Part shown: one piece after another, positions 1 to 64,000 of the stretch
Numbering within the stretch: the first letter of the stretch is position 1
Layout: each line of letters opens with the position of its first letter
From: a virus
Taxonomy: Duplodnaviria; Caudoviricetes
Direction: 5' to 3' (one strand)
DNA length: 64,000 nucleotides
IMG/VR virus record: IMGVR_UViG_3300042554_001750
The notes under the pieces: model-generated
The model's database searches: none
Told to the model about the DNA's origin: nothing
The model's input: only the letters and a program-made list of their open reading frames with translations
Position numbers and translations under genes: made by a program

Positions 1-160
1 GAAGATCACCGATTTCTTTTTCAAGTCGTTGAATGTTTGTTACATCAATACCATCCATCATTTGATCGGGTCCAAAACGAAAACACTTACTGACCTCTAC
101 GATAACTTCGGCGCATTCTTCTTGTAGAATGGTTAATATTTCTTTAGTTTGTTCATTCAT
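1..160 (-). CDS. MazG-like nucleotide pyrophosphohydrolase family protein, 5' part (runs off window)
   Basis: Manual translation MNEQTKEILTILQEECAEVIVEVSKCFRFGPD...LEKEIGDL; EExxE helix typical of all-alpha NTP pyrophosphatases; ATG overlaps upstream stop. Confidence 0.55.
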   Translation of the reverse strand, partial: MNEQTKEILTILQEECAEVIVEVSKCFRFGPDQMMDGIDVTNIQRLEKEIGDL

Positions 161-575
161 TTGTGTTTTCCGTTTCAAGGTCTTCTGGTTTTGTATGCTC
201 GTCACAAGCAGTATATAGCCAACCGCCTCCCCTTAGTTTACCCGGTTTACCACAAACTTCACAAGTATTAGCCGCCCAACTTTCAGCCATGCGAACCATA
301 CCATCTATATAGTCATCGCCGCCGTTGTAATAGAATCTAAGTCCACCAAACTTCTCTTTAACTTGTGTAGCTACAACTTGTGCCACCTCCACCTCATTTC
401 GGTTTTGCCAATCAATGTGACGTTGAATTTGACTGCAAAGACTATCAAGTATTTGATACCAGCCGTCGCCGTGATCAAACCCCCAGCACATTGCTGTTAA
501 TGTCATGGGCTTGTGTCTATCAGCAAAAATCTTTGGATACTTTTTGCAAAGTTGGTTATCTAGTTCTTTACGCAT
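153..575 (-). CDS. conserved phage hypothetical protein with C-terminal CxxC
   Basis: QVKEKFGGLRFY motif, TCEVCGKPG; start moved to MRKELD (575), just after upstream stop. Confidence 0.7.
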   Translation of the reverse strand: MRKELDNQLCKKYPKIFADRHKPMTLTAMCWGFDHGDGWYQILDSLCSQIQRHIDWQNRNEVEVAQVVATQVKEKFGGLRFYYNGGDDYIDGMVRMAESWAANTCEVCGKPGKLRGGGWLYTACDEHTKPEDLETENTNE

Positions 576-576
576 A

Positions 577-828
577 TTACATTCCAAAATGTTCTTTAAC
601 TGCCATCTTGCTTTTCTCAATAGTAGCCATAATTAAATTGTGATCAAAGGTTGCATGAGCATGGTGTAGATTGGTATTGTCAATTGCAGTCAAACACTCC
701 TGAATAATTAACTCGGCAAATGTGTAGAAGGCTTCTGTGGTTTTAACCAAGCCAGTGTTACCTTCATCATCGTATTTCTTACAACGATCAAATGCTTGGC
801 CCAAAATATCTGCGATTCTTTCATTCAT
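577..828 (-). CDS. hypothetical protein
   Basis: ORF track; tightly packed with neighbours. Confidence 0.6.
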   Translation of the reverse strand: MNERIADILGQAFDRCKKYDDEGNTGLVKTTEAFYTFAELIIQECLTAIDNTNLHHAHATFDHNLIMATIEKSKMAVKEHFGM

Positions 829-1046
829 AGAATTTTCTTTTCGTGTACCAGTTTTTCAAAGGTGTTGAACAATTCATTAAACTTCATTTCATACAATGTT
901 TGTATACCCAGTAATGCGTTAGCAATCTCATCAGTAGTCATTTCCTTAGGACCATCTAACAAATTGCGATATAACAAATCAACATCCTCAGTAACATTCC
1001 AGCACTTCAAAATCTGCTGTTCAAGATCAAAACGGTCTACTTTCAT
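825..1046 (-). CDS. hypothetical protein
   Basis: ORF track; ATGA overlap with next gene. Confidence 0.65.
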   Translation of the reverse strand: MKVDRFDLEQQILKCWNVTEDVDLLYRNLLDGPKEMTTDEIANALLGIQTLYEMKFNELFNTFEKLVHEKKIL

Positions 1047-1055
1047 GTTAATTCC

Positions 1056-1586
1056 TTAAGGTTTCTTTTTGCTCATTGCCATAGCCATCTTAGGCTCAAT
1101 ATAACGCTTGTGATAATCTTTATAGTTATTCAGATAGTGTTCCCATTGAATCCATTGTGTTTTTTGCTTAGTGCGATTCACTAGAAAGCCCCAGTCTCGT
1201 TGCTGCCGACCCATGAAGAAAAGAGTAGTAGCAGGACCCACGCTCTCATCAAGTTCAAGCCAATGAAAATCTTTTGCACGGCGCCGAATAATACTACCGG
1301 GGCCACGCCATTGACATAGTTCTCCAATGATCTTACCATCGTTTCCGTAAAGAGGTGTATGCTCGTAATAGCCACCCTTAAGAATGATTGTAAGAAAAGG
1401 CCAAGGATGATCATGCAAAATAGGATCATCACTCTTTACAATCTTATGTAGTGTAAGATTGAAGGGAAAATTTTTACGGTCTTTCAAAAACAAGTAATAC
1501 CGATGCATATAATCTTCACCAGTGCGGCGATCAGGAATCAAACGATACCGATCTAGTTTGTTCATAAGATTGTGAAAGAAACCCAT
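1056..1586 (-). CDS. cupin-like phage protein
   Basis: LHKIVKSDD..LHDHPW..ILKGGYYEH and FHWLEL; GGAG SD upstream. Confidence 0.6.
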   Translation of the reverse strand: MGFFHNLMNKLDRYRLIPDRRTGEDYMHRYYLFLKDRKNFPFNLTLHKIVKSDDPILHDHPWPFLTIILKGGYYEHTPLYGNDGKIIGELCQWRGPGSIIRRRAKDFHWLELDESVGPATTLFFMGRQQRDWGFLVNRTKQKTQWIQWEHYLNNYKDYHKRYIEPKMAMAMSKKKP

Positions 1587-1646
1587 TGATTGCTCCTGTA
1601 ATCAGATATACTATTGTAACATATTTTACATTTTTGCACAAGTAGG

Positions 1647-1669
1647 AAAAGGGCACGAATGCCCTTTTT
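1647..1669 (-). terminator. intrinsic terminator
   Basis: GGGCA-TTCG-TGCCC hairpin with T-runs on both sides. Confidence 0.8.
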
Positions 1670-1687
1670 GCTCATCTCATCCCGAGA

Positions 1688-1945
1688 TTAGTCGTTGCTC
1701 ATTGCAAGAGCACGGTAGCCTGCGGCAACAACTGCGCGGCTGGGGGTACCCAAACGGTACTTAGTGAAAGTATCACCACGGCTGTTGGTACGCTTGTTAG
1801 CGTAAACTGCAAAACCTGCAAAGCGAAGGTCGCTTACGGTTGCGGTAGGATTAGCAATACCAAAACGGCTAGTGATTTGCTTTGCGGTCAATTGCTCACC
1901 GCGCTGAAGTGCCTCAAGAAGGGCTTGTTGCTTAGTAACAGTCAT
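1688..1945 (-). CDS. winged helix-turn-helix protein
   Basis: MTVTKQQALLEALQRGEQLTAKQITSRFGIANPTATVSDLR; start at 1945 with GAGG SD. Confidence 0.65.
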   Translation of the reverse strand: MTVTKQQALLEALQRGEQLTAKQITSRFGIANPTATVSDLRFAGFAVYANKRTNSRGDTFTKYRLGTPSRAVVAAGYRALAMSND

Positions 1946-2051
1946 TTTATTTCCTCTTAAAAAATCGTTGTTCTCACAACGTACATAGATGATAACACGA
2001 TCAGTAGTCTTTAACAAGACATAAGGGCAACGAAGTTGCCTTAATTTGGAT

Positions 2052-2882
2052 TTATAGTTCCAAATACTGCAATTTAAAATTTTCAGCTTGTTTTTCATAA
2101 TTAATATAACCACGAGGATTACAAACAATACGGCAATCACCGATCATATAATCAAAGTTATGATGGGTATGCCCATGGGTCCAAACTTTAATCTGCGGAT
2201 GATCCAAAATAAAATCACTAAGATCGGAACTATAAGCACCGTTCATGAGTGTGTCATCAGCATATTTTGGATGCGTACTCAACCGTGAAGGTGCCATATG
2301 GCCTACCACTACAAATTTTTCATCAAACTTGCCTTCAATGACAGTACGAATGTACTCTACACTATGACGGTGTCTAGCCGCGGTATGGGCAGGACGCAGT
2401 TTGGTATATCCCTTACTATCCTCACGAATGATACGGTAATCATTCATCATATCAGTAACAGTATGTAGTGTAAGTGGGTCATAATTATTCATGTTAGTCC
2501 AAAGTGTACAACCAATGAATGTAATATCATTGATCTTTTTGGTCATGTTTTCCAAAAAGTAAACATTCGGAAACTTACTACACTCGTTCATCAGGTCGTC
2601 AAGGCTACCGTGGAATTTTCCGTGGTAGAATTCATGGTTGCCTGCAATGTAGATAACATGCGGAAACTCTGAGCTACAACGCTTCAAAAAATCACGATAG
2701 CGTTGGGCACTTAGTTGACGCCGACCCAAATCAATATTATTGGCTGCACCCTCAGGATGGTCGTGCAGATCCTGAGCGATCATAATGTCGCCACTCAGGA
2801 TCAATACATCTGCATTTCCATCATTGGTTAAATTGATATCACCAAATTCAAGGTGAAGATCACTTGCTAGTGCTAGTTTCAT
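2052..2882 (-). CDS. calcineurin-like metallophosphoesterase
   Basis: SDLHLE, LSGDI, AGNHEFY, GHMAP, HGHTH motifs all intact. Confidence 0.9.
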   Translation of the reverse strand: MKLALASDLHLEFGDINLTNDGNADVLILSGDIMIAQDLHDHPEGAANNIDLGRRQLSAQRYRDFLKRCSSEFPHVIYIAGNHEFYHGKFHGSLDDLMNECSKFPNVYFLENMTKKINDITFIGCTLWTNMNNYDPLTLHTVTDMMNDYRIIREDSKGYTKLRPAHTAARHRHSVEYIRTVIEGKFDEKFVVVGHMAPSRLSTHPKYADDTLMNGAYSSDLSDFILDHPQIKVWTHGHTHHNFDYMIGDCRIVCNPRGYINYEKQAENFKLQYLEL

Positions 2883-2969
2883 TTCTTATTTCTTTTAAAA
2901 CATATTGTGAGCTTAAATATCCTAAGAATAAGCACACAACAATTATAATTAGTTCACGGACAACTGGTT

Positions 2970-3359
2970 TCATACGAAAAATCCCGCATTACGCAACTCG
3001 TTCAAAGCAGAATTACGGACCTTCGCATCAATATAAATTTTCTGCGGCTTGCCACTAGTCAAGTAGTCACACAGGTCCTTCGCCTCTTTCAGACCCAAAC
3101 GCCGATTGTCAACACTACGCACAGCCTTAATCATAGCGACCTTGTTTGCCGAAGCACTATACCCAGTAAGAGTAATGATACCGTCGTAGTCACCAGTCAA
3201 CAGAGAAAAGAAAATCTGACCCTTAACATCAGGGTCAAGGACACTTGCGATTTGGTCCCAAAGTTTCATACCATCATTAGTTCCGTAGGCATCCGTGATG
3301 CTACGCATGAAGTTGATACCACTTTGGATAATGTCTTGTTTGTGTTCAGCGGGAATCAT
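2970..3359 (-). CDS. protein with C-terminal ribosomal protein bL12 (L7/L12)-like domain
   Basis: KVAMIKAVRSV...LGLKEAKDLCD matches the bL12 CTD signature KxxVIKxVR...GLKEAKxLV. Confidence 0.65.
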   Translation of the reverse strand: MIPAEHKQDIIQSGINFMRSITDAYGTNDGMKLWDQIASVLDPDVKGQIFFSLLTGDYDGIITLTGYSASANKVAMIKAVRSVDNRRLGLKEAKDLCDYLTSGKPQKIYIDAKVRNSALNELRNAGFFV

Positions 3360-3556
3360 TTCGTTGGACGTCTAAGTTTAGAAATTTGAGGAGTATAAAC
3401 AGGTTCTTCTTCTACGATTTTAACTGATTTTGATTTGCTTGTCAATAGCACTTCCAAATCATCATAGAAAATATAAACCAATAATCCTATCCAATAAACT
3501 ATGGAAAAGAAAAATAAGATTACGGTAAATGTTAAAAAGGCTGTGTCACTTAACAT
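3356..3556 (-). CDS. small membrane protein
   Basis: N-terminal hydrophobic helix; coupled to neighbours. Confidence 0.55.
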   Translation of the reverse strand: MLSDTAFLTFTVILFFFSIVYWIGLLVYIFYDDLEVLLTSKSKSVKIVEEEPVYTPQISKLRRPTK

Positions 3557-3920
3557 CTTGAATATGCTTGCAAGTATGCCTGAAAGTAAATCCAGGACAT
3601 GTACAAGAATATTTACCAGAACTGTTTTTTGTAAGTAGATAGACTTTTCCGTTGCTACCTTGAACCTCTATAGCATTATTAGGCTTAGTCTCAACAACAG
3701 GCTTACCGAAATAAACCTCGTCACGCTCAGCCTTCTTATCCTTCAATTCTACAAATTTGCGACCACGGACATCAATGGTCATGGGCTTTGAAAACTTGAA
3801 CAGTGCCTTAGTACCAACCTTGATGTAGCCGACCATTTTAGTCTTGCTGTCGTTTACATAGTAAATGTGATTGGGAGTATTGTGCGACCCCCAATCAGTA
3901 GTCTCCTGAAGATATCGCAT
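3546..3920 (-). CDS. SWIM zinc-finger protein
   Basis: C-terminal YSCTCPGFTFRHTCKHI (CxC..CxH). Confidence 0.75.
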   Translation of the reverse strand: MRYLQETTDWGSHNTPNHIYYVNDSKTKMVGYIKVGTKALFKFSKPMTIDVRGRKFVELKDKKAERDEVYFGKPVVETKPNNAIEVQGSNGKVYLLTKNSSGKYSCTCPGFTFRHTCKHIQDVK

Positions 3921-3935
3921 TAGGCTACCACCTGC

Positions 3936-4379
3936 TCACGCACGAAAGCCTCGGCCGAGGGTAATGTAACCATCAGTATCATAAGACTTGACATACCAGC
4001 GACCATCCTTACGGAGAATGTACTCATACTCCTCGTATTGATGATGAGCCAAGTAATCCTGAAAATCAACAAAGTACCGGGCGCTGACACCTGCCTCGCC
4101 CCTATCACGACCATAGAAGGTAGTCATGTTACCATAGAGGTTGTCAAACTCAGCATCGGAGATAGTAGCATCCAACTTGGAAAAAGGATGCTTGGTACCA
4201 ATCATTGGCTTAAGGCTTGAAACATCTCCAAGGTCAATCAAGTCACGCAGGATGAAAGGATTGCTATAGTTTTCAAACAGGATCTTGCCGTTGTGCGACA
4301 GGTAACCGTCCCAATGACAATAAACTTGACCAACAGTACCGTCAGCAAATTCCAGAGCGATAGTAGAGCGAGTAGCCAT
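3936..4379 (-). CDS. conserved phage early hypothetical protein (possible 3' frameshift)
   Basis: MATRSTI..VYCHWDGY; directly behind an early promoter. Confidence 0.75.
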   Translation of the reverse strand: MATRSTIALEFADGTVGQVYCHWDGYLSHNGKILFENYSNPFILRDLIDLGDVSSLKPMIGTKHPFSKLDATISDAEFDNLYGNMTTFYGRDRGEAGVSARYFVDFQDYLAHHQYEEYEYILRKDGRWYVKSYDTDGYITLGRGFRA

Positions 4380-4412
4380 TTGTGAGTCCTTTTCTTAACT
4401 GTCTATGTATGT

Positions 4413-4443
4413 ATTATATACCCAAATCCATTTATTGTCAACC
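4413..4443 (-). promoter_or_regulatory. sigma70-type early promoter
   Basis: TTGACA (4436-4441), 17 nt, TATAAT (4413-4418). Confidence 0.9.
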
Positions 4444-4845
4444 TCAGAAAAGCATAGGAGTGTAGGTTTCTTCACCTTTTAGGGTCATCCAAATTTCTTT
4501 TTCCTCTGAGTAAATCAGTTCAGCATGTTCCAGTAGTGCCCTGCGTAAGCCTTCATCCATACGCAACCATCTATCAACGGTATCATAATCACCCCAGGCT
4601 CGGGTTTTCAGTCCTGTATTTTGAAGCCAAACACTCAACATCTTGAGACCTTCAACTGTATTGGCAGGATGACTGCGGCACATTGCTCCAACAAAATCAT
4701 TGGCAAGCAATGCAGTGAAAAAACTGCCAGGTTGAAACCCATGAACAAAGTAATTGAAAACGGGATCCGCAAATTCTTTCGGCACGTTGTATGTGACAAA
4801 AGTTTCGTAAAACCTATTTTCACTGTATTTGGTAAGTTTCATCAA
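4444..4845 (-). CDS. hypothetical protein
   Basis: ORF track; overlaps upstream stop. Confidence 0.65.
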   Translation of the reverse strand: MMKLTKYSENRFYETFVTYNVPKEFADPVFNYFVHGFQPGSFFTALLANDFVGAMCRSHPANTVEGLKMLSVWLQNTGLKTRAWGDYDTVDRWLRMDEGLRRALLEHAELIYSEEKEIWMTLKGEETYTPMLF

Positions 4846-5138
4846 TCACCTGAGTCAATTTCATAGGATGATTGGCAATGCTTACAAGTGTACCGAGTCA
4901 GGCAACGACCGATAGTACGGCTTTCGTATTCATGTAAACAAGGAGTGCCGTCTGGGCGCAGTAGTACCTGACCACTAGCACGACCATACATGGTTTGAGC
5001 ACCACAGTTGGTACAGGCTACAGTATCATCTTCAGCACGATAGCCATACCATCCATACTTCTGACCGCCGTCACGCAAACGATCGGGACAGGGCATATGA
5101 CCGGTACCGTTACACGCAGGACAAGTTCCAAGACTCAT
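4842..5138 (-). CDS. Cys-rich zinc-binding protein
   Basis: Start moved to MSLGTCPACNGTG (GGAG SD, behind promoter); CxxC motifs CPAC, CTNC, CKHC. Confidence 0.7.
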   Translation of the reverse strand: MSLGTCPACNGTGHMPCPDRLRDGGQKYGWYGYRAEDDTVACTNCGAQTMYGRASGQVLLRPDGTPCLHEYESRTIGRCLTRYTCKHCQSSYEIDSGD

Positions 5139-5162
5139 TACATTCTCCTTTAACATATCCAT

Positions 5163-5193
5163 ATTATAGTATAAAACGGATTTATTGTCAACC
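5163..5193 (-). promoter_or_regulatory. sigma70-type early promoter
   Basis: TTGACA (5186-5191), 17 nt, TATAAT (5163-5168). Confidence 0.9.
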
Positions 5194-5196
5194 ATT

Positions 5197-5218
5197 AAAA
5201 AAACCCCTTTCGGGGCTT
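5197..5218 (-). terminator. intrinsic terminator after rIIB
   Basis: CCCC-GAAA-GGGG followed by T7. Confidence 0.85.
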
Positions 5219-5220
5219 GA

Positions 5221-6198
5221 TTAAGTACGATTACTGGGGAAAGGCCAGAATCCTTGTGACTCATCAGGATTAACATAGCGATAACGCTCTGGTCTACCTT
5301 GTTCACGGTCTCGCTCACCCTTGACATAACCTTCTTCGTAGTTATTGCCATCCTCGTCGGTTTCATATCCCCAAGAATCGTATTCTTCACCATTGAATCC
5401 ATGACTGTAACCATCATAGAACGGAGTGCTACCAGTTTTGGGTTCGGTACGCACACTGTTGGCGTTATGCTGTACAGGCTTAGTAAACTCAACCTCATCT
5501 TTAGCATCACGCTCAACTTCACCGATAACCTCGTAACGGCAAGTACGACCCTTAGCATTGTTGTAATCGCTAGGAATGGACACTACGTCAGCAGGGTCAA
5601 TCTTAACGATAACAGTACGATCACCACTAAAACTCTGTAGATAACTATGGCTACAGAAGTGCAGACCTGCCGAGCAAGTATTGTCACGGTTGTCATCAAC
5701 CATGTTGCGTTCCATTTCTACAACACGACCAATGCTGTTGTCCATAGTGCCAGTATGACAATCAGTATAGTCACCACGCACACGCTTGTATGCGAGGAAG
5801 TGACCATCGGGAGTAATCGGCAGACTGTTCTTTTCTAAGAAGCCATAGAGTTCATCAACGGCTCGCTTGCTAGGATTACGCATGAGGTTGTTCATAAACT
5901 GAACCATTGGTTCAATGTCAAAGCCTTCTTCAAGCATACTTACAATGCGAGTAGCCAAAGCATTGTGGAATGCCTGACCACGCCAAAACATTTCACCGTC
6001 AACAACACTAACATTGCCGCGGCTGTAGTTAACAAGAACCTTAGTAGGGTTGATCAATTCCTTGACACTACCCCAATCACCAGCCTTAATAGCCTCTACG
6101 ACCTTGTTATAGGTCATGTGTGTTTTGTTGATGGTATGCGGTTCACCATCAATAACGATAACAACATTATCACCTTGGAGAATAAACGGATAACTCAT
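5221..6198 (-). CDS. rIIB: rIIB-like protein
   Basis: LYGFLEKNSLPITPDGHFLAYK, MERNMVDDN..CSAGLHFC; directly after rIIA; start MSYPF at 6198. Confidence 0.85.
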   Translation of the reverse strand: MSYPFILQGDNVVIVIDGEPHTINKTHMTYNKVVEAIKAGDWGSVKELINPTKVLVNYSRGNVSVVDGEMFWRGQAFHNALATRIVSMLEEGFDIEPMVQFMNNLMRNPSKRAVDELYGFLEKNSLPITPDGHFLAYKRVRGDYTDCHTGTMDNSIGRVVEMERNMVDDNRDNTCSAGLHFCSHSYLQSFSGDRTVIVKIDPADVVSIPSDYNNAKGRTCRYEVIGEVERDAKDEVEFTKPVQHNANSVRTEPKTGSTPFYDGYSHGFNGEEYDSWGYETDEDGNNYEEGYVKGERDREQGRPERYRYVNPDESQGFWPFPSNRT

Positions 6199-6199
6199 T

Positions 6200-8329
6200 T
6201 TAGATTCCTTTAACTTGATCAACCATATTAATGTAGTCAACTACATCATCAATTTTAGCATAATAACTAGAAATATGTTGTAGCATTGGGTAACGACTCA
6301 TAACCTTTTCAACCTTAACCTTGTATTGTTCAATAAGTTTGTTAGGATCAACATTGTTGACAACGATACCAAACAGTTTGAACAATTGTTCCAAATAGTG
6401 TCGCTTGTGGTCATCAACTGCCTCTACATCCTTAAACTCAGCAAACAACTTGTAGTACGGGCTGTTTTGATTTAGATTACCGTTAATATACTTGAAATTG
6501 TTTTTAATGTCAATGCTGGCTTTGACCAAACCTAGTACATTACTGGTATCAGTAGCCAACAATTTTTCACGGACATGATCAATCAGATTGACCCAATTCT
6601 TTTGCTTACGAACCAATTCAATGTCACTCTTGCGAACACCATGAACGGTTTGACTAAAGATTTCTGCCCGTTGAAGATTCTCAACAAACATAGCCATGTC
6701 ACTCATGGGCACTCCAACTGGCTCCCAGTGATTCATTTCTACATAGTAGAATGTCTTGTTGGCATCGTAGTCACTAGCAGTACCGCCATTAGCCCAAACA
6801 TACTTGCGTTGATAACGGCTACGCTGGCGTTCAACAAATTGTAGGATACTTGCCTTACCCCAGTTGCCACTAACATCACGATCCTTCTCAAGCAATTGAG
6901 TAGCATACATGGTGTTGATTGGGCTGTGCAGGTCACGCAAGAAACTACCAACACTCATAGTTTTGGTTTTGTCAAATGGCTCAATCACAATGACCGACTC
7001 ACTATAAGTATCCATCTTTTTATTACGCCAGTGATACTTAGCCCGTTCCAACGCACCACGCTTGGTATCAGTAATAACAAAGTGAACATTCATAGACGGT
7101 TGAATGCGCCAAGCATGAACATATTTCTTGGTAACATCATCCAATATGCTGTCGGGCTTAAAATTATTACACTTGTCACTACTACGCTCCTTATGGAAGC
7201 CACGGATAGTGATGTTGTACTTTTCCTGAAGGTCAGTAACCTTCAACATAAAGGGCTTGATAAGATTGTATGATGTAGCATCAGCAAGCGGGAATTTAGA
7301 ATCAGTCACATACTTAATAGTAGCCGCCTTGAACAAGGCTTCACTATGGCGCTTGCTAAGATAATCTGCCCGTTGCCAAAAATTATCAATCTTGTCGGCT
7401 TCAGTAGCAATATGGATAGCCAGTTGGTTGTTTAATGCCTCAAGTTTATTTTTGATGGACTGAATTGTAGAAGGAATATAACTCAGACCTTCACGACTTG
7501 CTTGGAAGTCAAGTTCACCGATATTAAATTCCATAACAAGACCGCAACCAAGAAGACCGCGTAACTCGCCTAGTGTACTATCAGCCGCCGGCACATCAAT
7601 GGGATACTGAATGTTACCCATGATTGCTACACTAGATGAACGGTCACTACCAAGACTATGTACGCCTGGGATAATGTCACGATCCTTGTATTCGGGGTCA
7701 AGGAAAGTAAAGTCCTTAGAGCCGTGAATTACAGGGCGCAGTTTGAAATACTTGTAGACATACCTTGTCTCAGTACGGAACTTATCAAAGTCCCAGCGGT
7801 CGTTTACACTAAACTTGACCTCAACACCATTGGGTTCGGTAGTATCATTCTCAGTCATCAATGCGATACTAGGCACACCTTGATCATTGATAAAGGCTGT
7901 GTAGATACCCTTGCGACCGTTTTGAATAGCGGTTACAGTAAAATTATCTGTATAGCTAAACGGAGACTTACTACCAAGACCAAGAGCACCAATAAAATCG
8001 TTAGAATCGGTTTTAGTAGATTCAAAATAGGTAGTATAGATGTTTGTAACTTGTGCATGGCTAAGTCCTGTACCATAGTCACGAATACTGAACCATGGCT
8101 CTAGTTGATTCGGAAGATGAATATCAAAAGGCAAGTCTGGTTTGCCTGCGGCAACATGACTATCCACAGCATTGCAGGACAATTCACGGATGATAGCGCG
8201 GATCTTGTTAGCATACAGACCCGAACTCAGAATGTTAAAAGCCTTAGCTGAATTGCGAATACGGAACTCGCCAATCTGGCCTACATTACTAAGGATGGCC
8301 TCATTTTGAGGCGTGTTATTCAAAATCAT
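6200..8329 (-). CDS. rIIA: rIIA-like protein (N-terminal GHKL ATPase)
   Basis: IRELSCNAVDSH, IRDYGTGL, STK..IGALGLGSKSPFSY. Confidence 0.9.
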   Translation of the reverse strand: MILNNTPQNEAILSNVGQIGEFRIRNSAKAFNILSSGLYANKIRAIIRELSCNAVDSHVAAGKPDLPFDIHLPNQLEPWFSIRDYGTGLSHAQVTNIYTTYFESTKTDSNDFIGALGLGSKSPFSYTDNFTVTAIQNGRKGIYTAFINDQGVPSIALMTENDTTEPNGVEVKFSVNDRWDFDKFRTETRYVYKYFKLRPVIHGSKDFTFLDPEYKDRDIIPGVHSLGSDRSSSVAIMGNIQYPIDVPAADSTLGELRGLLGCGLVMEFNIGELDFQASREGLSYIPSTIQSIKNKLEALNNQLAIHIATEADKIDNFWQRADYLSKRHSEALFKAATIKYVTDSKFPLADATSYNLIKPFMLKVTDLQEKYNITIRGFHKERSSDKCNNFKPDSILDDVTKKYVHAWRIQPSMNVHFVITDTKRGALERAKYHWRNKKMDTYSESVIVIEPFDKTKTMSVGSFLRDLHSPINTMYATQLLEKDRDVSGNWGKASILQFVERQRSRYQRKYVWANGGTASDYDANKTFYYVEMNHWEPVGVPMSDMAMFVENLQRAEIFSQTVHGVRKSDIELVRKQKNWVNLIDHVREKLLATDTSNVLGLVKASIDIKNNFKYINGNLNQNSPYYKLFAEFKDVEAVDDHKRHYLEQLFKLFGIVVNNVDPNKLIEQYKVKVEKVMSRYPMLQHISSYYAKIDDVVDYINMVDQVKGI

Positions 8330-8547
8330 TATTCAACTCCGAAATGTTTCTTGAGTTTATCGCCAAAACTGTCGTAGGGATAACTAGTATCATCACTATC
8401 CAATATCCGAGCACACTCCCTGATAACCCTGTGAGCATACTCTAGCATCTTCTTTTCATCGTATAGATCAAATCCACGACCATCATGTGGCTCTTGATAA
8501 TCAACTGCCCAGGGGTTAGGCAGCAGTTCTTTTAAAAGTTCATTCAT
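8329..8547 (-). CDS. hypothetical protein
   Basis: ORF track; TAATG coupling to rIIA. Confidence 0.6.
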   Translation of the reverse strand: MNELLKELLPNPWAVDYQEPHDGRGFDLYDEKKMLEYAHRVIRECARILDSDDTSYPYDSFGDKLKKHFGVE

Positions 8548-8553
8548 AAAACC

Positions 8554-8775
8554 TCAAACGTAGAAATCTTCACCACGCTGATAAGCGCCGATGGCGTCAT
8601 AAACTGCCTCACGAACCACAGTGTCAAGAGCCTCACCGTACTTCTTGGAGTCAAAATTAGCGAGGTCTTCAAGATTCTGATATACAGTTTTCCAGGAAAG
8701 ATTATGCTCCTTAGCATACTGAACGATGCCAAAAACTGCGACATTGCCTTCTGAAGTGAACATACCGAAATCCAT
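8554..8775 (-). CDS. hypothetical early protein
   Basis: MDFGMFTSEGN; GGAG SD; behind early promoter. Confidence 0.7.
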   Translation of the reverse strand: MDFGMFTSEGNVAVFGIVQYAKEHNLSWKTVYQNLEDLANFDSKKYGEALDTVVREAVYDAIGAYQRGEDFYV

Positions 8776-8808
8776 AATTTGCTCCGTGTCTTAACTGTCT
8801 ATGAGACT

Positions 8809-8839
8809 ATTATATAACCAAACGGATTTATTGTCAACC
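8809..8839 (-). promoter_or_regulatory. sigma70-type early promoter
   Basis: TTGACA (8832-8837), 17 nt, TATAAT (8809-8814). Confidence 0.9.
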
Positions 8840-8840
8840 A

Positions 8841-9164
8841 TTACCACTGATGATAAATCACCATATGATCAACATTTGGGACATTGCCCACTGGCCGGTA
8901 TATTTGTTGCTCACCGTCCCATTGATCCGGGTCAAAAAGTTTATCATGTTCACCGACTACAACAAAACGCACATCCTTGCCGGTGTGATGGCTCTTGACA
9001 AAAAATTCCTGAGGCATACCGAAAAACTCAGAAGCCAACTTAAGGACTTTGCGGGTCTTGTCGTATTCGCAATACTTGAGTGAAACAGTCGGGATTGTTG
9101 CCTCTTCGGTCATTTGACGATGCCGAGCAGCCTCGTACTTGCGGTCGGTAGCACTACGATACAT
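8841..9164 (-). CDS. hypothetical early protein
   Basis: ORF track; GGAG SD; flanked by early promoters. Confidence 0.7.
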   Translation of the reverse strand: MYRSATDRKYEAARHRQMTEEATIPTVSLKYCEYDKTRKVLKLASEFFGMPQEFFVKSHHTGKDVRFVVVGEHDKLFDPDQWDGEQQIYRPVGNVPNVDHMVIYHQW

Positions 9165-9193
9165 TGTTGACTCCGTTTTCTTACTGTACCCGT

Positions 9194-9224
9194 AGTATAT
9201 AAGAAAACGGAATTATTGTCAACC
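9194..9224 (-). promoter_or_regulatory. sigma70-type early promoter
   Basis: TTGACA (9217-9222, overlapping clpP stop), 17 nt, TATACT (9194-9199). Confidence 0.8.
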
Positions 9225-9809
9225 TCTGTTAGTAATTACTTTGTCAGCAAGTCCATAATCTACGGCTTCTTGGGCGCTCATAAAATTATCACGCTCCATA
9301 TCGGCGCTCAACTGCTCAAATGTTTTACCTGCTGAGTTATGCTTGACATAGATATTGGTCAAGTTGCGCTTCATTTCAAGTATTTCGTTAACCTGAATAA
9401 GCATATCGGTTGCCTGACCACGGGCACCACCACTGGGTTGATGAATCATGTGCCTAGCACTGGGAAGAATAAAACGCTTATTGGGTGCACCTGCTTGTGC
9501 AAGCAAACTCCCCATGCTACACGCCTGACCCATAACGATTGTGTGAATGTCAGGCTTAATAAATTGCATAGTATCATAGATGGCCATTCCAGCGGTTACG
9601 CTACCGCCTGGGCTATTAATATAGAGACTAATGTCCTTATCTGGGTTTTCACTTTCTAGGAACAACAATTGGGCAACAATTAAGTTTGCCATTTGATCGT
9701 GAACTTCACCTTCAAGCAAAATTACACGGTCACGCAATAGACGGCTGTAGATATCATAACTGCGTTCACCTCGGGCTGTTTGTTCCAAAACAATAGGTAC
9801 TAGACTCAT
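9219..9809 (-). CDS. clpP: ATP-dependent Clp protease proteolytic subunit
   Basis: [31 protein letters not shown] (Ser), MIHQP (His), ERDNFM (Asp). Confidence 0.97.
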
Positions 9810-9833
9810 AAATTTCCTCTATAAAATAGTATT

Positions 9834-9861
9834 ATTATACAGGAAATTTACAATATGTCAA
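9834..9861 (-). promoter_or_regulatory. sigma70-type promoter for clpP
   Basis: TTGACA (9856-9861), 16 nt, TATAAT (9834-9839). Confidence 0.65.
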
Positions 9862-11372
9862 CGCTTCTTTCGCCCTACATCACCGACTTTTAATTTTTGT
9901 GATGGTTTAGATATGGTGCCAGCACCAGTAATATCTTTGGCTTTAGAAACCAAATCCTTTTCACTACTTGAATAATCTACCTCAGGTTCTCCGGGTTCGT
10001 CACTTACACTGTTATCAGTTCTTCCTAGTTTAAAACTAAATCCACCGGCAGTAGGCTCCGTGGAGCTTGATTTGTTCTCAACAGATATTTGACCGTCAAG
10101 TTTAGCAGGCCATTGTGTGGCAAATGTTAATTGACCACCCTTATAATCTGTGTATTGCTGTATGAAATTCATTTCTAATATTTGTAATACTGCATCTTGG
10201 AATTCAGGTAAGCCATCTCTAGAATTAATTGCTTCGGCTACATCTTTTTTAACAGCATAAACTATTTTACCGCCATCAGTTCCTGCACCCGAAACGCTAT
10301 CTATGATACTATTATATTTTGCTGGCATTAAATAATCATCTCGTTTTCTACCTGCTGCAATATTTTCTCTGCACATTTCTACGATGTTTGGATGCTTATT
10401 TGACCATGGCAAATATTTATGAAATTTTTTACTAATAGCTTGGGGATTTACACTGTAAATTAAATCCATTGCGCTGAATGCTTGTTGAATTGTTCCTTCT
10501 TTCTGGCAGATATCAATAAATTTAACTGCATTTTCAAAATTAGGATCATTTCTAATGTAATCAGGAACTTTTAATCCTGATATAGCAGGGGCTGCACCTC
10601 CGCCTGTGCCTTTACTTGAAATGTTTAATGTGTGGCTAGTTTTGGGGTTAGTAACAGTGGCAAAGCTGTCAGCAAGGTTGGTGTTTGCTTTACTGGGAAA
10701 GTTTAAAACTAACTCACCTATATCTGAACCCAACCATTGTTCAAATTGTGCTTTTCTTGGGAAACGACTACGGTCATACAACAACGCCAAAACACCTAGA
10801 TATTCACCTGCGTAATCAACAATAGCCTTTCTAACTTTTTCTTTATTCTTACCTTGATACTCTTCGGGCAACATTACATATTCGCCGGATGTAATGTATT
10901 TTGCTAATTCAATAATAACTTGACCGTAGTCGGTGCTGTTCAACGCCTTATTTTGAACGATTGTTTCATAAAAATCATGTGCAGGAATATTTTTATCTGT
11001 TATTCCTATTTGGCTAGGTTTGACTACTAAACCTTCTTTACCTGCAGTGCTAGCATCTTGACCTGCGGCAACCGCGGCGCCACCAAATTCATTTGTTTTA
11101 GCTAACTTACTTAGGGGAATTTCTCCCCCATCTATTGTTTTAGCTTTTAAAATACCTTTAAAAGTTTTACCAATATGATACATGTTGAAAAATTTGTTAG
11201 CTTCAACTGGATCAATGATAACTTCTTCCCCGTCAACAGTGGTGAACGGTTCTTGTTTTTTGATTTTATCTATAAATTTCTCAAAACGCCAGTCATATTT
11301 TGATATCTCGCCGGCACTTAAGCCAACCGCAGCTTCCGAAATTGTATCTAGAATGTTTAATAAATCACGCAT
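9858..11372 (-). CDS. late protein with head-targeting-like N-terminus and possible PD-(D/E)xK nuclease domain
   Basis: MRDLLNILDTISE|A; YAGEYLG..FPSKANTNLADSF..ISSK; TAAATA 7 nt upstream of ATG. Confidence 0.5.
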   Translation of the reverse strand: MRDLLNILDTISEAAVGLSAGEISKYDWRFEKFIDKIKKQEPFTTVDGEEVIIDPVEANKFFNMYHIGKTFKGILKAKTIDGGEIPLSKLAKTNEFGGAAVAAGQDASTAGKEGLVVKPSQIGITDKNIPAHDFYETIVQNKALNSTDYGQVIIELAKYITSGEYVMLPEEYQGKNKEKVRKAIVDYAGEYLGVLALLYDRSRFPRKAQFEQWLGSDIGELVLNFPSKANTNLADSFATVTNPKTSHTLNISSKGTGGGAAPAISGLKVPDYIRNDPNFENAVKFIDICQKEGTIQQAFSAMDLIYSVNPQAISKKFHKYLPWSNKHPNIVEMCRENIAAGRKRDDYLMPAKYNSIIDSVSGAGTDGGKIVYAVKKDVAEAINSRDGLPEFQDAVLQILEMNFIQQYTDYKGGQLTFATQWPAKLDGQISVENKSSSTEPTAGGFSFKLGRTDNSVSDEPGEPEVDYSSSEKDLVSKAKDITGAGTISKPSQKLKVGDVGRKKR

Positions 11373-11391
11373 AGTTAAGTATTTATGCGTT

Positions 11392-11883
11392 TTAGCATTT
11401 ATATAAGTTTTGATGCCTAAACCATCTGCGCATTCCAAATGCCCGTTTTAGGGGTATGTTTACTTCTTTTAGTTTTTGTTTATAGATAAAAAATGAAGGA
11501 CCGTGGCTCATTAATGGTTCTAAACCCAACTTGTGTCGCTTAAAACTCTCAACATCCCACTGATATTGGTGACACATTTCATGCGCTAAAGTAGCTATTA
11601 GCCATTGTTTGCAAAACCACTTGTCACTTAATCTAATTAGACAACTTGACTTATTTTTCTCTATGACTCCTGACAATCCAACACAATACCCCCAATATTT
11701 TCTGCACCTGGGTAAAATTTCAAATTCTGGGGTGGGAAGTTTGTTGTTAAAAACTTCTTCATTTAATAGCTTAAAAAGATGTTGTACTTCCCGTTTTGAT
11801 GTTCTATAAGAAAGTCTTTTTTGGTAGGTTCTGGATGGTAGTTCCTGAGCCATTAGTCTTTTGATTTGACTTTCTTTAGACAT
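11392..11883 (-). CDS. SprT-like zinc metalloprotease domain protein
   Basis: LNEEVFNNKLP, LAHEMCHQYQ, SHGPSF. Confidence 0.8.
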   Translation of the reverse strand: MSKESQIKRLMAQELPSRTYQKRLSYRTSKREVQHLFKLLNEEVFNNKLPTPEFEILPRCRKYWGYCVGLSGVIEKNKSSCLIRLSDKWFCKQWLIATLAHEMCHQYQWDVESFKRHKLGLEPLMSHGPSFFIYKQKLKEVNIPLKRAFGMRRWFRHQNLYKC

Positions 11884-11986
11884 AGTATTTGTATGTAGCA
11901 TATCTCACTTGCGTAAAAAATGCTGATTTTACGGGAAAAATTGCCATTTGCTTCAGGTCAAGTAAATAGTATTTTAGGAGAAAATT

Positions 11987-12295
11987 ATGGAAATTATTAT
12001 CATTGCTGGCGTTGTAATTCTTGCAGGTTGGTACATCTTTTTTCGTCAACCCAAGAAGTCAGTAAGTGACCCAGTTGTTGCTGCACCATACAAAGTTGAG
12101 GCAGAACCAGCTCCAGTCGTAGAAGCCAAGGTAGAAGCACCTAAGGTTGAAGAAACTGCTGTTCCAGAGACAAAGGTTGAAGCTCAACCCAAAAAGCGTG
12201 CCGCTAAGCCAAAGGCTCCCGCAGCACCTAAGGCTGAAAAGAAGGCCCCGGCTAAGACAGCTAAAGCTAAGTCAACCCCACGCCGAGTTAAGTAA
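11987..12295 (+). CDS. membrane-anchored Lys/Ala/Pro-rich protein
   Basis: N-terminal TM helix, low-complexity tail; AGGAG SD; GTAAATA upstream. Confidence 0.75.
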   Translation: MEIIIIAGVVILAGWYIFFRQPKKSVSDPVVAAPYKVEAEPAPVVEAKVEAPKVEETAVPETKVEAQPKKRAAKPKAPAAPKAEKKAPAKTAKAKSTPRRVK

Positions 12296-12301
12296 TAATT
12301 C

Positions 12302-13000
12302 ATGGGCGTCGGATTTGACGTAATAAGCGATTTGCATTTATCACCAAATGATAGTTTCAATTGGGAAGGTAAAGCAACTAGTTTATATTTGATTGTAGCA
12401 GGAAATGTAAGCTCTGATGTACGAACCATTGGACTTACATTATCCCATCTTTCAAAGTTTTATCAAGGGGTGTTTTATACCCCAGGTGCGCTTGAGTATC
12501 ACGAAGTTTCAGATGTAGATGCTAGAACGGATGAGATATTAAAGATAACGAAAAGAATCGGCAATGTCGCCGTTCTTTACCATCATGTTGTTATAATAGA
12601 CGGCATAGCGGTATTAGGAACAAATGGTTGGTATGGAAATACTAACACTGATGACCCAGTTGCAAACTTAAAAGTTGAATTACTAAGAAATGATGACATT
12701 CATTATCTTAAAAATTCAATAGAAAAATTACAAAAACATTTGGATGTAGCTAAAATTATTGTAGTTACAAACTCAGTCCCTAACACTAATTTATACTTCG
12801 GAGAAATACCCGATTATGTTAGAGGACAATTGCCATTAGATATTGCTCTATATGCGGATACTCAGTCAAAAGTATCTCATTGGGTGTTTGGCACACATGG
12901 AAAAATAGTTGACATTACTGTTAATAACATCAACTATTTGAACAACCCAAGTTATAAAATTAAACCTTACTGGGCTAAAAGACTAGAAATAACTGTTTAG
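12302..13000 (+). CDS. degenerate metallophosphoesterase-fold protein
   Basis: SDLHL kept, but AGNV, PGALE, TNSVP and FGTHG replace canonical motifs. Confidence 0.7.
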   Translation: MGVGFDVISDLHLSPNDSFNWEGKATSLYLIVAGNVSSDVRTIGLTLSHLSKFYQGVFYTPGALEYHEVSDVDARTDEILKITKRIGNVAVLYHHVVIIDGIAVLGTNGWYGNTNTDDPVANLKVELLRNDDIHYLKNSIEKLQKHLDVAKIIVVTNSVPNTNLYFGEIPDYVRGQLPLDIALYADTQSKVSHWVFGTHGKIVDITVNNINYLNNPSYKIKPYWAKRLEITV

Positions 13001-13302
13001 GCTTCTGCTTCAACTTTAATTTGAAGAGGATAACCTTGAGACCTTGCATCTACAGTTACCTCAATGCCTTTTTGCTCTGCAATTTCATAGGGTAAAATAG
13101 CAACAACAGCACTACCTTCTTCATGAATATTTTTAGTTATATTCGTGGCAGTTTCTGTGTTGTAATTAAAATAATCAATTAATGATTTTACTACGAACTC
13201 CATTGTCGTTACATCATCGTTTATGTAAATGATTTTAAACAATGGGGGTTCTTGAAGTGAAAGATTGGGTTTAATCTTAATCTTGGTTTCAGCTTTAGAC
13301 AT
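12997..13302 (-). CDS. clpS: Clp protease adaptor ClpS
   Basis: PPLFKIIYINDDVTTMEFVV, IHEEGSAVV, AEQK, YPLQIKVE. Confidence 0.93.
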   Translation of the reverse strand: MSKAETKIKIKPNLSLQEPPLFKIIYINDDVTTMEFVVKSLIDYFNYNTETATNITKNIHEEGSAVVAILPYEIAEQKGIEVTVDARSQGYPLQIKVEAEA

Positions 13303-13347
13303 ATTGAATCCTTAGTACGGTGCGTATTTCTACGCACCTCTATAATA

Positions 13348-13788
13348 CTATTTATTAAACGAAATAGCAATTTTCTTGGGCTTTTGTTCTTCAGGAACAA
13401 TACGCTCAAGTGAAATTGTAAGAATGCCATCAGCAACAGTAGCACCTGAAACTTCAACATGGTCTGCAAGAGTCCAGGAGCGATTGAAGTTGCGGCTACT
13501 GATACCATGATGTAGGTATTCTACATTTTCTTTTAGTTCAATTGCCTTTTCTCCCTTGACACTAAGTTGGTTCTTTTCAACAGTAATGTCAATGTCTCCT
13601 TCTTTGAATCCTGCTACTGCAAGTTCAATAGAAAACTTATCCTCACTATGTTTCACAACATTGTATGGCGGATAATTTACTTGTTGAGTTGCAGTCTGAC
13701 GCATAAGTTCATCAAACACATTTTCAAATCCGACTGCAAATTTATGGATAGAAGGAATATCCAAGGAACGAAGTGATAGATTTGTCAT
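13348..13788 (-). CDS. ibpA: small heat shock protein (IbpA/Hsp20)
   Basis: NYPPYNVVK, IELAVAGF, YLHHGISSRNF, DGILTISLERIVPEEQKPKKI. Confidence 0.95.
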   Translation of the reverse strand: MTNLSLRSLDIPSIHKFAVGFENVFDELMRQTATQQVNYPPYNVVKHSEDKFSIELAVAGFKEGDIDITVEKNQLSVKGEKAIELKENVEYLHHGISSRNFNRSWTLADHVEVSGATVADGILTISLERIVPEEQKPKKIAISFNK

Positions 13789-13850
13789 ATTATATCTCCT
13801 TTTTTAAGCAAGAATGACATTGTAGACCCGACCATCGGCATCTACATTAC
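13789..13850 (-). promoter_or_regulatory. ROSE-like RNA thermometer in hsp20 5' UTR
   Basis: TCTTGCTT-AAAA-AAGGAGA anti-SD hairpin with bulged G, preceded by hairpin TGTAGA..TCTACA; ATAAATA at 13851-13857. Confidence 0.75.
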
Positions 13851-13893
13851 TATTTATTCTAACAGTAATTCTATATAAAAACTATTTTTTTGG

Positions 13894-14115
13894 TTAAAAT
13901 AACTTTGGGGGAAGAGTTTGGCTTTGGAGATAACGCTGCCAACGTTTTTTAGCTTGATTCTTTGCTAGTTTCTTTTTAATTGTTGGCTTGACATATGACT
14001 GACGGTTTTGTAATTCCTGTAATAATCCATCCTCCGCAATTTTCTTTTTAAATTTGCGAAGTGCTTTGTCCACATTACCGTCATGAACGATAACTTTTTT
14101 ACCTTTTATATTCAT
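13894..14115 (-). CDS. rpsU: 30S ribosomal protein bS21
   Basis: NVDKALRKFKKK..GLLQEL..YVKPT..K; SQTLPPKLF tail resembles betaproteobacterial bS21. Confidence 0.9.
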   Translation of the reverse strand: MNIKGKKVIVHDGNVDKALRKFKKKIAEDGLLQELQNRQSYVKPTIKKKLAKNQAKKRWQRYLQSQTLPPKLF

Positions 14116-15314
14116 ATCAATGCTTTAGGATGAATTACTAATTCCTGATTAATATTTATCTCTTTAATGTTATTTTTTTGGTATCTTTTGATATTATACA
14201 TATGAGGCATTAAAGTTCTTTCTATCTCTGTATGTAACCCGCGGGCCCCAGTTTTCAACTTAATACAATTATCTACTATTTGATCAATAGCTGATTCATC
14301 AAACTGAAGGTCTACTTCATCCAAACTAAAAAGATATTGATATTGACTAATGTAGTTGTTTTTGACATTTAGTAATACTTGCTTTAATTCATCCTTAGAT
14401 AATTCAGTAAGTGTAACGGTAGTAGTAAAACGACCTATAAATTCGGGAATCATTCCAAACTTCGTAAGATCATCTGGGCTTACAGATGATAAATCTTGTT
14501 CTTTGCTTGATTTATTAATCACTGCACTAAAGCCCATTGTGGTGCCTTTAGTGCGGTTCTTTAAGATTTCGCTTAAGCCCACGAATGCGCCACCGGCAAT
14601 GAATAAGATATCTTTGGTGTTTACTTCTATCATTTCACCACCGGGATGTTTACGGCCACCTTGATTGGGGATTCTGCAAACAGTACCTTCTACTAGTTTA
14701 AGTAGAGCCTGCTGAACACCTTCGCCAGATACATCTCTTGTTATACTAGTAGATTCACCTTTACGGGCGATCTTATCAATTTCATCTACGAAAACAATTC
14801 CGCGCTCTGCTTTTTTAACATCGCCATTTGCGGCATTGAGTAGCATGCTAATCATAGATTCTACGTCATCACCAACATAACCTGCTTCAGTTAAGCTTGT
14901 TGCATCTGCTACTACAAAGGGAACATCCAAAAACTTAGCTACACTTTTTGCTAGTAATGTTTTGCCTGAACCAGTGGGCCCGATTAATAACACGTTGCCT
15001 TTGCTTATTGTTAAGTCAGTGGGAGGATAAGTAATCCGTTTATAATGATTAGCAATAGCTACACTTAAAATTGTTTTCGCATCATTTTGACCAATTGCAT
15101 GTTGGTCTAAGTATTCTTTAATAGCTATGGCATCAAATGTAGATTTATCTTTGCTTACATCTTGTACTACTGCACTATCATCGGCTATGAGTTTGTTACA
15201 CAAATCAATGCAGTCATTACAGATTGCAACGCCTTCACTTACTATTAATTTTTTAACAATATCTTTGTGATTACCGCAAAAAGAACAATGGTTCAATGTG
15301 TTTTCAATGGTCAT
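14112..15314 (-). CDS. clpX: ATP-dependent Clp protease ATP-binding subunit ClpX
   Basis: C4 zinc finger CSFC..CNDC, GPTGSGKT, ADATSLTEAGYVGDDVE, VDEIDKI, GGRKHP, MGF loop, GARGL. Confidence 0.97.
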   Translation of the reverse strand: MTIENTLNHCSFCGNHKDIVKKLIVSEGVAICNDCIDLCNKLIADDSAVVQDVSKDKSTFDAIAIKEYLDQHAIGQNDAKTILSVAIANHYKRITYPPTDLTISKGNVLLIGPTGSGKTLLAKSVAKFLDVPFVVADATSLTEAGYVGDDVESMISMLLNAANGDVKKAERGIVFVDEIDKIARKGESTSITRDVSGEGVQQALLKLVEGTVCRIPNQGGRKHPGGEMIEVNTKDILFIAGGAFVGLSEILKNRTKGTTMGFSAVINKSSKEQDLSSVSPDDLTKFGMIPEFIGRFTTTVTLTELSKDELKQVLLNVKNNYISQYQYLFSLDEVDLQFDESAIDQIVDNCIKLKTGARGLHTEIERTLMPHMYNIKRYQKNNIKEININQELVIHPKALI

Positions 15315-15337
15315 AAAGTACTTATCAGGTGTTTTAT

Positions 15338-16993
15338 TTAAGATTTATTTTTAGTTATGAATGTTTCAACGCTTATTTTCTCATTTTCTGTTAGCATGTC
15401 AACATCATATTCACCCGATGAAATTTTATTTGCCAAATACTTCATATATTCATCATCATACAAATAGCTTGATGATATGTGCTTATTAATTTCTATCCAT
15501 TTTCTACCATCAAACTTAAATGCTTTGTTTGGCAATACATCAACTCTAACAAAAATATCTCCTTTGTTTGAGACTCTAGGAAATTCAGTACCAAAATTTG
15601 TTGTAGACTGTTTTATGGCATCAGCATTTAACAAAAACAAGTCTGGGCGTAATTCTTTTAATGCTACCTTACTGAATACTTTGTTTTCAAAACTTACATA
15701 TCCATCCATTAAATCCTTTACAGCACTTTCTTTTGTTACATTTTCTATTTCTATAACAACTTCTTTTGCTGGCTCGGGTGTAGGTTCAGGAGTTGGCTCT
15801 GTGGATTCTTCAGTTACTGGATTATGAATTTTTTGCAAAATTTCTAATTTTTTTCCGATATTGTCAACAGCTTCATCTGACACTTCAACTGGTTCATTAG
15901 TCTCAGTGATAACATCGGGTTTGTAAACTTGCGGTCCTGACCTATCAATGCCGGGAACTTTATCAGACCAGGGGCGATTTAAATAAGCATATTTTGTAAA
16001 GTCAGTTTTTTCGTTGTCAGTACTACTGATTGTAGCTTCGGGTACTTTTTCTTCTACAACTTTTTCTTTTATAGGTTCGGGTTCTTTCCATTCAGTTGGC
16101 CATGGTGTTGACCCTTCAATAGGTTTGTCTAATATTTCTTTTTCTTCTTCCGTGAATGGTCTAATAGTAACACCTTTTGGTTCGGGATTTATGTTAGTGG
16201 CGTCTTTGTCATCATCTACTTCTTTATCCCATTCTTTACTTGAGTTGGCAGCTAGCACAAGTGCAATAGCTAATGGATCAAATACTACAACAAGTAATAT
16301 GATAACCCAACGAACTGCTCGTTCTAGTAAATTACTATCGGGGTTATCACCGTATATCAATGCGGCAACATACTTTATGGGACCAACTTCAGCCTCTACT
16401 TTACGGTTTTCTGCGGCGATCGGTGCTCGTTCTTCGTTTAATCTAGCAATTTCTTTTTGTGCTTCACCAATTTCTTTTTGTAATTTGGTTCTTTCAGATG
16501 CTTGTTGTCTACGAATCTGTACTGCCCGTTCTGCGCCCGCCTCACTATCACCTCTATTTAATCTTGCATCAACTTGAGCATCCATTTGCTGTAATGCTTT
16601 ACGGGCAATATCAATATTGTCTCGTTGGGTTTTTATTTTTTCATCGTACAACGCCAGTTTAGCTTGAACATCACCCGATGTTATGCCAGCATCCATGTGT
16701 GCTCTGGACAAGAATCCAAATATTCCCATGCTGGTTAACAACGCCAGTGCTACAACAGCAGGAACAAGATATAACTTTAGTAGTAATCCAGACTTGTGCC
16801 AGTATTTGCGTAACCATACTGTAGCGGTTATCTTTCCCACTTCTAGGATAGAACCCATAACAATAATGGGTATAACCGCACCTGCGAAGATAGCGGTTAA
16901 TCCAATAATACTGTAATACGCGGCAACTGTGCTAAGTGCTAGTGCTACAAGTAAGGTTAAGTTTGATAAGTTTAATAAATTTTTAAGTGGCAT
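15338..16993 (-). CDS. membrane-anchored coiled-coil late protein
   Basis: 3 N-terminal TMs, long coiled coil, EAEVGPIKY..FDPLA, EPTP repeats. Confidence 0.75.
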   Translation of the reverse strand: MPLKNLLNLSNLTLLVALALSTVAAYYSIIGLTAIFAGAVIPIIVMGSILEVGKITATVWLRKYWHKSGLLLKLYLVPAVVALALLTSMGIFGFLSRAHMDAGITSGDVQAKLALYDEKIKTQRDNIDIARKALQQMDAQVDARLNRGDSEAGAERAVQIRRQQASERTKLQKEIGEAQKEIARLNEERAPIAAENRKVEAEVGPIKYVAALIYGDNPDSNLLERAVRWVIILLVVVFDPLAIALVLAANSSKEWDKEVDDDKDATNINPEPKGVTIRPFTEEEKEILDKPIEGSTPWPTEWKEPEPIKEKVVEEKVPEATISSTDNEKTDFTKYAYLNRPWSDKVPGIDRSGPQVYKPDVITETNEPVEVSDEAVDNIGKKLEILQKIHNPVTEESTEPTPEPTPEPAKEVVIEIENVTKESAVKDLMDGYVSFENKVFSKVALKELRPDLFLLNADAIKQSTTNFGTEFPRVSNKGDIFVRVDVLPNKAFKFDGRKWIEINKHISSSYLYDDEYMKYLANKISSGEYDVDMLTENEKISVETFITKNKS

Positions 16994-17000
16994 CTAATAT

Positions 17001-17228
17001 TTATTCAGAATCGGGCCACGGAATATCTTCAGTCTTTACGCCGAATAAGTGACCAAAGGTATTTACAAACTCGTCAATTTGCATGACTTGTTTTCTAGGT
17101 ATACCCGGACCTTGCTGTAAATGGTATGTAACCCAAGGTACGCCGCCATCCCGAACTTTTATTTGAATAACGGTAATACTGTCACCATCTTCAAATGTAT
17201 GGCTTTTCCCAATTAAATCATTCATCAA
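17001..17228 (-). CDS. hypothetical protein
   Basis: ORF track; operon packing. Confidence 0.6.
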   Translation of the reverse strand: MMNDLIGKSHTFEDGDSITVIQIKVRDGGVPWVTYHLQQGPGIPRKQVMQIDEFVNTFGHLFGVKTEDIPWPDSE

Positions 17229-17766
17229 ATACTTCTCTGTCCAATTCAGCCATTAAATCCTTATAATGTTGATCTTGGGTTTTTCCTTCTTCAGTCAACT
17301 CCACATCACTATCGCACATTGGGCATACATCTTTGGTGCTGTGTGAATCTTCATCACTTTCAAAGTAGTTTTCAATAACTGTGCCATCTTCACGCAAGTA
17401 TTGCGTTTGTGTTTGATACTTAGACCCAGTCCAACGACATTTGGTACACTTATGTGTGGGTTCAGGTTCTTTGTCGGGTTCTATCCAACTAGACTCGTCA
17501 CCTAGCTCATATGTAATTTCGTAACCACCTTTGCGGTCAGTCCAACAATCATCGTATTGGAAGTCCCATTCTATTTCAACATCGTTATCGTAGGCTGCTT
17601 CAATAACTTCGTCAACTGATACTTCGCCATTTTCAATTTGCTCAAGCATATTGGCGATTTCGTCATCATCCAAGTCAGGATAAATTTCACTCAATAGTTG
17701 TTCATCAAGTTCAATAGCATATTGTCTATCGTGTTGATGCCATTCATGTTTAACAAGTGTAACCAT
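17218..17766 (-). CDS. acidic protein with zinc ribbon
   Basis: CTKCRW..CPMCDS. Confidence 0.7.
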   Translation of the reverse strand: MVTLVKHEWHQHDRQYAIELDEQLLSEIYPDLDDDEIANMLEQIENGEVSVDEVIEAAYDNDVEIEWDFQYDDCWTDRKGGYEITYELGDESSWIEPDKEPEPTHKCTKCRWTGSKYQTQTQYLREDGTVIENYFESDEDSHSTKDVCPMCDSDVELTEEGKTQDQHYKDLMAELDREVFDE

Positions 17767-17767
17767 T

Positions 17768-18028
17768 TTATTTATATACCTTTACATTTTTATGCTCTAC
17801 GCTGATGACGGTGCGTGCAACACCAGATTTGATGATAGGCAAATCCAAGATTACATACACCAATGGTGTGGTGTCAGGTCCACCTATTTGGCTGTCATTT
17901 CCAACTGTACCCACAAATGGAATTCCATTCCACTTACCACATACTCGGTCACCGATAAAGTATTTGGGTTTGTAACTTTCTTTTGCAAAGTAATCAGCAA
18001 GACTCGCCATGATTGCACTCCTCGTCAA
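17768..18028 (-). CDS. hypothetical protein (SH3/KOW-like)
   Basis: KYFIGDRV..FVGTVGND..LDLP. Confidence 0.6.
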   Translation of the reverse strand: MTRSAIMASLADYFAKESYKPKYFIGDRVCGKWNGIPFVGTVGNDSQIGGPDTTPLVYVILDLPIIKSGVARTVISVEHKNVKVYK

Positions 18029-18248
18029 AAACGCTATCCAACATTCTCTTAAGTCTATTTACTTCGGTTTTACTCATACGCAAAGTCATAGACATGGTAT
18101 CGTTCATAAGTGTAAGTGTTGCCATTTCATATGTTGAATCATAACCTACTCTATAGAGTTCATTACTAGATTCAATAGAAGGCACATTCAATTCATTTTC
18201 CATGTCAGAAGATTCTTTTACCATAGGTTTTCCTAACCAATTAAACAT
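17994..18248 (-). CDS. hypothetical protein
   Basis: ORF track; follows ligase. Confidence 0.55.
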   Translation of the reverse strand: MFNWLGKPMVKESSDMENELNVPSIESSNELYRVGYDSTYEMATLTLMNDTMSMTLRMSKTEVNRLKRMLDSVFDEECNHGESC

Positions 18249-18251
18249 ATA

Positions 18252-19589
18252 TTATTTGTCATCCCTAAAACGAACGAACCTTGGGAAACGCAAGCTATAT
18301 GTACCGTCTTGATTCTGCGTGATTACATCACAAAGGATTTCAACTGTACGACCAATAACCATATTGCGATCATTCCAAAAATTATCTCGGTCATCGTCAC
18401 TAAAGCCAGACCCCACATTGACACTGATTTCTTTACCATCATCTACTCCTTCACAAACAAGAGCACCAAGCCGACCTTCATTGCGACCAGTTCCTTCTTC
18501 AAGGTCAACCACAGTCAAGTCAACAGTAATAGTGGGCTTCCACTTCATCCAGAATGTGTTTCGCTTGCACTCGTAAGGAGCATTTACATCCTTAATCATA
18601 ATGCCTTCAAAGCCCGCGTTGACTTGATCCTTAGCATACCGGTTTAGTACATCACGACCTTCTGCGGTATCAAGGTCAACCATGATATGTGGCAACAGTT
18701 CAACATTGGGCATATTATCAACAACATGCCGCATGTTTTCAAGAATTACAACACGCTTACTCAATTGTGCGTTCCAATGTCCACGACGGAAATCTTCAAG
18801 TGGAACAACATCAAAGATGTTGAATACACTATCATCGGCTTGAACATTTTCCTTACGCCGTGCTTGTCGCATAAGTTCTTGGAATGTATTACCGATCACT
18901 TCACCATCAAGTACAAAACCATTTATTAGTGACATTGCTTTAGCCTTGCCAACCAACATAGTAAAGTTATCACGGATTTGATTTTCAATGTGCGTGAAGT
19001 TCTCAAACACCTTGCCATTGCGGCTAAGACTGATAACAGATACCTCTCCATCATCGGCAGGGATAACCATCATCAACACACGCACACCATCCAATTTAGG
19101 TTCAAGTCGCTTGATGCCCTTCATTTCGGGACGACCTTCACTATTGGTAGCAAGTTGACAACCGAATACAGGAATCTCGTACTCAGTCTTTTTACAGATT
19201 TTATTGATAGTCTTGTCTGAAATGCCTGCCCGCATATCACGGCGAATCACAGGAGCGCAAAAATGATTCCACTCATCGCTATCAAAACGGTATGACATTT
19301 CTTCAATAGCATCACGGGCGGCATTGCCAGTTAGTTGGCGTTTGCTAAGTTTAATCAGCAACTCGTTAAATTCTTGCCACGGATTCTCAGCATTGGTAAT
19401 GCAAAAAGTATCAGGCACTTGCCGCACATTGAAAGTTACGAAGGGATTGTAACAAGCCTTGAGCAGACCCAAAAAGATTTGAGCATTGGTGCTGCCTAGG
19501 ACACTTGCCTCAAGGGCTTGCTTAATTACATCTTCTTTGTGAAGGCGACTATCACTCTCGTTTAGTTTATGAATCCAACTTGCTGACAT
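18252..19589 (-). CDS. lig: ATP-dependent DNA ligase
   Basis: EPKLDGVR (motif I), LDGEV, IFDVV, EGIMIK, WMKWK, LRFPRFVRFRDDK. Confidence 0.95.
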   Translation of the reverse strand: MSASWIHKLNESDSRLHKEDVIKQALEASVLGSTNAQIFLGLLKACYNPFVTFNVRQVPDTFCITNAENPWQEFNELLIKLSKRQLTGNAARDAIEEMSYRFDSDEWNHFCAPVIRRDMRAGISDKTINKICKKTEYEIPVFGCQLATNSEGRPEMKGIKRLEPKLDGVRVLMMVIPADDGEVSVISLSRNGKVFENFTHIENQIRDNFTMLVGKAKAMSLINGFVLDGEVIGNTFQELMRQARRKENVQADDSVFNIFDVVPLEDFRRGHWNAQLSKRVVILENMRHVVDNMPNVELLPHIMVDLDTAEGRDVLNRYAKDQVNAGFEGIMIKDVNAPYECKRNTFWMKWKPTITVDLTVVDLEEGTGRNEGRLGALVCEGVDDGKEISVNVGSGFSDDDRDNFWNDRNMVIGRTVEILCDVITQNQDGTYSLRFPRFVRFRDDK

Positions 19590-19596
19590 TATTTTC

Positions 19597-20103
19597 TCAC
19601 TTAAAAGGCCAAGAACTATTGGGATTTAGTTTCGGGCGAGACTCCAATTTGATATTTTCTTCAATGACTTCATTATACTCATCACCGTTTATAATGTCAA
19701 CCGTGACGGGTCCGATAATTTCTACATAATCTTCCTCTACCATCCAATCACTAAAATCGTATAGCCAGGCTGCCCCTACTCGTTCAAACTCGTCATCAGG
19801 ATCTCCGTTATACCATTTATCTTCAATATCTGCTTTTTCCTCGTCAGTCAATTCGTCATCAAATTCAAAATCAATACTGATACTGTCATCAAGTTCACAA
19901 CCCCAACCCAGTCCCGGATCACAGATTACCCATTTATCTTCAAGATAAACAGGTTCATCAAACTCACGGAAACCTTGCCCCCAGCGATAAAGTTCACGCA
20001 CTACAAAACCGCGGGCGTTGCCCCTTTCATCAGTTTTGTAGGCAGCATAAACGGCTGTAATAGATTTTTTATCTACGGGCTTGATGCGGTATAGTTTACC
20101 CAT
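19597..20103 (-). CDS. acidic hypothetical protein
   Basis: ORF track; ends in NPNSSWPFK. Confidence 0.7.
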   Translation of the reverse strand: MGKLYRIKPVDKKSITAVYAAYKTDERGNARGFVVRELYRWGQGFREFDEPVYLEDKWVICDPGLGWGCELDDSISIDFEFDDELTDEEKADIEDKWYNGDPDDEFERVGAAWLYDFSDWMVEEDYVEIIGPVTVDIINGDEYNEVIEENIKLESRPKLNPNSSWPFK

Positions 20104-20287
20104 TATTATCTTTCTTATACTCAGCCGCGTCCCAAATTAAAAACATACCGATCACTACCCAAAGAACGGCCAAACCTGTTTGACCAGTTAAATAGTAATT
20201 AAGTGCGGCAAGCAAATTAAGCCCGCCAATAGTATAACCAACTGCCTTACGCTTGCTACCAAGCCATTCAAGAAATTTACCAAACAT
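20096..20287 (-). CDS. small two-TM membrane protein
   Basis: hydrophobic helices; SD. Confidence 0.65.
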   Translation of the reverse strand: MFGKFLEWLGSKRKAVGYTIGGLNLLAALNYYLTGQTGLAVLWVVIGMFLIWDAAEYKKDNNG

Positions 20288-20297
20288 AATTTTTCCT

Positions 20298-20693
20298 TTA
20301 CCAACTAGAATTATAAAACACTTTTCGCTTTAGAAACAATTCTGCCTTGGCATCAACACAGAATTGTAGGTCTTGCTCATAGTAAACATCATCGCTGGGA
20401 TTACCAAAAAAGAATCCTTGCGTGTGTAGTTTGGCTACTACACCTGATTTAATATCTTTCTCAAGCCTATCAACATCTTCCCAGGTTAGTTCAAGTTCAA
20501 TGCCATTGAACCCACCGTCCCAATCAGCCATTTCAGGAGGCACACCATTGGTTTTCAGTTTTTCAAACCACAGTTGTTCCATCCAACCTTGCAGATTAGG
20601 ATGCTTACGCCAGTAACTAATCTCCTGACGGCTATCATCATCGTAATCAGTACCAGCCTTACTGGCAATGTATGCGTATTGATCAAGTCCCAT
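20298..20693 (-). CDS. conserved phage hypothetical protein
   Basis: MGLDQYAY..YWRKHPNLQGWM..FYNSSW. Confidence 0.75.
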   Translation of the reverse strand: MGLDQYAYIASKAGTDYDDDSRQEISYWRKHPNLQGWMEQLWFEKLKTNGVPPEMADWDGGFNGIELELTWEDVDRLEKDIKSGVVAKLHTQGFFFGNPSDDVYYEQDLQFCVDAKAELFLKRKVFYNSSW

Positions 20694-20696
20694 AAC

Positions 20697-20906
20697 TCAG
20701 ATACCCTTTTTGATTTTGCCAATCACTAGTTCAGCCAGATCAGTTTCCATCTTAGTGTCATAATGACTGGCTAACATCATGTTCACTACAGTAACAGCAT
20801 CAGCGCCGTACATTGCTACAATTTGTCTAATCTTTTCAGGATCGTGGGTTGTATATAGCAACATAGCAATGTACTGTTGAAGTTCATTTGCCAGTTGAAT
20901 ATGCAT
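20697..20906 (-). CDS. hypothetical protein
   Basis: ORF track; TAATG coupling. Confidence 0.55.
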   Translation of the reverse strand: MHIQLANELQQYIAMLLYTTHDPEKIRQIVAMYGADAVTVVNMMLASHYDTKMETDLAELVIGKIKKGI

Positions 20907-21541
20907 TAGATAACCTTGACACGGTTGAGTTGGGTGCTGTTGTCACGGTGCGCCTTGACAGTGCCTTCAGCAATAATCAATTTTCCGATAGCGATAGGTT
21001 GCTTATAAGCAAAGAATACAGCCTGATCATCAGTAGTGACACCGCTAATAAAATGTGTCATCCATTGCTGACTGAAAGTGCAACGAACAACCTCAACAGT
21101 AACCTTAACCTTGTCACCGGGACGACCAATAAAACCACCTGAGGCATTCTCAAGTTTACGATTTATAGTGTCACGCTGGACTGCCCGTTCATAGCAACTA
21201 GGTAGACTTGCGATCACCGCAACATCGTAGGAGTTTTCAATAACATCACGGTTAGCAATCACCATTGCGGTGTTGTCAAAATCGTTCAACTTCTTGCCTT
21301 GAAGAATCTTAAAGGTAAGACCCTTGTAATACTTACGAACTAGTTCGCCTTGCTCTCGGTCAGCTTGTGTGATAAGGTCTGTGTTAGCAAGGAAGTTATC
21401 AATGATCTGCCGATTGGTCTCGCCGGTTTTGCCTTCCTCGATATACTTAAGGTAAGAACCGTTAATGCGTTGTGCCGCACATGCCGCAGACCAAACATCG
21501 TCGGCTTGAAGATTGAGAACTGGACGTTGATAGCGAGCCAT
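20906..21541 (-). CDS. hypothetical protein with C-terminal OB-fold-like region
   Basis: GDKVKVTVEVV..GTVKAH..TQLNRVK. Confidence 0.65.
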   Translation of the reverse strand: MARYQRPVLNLQADDVWSAACAAQRINGSYLKYIEEGKTGETNRQIIDNFLANTDLITQADREQGELVRKYYKGLTFKILQGKKLNDFDNTAMVIANRDVIENSYDVAVIASLPSCYERAVQRDTINRKLENASGGFIGRPGDKVKVTVEVVRCTFSQQWMTHFISGVTTDDQAVFFAYKQPIAIGKLIIAEGTVKAHRDNSTQLNRVKVI

Positions 21542-21551
21542 TTAATGGTCC

Positions 21552-21836
21552 TTACTTAACTTTGATGACGATACCCTTGTTCTTAAATACAGCCCAACGT
21601 TTTGCGGCTTCAAGGGGTGCATAATCACTGCCGCCGCGACTGCGATAAGTTGGTCGGGCACGAATTTGCAATTCAGTCAGTCGGACCCATTCTTCTTTAC
21701 GGAAGAGTTTACCCGCCAATATTTGTGCTACTGCTCCGCCTTCACCGCTACGGTCAAGGTCCTTCCCGCCGAGCCTTGCTCCGGGGCGGTTTTGAACAAT
21801 AACAAACAATGCATCGTTATCAGTACTCTTAGTCAT
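21552..21836 (-). CDS. hypothetical early protein
   Basis: GGAG SD; behind early promoter. Confidence 0.6.
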   Translation of the reverse strand: MTKSTDNDALFVIVQNRPGARLGGKDLDRSGEGGAVAQILAGKLFRKEEWVRLTELQIRARPTYRSRGGSDYAPLEAAKRWAVFKNKGIVIKVK

Positions 21837-21866
21837 TTCTATCTCCGTTGTTTCAGACTATACCTT

Positions 21867-21897
21867 ATTATATGACAATTTGGATTTATTGTCAACC
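21867..21897 (-). promoter_or_regulatory. sigma70-type early promoter
   Basis: TTGACA (21890-21895), 17 nt, TATAAT (21867-21872). Confidence 0.9.
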
Positions 21898-22128
21898 AAT
21901 TACAACTACACGGGGGAACTCGGCACGGTCCATGAAGTGTTCACCCTGCAAAGGAGCCGTGAAGTAGTCAGTCTTAAACTTCTGATCCTCAGAACCTTGC
22001 CAAACACGCTTGATAAACTGAGCACGGAAAGTGCCGTCAGACTCAAACACGCCCACGACCTTACCGACCATGAAGCAGTCATCAATACCGACGAAATCAA
22101 AAGACTTGACAATATCACCAACTTGCAT
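21892..22128 (-). CDS. SH3-like early protein
   Basis: MQVGDIVKSFDF; GGAG SD. Confidence 0.7.
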   Translation of the reverse strand: MQVGDIVKSFDFVGIDDCFMVGKVVGVFESDGTFRAQFIKRVWQGSEDQKFKTDYFTAPLQGEHFMDRAEFPRVVVIG

Positions 22129-22161
22129 TGTTTGCTCCGTTATCTAACTGTCTATGTGACT

Positions 22162-22192
22162 ATTATAGACCCAAACCCATTTATTGTCAACC
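22162..22192 (-). promoter_or_regulatory. sigma70-type early promoter
   Basis: TTGACA (22185-22190), 17 nt, TATAAT (22162-22167). Confidence 0.9.
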
Positions 22193-22208
22193 TTTTCCGT
22201 ACCCGTGG

Positions 22209-22231
22209 AAAAGCCCCTTTCGGGGCATTTT
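22209..22231 (-). terminator. intrinsic terminator
   Basis: GCCCC-GAAA-GGGGC then TTTT. Confidence 0.85.
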
Positions 22232-22236
22232 ATGTA

Positions 22237-22506
22237 TTACTTTTTGTTGGTTTGATTAACAAAAGCATACATCTTTTCGGCGGTTTCCAAAACTTTGTCT
22301 AGACCTGGAAACTCTGGCATAGAAACTGTACTAACAAGTTGTCCACTTTTTTCATCACGCTTGGCGCTCATTTCCCAACCGTGAAACTTCATACTGTATT
22401 CGCTTTGAACCATGTCCTTAGCCATTGCTAGGATATCGGCACGAATCTCGTAACCGTTCTTATTGAACTTGACTTCTGGCAGTCCGGGTAGCTTATTTTC
22501 ACTCAT
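22237..22506 (-). CDS. conserved T4-like phage hypothetical protein
   Basis: KNGYEIRADILAMAKD..AEKMYAFV; AAGGAG SD. Confidence 0.75.
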   Translation of the reverse strand: MSENKLPGLPEVKFNKNGYEIRADILAMAKDMVQSEYSMKFHGWEMSAKRDEKSGQLVSTVSMPEFPGLDKVLETAEKMYAFVNQTNKK

Positions 22507-22535
22507 GTACTTCTCCTTTGTGTGTATGTGTGATA

Positions 22536-22664
22536 TTACTTCTTTTCTTGTTCTTTGTCAACAGGTTGATTAAATTTTTCTGGGTAATTTAACCTTTCCC
22601 ATTCTTCATCACTAACTGGCCACCAATTAGTAATACTTGTTTTGATTTGAGTTGCGATATTCAT
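22536..22664 (-). CDS. 42-aa small protein (not in ORF track)
   Basis: MNIATQIKTSITNWWPVSDEEWERLNYPEKFNQPVDKEQEKK; GGAGG SD. Confidence 0.5.
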   Translation of the reverse strand: MNIATQIKTSITNWWPVSDEEWERLNYPEKFNQPVDKEQEKK

Positions 22665-22719
22665 TTATAGCCTCCGCCCATGCAACAAGGAAGTCATAAA
22701 ATCCTTTTAAAAATTTCAT
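22627..22719 (-). CDS. 30-aa small protein (not in ORF track)
   Basis: MKFLKGFYDFLVAWAEAINEYRNSNQNKYY; AAGGAA SD; ATGA overlap with upstream gene. Confidence 0.55.
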   Translation of the reverse strand: MKFLKGFYDFLVAWAEAINEYRNSNQNKYY

Positions 22720-22910
22720 AAAAAATTCCTTTCTTGTTTTCTTTGAAAATCAATCGCATATCTTTCAACATCACCTGGAGTTTGTGGATTACGGTTGATA
22801 ATATAATTTTCTAATTCTTTTCCATATGTTGTTTCTCTAAACATACCTACCATGCTTATGAAAATTCCAGCCAAGGCAAGTACTATAGAAACTACTAAAG
22901 CACCTAACAT
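22716..22910 (-). CDS. small membrane protein
   Basis: MLGALVVSIVLALAG TM helix. Confidence 0.6.
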   Translation of the reverse strand: MLGALVVSIVLALAGIFISMVGMFRETTYGKELENYIINRNPQTPGDVERYAIDFQRKQERNFL

Positions 22911-22911
22911 T

Positions 22912-23181
22912 TTATTTTCCCTTCTTTTTGCTAATAGCAGGAACAAAGGAATTGAAGCTATTGGTCATCTCATCAAAGAATTCTTTGCTTGCAAAGATCA
23001 TTCCCAATGATGTGGCTGCAGTTGTTCCTGCTGATATCGCAGATTTTGTATATGAGGTTTGTGTGTCAACGAATTGATTTAACGCTCTTGCGATGCCTTC
23101 GTGTGAAACAAAGGTGTTGACAAAATTCTTTTTGGATGTTTGAACCGCATCAATGGCGGCATCTGTAAATGTGTTAAACAT
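22912..23181 (-). CDS. amphipathic helical protein (phasin-like, tentative)
   Basis: MFNTFTDAAIDAVQTSKKNFVNTFV; AAGGAG SD; ATAAATA upstream. Confidence 0.6.
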   Translation of the reverse strand: MFNTFTDAAIDAVQTSKKNFVNTFVSHEGIARALNQFVDTQTSYTKSAISAGTTAATSLGMIFASKEFFDEMTNSFNSFVPAISKKKGK

Positions 23182-23266
23182 GTGTGTCTCCTTGTGTGTA
23201 TGTGTTTTAACATTAGTATTTATACTAATATATTGACGCAAAATATTTAGATATAAAAAGTGGGGA

Positions 23267-23527
23267 CTAGCCCCACTTTTCTTCATACCTCTTTAGTGCC
23301 ATTTGTCTTGCAAACCAAAGTCTGAATTTTACATAGTCACTAAGTTCTTCGTCATCATCAACAGGAATAAATCTGAAATCCTGAGGTCTTCTAGAATAAC
23401 CAACATAAATGTCGTCATCGTAAACTTCTATTTCTACTGGATCATATCCCTGAAGTAATAATGTGAACCGATGAGGATTACTTCTTAGGAGCCTCGGCTT
23501 TAGGGGCTTCCTTTTTAGCAGGCTCAC
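23267..23527 (-). CDS. hypothetical protein
   Basis: ORF track. Confidence 0.55.
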   Translation of the reverse strand: MSLLKRKPLKPRLLRSNPHRFTLLLQGYDPVEIEVYDDDIYVGYSRRPQDFRFIPVDDDEELSDYVKFRLWFARQMALKRYEEKWG

Positions 23528-23708
23528 TTTTGGTGGCGTCAGCAGGCTTGGCTTCTTCCTTCTTCTTAGCCAACTTCATTTCAGGCTTCTTTTCTTCAGC
23601 CTTGGCAGGAGCTGCGGCTGCAGGCTTAACTTCTTCTTTCTTTGCAGGTTCTGCGGCAAAAGCAGAAACAGCGAAAAGACCAGCGATCATAGTTGCGATA
23701 AGTTTCAT
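23478..23708 (-). CDS. secreted Ala/Lys/Glu/Pro-rich low-complexity protein
   Basis: signal peptide MKLIATMIAGLFAVSAFA|AEP; AAGGAA SD. Confidence 0.75.
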   Translation of the reverse strand: MKLIATMIAGLFAVSAFAAEPAKKEEVKPAAAAPAKAEEKKPEMKLAKKKEEAKPADATKSEPAKKEAPKAEAPKK

Positions 23709-23815
23709 GTTAATTTCCTTTTTAAAAACACAGAACATAATTGTTACTGTGTACATATATAACGCTTGAACTATCAAACCAGTTTACAACTAATTACCCA
23801 AATACTAAATACTCT

Positions 23816-24304
23816 ATGATTTATATTTCTTATCTAGGTGTTTACGACGGACAAAACTTTGAGAAGGCTAATACGCCTAATCAGATCGGTACAGCGATTA
23901 CCTCAGGATTCTCTTGTATGATAAATGTTTGGAGAATTGGCGGCAATGTTTGTGTGGGTACTCAAAACAATCCTATCGTAGTGCCCGAACGGTCTATACA
24001 AGGCCCCAGGTATATTATAAATGCTATGAATACAGATATGCAGAATTGGCTACAAACACAGCCTAGTAAATTGTATCCATCATATTTTTGGTTCCCTACC
24101 GCAATGGAGAACACAAATGTTGTTACTAGTAACAACAAGATTATAACCCCGGGTACAGTCCCAGTCAATAATACCAGTATTATGTTCTTACCTGAAATAA
24201 CTGATCGTGGATTGTTAAGTACCGTAAAGTTGCGTTGTTTCGGGGTTATCAGTAACTATCTGACTTTCATCAAACGAATGCGTAATGAAGGTACTTGGTA
24301 CTAA
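23816..24304 (+). CDS. degenerate GDPD/PI-PLC-like phage protein
   Basis: MIYISYLG..ANTP..AITSGFSCMINVW aligns by eye with the AHRG..ENT..A..G.D..E.DV pattern, catalytic residues replaced. Confidence 0.55.
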   Translation: MIYISYLGVYDGQNFEKANTPNQIGTAITSGFSCMINVWRIGGNVCVGTQNNPIVVPERSIQGPRYIINAMNTDMQNWLQTQPSKLYPSYFWFPTAMENTNVVTSNNKIITPGTVPVNNTSIMFLPEITDRGLLSTVKLRCFGVISNYLTFIKRMRNEGTWY

Positions 24305-24462
24305 CCGCCCCTACCACTTCTTCTAACTACAGTTGCACCTCCAAAGCCTTTATTAGGTTTCGGTGCTTTACTTTGTTTTTGGTTATTGAATGGATTAGCA
24401 TTCTTTTTTGCGGCATTGGCCATATTAATGAATGGGTTTTTGCTTTTCTTTTCTTCTGTCAT
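24301..24462 (-). CDS. 53-aa basic protein (not in ORF track)
   Basis: MTEEKKSKNPFINMANAAKK..VVRRSGRGG; ATGA overlap with upstream gene. Confidence 0.65.
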   Translation of the reverse strand: MTEEKKSKNPFINMANAAKKNANPFNNQKQSKAPKPNKGFGGATVVRRSGRGG

Positions 24463-24863
24463 CTTCTTTCCTTTACTGAATCTAAGTATTCATGGATCGT
24501 TCCGTATAATTTAACTAGCATAGAAGTTTTGCTGTCATACAGTCTTATATAAGCTGATTTGTTTCCGTTGTCTAATTTTTTAACTCCCAAATAATAAGGA
24601 CATTTCAACTTTCTTGTAAGTTCAGCAAGCACAATATAATAACTTTTTTTGTCCTGTCTAAAGTCGTGGTCATAGTATTCAATATTAGCCAACTCAAAAG
24701 CAACAACGCCTTCGTCTGTTAAACGAAGGCCTTCTTGTCTGCCCGTAAACCAAAGCTTAAATATTACTTGGTCAATTGGTAATTCATGGTAAATGCTGGG
24801 ATGATGAATCTCAGAAAGTATTGCCTCTGTGATTTGTTGCTTGATTGATTTAGGATTGCTCAT
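24459..24863 (-). CDS. hypothetical protein
   Basis: ORF track; operon packing. Confidence 0.65.
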   Translation of the reverse strand: MSNPKSIKQQITEAILSEIHHPSIYHELPIDQVIFKLWFTGRQEGLRLTDEGVVAFELANIEYYDHDFRQDKKSYYIVLAELTRKLKCPYYLGVKKLDNGNKSAYIRLYDSKTSMLVKLYGTIHEYLDSVKERR

Positions 24864-25149
24864 CGGGGTAAACTGTAGTACCCGTGTTCATAAAGACTAC
24901 AGCAAATTTATTTGTTTTAAACTGTGCGTTTAATTTCCTACATAAATTTCTAGCATGTCCAGGATTACTAAAGCTAGTCTTTTTATACTTAGGTGTGCTT
25001 TCATTATCTAAGTAATGTTGACTTTTTAGATTAATAGGCTGGCCATCGTAGAATACTGCCCAAATGCCAGAAGCTTCAACAATCTGATCACATTTGTAAG
25101 TTTTCTTATCTACGATTTCAAGCAAAACCTTTGGTTGCGTCCTACTCAT
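24850..25149 (-). CDS. conserved phage hypothetical protein
   Basis: KYKKTSFSNPGHARNL. Confidence 0.7.
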   Translation of the reverse strand: MSRTQPKVLLEIVDKKTYKCDQIVEASGIWAVFYDGQPINLKSQHYLDNESTPKYKKTSFSNPGHARNLCRKLNAQFKTNKFAVVFMNTGTTVYPDEQS

Positions 25150-25352
25150 CTAAAAGTGCCACCCTTCAATTCAATTTTAATAACAGGTTCTTCAACGGGT
25201 TTCTTTTCCTGAGACTGTGTGTAACAGTCTGCTAATATTTTAGTCAGTTCGTCCCTCAACCCTCTGGCTTCAGAGATGGGAATAACGAAATCTTTACTTT
25301 GTTTACTTTCTAATAATGAAACCCGATCTATGAACCTTTTAATGTATATCAT
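25146..25352 (-). CDS. hypothetical protein
   Basis: ORF track; ends in KGGTF. Confidence 0.65.
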   Translation of the reverse strand: MIYIKRFIDRVSLLESKQSKDFVIPISEARGLRDELTKILADCYTQSQEKKPVEEPVIKIELKGGTFR

Positions 25353-25804
25353 AGACTATTTATCATAGCGTTTGCTTCGGTTTCAGATTTGTAGGGACCG
25401 ATATAGGGATATCTTTGTATAAAGATGTATTTTGGACAAAAAATGACTTGATTTTGTCCATTTTGATTGATTACATAATATCCGGCTGCGTAATAACACT
25501 TACTTTTTTGCGTTTTTGTATACAAATGCAGTTTGCGCTTAACATCAAACATGCTATTGTATACCTTTGCTGTAGTTGGATAAATCGCAAAAGGTAACTG
25601 TATTTTAGTCTTGTTTGTTTTTAAAGTTTGAAATTCAATTTTAGTTTTGCGTCTAAGGTCAGATGTATTTTTGTAGTGAACATTTGTTCCGTTTAGCTTT
25701 ACATTGAACCCGGACCCCTCAGCAATTACATTACCGACCTTTTTATCTCCGTCGGTAACTACCCAATATTGATCTTTAACAATAGGTTTGGCTGTCAATG
25801 TCAT
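25349..25804 (-). CDS. hypothetical protein
   Basis: HLYTKTQKSKCYYAAGYY..FCPKYIFIQRY. Confidence 0.7.
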   Translation of the reverse strand: MTLTAKPIVKDQYWVVTDGDKKVGNVIAEGSGFNVKLNGTNVHYKNTSDLRRKTKIEFQTLKTNKTKIQLPFAIYPTTAKVYNSMFDVKRKLHLYTKTQKSKCYYAAGYYVINQNGQNQVIFCPKYIFIQRYPYIGPYKSETEANAMINSL

Positions 25805-25988
25805 TTTTTATCTCCATATATGGTGCAATATTATTATCAAAAATTTGTGCCATAGTTTGCCACAAACCTTTTCGTTCTTTATCTGTCATGCCCGCCACCC
25901 ACGGCGGATCGTCATCACTGCGGGTAAGTCCGTAGTCATGACGGTAAGTATAACACATATTTGTAATTATTTCATCCCTTGTTTTCAT
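25776..25988 (-). CDS. hypothetical protein
   Basis: ORF track. Confidence 0.6.
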   Translation of the reverse strand: MKTRDEIITNMCYTYRHDYGLTRSDDDPPWVAGMTDKERKGLWQTMAQIFDNNIAPYMEIKNDIDSQTYC

Positions 25989-26433
25989 CTTTTGTCAATT
26001 CACAAACAAGTAAGAAATGTTCATAGGCTTTCTTCACACTAGGATTAGTCATAAGTTTTTCTGCCTCTGTAATCATTGCCCTTACACCTGCGTCAACATG
26101 GTCACGTGTGCTACCATAGGTCAATGAACATAGTTCATCGCCCATTTCTTTAGCAAGTTTTTTCCATGCTTTATGTTGTGCTTCGGTAATTGGCTTACGC
26201 ATGGGGCGAGCCTCACTAGCTTTAACCATAGCACTACAAATAGCATCCTCAGCAACACGACCCGCGGCAATTAATGGTGCATATTCAATTTCAACATTGT
26301 AGCGAGTGCTTTGTCCGCCGGGATAAACCATAACTAGATGAGCACCTTTGGGCATGGCATCCATGAGTGTTTGGTCATACTCATAGACGGGCTTGTAACG
26401 CCGACCAACCTTTTCATAGAAAATCTTTTTCAT
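25972..26433 (-). CDS. hypothetical protein
   Basis: MKKIFYEKVGRRYKPV. Confidence 0.7.
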   Translation of the reverse strand: MKKIFYEKVGRRYKPVYEYDQTLMDAMPKGAHLVMVYPGGQSTRYNVEIEYAPLIAAGRVAEDAICSAMVKASEARPMRKPITEAQHKAWKKLAKEMGDELCSLTYGSTRDHVDAGVRAMITEAEKLMTNPSVKKAYEHFLLVCELTKDENKG

Positions 26434-26657
26434 TTTGAAAATTCTTCCCAAAACAATTCATTATCTCTAACTGTTGCTACAGGCTTTAACCAGCCATAGT
26501 TAATGCATTCTTGAATAATTGATCTATATTCTTTTGGACAACTATTACTAATTTCAAACCCTGCTCTAGGCGCCGTGACCATACCATCAGTTAACATCCA
26601 TTTGGAATCGCCTTGCTTGACAGTACGCAATGATGTTTGCCTAGTAGTGAAACTCAT
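26430..26657 (-). CDS. hypothetical protein
   Basis: ORF track; ATGA coupling. Confidence 0.65.
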   Translation of the reverse strand: MSFTTRQTSLRTVKQGDSKWMLTDGMVTAPRAGFEISNSCPKEYRSIIQECINYGWLKPVATVRDNELFWEEFSK

Positions 26658-26884
26658 TTTTTCAATTCTTCAAACACAAGTTGTTTTGCCTTATGCACAA
26701 GCATTTCTTCTTCTTTTTCTAGTATGTGAGGAGCCATCATTGTGACATATTCTAATACTGCTTGTTGGCCTTTTTCGGTTAGTTTATTATACTTGGAATC
26801 AATGGTACTAACATAATAAAGGTCTTTATCCTGTAGTATTTCCATCACGCCTGCACTAAACTGTTTCTTAAGCAGGTTGTCCAT
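26654..26884 (-). CDS. hypothetical protein
   Basis: start moved to MDNLLKK. Confidence 0.6.
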   Translation of the reverse strand: MDNLLKKQFSAGVMEILQDKDLYYVSTIDSKYNKLTEKGQQAVLEYVTMMAPHILEKEEEMLVHKAKQLVFEELKK

Positions 26885-27878
26885 GTAGTTCCCCTTTATA
26901 AGGAGCATTAAGCCACTTAGCATAAGCCTCAGCGTTTTCACTGATTTTGTTAAGTTCATATTTGCCACAGAATTTCATAAAGTGAACACCAACTTGGGGT
27001 GTAGTAGTAACACGCACCCCTGTACGAATAGATTCATCAACTTTATCTTTGATATCTTGAGGTTGTGCAGTCAAGTCAATCAATGTACGGTTACGCTCGT
27101 AACAATCACGCACCCGATGTTCTTCGCCATTGTGGTCTACCCATCGTTGTAGCATCATGTTGTTCCAATTAAAGCCTTGCTTGTTGCGGTCAGCGTAAGC
27201 CTCAATCAATCCAACCTTGTTTTTGCTACCCTTTTCACGCACACCGGGATATGCACTAAACACATTGTCGGTACTATCACCACGCATACACTTTTTGAAC
27301 AACAGGTATTGAGGATCCTCAAGTAACTTGTGTTCTTTAGTCTTTTTGTCTAGTACCGGTTTTCCATTATCCTTGAAGTATCCGTCAAGTTTGATGAGTT
27401 CGTTGGATACGCCGTTGTATTGGAACACGTGTTCAGCAATAAGCTGAACGTAATCAGTATCAGAAGAAATAATGTAGTGCGAGTCATTGGGATGTAGATG
27501 AATAAAACGGGCAATCAAATCATCTGCCTCAGCGTTAGGTTCACGCAGTACAGATACATTGGTCTTTTCACGCAAGTAATTGGTAAACATTTCGTATGTT
27601 TCCCAAAACATCTTATTTTCTTCAATCTCGGCATCAGTCATTGCCGTTTCATCAAGTTTACGATTAGCCTTGTATGGCTTGTAATAATCTTTACGCCATG
27701 ACCTTCCCTCTAAGCAGAATACCACATGGTCAATTTTATGTGTGCGTACAATTTGATTTACACTTGCCAGTGTAAGATGTAATGCCATACCAATCTTTTC
27801 CCATGTATCCGAGTTGCGGCTTGCAACATGTCGGGCACGGAAGAATGTATTGGCTGTGTCAATGAGTGCGTAATTCAT
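26868..27878 (-). CDS. rnh: T4-type RNase H / 5'-3' exonuclease (FEN family)
   Basis: LIDTAN, EGRSWRK..YKANR, EADDLIA, ISSDTDY.QL, GDSTDNV. Confidence 0.92.
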   Translation of the reverse strand: MNYALIDTANTFFRARHVASRNSDTWEKIGMALHLTLASVNQIVRTHKIDHVVFCLEGRSWRKDYYKPYKANRKLDETAMTDAEIEENKMFWETYEMFTNYLREKTNVSVLREPNAEADDLIARFIHLHPNDSHYIISSDTDYVQLIAEHVFQYNGVSNELIKLDGYFKDNGKPVLDKKTKEHKLLEDPQYLLFKKCMRGDSTDNVFSAYPGVREKGSKNKVGLIEAYADRNKQGFNWNNMMLQRWVDHNGEEHRVRDCYERNRTLIDLTAQPQDIKDKVDESIRTGVRVTTTPQVGVHFMKFCGKYELNKISENAEAYAKWLNAPYKGELHGQPA

Positions 27879-27913
27879 GTATGGGATAATATATAGTTGA
27901 ATAATATGCGCTT

Positions 27914-27944
27914 ATTATACGCATATTATTCAATTTTGTCAACC
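27914..27944 (-). promoter_or_regulatory. sigma70-type promoter for rnh
   Basis: TTGACA (27937-27942), 17 nt, TATAAT (27914-27919). Confidence 0.85.
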
Positions 27945-28366
27945 TATACTAATTCCAAATACTTATCGGGAAAGTTTTTAATACCTTCCTCAATAGTTTT
28001 AGCATTGTATCTAGTAATGGGCAAGAAAGTCTTTTTCAATCTTAGGAGTTTAAGTGGGTGACACTTAATCCTATCCTCAACCAAATTCTGAATATACTTG
28101 ACATTGATATGAATGTGTTTGGGATCTACATATTCACTGGGCGTACGGTTACCTTGTGGATTTTCTAAATAAGGGAAAAGTTCCCTTTTCACATAATGCT
28201 CACAATTTTTAACGTGTTCATCGTACCCTTCTCTCGCAACGTAGATAGAGTGAAAAGATGGATTGTTATTTCCTTTATCGTAGGATTTAATGCGTGAACT
28301 AATCTTATGTGTAATACCCGGCTTTAGTTTACTGTATACCTCTGCAATGTACAAAAATTGACTCAT
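27944..28366 (-). CDS. GIY-YIG/T5orf172-like protein
   Basis: FLYIA..KLKPGIT..SSRIKSY..E..VK. Confidence 0.5.
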   Translation of the reverse strand: MSQFLYIAEVYSKLKPGITHKISSRIKSYDKGNNNPSFHSIYVAREGYDEHVKNCEHYVKRELFPYLENPQGNRTPSEYVDPKHIHINVKYIQNLVEDRIKCHPLKLLRLKKTFLPITRYNAKTIEEGIKNFPDKYLELV

Positions 28367-29574
28367 TTGAACAACTCCCTTTTTTCCTTACTGAGACATT
28401 GGAACATTGTCTTACCTTGCTCACAGTAACGACTGGTCAAACTTGTAGGGACATATTGATATGTTCCGCCTGCCTTTTGATAAAGTTGCATCAATAGTAC
28501 CAATGAAGCATCACGGGGGCAACCGCTAGGTCTTTCACCAAATGCCTTTTCATAATAATCAGGATATGCTTTTTGAGTAAGGTTCTTAAATTCAGCATAG
28601 CCACCTGCAACTTCCTTAATAACAGCATTCAAATCTCGCATAAAATCTTTGAATTCTTGTGTTGAAAAGTCAGCACCCTCTTTCAACAATTTTTTACGCA
28701 AGTCTTGGAAGGGCAATACTTCCATGGCATCAAGGGGTTCTTGTGGCCAGTATTTCTTGTGGTTCTCGCCAATGAACTTGATGTCCTCTACTTCTAGCTT
28801 CTTAAGCAGATTAACATCAATAACAGCTCCTGGTTTGAAACGGTCACTACTGTCAGGATGAACAGGAATCAAATCATGCTTTTCAAGCTCGGCTTGCTTA
28901 CGCTCCGCCATGACATATTTTTCTTGTGAACTGTTGTCCAGGCGACTACCGAATACATGAATTTTATGAGTGTCAAAAGGAAGAATAGGAAGTTTATCTT
29001 CACCGTTGATGCCCAAAAAATGTTCACGGGCAAAACTGAAATCACTTGTTTCAACAACTTGACAATTTACTTCTACATCCAAAAAGTCTTGTGGATCAAC
29101 ATCAGGGAACAAGCCTAGCATTGCTCGTACAGCAATAGCAAGTACCGTATGCTGTCCGTCAGTAATATAATATGTATCAGTTCCAGGAATACGAATAACG
29201 TTAACTGTCATGGGCCTGCGTGAATCCCATGTTGTAACGATCCTAATCAAATGATCCCAGTCAATTCGGCGTTGTACTGCCAATGCCGTAAAGAGATTGC
29301 GAATTTTAATTCGCATAAGCTTTGGCATCTGATTATATTTTTGGGGTTTACCTTTTCTGTCTTTCTTATACTCGTCAGACTCAAGGATTTTTTTCAATGC
29401 CTTCAATAGGTCACTATCTTTGAAGTTTTGAATAAGATTGGTAACGCTATTTTGCTCAATGTAACCAGGCTTTTTATCCAGTTCATTTTCTGGAAGATCC
29501 TTTTTAGTTACCTTTTTAGAGTTGGAAACCCATGCGAACTTAAAGTTAGATGTTGCCATAATTTTTCCTTTCAT
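28363..29574 (-). CDS. ParB/DndB-like (DGQH motif) protein
   Basis: QRRIDWDHL..YYITDGQHTVLA. Confidence 0.65.
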   Translation of the reverse strand: MKGKIMATSNFKFAWVSNSKKVTKKDLPENELDKKPGYIEQNSVTNLIQNFKDSDLLKALKKILESDEYKKDRKGKPQKYNQMPKLMRIKIRNLFTALAVQRRIDWDHLIRIVTTWDSRRPMTVNVIRIPGTDTYYITDGQHTVLAIAVRAMLGLFPDVDPQDFLDVEVNCQVVETSDFSFAREHFLGINGEDKLPILPFDTHKIHVFGSRLDNSSQEKYVMAERKQAELEKHDLIPVHPDSSDRFKPGAVIDVNLLKKLEVEDIKFIGENHKKYWPQEPLDAMEVLPFQDLRKKLLKEGADFSTQEFKDFMRDLNAVIKEVAGGYAEFKNLTQKAYPDYYEKAFGERPSGCPRDASLVLLMQLYQKAGGTYQYVPTSLTSRYCEQGKTMFQCLSKEKRELFK

Positions 29575-29621
29575 TAAATTAAATTAGGCTGTGCAAAGAA
29601 TATTATTCAACGCACAACCTA

Positions 29622-29650
29622 AGTATACATGAAAAGCTTTTTATTGACAA
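29622..29650 (-). promoter_or_regulatory. sigma70-type promoter for DGQH gene pair
   Basis: TTGTCA (29645-29650), 17 nt, TATACT (29622-29627). Confidence 0.65.
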
Positions 29651-29662
29651 CAAAATGGGTAT

Positions 29663-30088
29663 CTAACTAACCTCTGTACGCCCATTTCCTATATCTCGGG
29701 TTCTTATAACTCGCATGTCCCTGTTATCAGGATCTGCTTGTTGCTGTTCATAAACTTCTAGTGCTACATTCCTACATACAGTTTGGAACCAACGATCAAC
29801 AATTAAAGCCTCGTTGTCATCTTCACGGATTTTGTATCCTGCACGAATCAGATTTAGTACGAACTTATCATTCCAGTCTAGTTCAAATGCACCGTTATTC
29901 ACATCGTTAGGATCAAGTTGGACATGAACAATAGCTACATATGGTTCATTGTTTAATGTAGCTTGTTCTTTGGCTGAAAGCTCAGGTGCTGCTTTCTTCT
30001 CTCTGGGCTTGCGCTCCTTTTTAGGCTTAGGTTCTTCTGCCTTAACAGGCTCGGGTTTTTTAAACCATTGCTTGATTTTGTCTAACAT
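29663..30088 (-). CDS. conserved phage hypothetical protein
   Basis: GAFELDWNDKFV..IVDRWF. Confidence 0.7.
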   Translation of the reverse strand: MLDKIKQWFKKPEPVKAEEPKPKKERKPREKKAAPELSAKEQATLNNEPYVAIVHVQLDPNDVNNGAFELDWNDKFVLNLIRAGYKIREDDNEALIVDRWFQTVCRNVALEVYEQQQADPDNRDMRVIRTRDIGNGRTEVS

Positions 30089-31103
30089 TCTTGGCCTCAA
30101 ATAGTTTTGTGCTTGCTAGGTTCTTAGCCTTGCTCTCGCACATAATATCAAATTTATCATTGAAAGTCAATGCCCAATTATTAGTAGCATGATTCCAATA
30201 ATAATCACTATGGGCGCGCAATTTTTGCTTGTTGTGTCCCAAATTCATCAATGTTGTCAAAGAAGGTCTTTCATGTGTGGGATGGTCAACCAAAAGGTCT
30301 TCTCTTGAAACAGAATAGTGTATAACAGGGCGAATGCCGCGCCAACTATCAATAACCTTTTGAACCCTAACATCAGATGGTTCAATATACTCCCCGCAAT
30401 TAATCCAGTGGTGATGAATGTCCAAAACGATCGGAACCAAATCGCTAATTTGTAAACATGTGTTAAGATCATGTGTCATTTCCTCGTTTTCAATAGTAAG
30501 TGAATTTCGTGCTTCGGGTGATAAACGTTGATAAGCACGCCTAATACCATCAGGACCTTGCCGACCCGCAATGTGTACATTAATTTTAATGTCTTGAAAT
30601 TGTTTGCCATAACCCATCCAACGGGCCATGTCAACATGGTATTCAAATTCTTTGATACTCTTATTTACTACCTCTTCGCGGTCACTTGCTAGAACAACGA
30701 ATTGGTCAGGATGAAAACTTACACGGACATCATGTTGCCGTGCTGTTTCACCCAATGGTGCAAACCATCGTTCAAGACAATTCTGCACATCCGTACTTTG
30801 CCAAAAGTCTGTGTAATCATCGTGCGTATAGAAACTTAGCATGTCACTTGTGATACGCAACATCCGCTGTCCATGGGGTAGACTAGCAACCTTTTTGATT
30901 AGTGCGTGAGTATTCATGATGTTCTTTTTAGCAACATCAATAATTTTTTCTTCTACCTTATTACGGTTGTTACGGCTGGCCCAAGCTAGTGTTGTACCGC
31001 CCGTGTTAAGACCCTCTACGGAAACTATTTCGCCTTTTTTGTTAATTTCCGCAAACTTACATGCGAAGCCAATACGACGGATAGTAGTGTCAAAAGAATG
31101 CAT
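30060..31103 (-). CDS. uvsE: UV damage endonuclease UvsE/UvdE
   Basis: RIGFACK, RITSDM, VSFHPDQFVVLAS, INVH, TIENE, VLDIHHH, HYS, HSDY, MCESKAK. Confidence 0.92.
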   Translation of the reverse strand: MHSFDTTIRRIGFACKFAEINKKGEIVSVEGLNTGGTTLAWASRNNRNKVEEKIIDVAKKNIMNTHALIKKVASLPHGQRMLRITSDMLSFYTHDDYTDFWQSTDVQNCLERWFAPLGETARQHDVRVSFHPDQFVVLASDREEVVNKSIKEFEYHVDMARWMGYGKQFQDIKINVHIAGRQGPDGIRRAYQRLSPEARNSLTIENEEMTHDLNTCLQISDLVPIVLDIHHHWINCGEYIEPSDVRVQKVIDSWRGIRPVIHYSVSREDLLVDHPTHERPSLTTLMNLGHNKQKLRAHSDYYWNHATNNWALTFNDKFDIMCESKAKNLASTKLFEAKNVRQNQAMV

Positions 31104-31181
31104 AAGAAAACCCAGATTGATAAATAATAGATATAGTGTAGCATAGTTACGCAATAAAGTCAACTATTTACGGAAACCAAT

Positions 31182-32582
31182 ATGAAATTTATAGAACTAA
31201 TGGAAGGCGCAGAGCCAAAACTACCCGGAGCACCCAGTGGCATACAGATTATGACTCCTCAGCAATTCGTTGCTAAGAGTGCAGCCGGTGAAGAACCTGA
31301 ACCTGAAAAAGGTGTAACGGAAGGTCTAGGGGACACCAAAACTGAAGTCTTAGGCACATACAAAGGCTGGAAGTTTGAAATTGAAACTCAAGAAGAAGAC
31401 GACCGCTATGTTACATTCTACGGTGCTGTAAGTCCTGAAGGTAAGTGGCACAGTTTACCCAAGCGTGCCAGTGCTGAACAGTTTAAGCAGTTTGTTGACA
31501 GTAAAAGTGTAACGGAAGCAACCAAACTTGCTGCTCCTACCCGTCCAATTGGTGATCCAGAACTAACAGACTATTTGGATCGTATTCGTAATCAAGAGAA
31601 AAAGAAAACAGACAAGTATAAGTTACCATATATTCACCGTAGTAGCGTAGTTGGTTACTATAACGAAGAAGGTAAAAAGTATAATGTTGATGCTATCAAA
31701 CAGGCATTAGCTGAAAGACCAAAAACACTTCTCAAAAAGAATGAGAAGATGAAGCATAGCGACGGAACTGATGAACAATTTTTTAACGTTGGTTTTGCTG
31801 CACTTGTAGGTATCGCACTAGATGAAAACACAAATGAATTAATAGTAGTAAATACATGTCCTGGTGCGGGTAGTTGCAAAATAGATTGTTTTGCAATGAA
31901 GGGAGGCAAGGTGCAATTCCAAGGCCCATGGCTAAGCGATGGGCGCATTCTTACATATCTATTAAATGACCCAAGTGGTTTCTTCAATCAATTAAAAACA
32001 GAAATTGATAATGAAGTCAAGAAAGGTGCCAAGAAAGGATACAAGGTAAGTATTCGTTGGCATGATGCTGGTGACTTCTTTAGTCCTGAGTATGTAGATA
32101 TGGCATTTAATCTAGCAAAGAGTTTACCTAATGTAGACTTTTATGCTTACACAAAAGTTGCTGATGTTGCGTTAGGTGAGAAGCCCGACAACTTTATGAT
32201 TAACTGGAGTGAAGGCGCAAGTGCTTCACAAGAGAAGAAGGTAAAGGGTAGTGATCCTAGTTTAGAAAAAACAAAGAACAGCAGAATTATTCCAAGCAAC
32301 TTATTCTATGATTTATTAGTGAAGGACGAAAAGAAGAACTTGGTTAAGGGTCCTGAAGGCCAATGGCAAGTGATACCTGACAAGTTACCTGAACTAAAAC
32401 AACGACTAGCAAAAGAATACGGACTAAGTCCAAATAGTATTCTTAGCTATAGTGAGTGGGAAAGTAAAGTCAAGGGTAAAGATAAATCACCATTGAAGTA
32501 CAATGTGATTATTGCACCTGGCGAACCTGATTTAACTGCTAAGGATGCAGGAGTATTGAGTACATTGTTACTCAAGCATTAA
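31182..32582 (+). CDS. late protein with head-targeting-like N-terminus and GP88-like Cys-rich domain
   Basis: MKFIELME|G; TCPGAGSCKIDCFA; IRWHDAGDF; FYAYTK; ATAAATA at 31120-31126. Confidence 0.7.
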   Translation: MKFIELMEGAEPKLPGAPSGIQIMTPQQFVAKSAAGEEPEPEKGVTEGLGDTKTEVLGTYKGWKFEIETQEEDDRYVTFYGAVSPEGKWHSLPKRASAEQFKQFVDSKSVTEATKLAAPTRPIGDPELTDYLDRIRNQEKKKTDKYKLPYIHRSSVVGYYNEEGKKYNVDAIKQALAERPKTLLKKNEKMKHSDGTDEQFFNVGFAALVGIALDENTNELIVVNTCPGAGSCKIDCFAMKGGKVQFQGPWLSDGRILTYLLNDPSGFFNQLKTEIDNEVKKGAKKGYKVSIRWHDAGDFFSPEYVDMAFNLAKSLPNVDFYAYTKVADVALGEKPDNFMINWSEGASASQEKKVKGSDPSLEKTKNSRIIPSNLFYDLLVKDEKKNLVKGPEGQWQVIPDKLPELKQRLAKEYGLSPNSILSYSEWESKVKGKDKSPLKYNVIIAPGEPDLTAKDAGVLSTLLLKH

Positions 32583-33402
32583 TCTTAAGTAGTTCGTTGA
32601 TAGTATACAAGTTACGCATATAGGGCGATACATCTTCTAATACACTTGAAGGTAAATCGCCCTTTCTTCTTGGGCCGTATTTTACTTCAAATTCATAGCC
32701 ATTAATGTCTTGGAACATACAAGTCATTTCATAAACTGTTTTACCTACACCATGCCCTAATGATTCAACACTATTGCTAGGCTTATCAATTGCTGTTTTT
32801 AATGCATCACAAATTTCCATGACATGGACATAATCACGCAGACATGTGCCATCTTTGGTATCATAATCATTGCCGAATATTGTGAACTCACCAGTCTTAA
32901 CTGCTCTCATTAAATTGAGCATTAATCCGTCTGGATTTGTGGGAGGCACAACTGTGCTACCTATCACATTATAAAATCTAAAAATGCTATAATCTTTTTT
33001 GTTGTGTTGTGTGCAGTATTCACGGACTACATCTTCTGCGGCTCTTTTGCTAATACCATATGCACTAGCACAACCTTCGGCAGCGCCAGTACTGGCAAAA
33101 ATAAAATTCTTTGTTTTTATTTTATTCACAACATTCATTGTGCCGTTCAAATTAGTGATATAATATTGAATAGGCATCTTCTCACTTTCGCTTACATTAA
33201 CCTTTGCCGCTAAATGAATAACACAATCAAATTCTTCTTCTAAATTGAATTGACGGTTTATATCACAATGGTAAAAAGTATGCGGGTCAACTTGCGGATA
33301 GTTAATATCTAATCCATGAACCTCGTATTCATCTTTTAACAAATGTGTTAAATGTGATCCAATGTATCCTGAACTACCAGTGATTAAAACTTTCTTTACC
33401 AT
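32572..33402 (-). CDS. NAD-dependent sugar epimerase/dehydratase (GalE-like)
   Basis: LITGSSGYIG, IHLAA, FASTG, YGISK (YxxxK), FRFYNV, DGTCLRDYVHV, RRKGD. Confidence 0.92.
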   Translation of the reverse strand: MVKKVLITGSSGYIGSHLTHLLKDEYEVHGLDINYPQVDPHTFYHCDINRQFNLEEEFDCVIHLAAKVNVSESEKMPIQYYITNLNGTMNVVNKIKTKNFIFASTGAAEGCASAYGISKRAAEDVVREYCTQHNKKDYSIFRFYNVIGSTVVPPTNPDGLMLNLMRAVKTGEFTIFGNDYDTKDGTCLRDYVHVMEICDALKTAIDKPSNSVESLGHGVGKTVYEMTCMFQDINGYEFEVKYGPRRKGDLPSSVLEDVSPYMRNLYTINELLKINA

Positions 33403-34724
33403 GCGAATAATTCCTCTTTATCTTCTGTGGGTATAAAATTAGGATCTTTTGTTAGATATGTATCTTCATCTGTATAGATTACACGAAACTTATGTTTATT
33501 CGTCAACACACTACGAATATCATCAATGCAAATTACTTTTCGTCCCAAACTTGCGATATAATCTTTTAGTTTTACAGTGGTCTCGTTGCAAATCTTTGCC
33601 GTATTATTATTAGATTGTTTTGTTTTAAAATCATTAAAACATTCATTCCATTTATGAAATACTGTATTTTCTATACTACCTGCATGACTCAAAACACCTT
33701 TATTATACCAATTTTCAGCAGTAGCAAACATATGATATGCATTTAATATATCTGTTGCCATATTCTTTTTATTTGTTTCAAAAAAGTAACGGCTGTCAAA
33801 GTTTTTTGTCCATCGTTGATCACTTAGGCAGAATGTGGGCAATTGTATGTGCTGTTCATAAAATGCCATACCATAGCTTTCAACTGTGCTAGGATTAAAT
33901 GCAACTCTTGCGCTTGTAATAAAATCTACTTTTTCTTTACCAACAATACTAGAATGAATGTCATACTTGACACCTAACTTAGATAAACGGTCCTCAAATT
34001 TTTTGACACCATTGGGGCTAGTCATTACTTTAGCAGGAAGTTTAGTCTGCTCAATCAAGTCAATAAACAATTCAGGATTTTTACCTTCTTCCCAGCGACC
34101 AACAAACAATACTCCCTCTCTAGGCGTGTGATGTTCTTCTAAAAGTCCACGCTCTGTGATAGGTATAGGAAGATGATATACTGTATCGCTGATGTTTAGT
34201 TGATTAAATTTGCTTTGTGTGCCAACATATATACCCGATGTTTCTAGCTGCTGTCGCATTAATTCATTTGTATTATGTAAAAATGGATTTTTAGTATCTT
34301 TGAAAATTTGACTTTCAAGATGTGTATAGGCAATAATCTGAATTACATCTTCAAGTCCCATTGTACTTGCAACCTGAACTGTCTCATATGTGTTACAAAT
34401 AAACGCATCATATAGATTATGCTCTAATGCTTCTATGATAGCATTTCTAAAGTTCGCCATTCTTTCATAGCAAAATGTATCACCATACATAAAGATATTG
34501 CTATGGTCTGTATAACGCAATGATTCTAGTGGTGCAATAACATTTGCTTTTAAAGATTTTACAAACTCGTTGTCTTGTGGCTCTTTGTCGGTGATAATAT
34601 CAACTTTGATATTACGACTATCCATTAACTCACAGAAGCTTTTAGCAAATTGTCCTATACCACCGTGAGGTATTAGTGTTTGATAACTAACTAAAAAACC
34701 AATTCTTTTATCGTATGTTCTCAT
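33396..34724 (-). CDS. GT-B glycosyltransferase
   Basis: PHGGIG, LFVGRWEEGKNP, ESYGMAFYE. Confidence 0.8.
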   Translation of the reverse strand: MRTYDKRIGFLVSYQTLIPHGGIGQFAKSFCELMDSRNIKVDIITDKEPQDNEFVKSLKANVIAPLESLRYTDHSNIFMYGDTFCYERMANFRNAIIEALEHNLYDAFICNTYETVQVASTMGLEDVIQIIAYTHLESQIFKDTKNPFLHNTNELMRQQLETSGIYVGTQSKFNQLNISDTVYHLPIPITERGLLEEHHTPREGVLFVGRWEEGKNPELFIDLIEQTKLPAKVMTSPNGVKKFEDRLSKLGVKYDIHSSIVGKEKVDFITSARVAFNPSTVESYGMAFYEQHIQLPTFCLSDQRWTKNFDSRYFFETNKKNMATDILNAYHMFATAENWYNKGVLSHAGSIENTVFHKWNECFNDFKTKQSNNNTAKICNETTVKLKDYIASLGRKVICIDDIRSVLTNKHKFRVIYTDEDTYLTKDPNFIPTEDKEELFAW

Positions 34725-34954
34725 TTCTTTAATTGCCAGATTAAAAATTCTTCTTTGCTGATCCAATATTTTTGTACGATCGGGTCACCGGGCCCGGTAA
34801 TCCAATTTTCGCCATAGTAGGCAATTTTACCCCAAAGTGGTTTTTCAGATAAAAAACATTTTTTTGGAATCCAACAGAGTTTTAATTTCCAACCTCTGGT
34901 TCTGTTTAATCCCCAATCTTCTGAAAGAGGCGCCTGCTGGGCATCTCCGTACAT
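34721..34954 (-). CDS. hypothetical Trp-rich protein
   Basis: WKLKLCWIPKKCFLSEKPLWG; TAATG coupling to queE stop region. Confidence 0.6.
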   Translation of the reverse strand: MYGDAQQAPLSEDWGLNRTRGWKLKLCWIPKKCFLSEKPLWGKIAYYGENWITGPGDPIVQKYWISKEEFLIWQLKK

Positions 34955-34957
34955 TAA

Positions 34958-35809
34958 TCAGGTACCCCATTCATTCTTAAACAGTGGCACTTGAAGTCTA
35001 TCACTATAACGCCAACCGTTGTTCATAGCTTCAATAGCAACATTCTTAGCATTAAGAGTATACACTGGTTCTACCCCGCCACAAGGCATCAGGTAAACAG
35101 GACCTGTGAAGCCAGCTTTACGATATAAGTTTACTGCTTCTTTTGCTTCTTCTACATCTTCTTTAGTTGCTACCACAAACTTCAAATAAGTGAAACCATA
35201 TTCATCATATTGAGCAACAACATCAGGCTTTATAGCTTCATCCCATTTTTCACCTGAAATACTTAGTTTAGGACTAACACTAAATGTTACGCTAAAATAA
35301 CCTTTATCATGATGCCATTCACGATGCAACCATTGTCTAAATTCTTTAGTTAATTCTTGAGTGCCATTTGTCTCAAAGGTTAGTTCCTTCAATGGTCTCA
35401 TTTTTTCGTGCGAAAGTAATTCAGGATACGATCTTTGCCATCCAAGCAGAGGTTCACCCCCTGTGATAACCAAGTGCTCATCTTGCCAAGACCGTCCAGG
35501 AAGTAAATCAATAATACTACTAACAATAGTATCGGTATTGAGCACAGGACTAAGATGTTTGAAACGAGGGTCCCAAGATGCATAACTATCACATCCAGTG
35601 CTGACAAGCGGAAGGGATTTATAATCTGTATAAGTTTCTGCATTAATCGCAATTATATCTCTTTCTGTACTTAATTGACCTTTTGGCATGCCGAACCCGC
35701 CGCATGTAAAATTGCATCCAAAAGTTCTTAGGAAGACACTAGGTACACCCATGTATCTACCTTCTCCCTGTATTGAATAAAACAACTCTGATATTTTTAA
35801 ATGGCTCAT
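34958..35809 (-). CDS. queE: 7-carboxy-7-deazaguanine synthase (radical SAM)
   Basis: ISELFYSIQGEG..GVPSVFLRTFGCNFTC..GCDS; ITGGEPLL; FETNGT; SVSPKL; RLQV.L. Confidence 0.93.
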   Translation of the reverse strand: MSHLKISELFYSIQGEGRYMGVPSVFLRTFGCNFTCGGFGMPKGQLSTERDIIAINAETYTDYKSLPLVSTGCDSYASWDPRFKHLSPVLNTDTIVSSIIDLLPGRSWQDEHLVITGGEPLLGWQRSYPELLSHEKMRPLKELTFETNGTQELTKEFRQWLHREWHHDKGYFSVTFSVSPKLSISGEKWDEAIKPDVVAQYDEYGFTYLKFVVATKEDVEEAKEAVNLYRKAGFTGPVYLMPCGGVEPVYTLNAKNVAIEAMNNGWRYSDRLQVPLFKNEWGT

Positions 35810-36975
35810 ATTTGTTCCGAAATTAATTTTGCTGTGTATGGAGCTAATGTCCAACCTAGATGTCCGTGACCTGTATTATAAAATACATTTTTACATTTGT
35901 CACTTTTTTTGGTAATAGGCATCATATTCGGAGTCATTGGTCGCAAACATGCCCATTGTGTATAATCATGCGTGTTAATACGGGGAAAGTTTGTATGCAC
36001 CCATCGCAATAGTGGTTCAACTCTGTCCCTGCGAATATCATAGTTTTCACCTGTTAGTTCAGCAGTGCCAGCAACACGGAACCTATTACCTAAACTTGAA
36101 GTTACAATTTTGGCTTTATCATCAAGTAAACTAACTTTGGGCAATAAAGATGAATCTACATTATTGATAGTAATACTATAGCCCTTGACAGGATAGATCG
36201 GTAATTTATCACCCAAGCTTTCAGCTATGTCAACACTGCCTACTCCAGCACATATGACAACACAATCAGAATGATCCATTAGATACTCAATATCTGCTTC
36301 GTCGTTATAGTAAAACTTTACACGATATTTTTTCTCTAAGACTTTTGCTAACTGATAGCAAAATTTATGTATGTCACCTGTCCAATCGCTAGGAGTCCAA
36401 GCAGCACCAACCACACCTTTAATATCTTTTAAAGATGGATCTAGTGCTATTGTTTGTGCAGGTGTTAGTATATCCCACTCAACGTTGTTATTATTGTAAA
36501 GTTCTTTTGCAACTTTAGCAGAGTCAAAATACTTTTCATCTTTATAAAAGTGAAGTATGCCACAATCACTACGGTCAAACTCTAACTGTTCCTGGTTGCA
36601 AATTTCGTCATACAATTTTCTTGACTCTAAGCCCATGGCTATGGTTTTTTCAGTATTTGTTTTATACTGATTGGTCATAGTGTTGTAAAGAAATTTACTC
36701 ATCCAACTCCATTGCTTAAAGTCAAGCCGAGGACGAATAAGTAACGGGGCATCTTGGGTAAACATCCATTTAATGCCCTTCTTAACATTGCTCCATGTTG
36801 TCCATACTTCACTATTACTAACAGAGACTTGACCCCCATTAGCAAAACTAGTACGCATGGCAGGGTGAGGTTCCTGTTCAAATACAGAAACTTTATGTCC
36901 TGCTTTGGCTAAATAGTAAGCTGTCGTAATACCAGCGATACCTGCACCAATAACTGCTACATGTTTTTTATTCAT
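35806..36975 (-). CDS. dadA: D-amino acid dehydrogenase-like flavoprotein
   Basis: VIGAGIAG, TSFANGGQ, YPVKGYS, WACLRPMTP, NTGHGHLGWT. Confidence 0.9.
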   Translation of the reverse strand: MNKKHVAVIGAGIAGITTAYYLAKAGHKVSVFEQEPHPAMRTSFANGGQVSVSNSEVWTTWSNVKKGIKWMFTQDAPLLIRPRLDFKQWSWMSKFLYNTMTNQYKTNTEKTIAMGLESRKLYDEICNQEQLEFDRSDCGILHFYKDEKYFDSAKVAKELYNNNNVEWDILTPAQTIALDPSLKDIKGVVGAAWTPSDWTGDIHKFCYQLAKVLEKKYRVKFYYNDEADIEYLMDHSDCVVICAGVGSVDIAESLGDKLPIYPVKGYSITINNVDSSLLPKVSLLDDKAKIVTSSLGNRFRVAGTAELTGENYDIRRDRVEPLLRWVHTNFPRINTHDYTQWACLRPMTPNMMPITKKSDKCKNVFYNTGHGHLGWTLAPYTAKLISEQI

Positions 36976-37615
36976 GTTTATTCTCATAATTAAAAGAGTT
37001 ATTATCACCTAAAAACCATTTAGGATTGGTTTCAACAACATACTTTTTAGTACAAACCTTAAAATCAGGGAATAATAGTTCTTTAGGATTGCTAGCAGCA
37101 TCAAAAAATATACATCTATTATTTGGTTGTGCAGCGTACTGTCCATTATCTAGTTCAATAAAATTGAAACTTTTATGATCCTCAGGCCATTCAGCATAAC
37201 TAGTATCAATAATGTTCAAATCAGGAGCACTATGATCTACGGTAAAAAGATAATTGCCCTGATAGAAATTTTTATCTTTGGCATAAAATTTACAACTCAA
37301 ATTTCTTAGAAATGCCTTTTGCATGATTGTAAAATCATAACTAAAACAATCCCAAATTTGCAATGTATCAAGGCTTAAAAATTTGGCAGGATCTAAATCT
37401 TTATTTCTACTTACAAAAGCATGAAGTGGCAACTTATCGTATAGAGCACCATATCTTGGTAGATAAGCCTCTATACGAAAAGCCTGGCTGCGTAAACTTT
37501 TGATACTCACCCAAATACAAGGTTCATACTCATCATGACCTTTTGTAAAGTCATATAAGAATTCTCTGCGTACAAAACAATGTACTGGTGGTATGTTTGC
37601 GACTAAGTGTGCCAT
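36968..37615 (-). CDS. conserved hypothetical protein
   Basis: MAHLVANIPP..LYDKLP..QIWDCF..AAQPNNR. Confidence 0.75.
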   Translation of the reverse strand: MAHLVANIPPVHCFVRREFLYDFTKGHDEYEPCIWVSIKSLRSQAFRIEAYLPRYGALYDKLPLHAFVSRNKDLDPAKFLSLDTLQIWDCFSYDFTIMQKAFLRNLSCKFYAKDKNFYQGNYLFTVDHSAPDLNIIDTSYAEWPEDHKSFNFIELDNGQYAAQPNNRCIFFDAASNPKELLFPDFKVCTKKYVVETNPKWFLGDNNSFNYENKHE

Positions 37616-38116
37616 TTAATTGAATAAGTCCTCGTTCCATTCACGGTGACCTTCACGAAAGGCCATGTTTGCTTGTGTCTCTCTAACTTCTACACGGTAG
37701 CACCATAGGCGTTCGCTTTCTCCCGGTCCCCACATGTCAGGAATGTAGACACCATTAACATACTTGTAAAGCATGTCGGCTAGACCTTCACAGCCTAAGC
37801 GTGGAAGTATAGTTAGTTTAGCCATCTTTTTTTCTTGCAACATTTTAAATGTTTCAAGTTCTGGATCATCTTGCGCTACAAGCAATGTATGGTCAAACTG
37901 ATCTTCTAGAATTTTCTTAAGTTCTTTCAATCCACCGTAATCAGCAGCCCAATTGCGAACATCAAGATTATTAGTACCAAAATAAAATTTCATACTAAAA
38001 CTATATCCATGTATCATATTGCAATGACTGTCAGCACGCCATTGACGATACGCACAGGGAAATGCGTCATGGTATTCTTTAGTACTTGTATATTTGTATG
38101 TAATTGGATTATGCAT
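37616..38116 (-). CDS. queD: 6-carboxy-5,6,7,8-tetrahydropterin synthase
   Basis: CAYRQWRADSHC..IHGY, DYGGLK, FDHTL, GCEGLA, VEVRET. Confidence 0.88.
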   Translation of the reverse strand: MHNPITYKYTSTKEYHDAFPCAYRQWRADSHCNMIHGYSFSMKFYFGTNNLDVRNWAADYGGLKELKKILEDQFDHTLLVAQDDPELETFKMLQEKKMAKLTILPRLGCEGLADMLYKYVNGVYIPDMWGPGESERLWCYRVEVRETQANMAFREGHREWNEDLFN

Positions 38117-38196
38117 ATTTTCTCCTATGTTAATTTTAGCATAGGCAGCGGAATTTTTAAAGCGGGACGATGCTGAGACCGCTATACTTATTTACC
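38117..38196 (-). promoter_or_regulatory. structured leader of queD (pseudoknot riboswitch candidate)
   Basis: TAAATA; AGCGG-13 nt loop-CCGCT; TTAAAAA; loop CAGC complementary to GCTG; CCTATG/CATAGG hairpin over SD. Confidence 0.6.
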
Positions 38197-38655
38197 ATTT
38201 TTATTTAGTTCTGTCTCAGCAACTCGTTTACGCAAACTACTTGAACTAAAACTATGATCACGACCGTTGAATACTAATTGTATTCCACGTTTCTCGCAAA
38301 TGGCACGACCAGTAAAATCTTTCTCCATGTACTCAACACCGAGTATACGCACATCAACGGGCAATGTCAAGAGGATATCTTCTAAGTCTTTTTCCGTATT
38401 GTAGACAACTATTTCATCTACAAAGCGGCAAGCACTTAATGTAATTTGGCGCTCTACAATACTTTGTATGGGAGCATTCTTTTCAGGACGATCCCAACTA
38501 GCATTGTTTTGTAATCCACAAATAAGATAGTCACAGTGATTTTTAGCCTCACTTAGCATTGCGACATGTCCGGCATGCAGTAAATCAAATTGGCTAAAAG
38601 TTATACCAATTCGTAAGCCTTGAGCTTTTAATTCTTTAATTCTGTTGAAGATCAT
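38188..38655 (-). CDS. cytidylyltransferase (TagD-like, HxGH)
   Basis: FSQFDLLHAGH, YLICGLQ, IVERQ, RDHSFSSSSLR. Confidence 0.88.
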   Translation of the reverse strand: MIFNRIKELKAQGLRIGITFSQFDLLHAGHVAMLSEAKNHCDYLICGLQNNASWDRPEKNAPIQSIVERQITLSACRFVDEIVVYNTEKDLEDILLTLPVDVRILGVEYMEKDFTGRAICEKRGIQLVFNGRDHSFSSSSLRKRVAETELNKNGK

Positions 38656-38888
38656 TCTTGCAATCTTCTCCACATGATCTTTTGTTCATGTTCTTTTAAG
38701 AATTCATCCTCTCCTGCAAATTCGGGAGAATCTTTTAGTATTGAATCCACTAACCATTTAATTCTATAAAGGTCCTGTTTTAAGTAAAACGCAGTATAAC
38801 CATCGTTATATGAACTGTTAACTTCTACACCGGTCATATAGATTTGATGATGTACGCTAGTGTAGTCCATTGGTTTCTTAAAGCCCAT
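38652..38888 (-). CDS. hypothetical protein
   Basis: ORF track; coupled. Confidence 0.65.
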   Translation of the reverse strand: MGFKKPMDYTSVHHQIYMTGVEVNSSYNDGYTAFYLKQDLYRIKWLVDSILKDSPEFAGEDEFLKEHEQKIMWRRLQE

Positions 38889-39148
38889 TATACTAACTCC
38901 TCTAAGATTCCCAATAACTCAGCACCGATCAAAAAGAATCCTGCTACAAAAAATACACCACCTCCTTGAAGTAGTGCAACACCGGCGACAATTCTAAGAG
39001 CACTCTTTACAAGGCTAACATAAAAATGTCCTTTGCTGGGATCCTTGGGTTGTATATTAATCATAGGTGGATGATGAGGACAGCGTCCTTGTTGAAAATC
39101 ACAATCAGGGCTATAATCTTTTTTACAGATATCGCACTTCATCTGCAA
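38888..39148 (-). CDS. small membrane protein with CxxC
   Basis: CDICK..CQQGRCPHH; HFYVSLVKS..AELLGILEELV. Confidence 0.65.
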   Translation of the reverse strand: MQMKCDICKKDYSPDCDFQQGRCPHHPPMINIQPKDPSKGHFYVSLVKSALRIVAGVALLQGGGVFFVAGFFLIGAELLGILEELV

Positions 39149-39819
39149 CCCTTAGTTGCAATGTTTAAAAACTCTTGTCTAGCAGCAGGATCATTTTTGA
39201 AACCTCCACCGAGACGGCTAGTGACAGTTGAACTACCTGTATCCTCAACACCGCGACTCTTAACACAATAATGCTGTGCGTCAATCATAACCGCAACATC
39301 TTCTGTATCTAAGATAAACTGTAGTGTGTGGAAAATCTGTTCAGTTAACCGTTCTTGAATCTGCGGACGCTTGCTGAAATATTCTACAATCCGATTAATT
39401 TTAGATAGTCCAAGCACTTTATCCTTAGGCACATATGCAACAGTAGCGGTGCCATCAATGATAACAAAATGGTGCTCACAATTGCTTTGTACATTGACGT
39501 TCCTTTCAACGACCATTTCGTTGTACTTCATCTTGTTATCAACTGTAGTACACTTGGGGAATGCTTCATAATCAAGCCCCCAAAAGATTTCGTTTACATA
39601 CATCCGGGCAACACGTTTGGGTGTTTCTGCTAGACTGTCATCAGACAAATCTAATCCAAGCAATTCCATTATTTGCTTGAAATTAGTTTCAATGATTGAA
39701 ATCTTGGCTTTGCGATCAAGATCAACTTCCTTCATAGGAGTTTCAACACCCATTTTAACTAGATGTTCGTGAACTTTTAAACCAAGCTCAGGGTCTGTTT
39801 TTGTTTTATTGTAACTCAT
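39139..39819 (-). CDS. folE: GTP cyclohydrolase I
   Basis: ETPKRVA, SNCEHH, GLSKINR, RPQIQERLT, HYCVKSRG. Confidence 0.97.
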   Translation of the reverse strand: MSYNKTKTDPELGLKVHEHLVKMGVETPMKEVDLDRKAKISIIETNFKQIMELLGLDLSDDSLAETPKRVARMYVNEIFWGLDYEAFPKCTTVDNKMKYNEMVVERNVNVQSNCEHHFVIIDGTATVAYVPKDKVLGLSKINRIVEYFSKRPQIQERLTEQIFHTLQFILDTEDVAVMIDAQHYCVKSRGVEDTGSSTVTSRLGGGFKNDPAARQEFLNIATKGCR

Positions 39820-39881
39820 AGAATCCTTCCTTACGCGGATATGAAATTGGAAAATGTGCTACCGTTGTGTAGCACATTTAT

Positions 39882-40070
39882 TTATGCCTTAGCTTCTTTG
39901 CGGGCGTTTTTTGTTTCGGTAATTTCATTACGGCGAGCCTTGACAGCCTTCGCTAGTTCTGCCAATGCTTTACGGGCACGGGTGCCTGCAGCATTATTAC
40001 CTTTTTCAAACTTTTCATGTTCGGCTAAGTATGCTTCTAAGTGTGTATTAATATCATTGTGTGCGTTCAT
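39882..40070 (-). CDS. histone H1-like Hc1-type small basic protein
   Basis: KFEKGNNAAGTRARKAL.EL..KARR. Confidence 0.7.
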   Translation of the reverse strand: MNAHNDINTHLEAYLAEHEKFEKGNNAAGTRARKALAELAKAVKARRNEITETKNARKEAKA

Positions 40071-40333
40071 TTTGTTTCCTTTACTGTTTTCTTTTTTGTC
40101 TTTTTTACTGCTGTGACAGGAATAGTTGACTCATGTTTTAGTATAGCATTTCTAACTTCACTAAGCAATGCTTCATCATCCCATTCTAATTTAGTAGTAC
40201 CATCTTCGTATGTAGTTACTGTAAGATGTGTGCCCTTAACTACTTTGGGCCATGCTTCGCTATTTTTTGTTTTCTTTTCCTTTATAACACTGGCTGGTGT
40301 TGAATCAGCAGTGGTTTTCTTTTTTGTTGCCAT
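40067..40333 (-). CDS. Lys-rich hypothetical protein
   Basis: ORF track; GAGGAG SD. Confidence 0.65.
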   Translation of the reverse strand: MATKKKTTADSTPASVIKEKKTKNSEAWPKVVKGTHLTVTTYEDGTTKLEWDDEALLSEVRNAILKHESTIPVTAVKKTKKKTVKETK

Positions 40334-40340
40334 TATCTCC

Positions 40341-41375
40341 TCACTTTAAAAATACATCATTAATCTGACGGTTAACACGGATGAATGTGGTGCACTTACT
40401 AAGTTGTTTAAGAGTTGGTGCTCCAACATATGTGCAAGTGCTACGCAAACCTCCGAGTAAATCTAGTACAGTATTTTTTACTGCACCGCGATATTTAACT
40501 TCAACTGTGCGACCCTCACTACTGCGATAATTAGCGACACCTCCGTGATGCTTGTCCATAGCAGTATCACTACTCATGCCATAAAACACTACACGAGGAT
40601 TCTTACCATCTTCACTAATTACTTCGCCTTCGCCTTCATCATGTCCAGATAACATGCCACCCAGCATTACAAAATCAGCGCCAGCTCCGAAGGCTTTAGC
40701 GACATCCCCAGGACAAGTACAACCGCCGTCAGCAATAATGTGTCCACCAAGACCATGAGCAGCGTCCGCGCATTCAATGATTGCTGAAAGTTGTGGATAG
40801 CCAACGCCAGTTTGAATACGAGTAGTACAAACACTCCCAGGGCCAATGCCCACTTTAACAATATCGGCTCCACGTAGAATTAACTCCTGTGTCATGTCAG
40901 CCGTTACTACATTGCCTGCTATGATAGTATGCTTGGGATACAATCTACGAACATCAGCTACAAAATCACCAAAATGTTCGCTATACCCATTTGCAATATC
41001 AATACAAATAAAATGTATTGCAGGATTATCTTCTAGTATGGCTACTAATCTATTTAAGTCTTTTTCGCTAGTTCCAGTGCTTACGGCAAAATAATTGCCA
41101 CCGATATTATCAGTTAATTTAGGAAATTCATCACGACCTAGTGACTTTACTAGACAAGTAAACATCCTATGTTCGTAAAGTGCTACAGCCATAGAAGGAG
41201 TTCCTACACCATCCATGTTAGCTGCCATGACAGGGACTCCAGTCCATTCCCACCCACTATGCTTAAACTGGTATGTGCGAGTTAAATCAACTTCTTTACG
41301 GCTTGCTAGAGTACTACGCTTAGGACGAATCAATACATCCTTGAAATCTAGCTTAATATCATCTTCAATACGCAT
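40341..41375 (-). CDS. guaC: GMP reductase
   Basis: [46 protein letters not shown]. Confidence 0.96.
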
Positions 41376-41430
41376 TAACAATTGCCTCTAATAAAAACTA
41401 ACTATACAACAAAACAACTATAAAACAAAA

Positions 41431-41455
41431 GAAAACGGGAATAAATCCCGTTTTC
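41431..41455 (-). terminator. intrinsic terminator after dnaK
   Basis: GAAAACGGGA/TCCCGTTTTC stem followed by T-rich run. Confidence 0.8.
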
Positions 41456-41458
41456 CTT

Positions 41459-43336
41459 TTACTTGACTTCTGTAGTTTCTGCGTCTACTACATTTGGTTC
41501 CGTTTTTTGTTTAGCTTGTTCTGCTTCATACTTTTTACTAGTAATGGGACCAATTGCTTGATACAGTTCGGTAACCTTTTTATTGATTTCCTCAGCATCT
41601 TCACCCTTAAGTGCTTGCTCTAAATTGTCAAGTGCTTCCTTTGCTTTATTACTTTCTTCCTCTGTTACCTGATCTTTAAATTCATTGTAATCACTACGGA
41701 AGTTATTTAAAGCACCTTCACCACTGTTCTTTGCTTGAATCAGTTCAAGTTTCTTCTTATCAGCTTCTGCATTTTCTTCAGCTTCACGAACCATCTTATC
41801 AATTTCAGCTTCAGTTAATCCAGAATTAGACTTGATTGTAATCTTGTTTTCTTTACCTGTGCCTTGATCTTTTGCACTAACATGCATGATACCGTTAGCA
41901 TCAATATCAAGTGTTACTTCAATTTGAGGTACTCCACGCTTGGCTGGGGGAATTCCTTCAAGATTAAATTCACCTAACAATTTATTGTGTTGTACAAATT
42001 CTCTTTCACCTTGATAGACTTTGACAGTAACAGCAGGTTGATTATCATCCGCAGTACTAAACACTTGACTATGCTTGGTAGGAATAGTAGTGTTCTTTTT
42101 GATAAGCTTAGTCATGACACCACCCATAGTTTCAATACCGAGACTTAGAGGTGTAACATCAAGCAATAGAACATCCTTACGGTCACCTGCTAAAACACTA
42201 CCTTGAATAGCTGCACCAGCGGCAACTGCTTCATCAGGATTAACATCCTTGCGAGGTGCCTTAGCAAACAATTTTTCAACTTCTTCTTGAACCTTAGGCA
42301 TGCGAGTCATACCGCCAACAAGAATGACTTCATCAATGTCACTTGCTGTTACATTTGCATCCTTCATCGCAATCTTGCATGGTTCAATAGAACGCTTGAT
42401 TAATTCTTCAACCAAACTTTCTAACTTAGCACGGGTGAGCTTGATGTTCATGTGCTTGGGACCACTTGCATCAGCAGTAATGTATGGAAGATTAACATCA
42501 GTTTGGCTACTGCTGGACAATTCAATCTTGGCCTTTTCAGCAGCTTCTTTCAAACGCTGTAGTGCTAATACATCCTTAGTTAGATCAACACCTTGTTCCT
42601 TTTTAAATTCAGAAACAAGATAGTCCATGATGCGTTGGTCAAAGTCTTCACCACCTAAAAATGTATCACCGTTAGTGGACAGAACTTCAATCTGTTTCTC
42701 ACCATCAATGTTTGCAATCTCAATAATAGAAACGTCAAAGGTACCACCGCCCAAGTCATAGACAGCAACCTTACGGTCTTTCTTATCAGCTTTATCTACA
42801 CCATATGCCAGTGCAGCCGCTGTTGGTTCATTGATGATACGCAATACTTCTAGACCAGCAATGCGTCCGGCATCCTTAGTTGCTTGACGCTGGCTGTCGT
42901 TGAAATATGCAGGGACAGTAATAACTGCTTGAGTGACTTCGTGACCGAGATAATCTTCTGCGGTCTTTTTCATCTTGCGCAAAACTTCGGCTGAAATTTG
43001 CGGAGGTGCAATTTCTTTACCTGAAACACGGACCCATGCGTCACCATTAGTTGCCTCATAGATTTCATATGGCATGAGGTCAATATCTTTTTGAACTGCG
43101 TTTTCTTTAAACTTACGACCAATCAAACGCTTGGCTGCATAGATAGTATTTTTGGGATTTGTTACTGCTTGTCGTTTTGCACTTGCACCAACTAAGATTT
43201 CATCGTTAGTGTATGCAATGATTGATGGGGTTGTACGTGCGCCTTCACTGTTTTCAATAACTTTTGTAGAACCGTTTTCTACAACTGCAACGCACGAATT
43301 GGTTGTACCGAGGTCAATACCTATTACTTTGCTCAT
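41459..43336 (-). CDS. dnaK: Hsp70 chaperone DnaK
   Basis: [54 protein letters not shown] linker. Confidence 0.98.
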
Positions 43337-43396
43337 ATTTTATCTCCTTTAAAAAAGCAAGAATATCGTAGGACCTGTAAGGCATCCTACGATATT
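43337..43396 (-). promoter_or_regulatory. ROSE-like RNA thermometer in dnaK 5' UTR
   Basis: 12-bp stem AATATCGTAGGA/TCCTACGATATT, then TCTTGCTTT..AAAGGAGA; TATAAATA immediately upstream. Confidence 0.75.
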
Positions 43397-43414
43397 ATTT
43401 ATACCTAAAAATTA

Positions 43415-44590
43415 TTAGAACTTAGATTCTCTAGTGTGTTTACGATAATCCGTAGACATGCGCAAATATTTCTCACCCTTACCCTGAAGGACATCACAAA
43501 TTCTATCAATAGTACCGTCATTATAGTTACTAATTTTACCCATATTGACATGTGGTTTCTTTAGTAGAATTTCTAACTTGTTTATAGCATCTTCTATTGA
43601 CCATGGAACATAGAGGCGTTCATGATCATTAGCAAAAGTTTCTGGGAAACTGCGATAAGCAGGATACAATACATTACAACCAAGAGTATCGGCCTCAGAT
43701 ACTGTGTTTGATACCCAATCTTGTAAAGCACAATTAAACAAAACCCTACTATCATTAAGAATATTATAGTAAGTATTCTTATCTAGATCCTCATAAATTG
43801 ACAGTTTGTTTTCTTCTTCTAATTTACGGGTGCGTTTCATATAACTATCATTATTGCTACGCAACTTGCCGCCGCTACACAAAACAAATTCAACTTCGTT
43901 AGGATGCCTACGATTATATTCTTCAATTAGATCCATAAAGAAATCGGGCTGCTTTTCCTGATCCCAACGCGCGGCAAATACAACACGCATTCTGCGCTTG
44001 TTGAATGGTTTAATTTTACCTTCAACACGTTCTTCAACTTCTTCTTTACCGAATGCTAGCCCTGAAATATTGTATATAGGACTAGTCCATCCAGCAATAC
44101 GCATATGAGCAACCATTTCTTCGTTTGTTGCGAGGACTCCGTCCACAAACTCATTAACCATTTGTTCGTAGAGGCCCATCCATTTCGCCATACCCCATAC
44201 ATGTACGAAATCGTCAGGATCAATGGACTGAGCAAGACACCTAACATAAATGCGGGGACGTAGATTACTAGGGACTTGATCCAGTATGTAAGGTAAACTT
44301 TCCATACCGGGCTGGAACATGTCTTCAAAGTAGATAACATCTTCATTTGTTACTTTTCCCTCTTTCATCAATTTGACAAGGTTCATCATTTGACTCATGG
44401 AGTAGTAGCTACGACCATGAGCATCCAATACCTGACCAGTAACGATTGCCTGATCACTGGTTAGTGTTTCGCCGGATACAATTTCGTATTTGATTTTTCT
44501 TCGTTTGAAAACACGTTCATTCCAATCAGTTAACTGAAGGGTATAACGCGCTTTATAGGGCTCTAGCCCCATGTAAAATAGTTTTCTCAT
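43415..44590 (-). CDS. GT-B glycosyltransferase
   Basis: VFAARWDQEKQPDFF, LQDWVSNTVSEA..GCNVLYP..SFPE. Confidence 0.8.
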   Translation of the reverse strand: MRKLFYMGLEPYKARYTLQLTDWNERVFKRRKIKYEIVSGETLTSDQAIVTGQVLDAHGRSYYSMSQMMNLVKLMKEGKVTNEDVIYFEDMFQPGMESLPYILDQVPSNLRPRIYVRCLAQSIDPDDFVHVWGMAKWMGLYEQMVNEFVDGVLATNEEMVAHMRIAGWTSPIYNISGLAFGKEEVEERVEGKIKPFNKRRMRVVFAARWDQEKQPDFFMDLIEEYNRRHPNEVEFVLCSGGKLRSNNDSYMKRTRKLEEENKLSIYEDLDKNTYYNILNDSRVLFNCALQDWVSNTVSEADTLGCNVLYPAYRSFPETFANDHERLYVPWSIEDAINKLEILLKKPHVNMGKISNYNDGTIDRICDVLQGKGEKYLRMSTDYRKHTRESKF

Positions 44591-44595
44591 ATTGA

Positions 44596-44841
44596 TTAGA
44601 AAAAGTTAATTTTTAACAATTTGCATACTGCATCATATGGATTTGATATCTCAACCCAAACATTAGATTTAATATCATATGTTTTGAATGCATCTACAGT
44701 AACATTCATTTTATCATTATTATATACTGTAGTCATATTGCATTTTCCCTCTAATACAAAATAATGTATATTAGAATCAGTAATGCTTCCTGTTATTGTT
44801 TCATTCTTATCTAGCTCAATTTGATTTATATTGTATGGCAT
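44596..44841 (-). CDS. small AT-rich late protein (cupin-like, tentative)
   Basis: HYFVLEGKC; own TAAATA plus hairpin upstream. Confidence 0.5.
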   Translation of the reverse strand: MPYNINQIELDKNETITGSITDSNIHYFVLEGKCNMTTVYNNDKMNVTVDAFKTYDIKSNVWVEISNPYDAVCKLLKINFF

Positions 44842-44890
44842 ATATTTTATGTAAAGAATGGCAGTTGCCTGCCATTCTATTTATATGCTT

Positions 44891-45106
44891 TTAAACCAAT
44901 TCAGCTTTTCCATCTATTTCCCAGTTGTCCTTGACAGGCTTTCCAGTAATAAATTTTGTATACTGACGGAATACATAACTCTTGTTACTGTATAGGTCAG
45001 ATTCGTCATATTTGTACCCAAACTGAACACAGAAATTAAGATACTTTTCTAGGTCCTCAAAAATCTGATTGACACGAGGATTGGGTTGAATAACGATTTT
45101 TGCCAT
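44891..45106 (-). CDS. hypothetical protein
   Basis: AAGGAG SD. Confidence 0.7.
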   Translation of the reverse strand: MAKIVIQPNPRVNQIFEDLEKYLNFCVQFGYKYDESDLYSNKSYVFRQYTKFITGKPVKDNWEIDGKAELV

Positions 45107-45117
45107 TTATATCTCCT

Positions 45118-45567
45118 TTAGATGGCTAGTTGTTGATAAGGTTGATGTGTTTTATAAGAAATTGTGGCACCGTTCTCACCGTCTTCGGATACGGTAATCT
45201 CAATGTCACGCCCGGGATAACGAGTAGCAATAACTTCATAAAGGTCATCGCTAATCATTTCACAACTCTTGAAATTCAATTCCAATGTGCCTTGGTAGAG
45301 CTTTTCTAGCCAACGCTTGAATTGGATAAACTCAATATCCCTATCGTTGTGAAATACTTGAATGCCTACGTTGAAATGAAAAATATGACGATGGGGAGTT
45401 CCCAAGAAACTTACATCATATTCATCACCAGTGGCAAGATTTGAGTCGGTTGCAGCAGCCGGGTACTTATGAATACCTTCTTTACGAAAGGTCACCCAGA
45501 TCATTCGGCGTGCTCGGTCGCGAATTCTTTCACGCTTTTCAGCCAATGCTTGTTCGTGTTGATTCAT
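45118..45567 (-). CDS. QueD-paralog T-fold protein (DpdL-like, putative CDG decarboxylase)
   Basis: LGTPHRHIF fits LxxxHRHxF; SCEM; VSEDGENG. Confidence 0.7.
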   Translation of the reverse strand: MNQHEQALAEKRERIRDRARRMIWVTFRKEGIHKYPAAATDSNLATGDEYDVSFLGTPHRHIFHFNVGIQVFHNDRDIEFIQFKRWLEKLYQGTLELNFKSCEMISDDLYEVIATRYPGRDIEITVSEDGENGATISYKTHQPYQQLAI

Positions 45568-45776
45568 TCATAACTCCGATTAAGTGTTGCCCACATCAAC
45601 CATTGATGGAAGGCGTTGTAAACTTTTTCTGCTTCTGTTGCATCTTGTTCAATTTTAATTCCGCGCACATAAAAGCCATCTTTTGCTACACGCAACATTT
45701 CAGACTCATTAGAGTGAAACAAGATTGTTGCAGGCTGAATGTCATGATCCAGATTAAAACTTGTAGTGTCGTCCAT
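45564..45776 (-). CDS. hypothetical protein
   Basis: ORF track; coupled. Confidence 0.6.
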   Translation of the reverse strand: MDDTTSFNLDHDIQPATILFHSNESEMLRVAKDGFYVRGIKIEQDATEAEKVYNAFHQWLMWATLNRSYE

Positions 45777-45940
45777 TATTCGTCACCGTAGCCTATACGC
45801 TGATTTTCTTCGTATTGGGCTTTGCGCAAAAGCCGTAATTCGTTTAAAACTTTATCAATTTTTTCTTTGTCTTTATTTTCGGCACTTTCCAAGTGCTTTA
45901 ATTGATTTTCTAAAATTCTAATTTGATTACTATAGTCCAT
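45776..45940 (-). CDS. 54-aa coiled-coil protein (not in ORF track)
   Basis: MDYSNQIRILENQLKHLES..IGYGDE; AGGAGA SD; TAATG coupling. Confidence 0.65.
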   Translation of the reverse strand: MDYSNQIRILENQLKHLESAENKDKEKIDKVLNELRLLRKAQYEENQRIGYGDE

Positions 45941-45941
45941 A

Positions 45942-47501
45942 CTATTCTCCTAACGCCTCTGTCATTGCATCATCACTATCAATGATTTCTTCATCAATTT
46001 CGGGTTCTGAATTTTCAAAACTAAACAGTTGATCAAACATAGTCATAGCGTTAACAGTCTTTTTACCACTAATACCCTGACTACCACTTTGCATTTGCGT
46101 CCATAGTTTGCTATGTCGCTCAATAACTTCTAAACTTTCAGCCTTTGTTTTCTTACTAAAGATTTCTTCAATCACATCTTTGTACAGTATACGATCAAAT
46201 GTTTCATTCATCAACATTTTTGGTATAACTCCCTGTTCATATCTACGGTTAGCTTCTTGAACACCATTGATATGCATCCAAACATTGTGACTTTGAACCA
46301 ATGTATAACTTAATGTATCCCAACTAGTTTTAGTTTCTTTACCGTGTTGACCCAAAAAGCCAACACCACGATAGCATAAATCTTTAAGTAAGAGTTTATC
46401 AGTTACTGGACTATCTGTAAATGTATCATGGATACCTTCAGCCAAAACAGCAGTGCTAAATTTGCGAGTATCATTAGCAAAGTTTTTATTTTCTGCGGTT
46501 TTTTCCATACTGTATGACCATTTTTTACCATGCTCAAAACTATTATTGAAATAAGCAAGGCCCTTAGCTGCACCATAAAATGGGCTAGCGCAGTCAAAAG
46601 TAATTTCCAAATTAGGATTGTGATATTTGCGTATTGCCTTTTTAATATCACTAAACAATACCGCATATTCCATGATACTAACACCTAGGCAATGAATTAA
46701 ATCATGTTTGCCCGGAATCAATAATCCATCATAGATAATATCAACTAATCTACGCAACATTAAATGTACATCAATTTTATTCTGACCACCGAATGCCCAA
46801 CCATTAAAATGATTGTCTGGATAGATATTTGGGTCACAATATTTTTTCATTTCAAGATACCAATCATCACTTTGAGTATGATTGCGACCTTGCAATACAT
46901 TTAAGAACTTACATTTGCCCGAACGGTTTTGAATAAAATATTCGTTGTTGATATGTGTAGCAGCAATCGCTTCTTCAATTGTGCTGATACCATGTGCTGA
47001 TTTACCAGTTTTGGGATCTTTGATATGAAAAGTAGTTAGTGACTGTGAAGGAATATCAAGACACATACCATAATCCATGTATGTATCCATCCATGTCAAA
47101 ACTTCCTTGCGCTTTTTCATGGCACGAGGACAGTTAGGATCCTTCCAATCAGCAGGCCACTGGCATTTTAGAATCTGAAATCCACCTGAGTCACCGAGCA
47201 TGAATGTGCCCGGTTCACGCTCACGGATAATGCTTTCATTTGGGTCATCTTTAGTGATATCTAAGTTAGCATGACCAGCACTGTACAATCCCCACTTATA
47301 ATAGTAAAGACCTTGTTGACTGTTTAAGAAATTCAAACATTCAACATCATTATTAAAACCAGCAGGAATCCTTGACTTCTCAAAATATTCCTCACCTTTG
47401 CGTTGCTTACCTAATCCACTGATGTAAAAACTACTAACAGCGGGCAAGAATAATGCCCACTCTGGATTGTGTTTACTAGAAAGATTATCTTGTTCCATCA
47501 T
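45942..47501 (-). CDS. TGT-family base-exchange enzyme (DpdA-like)
   Basis: MLGDSGGFQI, CLDIP, LNVLQG, GWAFGG, HCLGV, FDCASP, SHN; TGT CxCxxC zinc motif not evident. Confidence 0.8.
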   Translation of the reverse strand: MMEQDNLSSKHNPEWALFLPAVSSFYISGLGKQRKGEEYFEKSRIPAGFNNDVECLNFLNSQQGLYYYKWGLYSAGHANLDITKDDPNESIIREREPGTFMLGDSGGFQILKCQWPADWKDPNCPRAMKKRKEVLTWMDTYMDYGMCLDIPSQSLTTFHIKDPKTGKSAHGISTIEEAIAATHINNEYFIQNRSGKCKFLNVLQGRNHTQSDDWYLEMKKYCDPNIYPDNHFNGWAFGGQNKIDVHLMLRRLVDIIYDGLLIPGKHDLIHCLGVSIMEYAVLFSDIKKAIRKYHNPNLEITFDCASPFYGAAKGLAYFNNSFEHGKKWSYSMEKTAENKNFANDTRKFSTAVLAEGIHDTFTDSPVTDKLLLKDLCYRGVGFLGQHGKETKTSWDTLSYTLVQSHNVWMHINGVQEANRRYEQGVIPKMLMNETFDRILYKDVIEEIFSKKTKAESLEVIERHSKLWTQMQSGSQGISGKKTVNAMTMFDQLFSFENSEPEIDEEIIDSDDAMTEALGE

Positions 47502-47869
47502 CCGATTTTAATTTCCATTGATGTAAGTTTCCTTACAATATCAATTTGTTCTTTTTTTTCTTTAATTTGTTTTTGAAGATCAGCAATGGTTGGGTTAGTT
47601 TTTGCTAACTCATTTAGTTCCATTTCTTCTTGGCGTTTTTGCCTTGCCCAATCAAGTAACGATTCAGCTTCGGGCGTCATTGAAACAGTAGAATATCCAG
47701 AAGCCATTTGAATCCAATTAGCTCCATCGTATATTTCAATATTTTGTGTTGAAGTATTAAACCGCATGTTACCAACACCTTGAGATCCACTGTAGTTATT
47801 CACATAAGTAGAGCCCGAGCCGCCGGTAACAGTCAGATATTTTCCACCGCCTGTAATGTTCTTAATCAT
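47498..47869 (-). CDS. hypothetical protein
   Basis: GNMRFNTSTQNIEIYDGANW; C-terminal coiled coil. Confidence 0.7.
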   Translation of the reverse strand: MIKNITGGGKYLTVTGGSGSTYVNNYSGSQGVGNMRFNTSTQNIEIYDGANWIQMASGYSTVSMTPEAESLLDWARQKRQEEMELNELAKTNPTIADLQKQIKEKKEQIDIVRKLTSMEIKIG

Positions 47870-48597
47870 TTTGCTTGCGCAGGAAGTAGATACTTGTATG
47901 TTGCAAGACCACTATCAACAGTAATCTCTGTAGCACCCTGATCACTAACCTTAACAGTCTTATCACCGGGCAAGTCCATAATAGATTGGAAGACCTTTAC
48001 AGGCCAGTTCCAAGCCTTACTTAGTGTACCAGTTACACCACTGTGAAACACAAAGTTACCACTGTGAGTTGAAGGATCACCGAAGTTAATCTTTAGATCA
48101 CCATTAAGTGTGGTCATAGTAAAGTGTTGTTCTTCACTGTTAGCACTTGCTTGTTTCTTCAAACGCAAGATACCTGCAATGCTAGGTTCAAATTCAACGT
48201 TCCAATTAGCACCCTTGAATACTGGAGTCTTGATTTTTTCTTCAACAATGGACTTGCTCATCAAACGGTAATCGTTTACGAAGTCATTGTTTTTAGTTTG
48301 AAAGTGAATGTTAGTGGGAACCATTGGATCATCTTTAGTTCCGCGTGTAACATTAACAGTGGCTTGTTCATCATACTCATCAAAACCAAGAATAGTTTTG
48401 AGCTTGCTAAGATTAGGCATACCAAATGTGCCGATAAAGTCACTAACTGGTTGCTTGAATGTACCCATTACGATAACACTCTTATCTTCTGCGATACTAA
48501 CAATTTGTGTTTCTTTGTCAGTACCCACAACCTTGACCAGCTCAATAACTCCTAGTCCATGTGTATGTTGAATCAAATCTTGTAAATAATCTTTCAT
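47866..48597 (-). CDS. sliding clamp (T4 gp45-like)
   Basis: size 243 aa, IGTFGMPNLSKL, VKVSDQGATEITV..YKYLLPA; adjacent to polymerase. Confidence 0.7.
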   Translation of the reverse strand: MKDYLQDLIQHTHGLGVIELVKVVGTDKETQIVSIAEDKSVIVMGTFKQPVSDFIGTFGMPNLSKLKTILGFDEYDEQATVNVTRGTKDDPMVPTNIHFQTKNNDFVNDYRLMSKSIVEEKIKTPVFKGANWNVEFEPSIAGILRLKKQASANSEEQHFTMTTLNGDLKINFGDPSTHSGNFVFHSGVTGTLSKAWNWPVKVFQSIMDLPGDKTVKVSDQGATEITVDSGLATYKYLLPAQAK

Positions 48598-48670
48598 GTT
48601 TTTCCTTTTAAATATTTAGGCATTTATACTGTGTATAATAATGGATTTTTTTGCGAATGTCAATTTCAAT

Positions 48671-51385
48671 TTAACCGAAACTAAACAAATCATCAAATGT
48701 TGAATTTGTATCTGTGTTGCTACGCAAATCCCAACCTAACACACCTAGCAAGTTTTCAATCTTTTCGTCAACTAGTGTGCGTTCCATTTCACTATCATCA
48801 AACGGCAACTCACAGAACCATTGAGGCAATCTAAGTTCGTCAGTTGGATAAGCAATACTTGTAAAGTTCAATGGATTGGGTTTAAGTTTACAAACAATAA
48901 CCTTCATTCCGTCAACAATCTTCATACTATAGTTGTCACTGTTGACACGGCGTAGATAGTTGTAGTTTAGTGCTCCTCTGACATGTCCGGGCATATTAGC
49001 ACGACCTGTTGGGCTTTTCTTTTCTAGTTCTTCGTAATATGTAAGTTTGTTTACAGACTTAGGACTACCCTTTGTCCAACTATCCTGTGCAGATAAGATC
49101 CGTTTGAAACCTTTGATAGCTTCAATTACTTCGTCACGACCCTTACCTTGTTGAATGACCATGCTCAATATATTCATTAAGAATTCTTGAACATACTTAG
49201 GAGTATCAGCCCGTTTCAAATCAAGACCCATAGCCTTGATATCACCCAGTTTGCCATCTTTATCTTTGCGCTTACCTTCTTTATCAAAGATATTGATTGC
49301 ATAACGCTTCTTAGTAATAAAGATAGTACGGTCACCAATTAATTCACGACCAGCCTTGATGATTTCACCGTTCTTGCGAGGCGCGTGAAATGCACGTTCC
49401 ATGAATGCGGGGAATGTGTCATTTGTTTGTTCAGCAATACTATCGTATAAACCTATACAAACATCCTTGTTCCATTCTAATTCATTATTATCTATTTGTG
49501 TTTTAAGAATAGGATAAGCACTAAAGTAGCATGAGTCAGTATCCCCGTATACAATTGCGGGACCATTATGATTGTATTCGCCTTCTACAATTTCATTGAT
49601 CTGGCTCATCATGTGTTTAACAATCTGACGACCACTCAATGTTACTGATTGACCAATGCGTTTATCATAGAATCGGCAATGCTCATTCAAAAGTGCGCCA
49701 TACGCAGAGTTAAGCAAAATTTTACGGACAAGCTGTCGTTTGTCGTAATATTCATACATATCAGTGCCGTATGCTTCCTTAGCTTGCTTTTGAATTGACT
49801 TCCGTTCTGTATACCAGCGTGATAACAGACCTGGAATTACACCTTCAGTATCATACCTAAAGATTGTTCCATTAGCACTAAGAATAAATGGATTGTGACT
49901 ATCAAAGATTAATTTCCATATCTCAGCAGCACTCATTTCTACGCTATCACCATTTTCATAGTCAAGTGTAAGCATAGTACCACGCTCTTGGCGCATGATT
50001 GCTTCATATTCTAATGAACCAAATAAACCTTCCCAGAGTATCGCGCCAGTTACTTCTTCATCATCGTCCTTGGCACGTTTCTTTTCACTGGCTAGCCTTC
50101 TGCCTTTATCTCGCATGTACTGGTCAGTAAGTGTTTGTCTGACTTGTCCAACGATTGTTTCGGGGGCCATGTTAAGGGCGCGAATAGCCGAGGGATAGAG
50201 CGAGTTAATGTCAACTGCACCGACCCATTCGTGGATGCCTCTTTTGGGCGTAGCAACATAGGCACCTGCCGCTTGTTGTTCATCTGTATGATTTTCCTTT
50301 CGTCGTTTATCGGGTACTACCATACCACGTTCATGAGCCTCGTTCATGATTGCCATTTCAATCATTGCAACAGACCCCATGACAGTTGGCAATAGCACAG
50401 TATTTTCATGTGCTAGTGCATTAGCTAAATCTAAAAACTTAAGTTTATTATGAATCTTAACAAGCAACATTGTATCTTGGCGATTGTATTCTACGAACCT
50501 TTTAAAGTCCTTGTTATACAATTGATCCAATGTACCTTCGTACTGTGTTTTGTTTTCACCGACTTCCATTTCACCAATGAAGTCCAATTTATAACTATGC
50601 CGACTTTCATAGTTGTACTTCTTATACAACTGCAAATAGTCCATATGAACACGACCAACTAGATCATATGTTGTTTCTTCTTTACCGAAACGCTCATAGG
50701 TTCTTGGCTTGGGAAGTTGACCAAGCAAACAAAACTTGCGTGTGTCATCCTTGCTCATAACCCTTGTTACACGGTTAACCATGTAGGGTATATCATAGCC
50801 TTCTGAGTTCCAACCAGTAAGAATATCAGCATCCTCAATCAGTTGAAAGAATGTTTCAAACATTTCTATTTCACTACGGAACAGAAGTGTGTTGGGCATA
50901 TCTTTAACTAAATCGTGTGCAGTTTCATCTGTCATGCCGCGAGGAGGGATGACAAGGGTAACTAGTTGGTCTAGCCAATCTAGGTATAGACTGATTGCAG
51001 TTACAGGATTGAAGGGATCACTTGTGGGACTAAAACCCTTTTCAGGATCAAAGTCAACCTCAATGTCAAAGAAGCATGTATGTAGCTTGGGACTTTCTAC
51101 CCCAAGATAATTTTCGCTTAGACAACGGAACACAACGTTGATATCACTTTCAAACAATTTCTTGTTTGCGTGAATCCTGCGTTCCTTTTCAAATTCACTA
51201 CGCTTGCGTGAACTGAATTTAGTTACCTTATCTCCGAAGATGCTATGATATTTGCCTTTTAAATCGCTGAAATAAAAAGTATAATTGCAAGGATATTCCT
51301 TGTAGGTTCGTTTACCTTCAGGAGTTCGTTCTACTACATAGATGCGGTCACTATCACGGTCATGGATAGCATCAATATAACTCAT
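48671..51385 (-). CDS. family B DNA polymerase (T4 gp43-like)
   Basis: FDIEV exonuclease I, WNSEGYD, YNRQD, DINSLYPS, KILLNSAYG, YGDTDS, KKRY. Confidence 0.97.
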   Translation of the reverse strand: MSYIDAIHDRDSDRIYVVERTPEGKRTYKEYPCNYTFYFSDLKGKYHSIFGDKVTKFSSRKRSEFEKERRIHANKKLFESDINVVFRCLSENYLGVESPKLHTCFFDIEVDFDPEKGFSPTSDPFNPVTAISLYLDWLDQLVTLVIPPRGMTDETAHDLVKDMPNTLLFRSEIEMFETFFQLIEDADILTGWNSEGYDIPYMVNRVTRVMSKDDTRKFCLLGQLPKPRTYERFGKEETTYDLVGRVHMDYLQLYKKYNYESRHSYKLDFIGEMEVGENKTQYEGTLDQLYNKDFKRFVEYNRQDTMLLVKIHNKLKFLDLANALAHENTVLLPTVMGSVAMIEMAIMNEAHERGMVVPDKRRKENHTDEQQAAGAYVATPKRGIHEWVGAVDINSLYPSAIRALNMAPETIVGQVRQTLTDQYMRDKGRRLASEKKRAKDDDEEVTGAILWEGLFGSLEYEAIMRQERGTMLTLDYENGDSVEMSAAEIWKLIFDSHNPFILSANGTIFRYDTEGVIPGLLSRWYTERKSIQKQAKEAYGTDMYEYYDKRQLVRKILLNSAYGALLNEHCRFYDKRIGQSVTLSGRQIVKHMMSQINEIVEGEYNHNGPAIVYGDTDSCYFSAYPILKTQIDNNELEWNKDVCIGLYDSIAEQTNDTFPAFMERAFHAPRKNGEIIKAGRELIGDRTIFITKKRYAINIFDKEGKRKDKDGKLGDIKAMGLDLKRADTPKYVQEFLMNILSMVIQQGKGRDEVIEAIKGFKRILSAQDSWTKGSPKSVNKLTYYEELEKKSPTGRANMPGHVRGALNYNYLRRVNSDNYSMKIVDGMKVIVCKLKPNPLNFTSIAYPTDELRLPQWFCELPFDDSEMERTLVDEKIENLLGVLGWDLRSNTDTNSTFDDLFSFG

Positions 51386-51645
51386 AGAGTCTTGCCAACT
51401 GCCTCTAGAATAGTATTCAAATCATCGTGTTCTTGATTGGCTTGTGTTAGACTAGCCTTGTGTGCAATACGGATAGCCTTCTTTAATACACTGGGCTTTA
51501 CTTCCAATTCTTCTGCGATTGCCTTAACTGTGTCACTCAAACCCTCATTCAATGTTTCAATCTCATGCATGACTGCCATGCCTTCATTGATGAGTTGGGT
51601 CAGTTTGATCTTTTGATCGCCACTAAAAGTCTTAGATGTAGTCAT
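51382..51645 (-). CDS. T4 DsbA/GapR-like dsDNA-binding protein
   Basis: INEGMAVMHEIETLNEGLSDTVKAIAEELEVKPSVLKKAI. Confidence 0.7.
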   Translation of the reverse strand: MTTSKTFSGDQKIKLTQLINEGMAVMHEIETLNEGLSDTVKAIAEELEVKPSVLKKAIRIAHKASLTQANQEHDDLNTILEAVGKTL

Positions 51646-51679
51646 TGTTTCTCCTTAAAAGTGTTTGATTATATATGTA

Positions 51680-52288
51680 TTACAGTTGTTTTTCAACAAT
51701 CTTTTTTACCGTTTTGTGTAATCCGGGATTTACATGCAATGAATGCGGTACAAGATTTTTACGGATATAGTTGCGTGTATACCGTTCATCTTCGTTACTC
51801 AAATCTTCGCACCATTCTAAATTTTTTCTTTGACACCAATCAATGAGTTCACTTTTAGGTGTAGTAAGAAATGGGCGAATAACATTGCCACGAATAATAT
51901 TAGGCACTTTGGGCTTACCATGCATTGCTGACCAAAGATATGTTTCTACACAATCATCTAAATGATGTGCGGTAATTACTGGTCCCAATGTAGCCAAATA
52001 CTGATAGCGTTCTTCACGCCAAAATTCTTCGTAACTCATATCACTGGGTTTGTCCCGATTTAGCAAACCCAAAAACATAGGTAATTTTCTTTGTGTACAA
52101 AACTTGCTTACAAACTTTAATGCCCGTTCGCTATTCTCTGTACCATGGTGATAGAATGCACAGGCAACATCATGCTTTTTGGATAAGAAATCCACAACAG
52201 CAACACTATCCACACCGCCGCTAAAGGCTACGGTAACTTGTTTGGGCAATGGGAATAATAGTTTAATCATTGTGCTAGTATAGCACAA
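51680..52288 (-). CDS. tilS: PP-loop ATPase, TilS N-terminal domain only
   Basis: AFSGGVDS, REERY, TAHHLDDCVET, RPFL, DLSN..TRNYIR. Confidence 0.85.
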   Translation of the reverse strand: MCYTSTMIKLLFPLPKQVTVAFSGGVDSVAVVDFLSKKHDVACAFYHHGTENSERALKFVSKFCTQRKLPMFLGLLNRDKPSDMSYEEFWREERYQYLATLGPVITAHHLDDCVETYLWSAMHGKPKVPNIIRGNVIRPFLTTPKSELIDWCQRKNLEWCEDLSNEDERYTRNYIRKNLVPHSLHVNPGLHKTVKKIVEKQL

Positions 52289-52296
52289 CTTAGAAT

Positions 52297-53001
52297 TTAT
52301 TGAAAGATGTGATGGTTCTGTTCGCCGTAAATCTTAATATATTTTCCAGCAAGTGCATCAGCCATTACCTCAATTGGGCTACCGGGATAACTATCACCCG
52401 GTTGAATCATATTCAATTCACCTTGGCGAACATGCACCAACTCATGGAAAACAGTTCTAAGAATATCTACAAGGTTACGGTTTTTAGCATAAACCCAAAC
52501 CTTATTGGAACCCTCAGTATGGCTACCTGTATGATGACCGTCTTGTGCTTCTTCGGTATCCATGCTAAGTTCTATTTCTGGGCGGGTTTGTAAATTCAAT
52601 CGTTTACGAGCCCAATCCGCAAACTTATTAACTTCATCCTCTAAATCACACTCAACATTTGCTTCGTCTAATTTACCTTTTATCCATTTATCTGGAGTTT
52701 CTTTATACTTTCGTTTAAATTTATTGTGTAATAACTCGCTTGTCATGTGATGGCGTTTAGCGATTTTTCTAATCAATTGATCAATAGTATTGTAATCATG
52801 CTTTGATAAGCTAGGTAACTTTTTTGCTAATTCATGTTCTGGTGATTCATACATGCTTTCGCCGCCGCCACCTCCGTCACCACCATCTGATTCGCCGGAG
52901 CCGAAACCAAAGTATCCGTAACCGGGAAAGAAATATCTACGTAAGGATTTTTTCCTAGACTTAGATTTTTTACGTTCGGTGATAAATTCAGTCGCTCTCA
53001 T
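52297..53001 (-). CDS. late tagged protein with zincin (HExxH) domain
   Basis: MRATEFITE; Gly-rich linker; VFHELVHVRQ..EVMAD. Confidence 0.75.
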   Translation of the reverse strand: MRATEFITERKKSKSRKKSLRRYFFPGYGYFGFGSGESDGGDGGGGGESMYESPEHELAKKLPSLSKHDYNTIDQLIRKIAKRHHMTSELLHNKFKRKYKETPDKWIKGKLDEANVECDLEDEVNKFADWARKRLNLQTRPEIELSMDTEEAQDGHHTGSHTEGSNKVWVYAKNRNLVDILRTVFHELVHVRQGELNMIQPGDSYPGSPIEVMADALAGKYIKIYGEQNHHIFQ

Positions 53002-53015
53002 AATAAGTATTTATC

Positions 53016-53450
53016 TTAACACCAACTCTGTTTGGCTTCACCGTAATATTCACGGGCAAAACCATTTTGAATCAGCATACTACGAAGGCTTTGTCCGTTA
53101 AGTATAATATCTCCTAGAACACGACCCCCAAACTTATCCCAATCATATAATACAACTTGGCGCTTTTGTGCGTTTGCTACTGCTTGTTTTGTAAATGCAC
53201 TTGCAGCTTGTCCACGCTGATCTTCCTGCGGGCATTTAGCACGGAATCCTTTCTCAGGTGTGTCAACCCCAAAGACACGAACTGCTAGTTCTTTCTTTAA
53301 TGGTGCTGGTAAAAAAGGTGCCTCTATGACTACAGTATCACCGTCATTTACCCTAAGAATATTAGCATCATAAGTTACACCTTGAGGTTTCTTTTGTGCA
53401 TAAGCAGTTGACATTAACGCTAATAAAACTATTGCTATTATTTTTTTCAT
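53016..53450 (-). CDS. secreted staphylococcal-nuclease family protein
   Basis: signal peptide; VNDGDTV, VRVFGVDTPE, DKFGGRVLG, GFAREY. Confidence 0.9.
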   Translation of the reverse strand: MKKIIAIVLLALMSTAYAQKKPQGVTYDANILRVNDGDTVVIEAPFLPAPLKKELAVRVFGVDTPEKGFRAKCPQEDQRGQAASAFTKQAVANAQKRQVVLYDWDKFGGRVLGDIILNGQSLRSMLIQNGFAREYYGEAKQSWC

Positions 53451-53464
53451 TCTTACTCCGTAAT

Positions 53465-53561
53465 AAAATGCTCACTTTGTAGTTTCACGGTAGCGAATCG
53501 TTACTCCTAAAGCCAGCAGCCGGCTACACCACGCAACGGATTGCGGTCCTAAGGTGGGTTC
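53465..53561 (-). ncRNA. uncharacterised structured RNA candidate
   Basis: GC-rich island in an AT-rich region; stems CGCAA/TTGCG, CACC/GGTG, AGCCGG/CTGGCT; GTAGC/GCTAC alternative pairing. Confidence 0.5.
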
Positions 53562-54668
53562 TTAAACTCTTGCTAATACAAATTGATTACCTTCAGCTTG
53601 TGGTTGATTTGCAATTTCTGGTGGTAAATCACTATATGGAATAGGCTTATACCCATATCTACCTGCGAATCTACGAATCATAGCTTGATACGCACTTGTC
53701 CTTGAGCCACCTTTACTCGCAAATAATATATAGTCCGGAACATTTATGTTTTTCAAATATTCGTTGAATGCTTTTAATACCGTAGCAAAAACTTTACCTG
53801 CATCACCTTCGCCAGTTTTTTCATATGTGCCACCTCTAGTGAAATCAAAATCAATCGCATTGATTTCTTCATGTAATGGGGTAAAGATAACTTCAATGTC
53901 ACGACCTTCACTATCATGTGCTACCGCAACATTGGCATATGTTTCATCATCTTCATACCAACTTTCAATTGGAAAAGATTTTTCAACATCAATTGATTCA
54001 TTTGTTTGTTTTTGTTGTGTTATCCATTGTCTAGCTTGTGGCTTGTTGGGCGGTGCGTTCGTAAATTTAACTAATTTTTTATAGGTATTTTGAATTTGAG
54101 ACTCGGTGCTAGCGCCATCACCACTATTGTCTATGATTGACAAATTATCAAATATCTGGGCAAATTTTCCAATATTGTTTTGAACATCATACCAGCTTTG
54201 TACTACCAATTTATCAGGTACAGTTCTTGTTCTTTGTTGATTGCGCTTTCGTGCTACTTCTAATTCTGTGTTGACAACAACAAGAAATGTATTATAACCT
54301 AATGCATCAAAGTTATTTTTTAACTTAGAAACTTTTTCATAGTCGTCGCCGGTACCGTCAATTACAAGACCCAATCTCCCGTCAATTGCTAGTTCTGATT
54401 TATCAGCAGTGATATCTTTTGCTTTTTGTCTTACAACATCACGCTTTTCTTTTTCTTCAGGTGGCATTTTAGGATCAATTGCATGTTTTTTCATTAGATA
54501 TTCAAAAGCAATATCACTATTGATGTTTACATATCCTAAAGCCTGTAACCCTAATTTTTGAGTAACATAACTTTTACCACTTCCGGGACCACCGATAATA
54601 AACACTGCTTTGAAAATAGCAGGGTCATTTACACCTTCACTGACATTAGTGAATTCTACGGCTCTCAT
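53562..54668 (-). CDS. late tagged P-loop kinase/NTPase (zeta-toxin/AAA_33-like) fused to TGEGDA module
   Basis: MRAVEFTNVSE|G; IIGGPGSGKS; NSDIAFE; LVIDGTG; ARKRNQQRTR. Confidence 0.8.
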   Translation of the reverse strand: MRAVEFTNVSEGVNDPAIFKAVFIIGGPGSGKSYVTQKLGLQALGYVNINSDIAFEYLMKKHAIDPKMPPEEKEKRDVVRQKAKDITADKSELAIDGRLGLVIDGTGDDYEKVSKLKNNFDALGYNTFLVVVNTELEVARKRNQQRTRTVPDKLVVQSWYDVQNNIGKFAQIFDNLSIIDNSGDGASTESQIQNTYKKLVKFTNAPPNKPQARQWITQQKQTNESIDVEKSFPIESWYEDDETYANVAVAHDSEGRDIEVIFTPLHEEINAIDFDFTRGGTYEKTGEGDAGKVFATVLKAFNEYLKNINVPDYILFASKGGSRTSAYQAMIRRFAGRYGYKPIPYSDLPPEIANQPQAEGNQFVLARV

Positions 54669-55111
54669 TATGCACGCTGTTTCTTAAGTATGCTACGCAA
54701 CATCCAGCCATGTTTGCCATGTGCGTCAATGCGACTTGCTATGAAATCAGCAATGCCCTGTTCGTTTTCTTGTTCAGCAATAGGAAATGCTTGTTTCCAC
54801 ATGTTTAATAATGTGGCATTGTCTTGTTGTAATTCTGCAATCATTAATTCGGCACGAGGAATTTTAGTTTGATCTGGTATTTGGCTTAGTTCAGCAAAGC
54901 GAGTAATAGAACCAGGTGTATAACTATCTAATTGACGAATTAATTCTGCTGTTTGGTCAATAGCGTTATCATATACTTCTTCGTACAAATTACCTAAAAA
55001 CTCATGGTATTGTGGGAAATCTGGACCTTCCACATTCCAATGAAAGTTTTGTGCTTTAATTACAAAAGCATAGCTTGTTGCTAATAATGTTTTAAGTGCG
55101 TCTGCTAACAT
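54668..55111 (-). CDS. dps: Dps/ferritin-like protein
   Basis: KAQNFHWNVEGPDFPQYHEFL..LYEE..D..AE.IR; HGKHGWMLRS. Confidence 0.92.
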   Translation of the reverse strand: MLADALKTLLATSYAFVIKAQNFHWNVEGPDFPQYHEFLGNLYEEVYDNAIDQTAELIRQLDSYTPGSITRFAELSQIPDQTKIPRAELMIAELQQDNATLLNMWKQAFPIAEQENEQGIADFIASRIDAHGKHGWMLRSILKKQRA

Positions 55112-55120
55112 AAATTACCT

Positions 55121-55240
55121 TTAATTATTTTTTGCAAATTCTGCTAATAAATCTCTTGCATGAGAAAAATCAATTGCCTGACAGTTGAAATCTTTCCATT
55201 CACCGCTTGCACATAACACTCTGAAATTGTATGTTTTCAT
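55121..55240 (-). CDS. 39-aa small protein (not in ORF track)
   Basis: MKTYNFRVLCASGEWKDFNCQAIDFSHARDLLAEFAKNN; TAATG coupling. Confidence 0.55.
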   Translation of the reverse strand: MKTYNFRVLCASGEWKDFNCQAIDFSHARDLLAEFAKNN

Positions 55241-55935
55241 TATTTCTTTCTACCCTGACAATGTGCTCTTTGACTGAATCCTTTTGGATTAGAACAGTTA
55301 ATGCTACGCTTGTATTTTTCAGACCACTTTTCGTTAATTTCTTCTTCGTTGGTCATTGCCATAATACGGCGTTGTCCATGGCGCTTGAACTTATCAGTTT
55401 CTTGCTCATAAGTACCGGGCATCGGTAAGCCTTTACCACCACCGGTGTGAAATTCTTGGTCTGTGCCTTCTTCTACACTTTCAGATTTGTTGCCCCAGTT
55501 GCTAGCACCTTTTTTACGGCACTTAACTAATGCGCCACTAGCATATGCAGAAGGCCATACTTTGTAACGGCTCTTTACTTTGTAGTAGCAAGCATCCTTC
55601 TTTTCATTAATCATTAATTCGCTAAACATTGCCCCACCACAATGTGGACATTTTTCTTCCATTACGCCTTCATTTGATTTTTTCTTAGTAGCAACATTGA
55701 TTGCCTTGCCACTGCGCTCTGGATTAGGATCTTCTCTGCGCTTTTTACTAGCCGCATACTTGCGACCTTTCTTACCCAATGAATGTGCTTTTGCTTGTGG
55801 TAAACATTTTGGCTTACCTTCGCTATCATCACCTCTAGCACATGCGCCACGAATCTTACCATCAGGACCAAATCTTACCCACTTCTCTTTAAACCATTTT
55901 CTAAGATTTTCAGTAATGATTTCATTTGCTCTCAT
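55240..55935 (-). CDS. late tagged modular basic/Cys-containing protein
   Basis: MRANEIITE|; modules LRKWFKEKW.., KKDACYYKVK.., KWSEKYKRSINC.. Confidence 0.8.
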   Translation of the reverse strand: MRANEIITENLRKWFKEKWVRFGPDGKIRGACARGDDSEGKPKCLPQAKAHSLGKKGRKYAASKKRREDPNPERSGKAINVATKKKSNEGVMEEKCPHCGGAMFSELMINEKKDACYYKVKSRYKVWPSAYASGALVKCRKKGASNWGNKSESVEEGTDQEFHTGGGKGLPMPGTYEQETDKFKRHGQRRIMAMTNEEEINEKWSEKYKRSINCSNPKGFSQRAHCQGRKK

Positions 55936-56341
55936 TTTGTAAGCCCTTCATGATAGCACTTTCTTTTGGTACACAATTAGGTACCATTTTGTCACCCTTC
56001 TTTTTCATACCAACTTGCTTATGGGTGTCCCAACATTTCTCATCTAATTTCTCTATTTCAGCTTGATTAGGCACATGTCTTGGCTTGTAATATCTTTGTG
56101 CTTGTCCCGCGCCACCACCAGTAGAATAAATTTGACCTTCGTCTACTTCTAATTCTTTTTTGGTTGCTTTTACAATTCCACTGAATCTTTTGTTTGCTTT
56201 AGCTATTTTTTCTTGGGACTTAGGGTCATCTACATTGCTAAATGCTTCTTTATCTAAACGGCTGGCTTCTGCACCAGCTTTCTTTTTGTAACTTGCTAAT
56301 GTTGCAGGACTTAACTCAAATAAAAATTCAGTAGATTTCAT
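55922..56341 (-). CDS. late tagged modular protein
   Basis: MKSTEFLFE|LSPATLASYKKKA; CWDTHKQVGMKKKGDKMVPNCVPKE. Confidence 0.8.
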   Translation of the reverse strand: MKSTEFLFELSPATLASYKKKAGAEASRLDKEAFSNVDDPKSQEKIAKANKRFSGIVKATKKELEVDEGQIYSTGGGAGQAQRYYKPRHVPNQAEIEKLDEKCWDTHKQVGMKKKGDKMVPNCVPKESAIMKGLQNESK

Positions 56342-56342
56342 A

Positions 56343-57152
56343 TTAGTCCTTTTTTACTTTTTCAGGTAAACCCTTATGCTTTGTGGCAGCAAAATCTTTA
56401 ACATCGCCTTTAGTCATAGATTTAGCAACGCCTTTTAGTTCTTTGCTTGCACCTTTAATTTTTGCACCCTTTTGCATAGCATGTGCCATACCAAAGAATT
56501 TCTGTTGTGCTTTACTGACTGCTTTTTCATTTACCTTTGATTCACCTACGCCTCCACCTGCAATGACACCACCTGTCATTTCTTGCATCATTTTTTCATC
56601 ATAGTATTCTTTTACTGCGTTTAGATAATCATTGGCTTTGATGAGTTTTTCTTGTACCCAACCTTCAATGCCTTCTTCTTCGCTGCGGTTTTGTAGTAAT
56701 TCATAAATTGATTTAGCATTCTTCATTGTTGCTAAAACATCGCTGCGAGCCATTTCAACTTCGTGGTCTACACGACTTTGACCATGCTGTACAAAGCCTG
56801 TTTTACGCTTCATTTTTGTTCCTGGAACAATGATTACATCATCTTCATCTAATTTAGCTTCTTCAACTTTTTTCTTATCATCCTGATGTTGTTTGATTTT
56901 TTCTTCTGTATCTTTTTTCTGCTTGTTAGACTTATCAACATTTTTTTGTAGTTTACTTAAAAAGTCTTTTTTAGCTTCAGAAATACTATTAGCGTATGGG
57001 CCTTTTTTCTTTGCCTTACCAGACATAACCTTTTCTGCTGGTTCAAGACCTTTTACATCAGGTCTTTTTTGTGTTTCGCCCATTGGTTTAGCAACAGTGG
57101 CGACTGCTCCTGCAGTTGTCATTTCATTAATGATAATTTGATTGATTTTCAT
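56343..57152 (-). CDS. late tagged modular protein
   Basis: MKINQIIINE|; DHEVEMARSD..WVQEKL..DYL; AVSKAQQKFFGMA..FAATKHKGLPEKV. Confidence 0.8.
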   Translation of the reverse strand: MKINQIIINEMTTAGAVATVAKPMGETQKRPDVKGLEPAEKVMSGKAKKKGPYANSISEAKKDFLSKLQKNVDKSNKQKKDTEEKIKQHQDDKKKVEEAKLDEDDVIIVPGTKMKRKTGFVQHGQSRVDHEVEMARSDVLATMKNAKSIYELLQNRSEEEGIEGWVQEKLIKANDYLNAVKEYYDEKMMQEMTGGVIAGGGVGESKVNEKAVSKAQQKFFGMAHAMQKGAKIKGASKELKGVAKSMTKGDVKDFAATKHKGLPEKVKKD

Positions 57153-57197
57153 AGTAAAGTTCCGAAATAATATAGTATTTATCAAAATACCATCTAA

Positions 57198-59720
57198 TCA
57201 GAACTTCCCACTGGGTTTGAGTGTTGGGGGTATTCCTGCACGACTAATCTTGTTACCGAACTTTTTAGCGTCTTTTTTCATGGTGTCGGGCTTAATATCT
57301 ACAGTTAATGCTGTTTTGAATCTTGGATCATTCTTTTCTGCGTTGCTAGGAATATATCCTGAAGCACCCTCTGCTACACCTTTATTGGTATTTTCTATTC
57401 GTTTTAATTTGTATGAATTTGATCCAGGTTCTTCTCGTTTTTGTACTGTATATCCTAAACCAGTAGCAAATCGTTGAACTAATCTGTCGTATAGTTTTGT
57501 TCTGCTACCTGTAGGATCATCTTCTTTCACTGCGGAGAAAAATAAACTTGCAGGTTTTTTCTTCTTTATAAACTGTTGTATCGCATGTAATACTGTAGCA
57601 AAGATTCTTTGAGCATCACCTTCGCCGGTTACTGCCTGACTGTTATTTCTATAGAATTCAACCATCCAATTCTTTTTATATTCATTGTTGAACATGATGC
57701 TAAGATTAGTTCCATCTGGTAACTTAGCCAATGCGTCATAGTCTCCGTAGGCACTTTTCTCCCACTTAAGTGGATAGGGTTGGTCAAAGCCTTCATCAAC
57801 TTTAGGTCTATAAGTTCTCCATCCGCCGGGCTGCACACCTACTGGACCTGATGTGTCGGGCATCTCACTAATTGCCCCGCGAAACTGTCTATCTTTTAAT
57901 CCACCATATGGATTGATAGCAGGAGTTTTCTCACCGGCGAATTGCAGTGTCTCGTCTTCCCCTAATCCTCTAACTCTGTCAAAGAAACTAGGAGTAGGTT
58001 TACCTTTTACTTCTCCATGTCTTTGATGTTGACCTGCATAGTCATAGTACTTACCTACAACATCAAATCCATGTGTAAAGAATATAGCAGCTGGTGGAAG
58101 GCTCATCCGTAACATACCCACACGCTGTTTACCTTCTGGTGCTTGTACAACTTTATTGTCACCGTGTTTTACTTTTTGAAGCCATGCATTTGGTTTGAGT
58201 CTTACTAACCATACATAAGGTTGTTCGCTAGCATAAGGCTTATCGTCTTTGAGATAATAACTTAATGGATAAAACCATAATGCTCTGCGCCCTTGTCCGG
58301 TTCCTATATAATCTACATCAAATTTAGGGTCATCAACATCAGGTGTTTGTCCAAACCCTTGTTTGGCACTGAATCCTAATTTATCACTATCCGTAAATCG
58401 TACAAAGTACTCATTGATATTACCGCCATTTTTCTTAACATCGTTGATGATTTGTTGACGAACACTAGGAACCTTTGCTTCGTTGACATTATATGTAGGA
58501 TCAACTTTCTGACGAGGGATGCCTTTAGGTTGTTTAGGATCAAATGGGTCAATATCAGTTGTAGATAGACCTGTCTTTTGTAACGCTTTAATGTATTGAT
58601 GTTCTAAATCTTCATCACCGAATGCCATGACAGTACTAGGAGGTCCCTTACCAAAGTCATGCTTGCCTAAACCCTTCATATTACTAATGTGTTGTCCTAG
58701 TTTGTACCAGTCATACACATCACTAACATCAACTCTTACTGTACCTGCCGGCATTGTTGGTTTAAACTCTGGGCCCGGAGGAGGTCCATTTGGATCATAA
58801 TCTTCGTTTGTTCCGTCAGATGGTTGCCAAACTATATCTGTAGGATTTACTTGATGCTTTTTAACTAAGAAGTTGATAGCGTTATCTAAATTGTTGTATG
58901 GTAAATTTTGTAAAATTTTAGTAAGGCTATATTTACTTAAATCTTTACCTTGCATCCGACGCAAATACAAATCAATTAATTGTTTTGGATCTTTGTATAA
59001 AATATTTTCTTCAATACTTAAATCAATACTATGCAATTTGTCACGCAATTGGTACAGTTTATCAATGTAACCCTGTGTGCGTAGTGCTTTATATGCTAAG
59101 TTTTCGGGACCAAACTCACCACCTTTATCTAAGCCTGCTTTTCTATATCGTTTAATAGTAGTAATAATGTTTTCAATTTGTTCTAGGTCTTTAGATTTTA
59201 ATGCTTTCTTAATAATATGTAGTAGTTTATCGTATTTTTGTTTGGTGATGGTTTGGTCAAAATTTGCTCTGCGTTTTGTTGGAATCTTTAGCCACTTATC
59301 TTGTAAAATGCTATACTCGCCTAAACTGACTACAGGTTCATTGCTGTCTTGTACATATAATTCAACTGGAACTCCGTGTACAGTTATGTCGTGGCTATCA
59401 TTATATAAATTCTTTTTTGCTGTGAAAAGTTCTTTGTAAACTTCATTATCGGGAAGCTTACTCATATCTACTAATATATGTAAATCTAAATCGCTATGTT
59501 TTGTGTATGTATATGCGGCGTTTGAGCCTGAAATTGTAATATCTTTTACATCTAAATCTTTTATTCCCAATTCATCAATAAAATCTTTAGCGATTAAAAT
59601 TAACTGGTTTTTTACTTCAGGATGTAATTTATTGTTCTCATCCCATAGGTTTTGATTCAATTCATCATGAAAAAAGATGGCGTCGCTTAATTTGAAAGAT
59701 TCCAGTGTTTTAATGTCCAT
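57198..59720 (-). CDS. modular polyprotein with N-terminal Pol-beta-type nucleotidyltransferase
   Basis: ISGSNAAYTY..SDLDLHIL..VELYVQD; modules bounded by EE/NE/GE/SE/DE/AE. Confidence 0.8.
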   Translation of the reverse strand: MDIKTLESFKLSDAIFFHDELNQNLWDENNKLHPEVKNQLILIAKDFIDELGIKDLDVKDITISGSNAAYTYTKHSDLDLHILVDMSKLPDNEVYKELFTAKKNLYNDSHDITVHGVPVELYVQDSNEPVVSLGEYSILQDKWLKIPTKRRANFDQTITKQKYDKLLHIIKKALKSKDLEQIENIITTIKRYRKAGLDKGGEFGPENLAYKALRTQGYIDKLYQLRDKLHSIDLSIEENILYKDPKQLIDLYLRRMQGKDLSKYSLTKILQNLPYNNLDNAINFLVKKHQVNPTDIVWQPSDGTNEDYDPNGPPPGPEFKPTMPAGTVRVDVSDVYDWYKLGQHISNMKGLGKHDFGKGPPSTVMAFGDEDLEHQYIKALQKTGLSTTDIDPFDPKQPKGIPRQKVDPTYNVNEAKVPSVRQQIINDVKKNGGNINEYFVRFTDSDKLGFSAKQGFGQTPDVDDPKFDVDYIGTGQGRRALWFYPLSYYLKDDKPYASEQPYVWLVRLKPNAWLQKVKHGDNKVVQAPEGKQRVGMLRMSLPPAAIFFTHGFDVVGKYYDYAGQHQRHGEVKGKPTPSFFDRVRGLGEDETLQFAGEKTPAINPYGGLKDRQFRGAISEMPDTSGPVGVQPGGWRTYRPKVDEGFDQPYPLKWEKSAYGDYDALAKLPDGTNLSIMFNNEYKKNWMVEFYRNNSQAVTGEGDAQRIFATVLHAIQQFIKKKKPASLFFSAVKEDDPTGSRTKLYDRLVQRFATGLGYTVQKREEPGSNSYKLKRIENTNKGVAEGASGYIPSNAEKNDPRFKTALTVDIKPDTMKKDAKKFGNKISRAGIPPTLKPSGKF

Positions 59721-59730
59721 AAAGTATTTA

Positions 59731-59826
59731 TTACTTTTTTGGATCTTTGTTTTCTTTGACGGGGACTGGAATAGGATTTGGTCTGTATGGAGGATTTTTT
59801 GGAGGTCTATGTCTAAACCAACTCAT
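59731..59826 (-). CDS. 31-aa Pro-rich peptide (not in ORF track)
   Basis: MSWFRHRPPKNPPYRPNPIPVPVKENKDPKK; ATAAATA 5 nt upstream. Confidence 0.5.
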   Translation of the reverse strand: MSWFRHRPPKNPPYRPNPIPVPVKENKDPKK

Positions 59827-59848
59827 AAAAATATTTATCGTAGCCAAT

Positions 59849-59875
59849 AAAAAAGCCCCTTTCGGGGCTTTTATT
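59849..59875 (-). terminator. intrinsic terminator
   Basis: AAAAGCCCC-GAAA-GGGGCTTTTTT. Confidence 0.88.
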
Positions 59876-60767
59876 ACTGAGCGATTTCGTTGCCGTTTTG
59901 ATCAACTAATTTCATACCCTTGTTTCGCTGTTCCTGCATCCACATGGGTCCAACAGTATTCAACAAATGTTGTTGATTTTCCATGCAGAAAACATAAGAA
60001 CCTGAATGGCGTAGTAATACTCGCTTGTCTACCCAAATCTTACCACCAAGATCACGCCAATTTTCACAGAATGTCCAGTCCTCTGAATAATAACGGTTCT
60101 GACGAACTGCGGTATCAAAGTAGGTCTTCAAGTGTTGATCGTACTTGGGATCTAAGCCGATATCGTTCTTGTATTGCTTAACTGCAGGGTGAGTCTTAAG
60201 CTTTTCAAATACATGTCGCTTCATTAACAAGAAGCCCGTACCAGCTTTTGATACTTCCTGCAATCCATCAGGACCTTCTTCCGCACCCTCAAATCCATTG
60301 ACAACCCACTTGATGGGCATAGTCTTCATTGGATAAAGGCCTGCCATTACATCCTTGTCACGGTTCAATAGAACTAACAAGTGCCATGGTTCCCAACCAA
60401 TATCAGCGTCAACAAAGAACAAGTGAGTAGCATCGGGCATATCCAAGTATTTGGCAGTTAATGTATTACGGGCACGTGAAATTAATGATTCATTAACCAT
60501 TGTTTCTAATGTCCAATCAATGCCAAGTTGACGGGCAGTATTTGCCCACTTGATGAAACTCATAAATGTAGATTCAGTTAGCATACCACCATAGCAGGGC
60601 ATTGCTATATGTACTTTAGTAGTGCGCAAGTAATCTACATTAACCTGAACCTGCCCTTGGGTGTTTTCGGCAGGCTGTTGTGGTTGTTGTGCTTGTTCAG
60701 CTAGTTCTTGAACCTGTTCAACAGGTACAGTTGCAGCTTCGGTTTTCTTTGACTTTTTTGTTGCCAT
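59874..60767 (-). CDS. GT-A (family 2-like) glycosyltransferase
   Basis: IAMPCYGG, ESLISRARN, FFVDADIGW, GTGFLL, YYSEDWTFC. Confidence 0.85.
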   Translation of the reverse strand: MATKKSKKTEAATVPVEQVQELAEQAQQPQQPAENTQGQVQVNVDYLRTTKVHIAMPCYGGMLTESTFMSFIKWANTARQLGIDWTLETMVNESLISRARNTLTAKYLDMPDATHLFFVDADIGWEPWHLLVLLNRDKDVMAGLYPMKTMPIKWVVNGFEGAEEGPDGLQEVSKAGTGFLLMKRHVFEKLKTHPAVKQYKNDIGLDPKYDQHLKTYFDTAVRQNRYYSEDWTFCENWRDLGGKIWVDKRVLLRHSGSYVFCMENQQHLLNTVGPMWMQEQRNKGMKLVDQNGNEIAQ

Positions 60768-60818
60768 GTATTCCTCTTAAAAATATAAGATTATTTACAT
60801 GGTATAACGGTGATCAAA

Positions 60819-61865
60819 TTATTTTTCTTCTAGATAATCTAGATTTTCACTTTCAGTTATAGCAGCGATGCCCACGCCTACCCCTGCACTTGCTAATGTG
60901 TATTTGATTGTATCTTTCCAATTTTTACCATTAATGCGTGACACTAATGTTGGAATAACAGTATTAAGTATTCCTTGTAGTGCTAGATTAGTCTGTTGTG
61001 GATTTAGTCCCATACTTTGTGCAGAATTTAACACACCACCTGCTAATAATGCACCGACTGTTGTAATAATGCCACCTTGCAAGTATGGGTTCTCTTTGCC
61101 CTTTTTAAGTATGTCTAGTACTTTTCTTCTGATCGTAGGATCATCAGTCTTACTTAATAATTCACGTGCCTGATCAACATAATCAGGCACTTTTTCTTTT
61201 TGTACATCAGCTATAACTGGCTTATAGAAATCAATTACTGCGTTCGCTACTGGACTTGTTTCTTTATCTTCCGCCACATCTTGTGCGCCCATAACCTGAT
61301 CAAACATACCAACAACTGTTTGTGCTAATTTAGGATTCTTTTGTGCAGCAGGATACAAACTCATAACAAGTGCTGTCTTGCGTTTGTCATTCAATGTAGG
61401 CCATGCCTTGCGAATTTCTGTAGCACTCTTGATGCCGGGTCCAAATGTCACAGTGGGTAAATATGCCATGTAAGCATGTTTACTAAATGGTTGTAAATCT
61501 TTTCCTGTATATGGTTGAAAGTAAGCTGGGCTACCATCTTTCTTTGTTCCGCCAGGCTGTGGAGCTTCATTTCTATCTTTTTCACTGCGAACAAATATTA
61601 GTACATCTTCGTCGGGATTATAATTGCTTGTGATTTCTTTTGCCTGAAATGGACTCTTAACTTGAACAAATCTTCCTGGTGCTACACCTGCTAACTTAGC
61701 TAATTTTTCTTTTAGTGCGAAGGGAAAAGGTCTTTCGCTTTGATCGTTTGTAGCAGCTACATATACATCAGCATTTGGAAATGCTTTTAATGCAGACTGG
61801 TATAACGCATAGTGTCCTGCGTGAAATGGATGAAACCCACCTGGCATTATAACAATCTGTTTCAT
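60819..61865 (-). CDS. HxGH nucleotidyltransferase-superfamily protein with C-terminal extension
   Basis: PGGFHPFHAGH; SATEIR. Confidence 0.8.
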   Translation of the reverse strand: MKQIVIMPGGFHPFHAGHYALYQSALKAFPNADVYVAATNDQSERPFPFALKEKLAKLAGVAPGRFVQVKSPFQAKEITSNYNPDEDVLIFVRSEKDRNEAPQPGGTKKDGSPAYFQPYTGKDLQPFSKHAYMAYLPTVTFGPGIKSATEIRKAWPTLNDKRKTALVMSLYPAAQKNPKLAQTVVGMFDQVMGAQDVAEDKETSPVANAVIDFYKPVIADVQKEKVPDYVDQARELLSKTDDPTIRRKVLDILKKGKENPYLQGGIITTVGALLAGGVLNSAQSMGLNPQQTNLALQGILNTVIPTLVSRINGKNWKDTIKYTLASAGVGVGIAAITESENLDYLEEK

Positions 61866-61866
61866 A

Positions 61867-62253
61867 TTAATAACTCAATTTAACGAATTGAAGGGTACCG
61901 TTATTAAACCCTTCTAACTTTGCTCTCATATACACGAAATTGCCTTCAATGTTTGTATAAACACTGGCATTGCTTGCTAATTGGGGAGCACTATTCGGTG
62001 TGGCATTTGCGTCAGCAACTAATTCATAGACTTTAAACCAGTCGTCAGCAGTTGGGCTTGTGGCTAAACTAGCCTGGATCACAATGTTACCAGTTAAATT
62101 TGTACATTTAATGTTAACAGTTTGTAAATCTCTGTTACCGAGATAATAAGCGGCTGCAGGCTGGCTATTACCAGTAACGGTATAGGGAGCACCGTTACCT
62201 GGATTGACATATGAGGTCTCGGGCAAAAGTATTAATGTAGTTGACTGTGGCAT
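61867..62253 (-). CDS. beta-rich late protein, probably structural
   Basis: GNIVIQASLA..DWF..NIEGNFVYMRAK. Confidence 0.6.
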   Translation of the reverse strand: MPQSTTLILLPETSYVNPGNGAPYTVTGNSQPAAAYYLGNRDLQTVNIKCTNLTGNIVIQASLATSPTADDWFKVYELVADANATPNSAPQLASNASVYTNIEGNFVYMRAKLEGFNNGTLQFVKLSY

Positions 62254-62423
62254 TATTCAGCCCCCACAACCTCAACAATAACACCCTCACCTACTAATTC
62301 TTGGGCTACTTGTTCTAATGCTTGCTGGATATCGCGGTTAGCGAGAACTTTTACATCAGCCTCGCTATCCTTAACAATCTTACTAAATTTTACTACTAGA
62401 ACATCTTCTACAATTTTAGCCAT
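62253..62423 (-). CDS. 56-aa protein (not in ORF track)
   Basis: MAKIVEDVLVVKFSKIVKD..VEVVGAE; GGAG SD; TAATG coupling. Confidence 0.7.
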   Translation of the reverse strand: MAKIVEDVLVVKFSKIVKDSEADVKVLANRDIQQALEQVAQELVGEGVIVEVVGAE

Positions 62424-62453
62424 AAATACTCCATTATTAGAGTATTTATCATT

Positions 62454-63173
62454 TTATTCTGTATCTGGTCGCTTTTCTAGTTTGTACTTTCTTCCCAAAA
62501 GATCACCGTGCATTATGGCTAGATAACTAAGTGTGGATTCATCGTCATAATCAATGAAATACGCAGAGCTTAGGTAAAAGCTTTTCCATCTACTTATGTT
62601 ATCTAATCCAAATAACCACTTTTCCAATGCCCTGCTTGGATTTAAGCTTTTATTGTTTGAAAGTAGACTTCCCAAATCATTATAGATACTGTTCTCAATT
62701 CTTTTGGATTTAAGATAAACGCGGTACTTATGTGGGGGATCACCTACAAAATACTTAGTCCCCTTGTATTCAGCACAAACAGCTTCTGTAAAGTCTACAT
62801 TATTAGCCCAAGTTTTTATATCTTGCAAAAACTGTAAATCATTACTAAATATCGCGGCTGTTTCACCCTCAATTCTTATGGAAGCATTTTTATTTTTCTT
62901 AAGATTGTTTTTAAGATCAATAAATTTTTCCATAGTGGGTGACATGTTAAGCATTTCTACTTTTTCTTGAGGGGTATAAGTACGACTCCATGTTTTACCA
63001 TTCCTTACTTTGTCTCGCCACTCGTCAATGGTTTTGACCCAATAAGTAAATCTAACTCCAGGTAATACAACCCTGGCTCGGTACTTAAATTTATTAAAAT
63101 AATCCATGTCTCGGTATTCATAATAATGAATACCGGGCACGTTATCAACTGACCTCAATAATCCCATCTTCAT
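62454..63173 (-). CDS. hypothetical protein
   Basis: ORF track; overlaps clpA end. Confidence 0.65.
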
Positions 63174-64000
63174 TCACCTTCGCTGTCATTTTATTACTTA
63201 CAACGAATTCTACAGTATCGTTAGCAAGATTAACAACAATATTGGCATTTTTGATTTGTTCAAAGAGAATTTTCTTACTCAATGGAACACGAATCAATTC
63301 GTCAATTTTTCTTGCTAACGGACGAGCGCCCATCTTTTTGTCATATCCTTTATCAGCGAGGTACTCAACAACTGATTCGGTAAGAGTCAAGGTAATGTTA
63401 TGCTTTTCAACTAAGGACTTCTTAAGGTCTTCAGTAAACTTAATAACAATCTTCTTAATAGAAAGCATATCCAACTTGTTAAACTTACAAACCAAATCAA
63501 GACGGTTTCTGAATTCAGGCTTGAAGAATTCTTTCAATGCTTTGTCATCTTCACCAATTTTATCTTGGCTACCAAAACCAATATTCAACCGTTCACCATC
63601 GGCACTACCCAAATTACTGGTCATGATAATGATAGTATTCTTGCAACTGACCTTTTTACCATTACTCCCTGTGATAGTACCTTCATCAAGCATTTGTAAG
63701 AAGATGTTAAAGATATCAGGGTGCGCCTTCTCAACTTCGTCAAACAGCATGATAGCATGTGGATTCTTGCTCAAGTCTGAAATCAAACGACCACCTTGAA
63801 CTTGACTGTCTCCGAAGCCAACATAGCCAGGAGGAGGTCCGATCAATGAACTGACAGAGTGCTTTTCGCTGTATTCTGACATATCATACTTGAGCAACGG
63901 CATGTCAAGATTTTTACCCAACAACTTTGCAAGTTCAGTTTTACCTGTACCCGTTGGGCCCAAGAACAAGAAGCTTGCAGTAGGCTTAGTGTCATTACCG
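63145..64000 (-). CDS. clpA: ClpA-like AAA+ ATPase, C-terminal part (5' outside window)
   Basis: [66 protein letters not shown]. Confidence 0.93.

Follow-up and report, generated by a model that had tools for sequence, protein, structure and literature searches.

What fills the gap between a P-loop kinase-like open reading frame (ORF) at positions 53562-54668 (-) and a staphylococcal-nuclease ORF at 53016-53450 (-) is the question raised by this locus, which lies in a 64,000-nt stretch of DNA (hereafter, the window) belonging to a 108-kb IMG/VR phage record estimated to be 31% complete. The initial annotation had singled out a GC-rich sequence of the minus strand here as a structured RNA. The quoted sequence is indeed found at this place and on this strand, and the gap is filled by an element, a structured RNA of ~96 bases encoded at 53469-53564 (-), with a G+C content of 0.47-0.49 compared to 0.30-0.39 beside it. 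The upstream ORF encodes 368 aa with an N-terminal P-loop kinase domain (Zeta_toxin, AAA_33), and its UAA stop codon (53562-53564) lies within the 5' motif of the RNA. The nuclease ORF encodes a staphylococcal-nuclease homologue of 144 aa, and the element lies 10 nt upstream of its ribosome-binding site.

No known RNA family accounts for the element, in agreement with the impression, gained by eye in the initial annotation, that it fits no tRNA or other familiar RNA. Searches with the Rfam 15 covariance models at gathering score yielded no matches in the whole 64-kb window and, at E <= 10, only two irrelevant chance matches in the region 53350-53700, both outside the element; ARAGORN predicted neither tRNA nor tmRNA genes in the window. 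A ribozyme, one of the options that had been proposed, finds no support: no Rfam ribozyme family (hammerhead, twister, pistol, hatchet and HDV-like RNAs among them) was matched, there is no conserved hammerhead core motif (CUGAUGA occurs in 0 of 187 elements among the matches listed), and the conserved bases reside in swappable hairpin loops. Folding of the single sequence was not better than that of its shuffled versions (z = +0.76), and the same holds for the opposite strand, so that the case for structure rests on the relatives of the element rather than on energy.

Homologues were first met at loci fetched via the nuclease protein, where all of them are on the strand of the nuclease gene, some upstream and some downstream of it. 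A three-block sequence pattern retrieved at least 120 viral contigs, and two further patterns, each omitting one of the blocks, retrieved at least 120 contigs each; altogether, at least 187 distinct element sequences were collected from IMG/VR phage contigs. The RNA is thus conserved in giant T4-like phages, none of them cultured, that number in the hundreds. A covariance model with 18 base pairs was built from a seed of 35 sequences aligned on anchors, and 94 elements were realigned with it. In this realignment, 90.7% of the cells form a standard pair (64.3% in shuffles) and 394 cells are changed on both sides (135 in shuffles), counts that do not represent independent events, given that the sequences are related; the realignment is, moreover, itself a fit to the model. 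Covariation scored 0.521, compared to 0.139 in shuffles, a value reached by none of 500 shuffles; the slid controls scored at most 0.08. All five helices (P1, P1a, P2, P3 and P3a) display compensatory changes, and in an independent mutual-information scan of all column pairs, the top 11 pairs are all inside the model. When RNAalifold was applied to the raw MAFFT alignment, only P2 was recovered because the variable stems were misaligned, a problem that was solved by the anchored seed and the covariance model.

The proposal of a novel structured non-coding RNA is therefore borne out by conservation in hundreds of phage contigs, by compensatory changes in all five helices and by the lack of a matching Rfam family. 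The three nested stems originally noticed are real, CACC/GGUG corresponding to P1, GCAA/UUGC to P1a and AGCC/GGCU to P2, and each is confirmed by covariation in the relatives. Two further details did not survive the comparison: the suggested crossing pair GTAGC/GCTAC sits in variable stem sequence and left no pseudoknot signal in the mutual-information scan, and the second copy of the TTAGGA direct repeat is not kept in the relatives. Pseudoknots between the tail and the P3a loop or the P2 loop were likewise rejected, as the tail is constant while both loops change; no mutual-information signal was found for either among all column pairs.

From 5' to 3', the RNA consists of the UAAGAAC motif, P1 enclosing the unpaired junction block and the optional P1a, P2 with a fixed 7-nt loop, P3 followed by an internal loop and P3a with a 9-nt loop, and a single-stranded tail (Table 1). 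The junction block can also be written as UUAGGACCG, with UAGGACCG as its invariant core. The stem sequences vary freely with pairing kept, and four unpaired blocks are nearly constant, an invariance that is partly imposed by the search patterns, every one of which fixed the tail and at least one other block.

Table 1. Coordinates, within the window, of the parts of the RNA and of the start signals of the adjoining nuclease gene.
Feature	Position	Strand	Remarks
5' motif UAAGAAC	53558..53564	-	AAGAAC conserved in the 5' flank of relatives
P1, 5' strand CACC	53553..53556	-	Pairs with 53527-53530; 4 of 5 helix 1 pairs change on both sides
P1, 3' strand GGUG	53527..53530	-	Covariation
Junction block J1, ACCUUAGGACCG	53544..53555	-	Exact antisense of E. 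coli 23S 1920-1931 (helix 69 3' strand and linker)
P1a hairpin, GCAA-UCCG-UUGC	53533..53544	-	Helix 2 compensatory in 4 of 4 pairs; optional in relatives
P2 hairpin, stem AGCC/GGCU, 7-nt loop GGCUGCU	53511..53525	-	53512-53522 is exact antisense of 16S 517-527 (530 loop)
P3 outer stem	53507-53509 with 53480-53482 (P3 spans 53480..53509)	-	Followed by internal loop; compensatory in all pairs
P3a inner stem	53499-53501 with 53487-53489	-	Compensatory in all pairs; helices 4 and 5 are P3 and P3a
P3a loop, 9 nt	53490-53498	-	
Block UUCGCUACC	53489-53497	-	Exact antisense of 23S 1929-1937
3' tail AAAGUGAGCA, single-stranded	53469..53478	-	In every element examined, all search patterns having included the tail
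Nuclease ORF, GGAG ribosome-binding site (53456-53459) and ATG (53448-53450)	53448..53459	-	Outside the RNA family

What the nearly constant blocks might be for became apparent from their sequence. A literature search with the string of the junction block returned papers on 23S rRNA, in which, judging from the titles, this string appears to be a primer against rRNA. The rRNA operon of E. coli was used as a reference, standing in for that of the host. The best exact rRNA matches of the window element are all antisense and all located inside the conserved blocks: the junction block matches 23S positions 1920-1931 over 12 nt, the P3a loop block matches 23S positions 1929-1937 over 9 nt, and P2 matches 16S positions 517-527 over 11 nt, its loop core covering 519-527 of the 530 loop. 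The 16S match is weaker than the two 23S matches. The latter two blocks are ~50 nt apart in the RNA and abut on the target, together covering 1920-1937 without a gap (18 consecutive bases), and the possession of two conserved unpaired blocks with complementarity to neighbouring bases of the helix 69 foot and of helix 70 is a feature of the family. The decoding centre contains the 530 loop and adjoins the intersubunit bridge formed by helix 69. The antisense match of the conserved loops to rRNA, at sites that are universally conserved, is the decisive feature of the element and had been missed in the initial annotation.

The chance of a 9-mer match to 4.5 kb of rRNA is a few per cent. In the window element, the lengths of the three longest matches sum to 32, compared to 25.2 +/- 1.7 in 5000 dinucleotide shuffles, 13 of which reach 32. 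Across the family, there are 1572 antisense 8-mer matches, as opposed to 552 sense matches and ~590 in shuffled elements, and the antisense matches concentrate at 16S 517-528 and 23S 1917-1937. Some members carry 24 nt antisense to 23S 1908-1931 (the helix 69 loop and 3' strand) at 92-96% identity (E ~1e-5 per query), P1a of some relatives being almost identical to the antisense of the loop of helix 69. In most members, P1a covaries freely, and hence pairing with the helix 69 loop cannot be general. As the two element-carrying MAGs lacked an assembled 23S rRNA, a Saprospiraceae 23S was used for comparison, in which the target is identical over 1900-1965.

The conservation of the blocks was also assessed with patterns that did not include the block in question. 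Among the matches listed, the CCUUAGGNCC pattern was found in 103 of 113 elements collected without the use of the junction block. Core changes in this block are exclusively A-to-G, opposite U1923 or U1926, such that a G-U pair with 23S rRNA is kept, and the other changes are confined to the edge where P1 takes over. Of the elements listed that were found by a pattern leaving out P2, 94 of 101 have an unchanged 9-nt P2 core; the closing C is altered in four, and a mid-loop G is replaced by U or A in three, which speaks against strict pairing with 16S rRNA because such changes would break it. The P3a loop varies, with at least four versions. The usual one is antisense to 23S 1929-1937 and a second one matches 23S 1966-1976, with up to 11 nt exact, and for two others, 6-nt matches at 1938-1943 and 1964-1969 were seen by eye, weak ones noticed after the fact. 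That the swapped loops all appear to point at a single 50-nt stretch of 23S rRNA supports a role in pairing. The tail matches 7-8 nt of antisense rRNA (7 nt at 23S 1099-1105 in the window), which is not significant alone. A search for phage messenger targets of the conserved blocks in the 64-kb window produced none that was convincing; an 11-mer with one mismatch is located near position 954. The predicted thermodynamic accessibility of the blocks is 0.41-0.60, a modest excess over the background of 0.38. Taken together, these comparisons suggest that the RNA may base-pair with host rRNA, a reading to which we assign a probability of about one half.

The same likeness could have another origin, with the RNA binding a protein or acting as a catalyst and the antisense blocks being a trace of descent from an old capture of rDNA in reverse orientation, in which case there would be no pairing with rRNA. 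A compact multi-stem RNA with conserved junction and loop bases would fit such a role, as would the conservation of the tail and the 5' motif in the lack of a convincing rRNA partner, and P1a of some members does resemble a copied antisense helix 69. However, three separate blocks match two different rRNAs, which is not given by a single capture; the 23S blocks, far apart in the RNA, are immediate neighbours on the target; exchanged P3a loops again fall on this part of 23S rRNA, and core changes retain G-U pairs; and no ribozyme family or motif was matched. We consider this explanation unlikely.

Complementarity to rRNA also implies likeness to rRNA on the other strand, and the functional transcript could conceivably be the opposite (+) one, mimicking pieces of rRNA and diverting, as a decoy, a protein that binds rRNA or a toxin that cuts it. 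This strand does carry sense copies of the 530-loop and helix 69-70 sequences, and the folding energies of the two strands are similar (-25.5 versus -24.7 kcal/mol, p = 0.07, no significant separation). Yet, in the helices, G-U oppositions exceed A-C oppositions by 60 to 27, with one misregistered pair set aside, and by 16 to 1 in P1a alone; the element shares the orientation of the flanking genes in ~85% of the loci, being on the strand of the upstream ORF in 102 of 115 loci among the matches listed; and on the + strand the blocks would be split, permuted and placed in hairpins unlike the native rRNA folds. A decoy function thus appears highly improbable, and in view of the G-U excess and the orientation with the flanking genes, we take the gene strand, antisense to rRNA, as the one that is probably functional.

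With the covariance model, one copy was detected in the window, which is the sole copy of the whole 108-kb record, and three contigs of 262-353 kb each proved to contain a single full copy. A complete relative, with a 352-kb genome bounded by terminal repeats, carries one full copy. This genome additionally contains a shortened second copy (G028:C1:76943-77021; L306:1044-1122 +) located between two ORFs of the same strand, which keeps P2, the P3a loop and the tail, and is without the junction block and P1a. A second weak model match in another contig (G029) was rejected as a chance match, the region looking coding. A further relative (L016:2220-2323, +) keeps the junction block and the P3a loop, but has a different P2 hairpin, with a GGGAACCC-like loop, and a different tail, indicating that the modules are exchangeable. 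BLAST searches with the locus and with a high-scoring family member against GenBank phage records found no member of the family.

Among 185,579 species genomes of cellular organisms, the pattern occurs only twice, in phage-like contigs of GTDB MAGs assigned to Lishizhenia (L216) and Haliscomenobacter (L217), both Bacteroidota; one of these contigs is 183 kb long, and both share the phage gene order of the family. That both contigs were binned with this phylum hints weakly at the phylum of the host. Strong GGAG ribosome-binding sites nevertheless precede many genes of these phages, which is odd for Bacteroidota, as these bacteria make little use of such sites.

Most of the genes upstream of the element, the kinase-like gene of the window included, fall into a single loose family encoding modular proteins. 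Downstream, a protein of 86 aa (phrog_12534 / phrog_639) is encoded in at least 57 loci and a T4-type DNA polymerase in at least 18. The window has both of these neighbours, at 51382-51645 (-) and 48671-51385 (-), respectively; the 86-87-aa protein, annotated as 'transcriptional regulator', precedes the T4-type DNA polymerase. Across the family, the RNA marks the border between a block of variable modular genes and the replication block. In most loci among the matches listed, the stop codon of the upstream ORF lies 3-13 nt ahead of the junction block or is a UAG inside it (22 loci), with its frame and distance varying between loci; at other loci, the UAA of the 5' motif serves as the upstream stop. 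Because these stops are at or inside conserved blocks, ribosomes ending the upstream gene would unfold P1. A sigma-70-like promoter stands no more than 25 nt beyond the tail in at least 20 of 119 loci, and a T4-late-like box in at least 16 of the 119, both of which are rare upstream of the element; by a strict pattern, at least ~35% of the relatives have a promoter-like site within this distance. In the window, there is no promoter-like or terminator-like site at the element, and none between the element and the nuclease gene. No Rho-independent terminator was recognized either, there being no terminator-like site in 53000-54000 and the U-rich run coming after the 8-nt tail rather than after a stem. 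Given the adjacency to stop codons and the promoters that follow, the RNA is most simply viewed as the end of the upstream transcript, not as a leader of the nuclease gene.

The initial annotation had placed the RNA upstream of the nuclease gene and offered cis-regulation as one reading. As a general description, this is not supported: relatives carry the element upstream, downstream or far from the nuclease gene, and a promoter-like site is often found between the element and the next gene. For the same reasons, along with the differing downstream genes and the lack of a terminator, a riboswitch or another 5' leader regulator of the nuclease gene was rejected. A broader version of cis action is that the RNA is an intercistronic or 3'-UTR structure acting after the stop codon on its own messenger, by protecting the end, by marking a processing site or by holding released subunits through rRNA pairing, as in the termination-reinitiation of caliciviruses. 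The close upstream stop codons, the lack of a promoter or terminator of its own and, in the window, the short distance to the nuclease ribosome-binding site are all compatible with such a role. Nevertheless, the genes of a compact phage genome would be tightly spaced in any case, a single copy in a genome of 350 kb rules out a general expression device, both neighbouring genes vary, as do the frame and distance of the stop codon, and a promoter behind the tail means that the next gene is probably translated from another messenger. We regard action in cis as unlikely.

An RNA with antisense blocks could also be a guide or splint for a phage enzyme that cuts, modifies or repairs rRNA where the loops hold it. 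Small nucleolar RNAs (C/D, H/ACA and U3) and the calicivirus TURBS work via short antisense elements to rRNA, and the H/ACA guides are bipartite; the bipartite antisense of the phage RNA abuts near 23S 1928/1929. Furthermore, three large relatives encode a protein of the RNA ligase family, and the P-loop kinase domain encoded upstream (AAA_33, Zeta_toxin families) is of the general kinase type of T4 polynucleotide kinase. T4-like phages, however, commonly encode RNA ligases for other purposes, there is no consistently adjacent partner gene, and an RNase III domain is absent from the four genomes checked. The snoRNAs and TURBS belong to eukaryotes, archaea or eukaryotic viruses, and the boxes of C/D guides are missing here: among the matches listed, the C box (RUGAUGA) is found in 0 of 187 elements and the D-box tetramer CUGA is not conserved, occurring in 52 of 187 and at no fixed place. 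The pocket geometry of H/ACA guides is not seen, the antisense blocks being on one side of an internal loop and in a terminal loop, not on both sides of one pocket. A guide for a phage enzyme seems quite improbable.

Pairing with host rRNA, the reading that we favour, can be examined in phages that are available in culture. Vibrio phage PWH3a-P1 (NC_020863.1, ~80875-80992; L308:689-806 +) contains a related element in an unannotated 470-nt gap after a stop codon. The junction block of this element has a change that keeps a G-U pair; the element further comprises the second 23S block and an almost exact antisense of the loop of helix 69, and it has no P2. Four further Vibrio phage isolates share the same 24-nt BLAST match, and the relatives include qdvp001. 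Like the family of the window, the Vibrio phage element presents two conserved exposed blocks complementary to adjoining 23S sequences around 1908-1937, lies after a stop codon on the gene strand and is apparently single-copy per record in the BLAST matches. To this design, the window family adds P2 with its antisense of the 16S 530 loop, the invariant AAGUGAGC tail and the interchangeable P3a loops. With the covariance model of the family, the Vibrio element reaches no more than 11 bits, and the two groups of elements seem to be related in design rather than clearly homologous throughout.

The organization of the RNA, with variable stems displaying short conserved loops complementary to a target, is shared with CopA/CopT of plasmid R1 and RNA I/RNA II of ColE1. 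As in CopA and RNA I, some members of the family carry a hairpin fully complementary to the target hairpin, in this case, helix 69. The difference is that CopA and RNA I are encoded opposite their target genes and act on a messenger or primer, whereas the target proposed here is the rRNA of another organism, approached via several short blocks. We know of no ribosome-associated non-coding RNA of bacteria that has extended Watson-Crick complementarity to the rRNA of a functional centre, nor of any that is encoded by a phage. Ribosome-associated non-coding RNAs as such have been reviewed, an example being SprF1 of S. aureus, which binds at the subunit interface (PMC8938821). Like the RNA described here, these are proposed to act on the ribosome itself rather than on a messenger. 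A review (PMC12916000) lists an antibacterial PNA of 13 units, tried on E. coli K12, as directed against helix 69 (Kulik 2017); the target region is the same, but the PNA is a man-made single oligomer, not a natural folded RNA. Comparative prediction from viral sequence data of the kind used here has produced 10,006 candidate structured RNAs (Fremin et al. 2023; PMC10690425), and the motif may be among the unnamed candidates of that study, the text of which covers tRNA-like elements, terminators and the gp20 and gp32 leaders, and not rRNA complementarity. Our literature search turned up no report of an RNA, from phages or from bacteria, with complementarity to helix 69-70 or to the 530 loop.

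How the RNA would engage the ribosome can be outlined as follows. It would be made as the tail of the transcript of the upstream gene and may be cut out of this transcript, with the stems acting as a scaffold that holds out the conserved blocks to host rRNA. Positions 1920-1937 of 23S rRNA, at the foot of helix 69 and in helix 70, would be clamped between the junction block and the P3a loop, and the P2 loop would pair, less surely, with the 16S 530 loop. Considering that 1920-1924 are paired inside helix 69 in the mature 50S subunit, the likeliest targets would be free 50S subunits with a breathing helix 69 or late assembly intermediates with domain IV undocked. Such pairing could interfere with the ribosomes of the host or with their assembly, or could capture them, and protection is conceivable as well. 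A bolder and more tentative possibility is that the RNA docks simultaneously on several sites of the functional centres, namely, the 16S 530 loop, helix 70 with the foot of helix 69 and, perhaps, helix 44 of 23S rRNA, ringing the A site and the intersubunit bridge, and is a natural anti-ribosome or ribosome-capturing RNA. Tampering with the ribosome is plausible for this phage, as it also encodes, at ~13894-14115 (-) in the window, a 73-aa homologue of ribosomal protein bS21 (PF01165, 57 bits). A bS21 gene is also present in a second RNA-carrying contig of 300 kb and absent from the complete 352-kb relative, in the genome of which the shortened copy of the RNA retains the tail.

Because cultured Vibrio phages carry a related element, the idea is testable at the bench now. 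If the pairing is real, it represents an undescribed route by which phages reach the translation machinery, and, the rRNA targets being so conserved, a single RNA design would fit almost any bacterial host. Apart from the Shine-Dalgarno interaction, no natural RNA of bacteria or of their viruses is known to pair in the Watson-Crick manner with the catalytic core of the ribosome, and the RNA described here would be the first. It would bear on how antisense antibacterials directed at helix 69 and the 530 loop are designed, on the question of which rRNA surfaces are reachable in living cells and on how giant phages take over, or spare, the ribosomes of their hosts.
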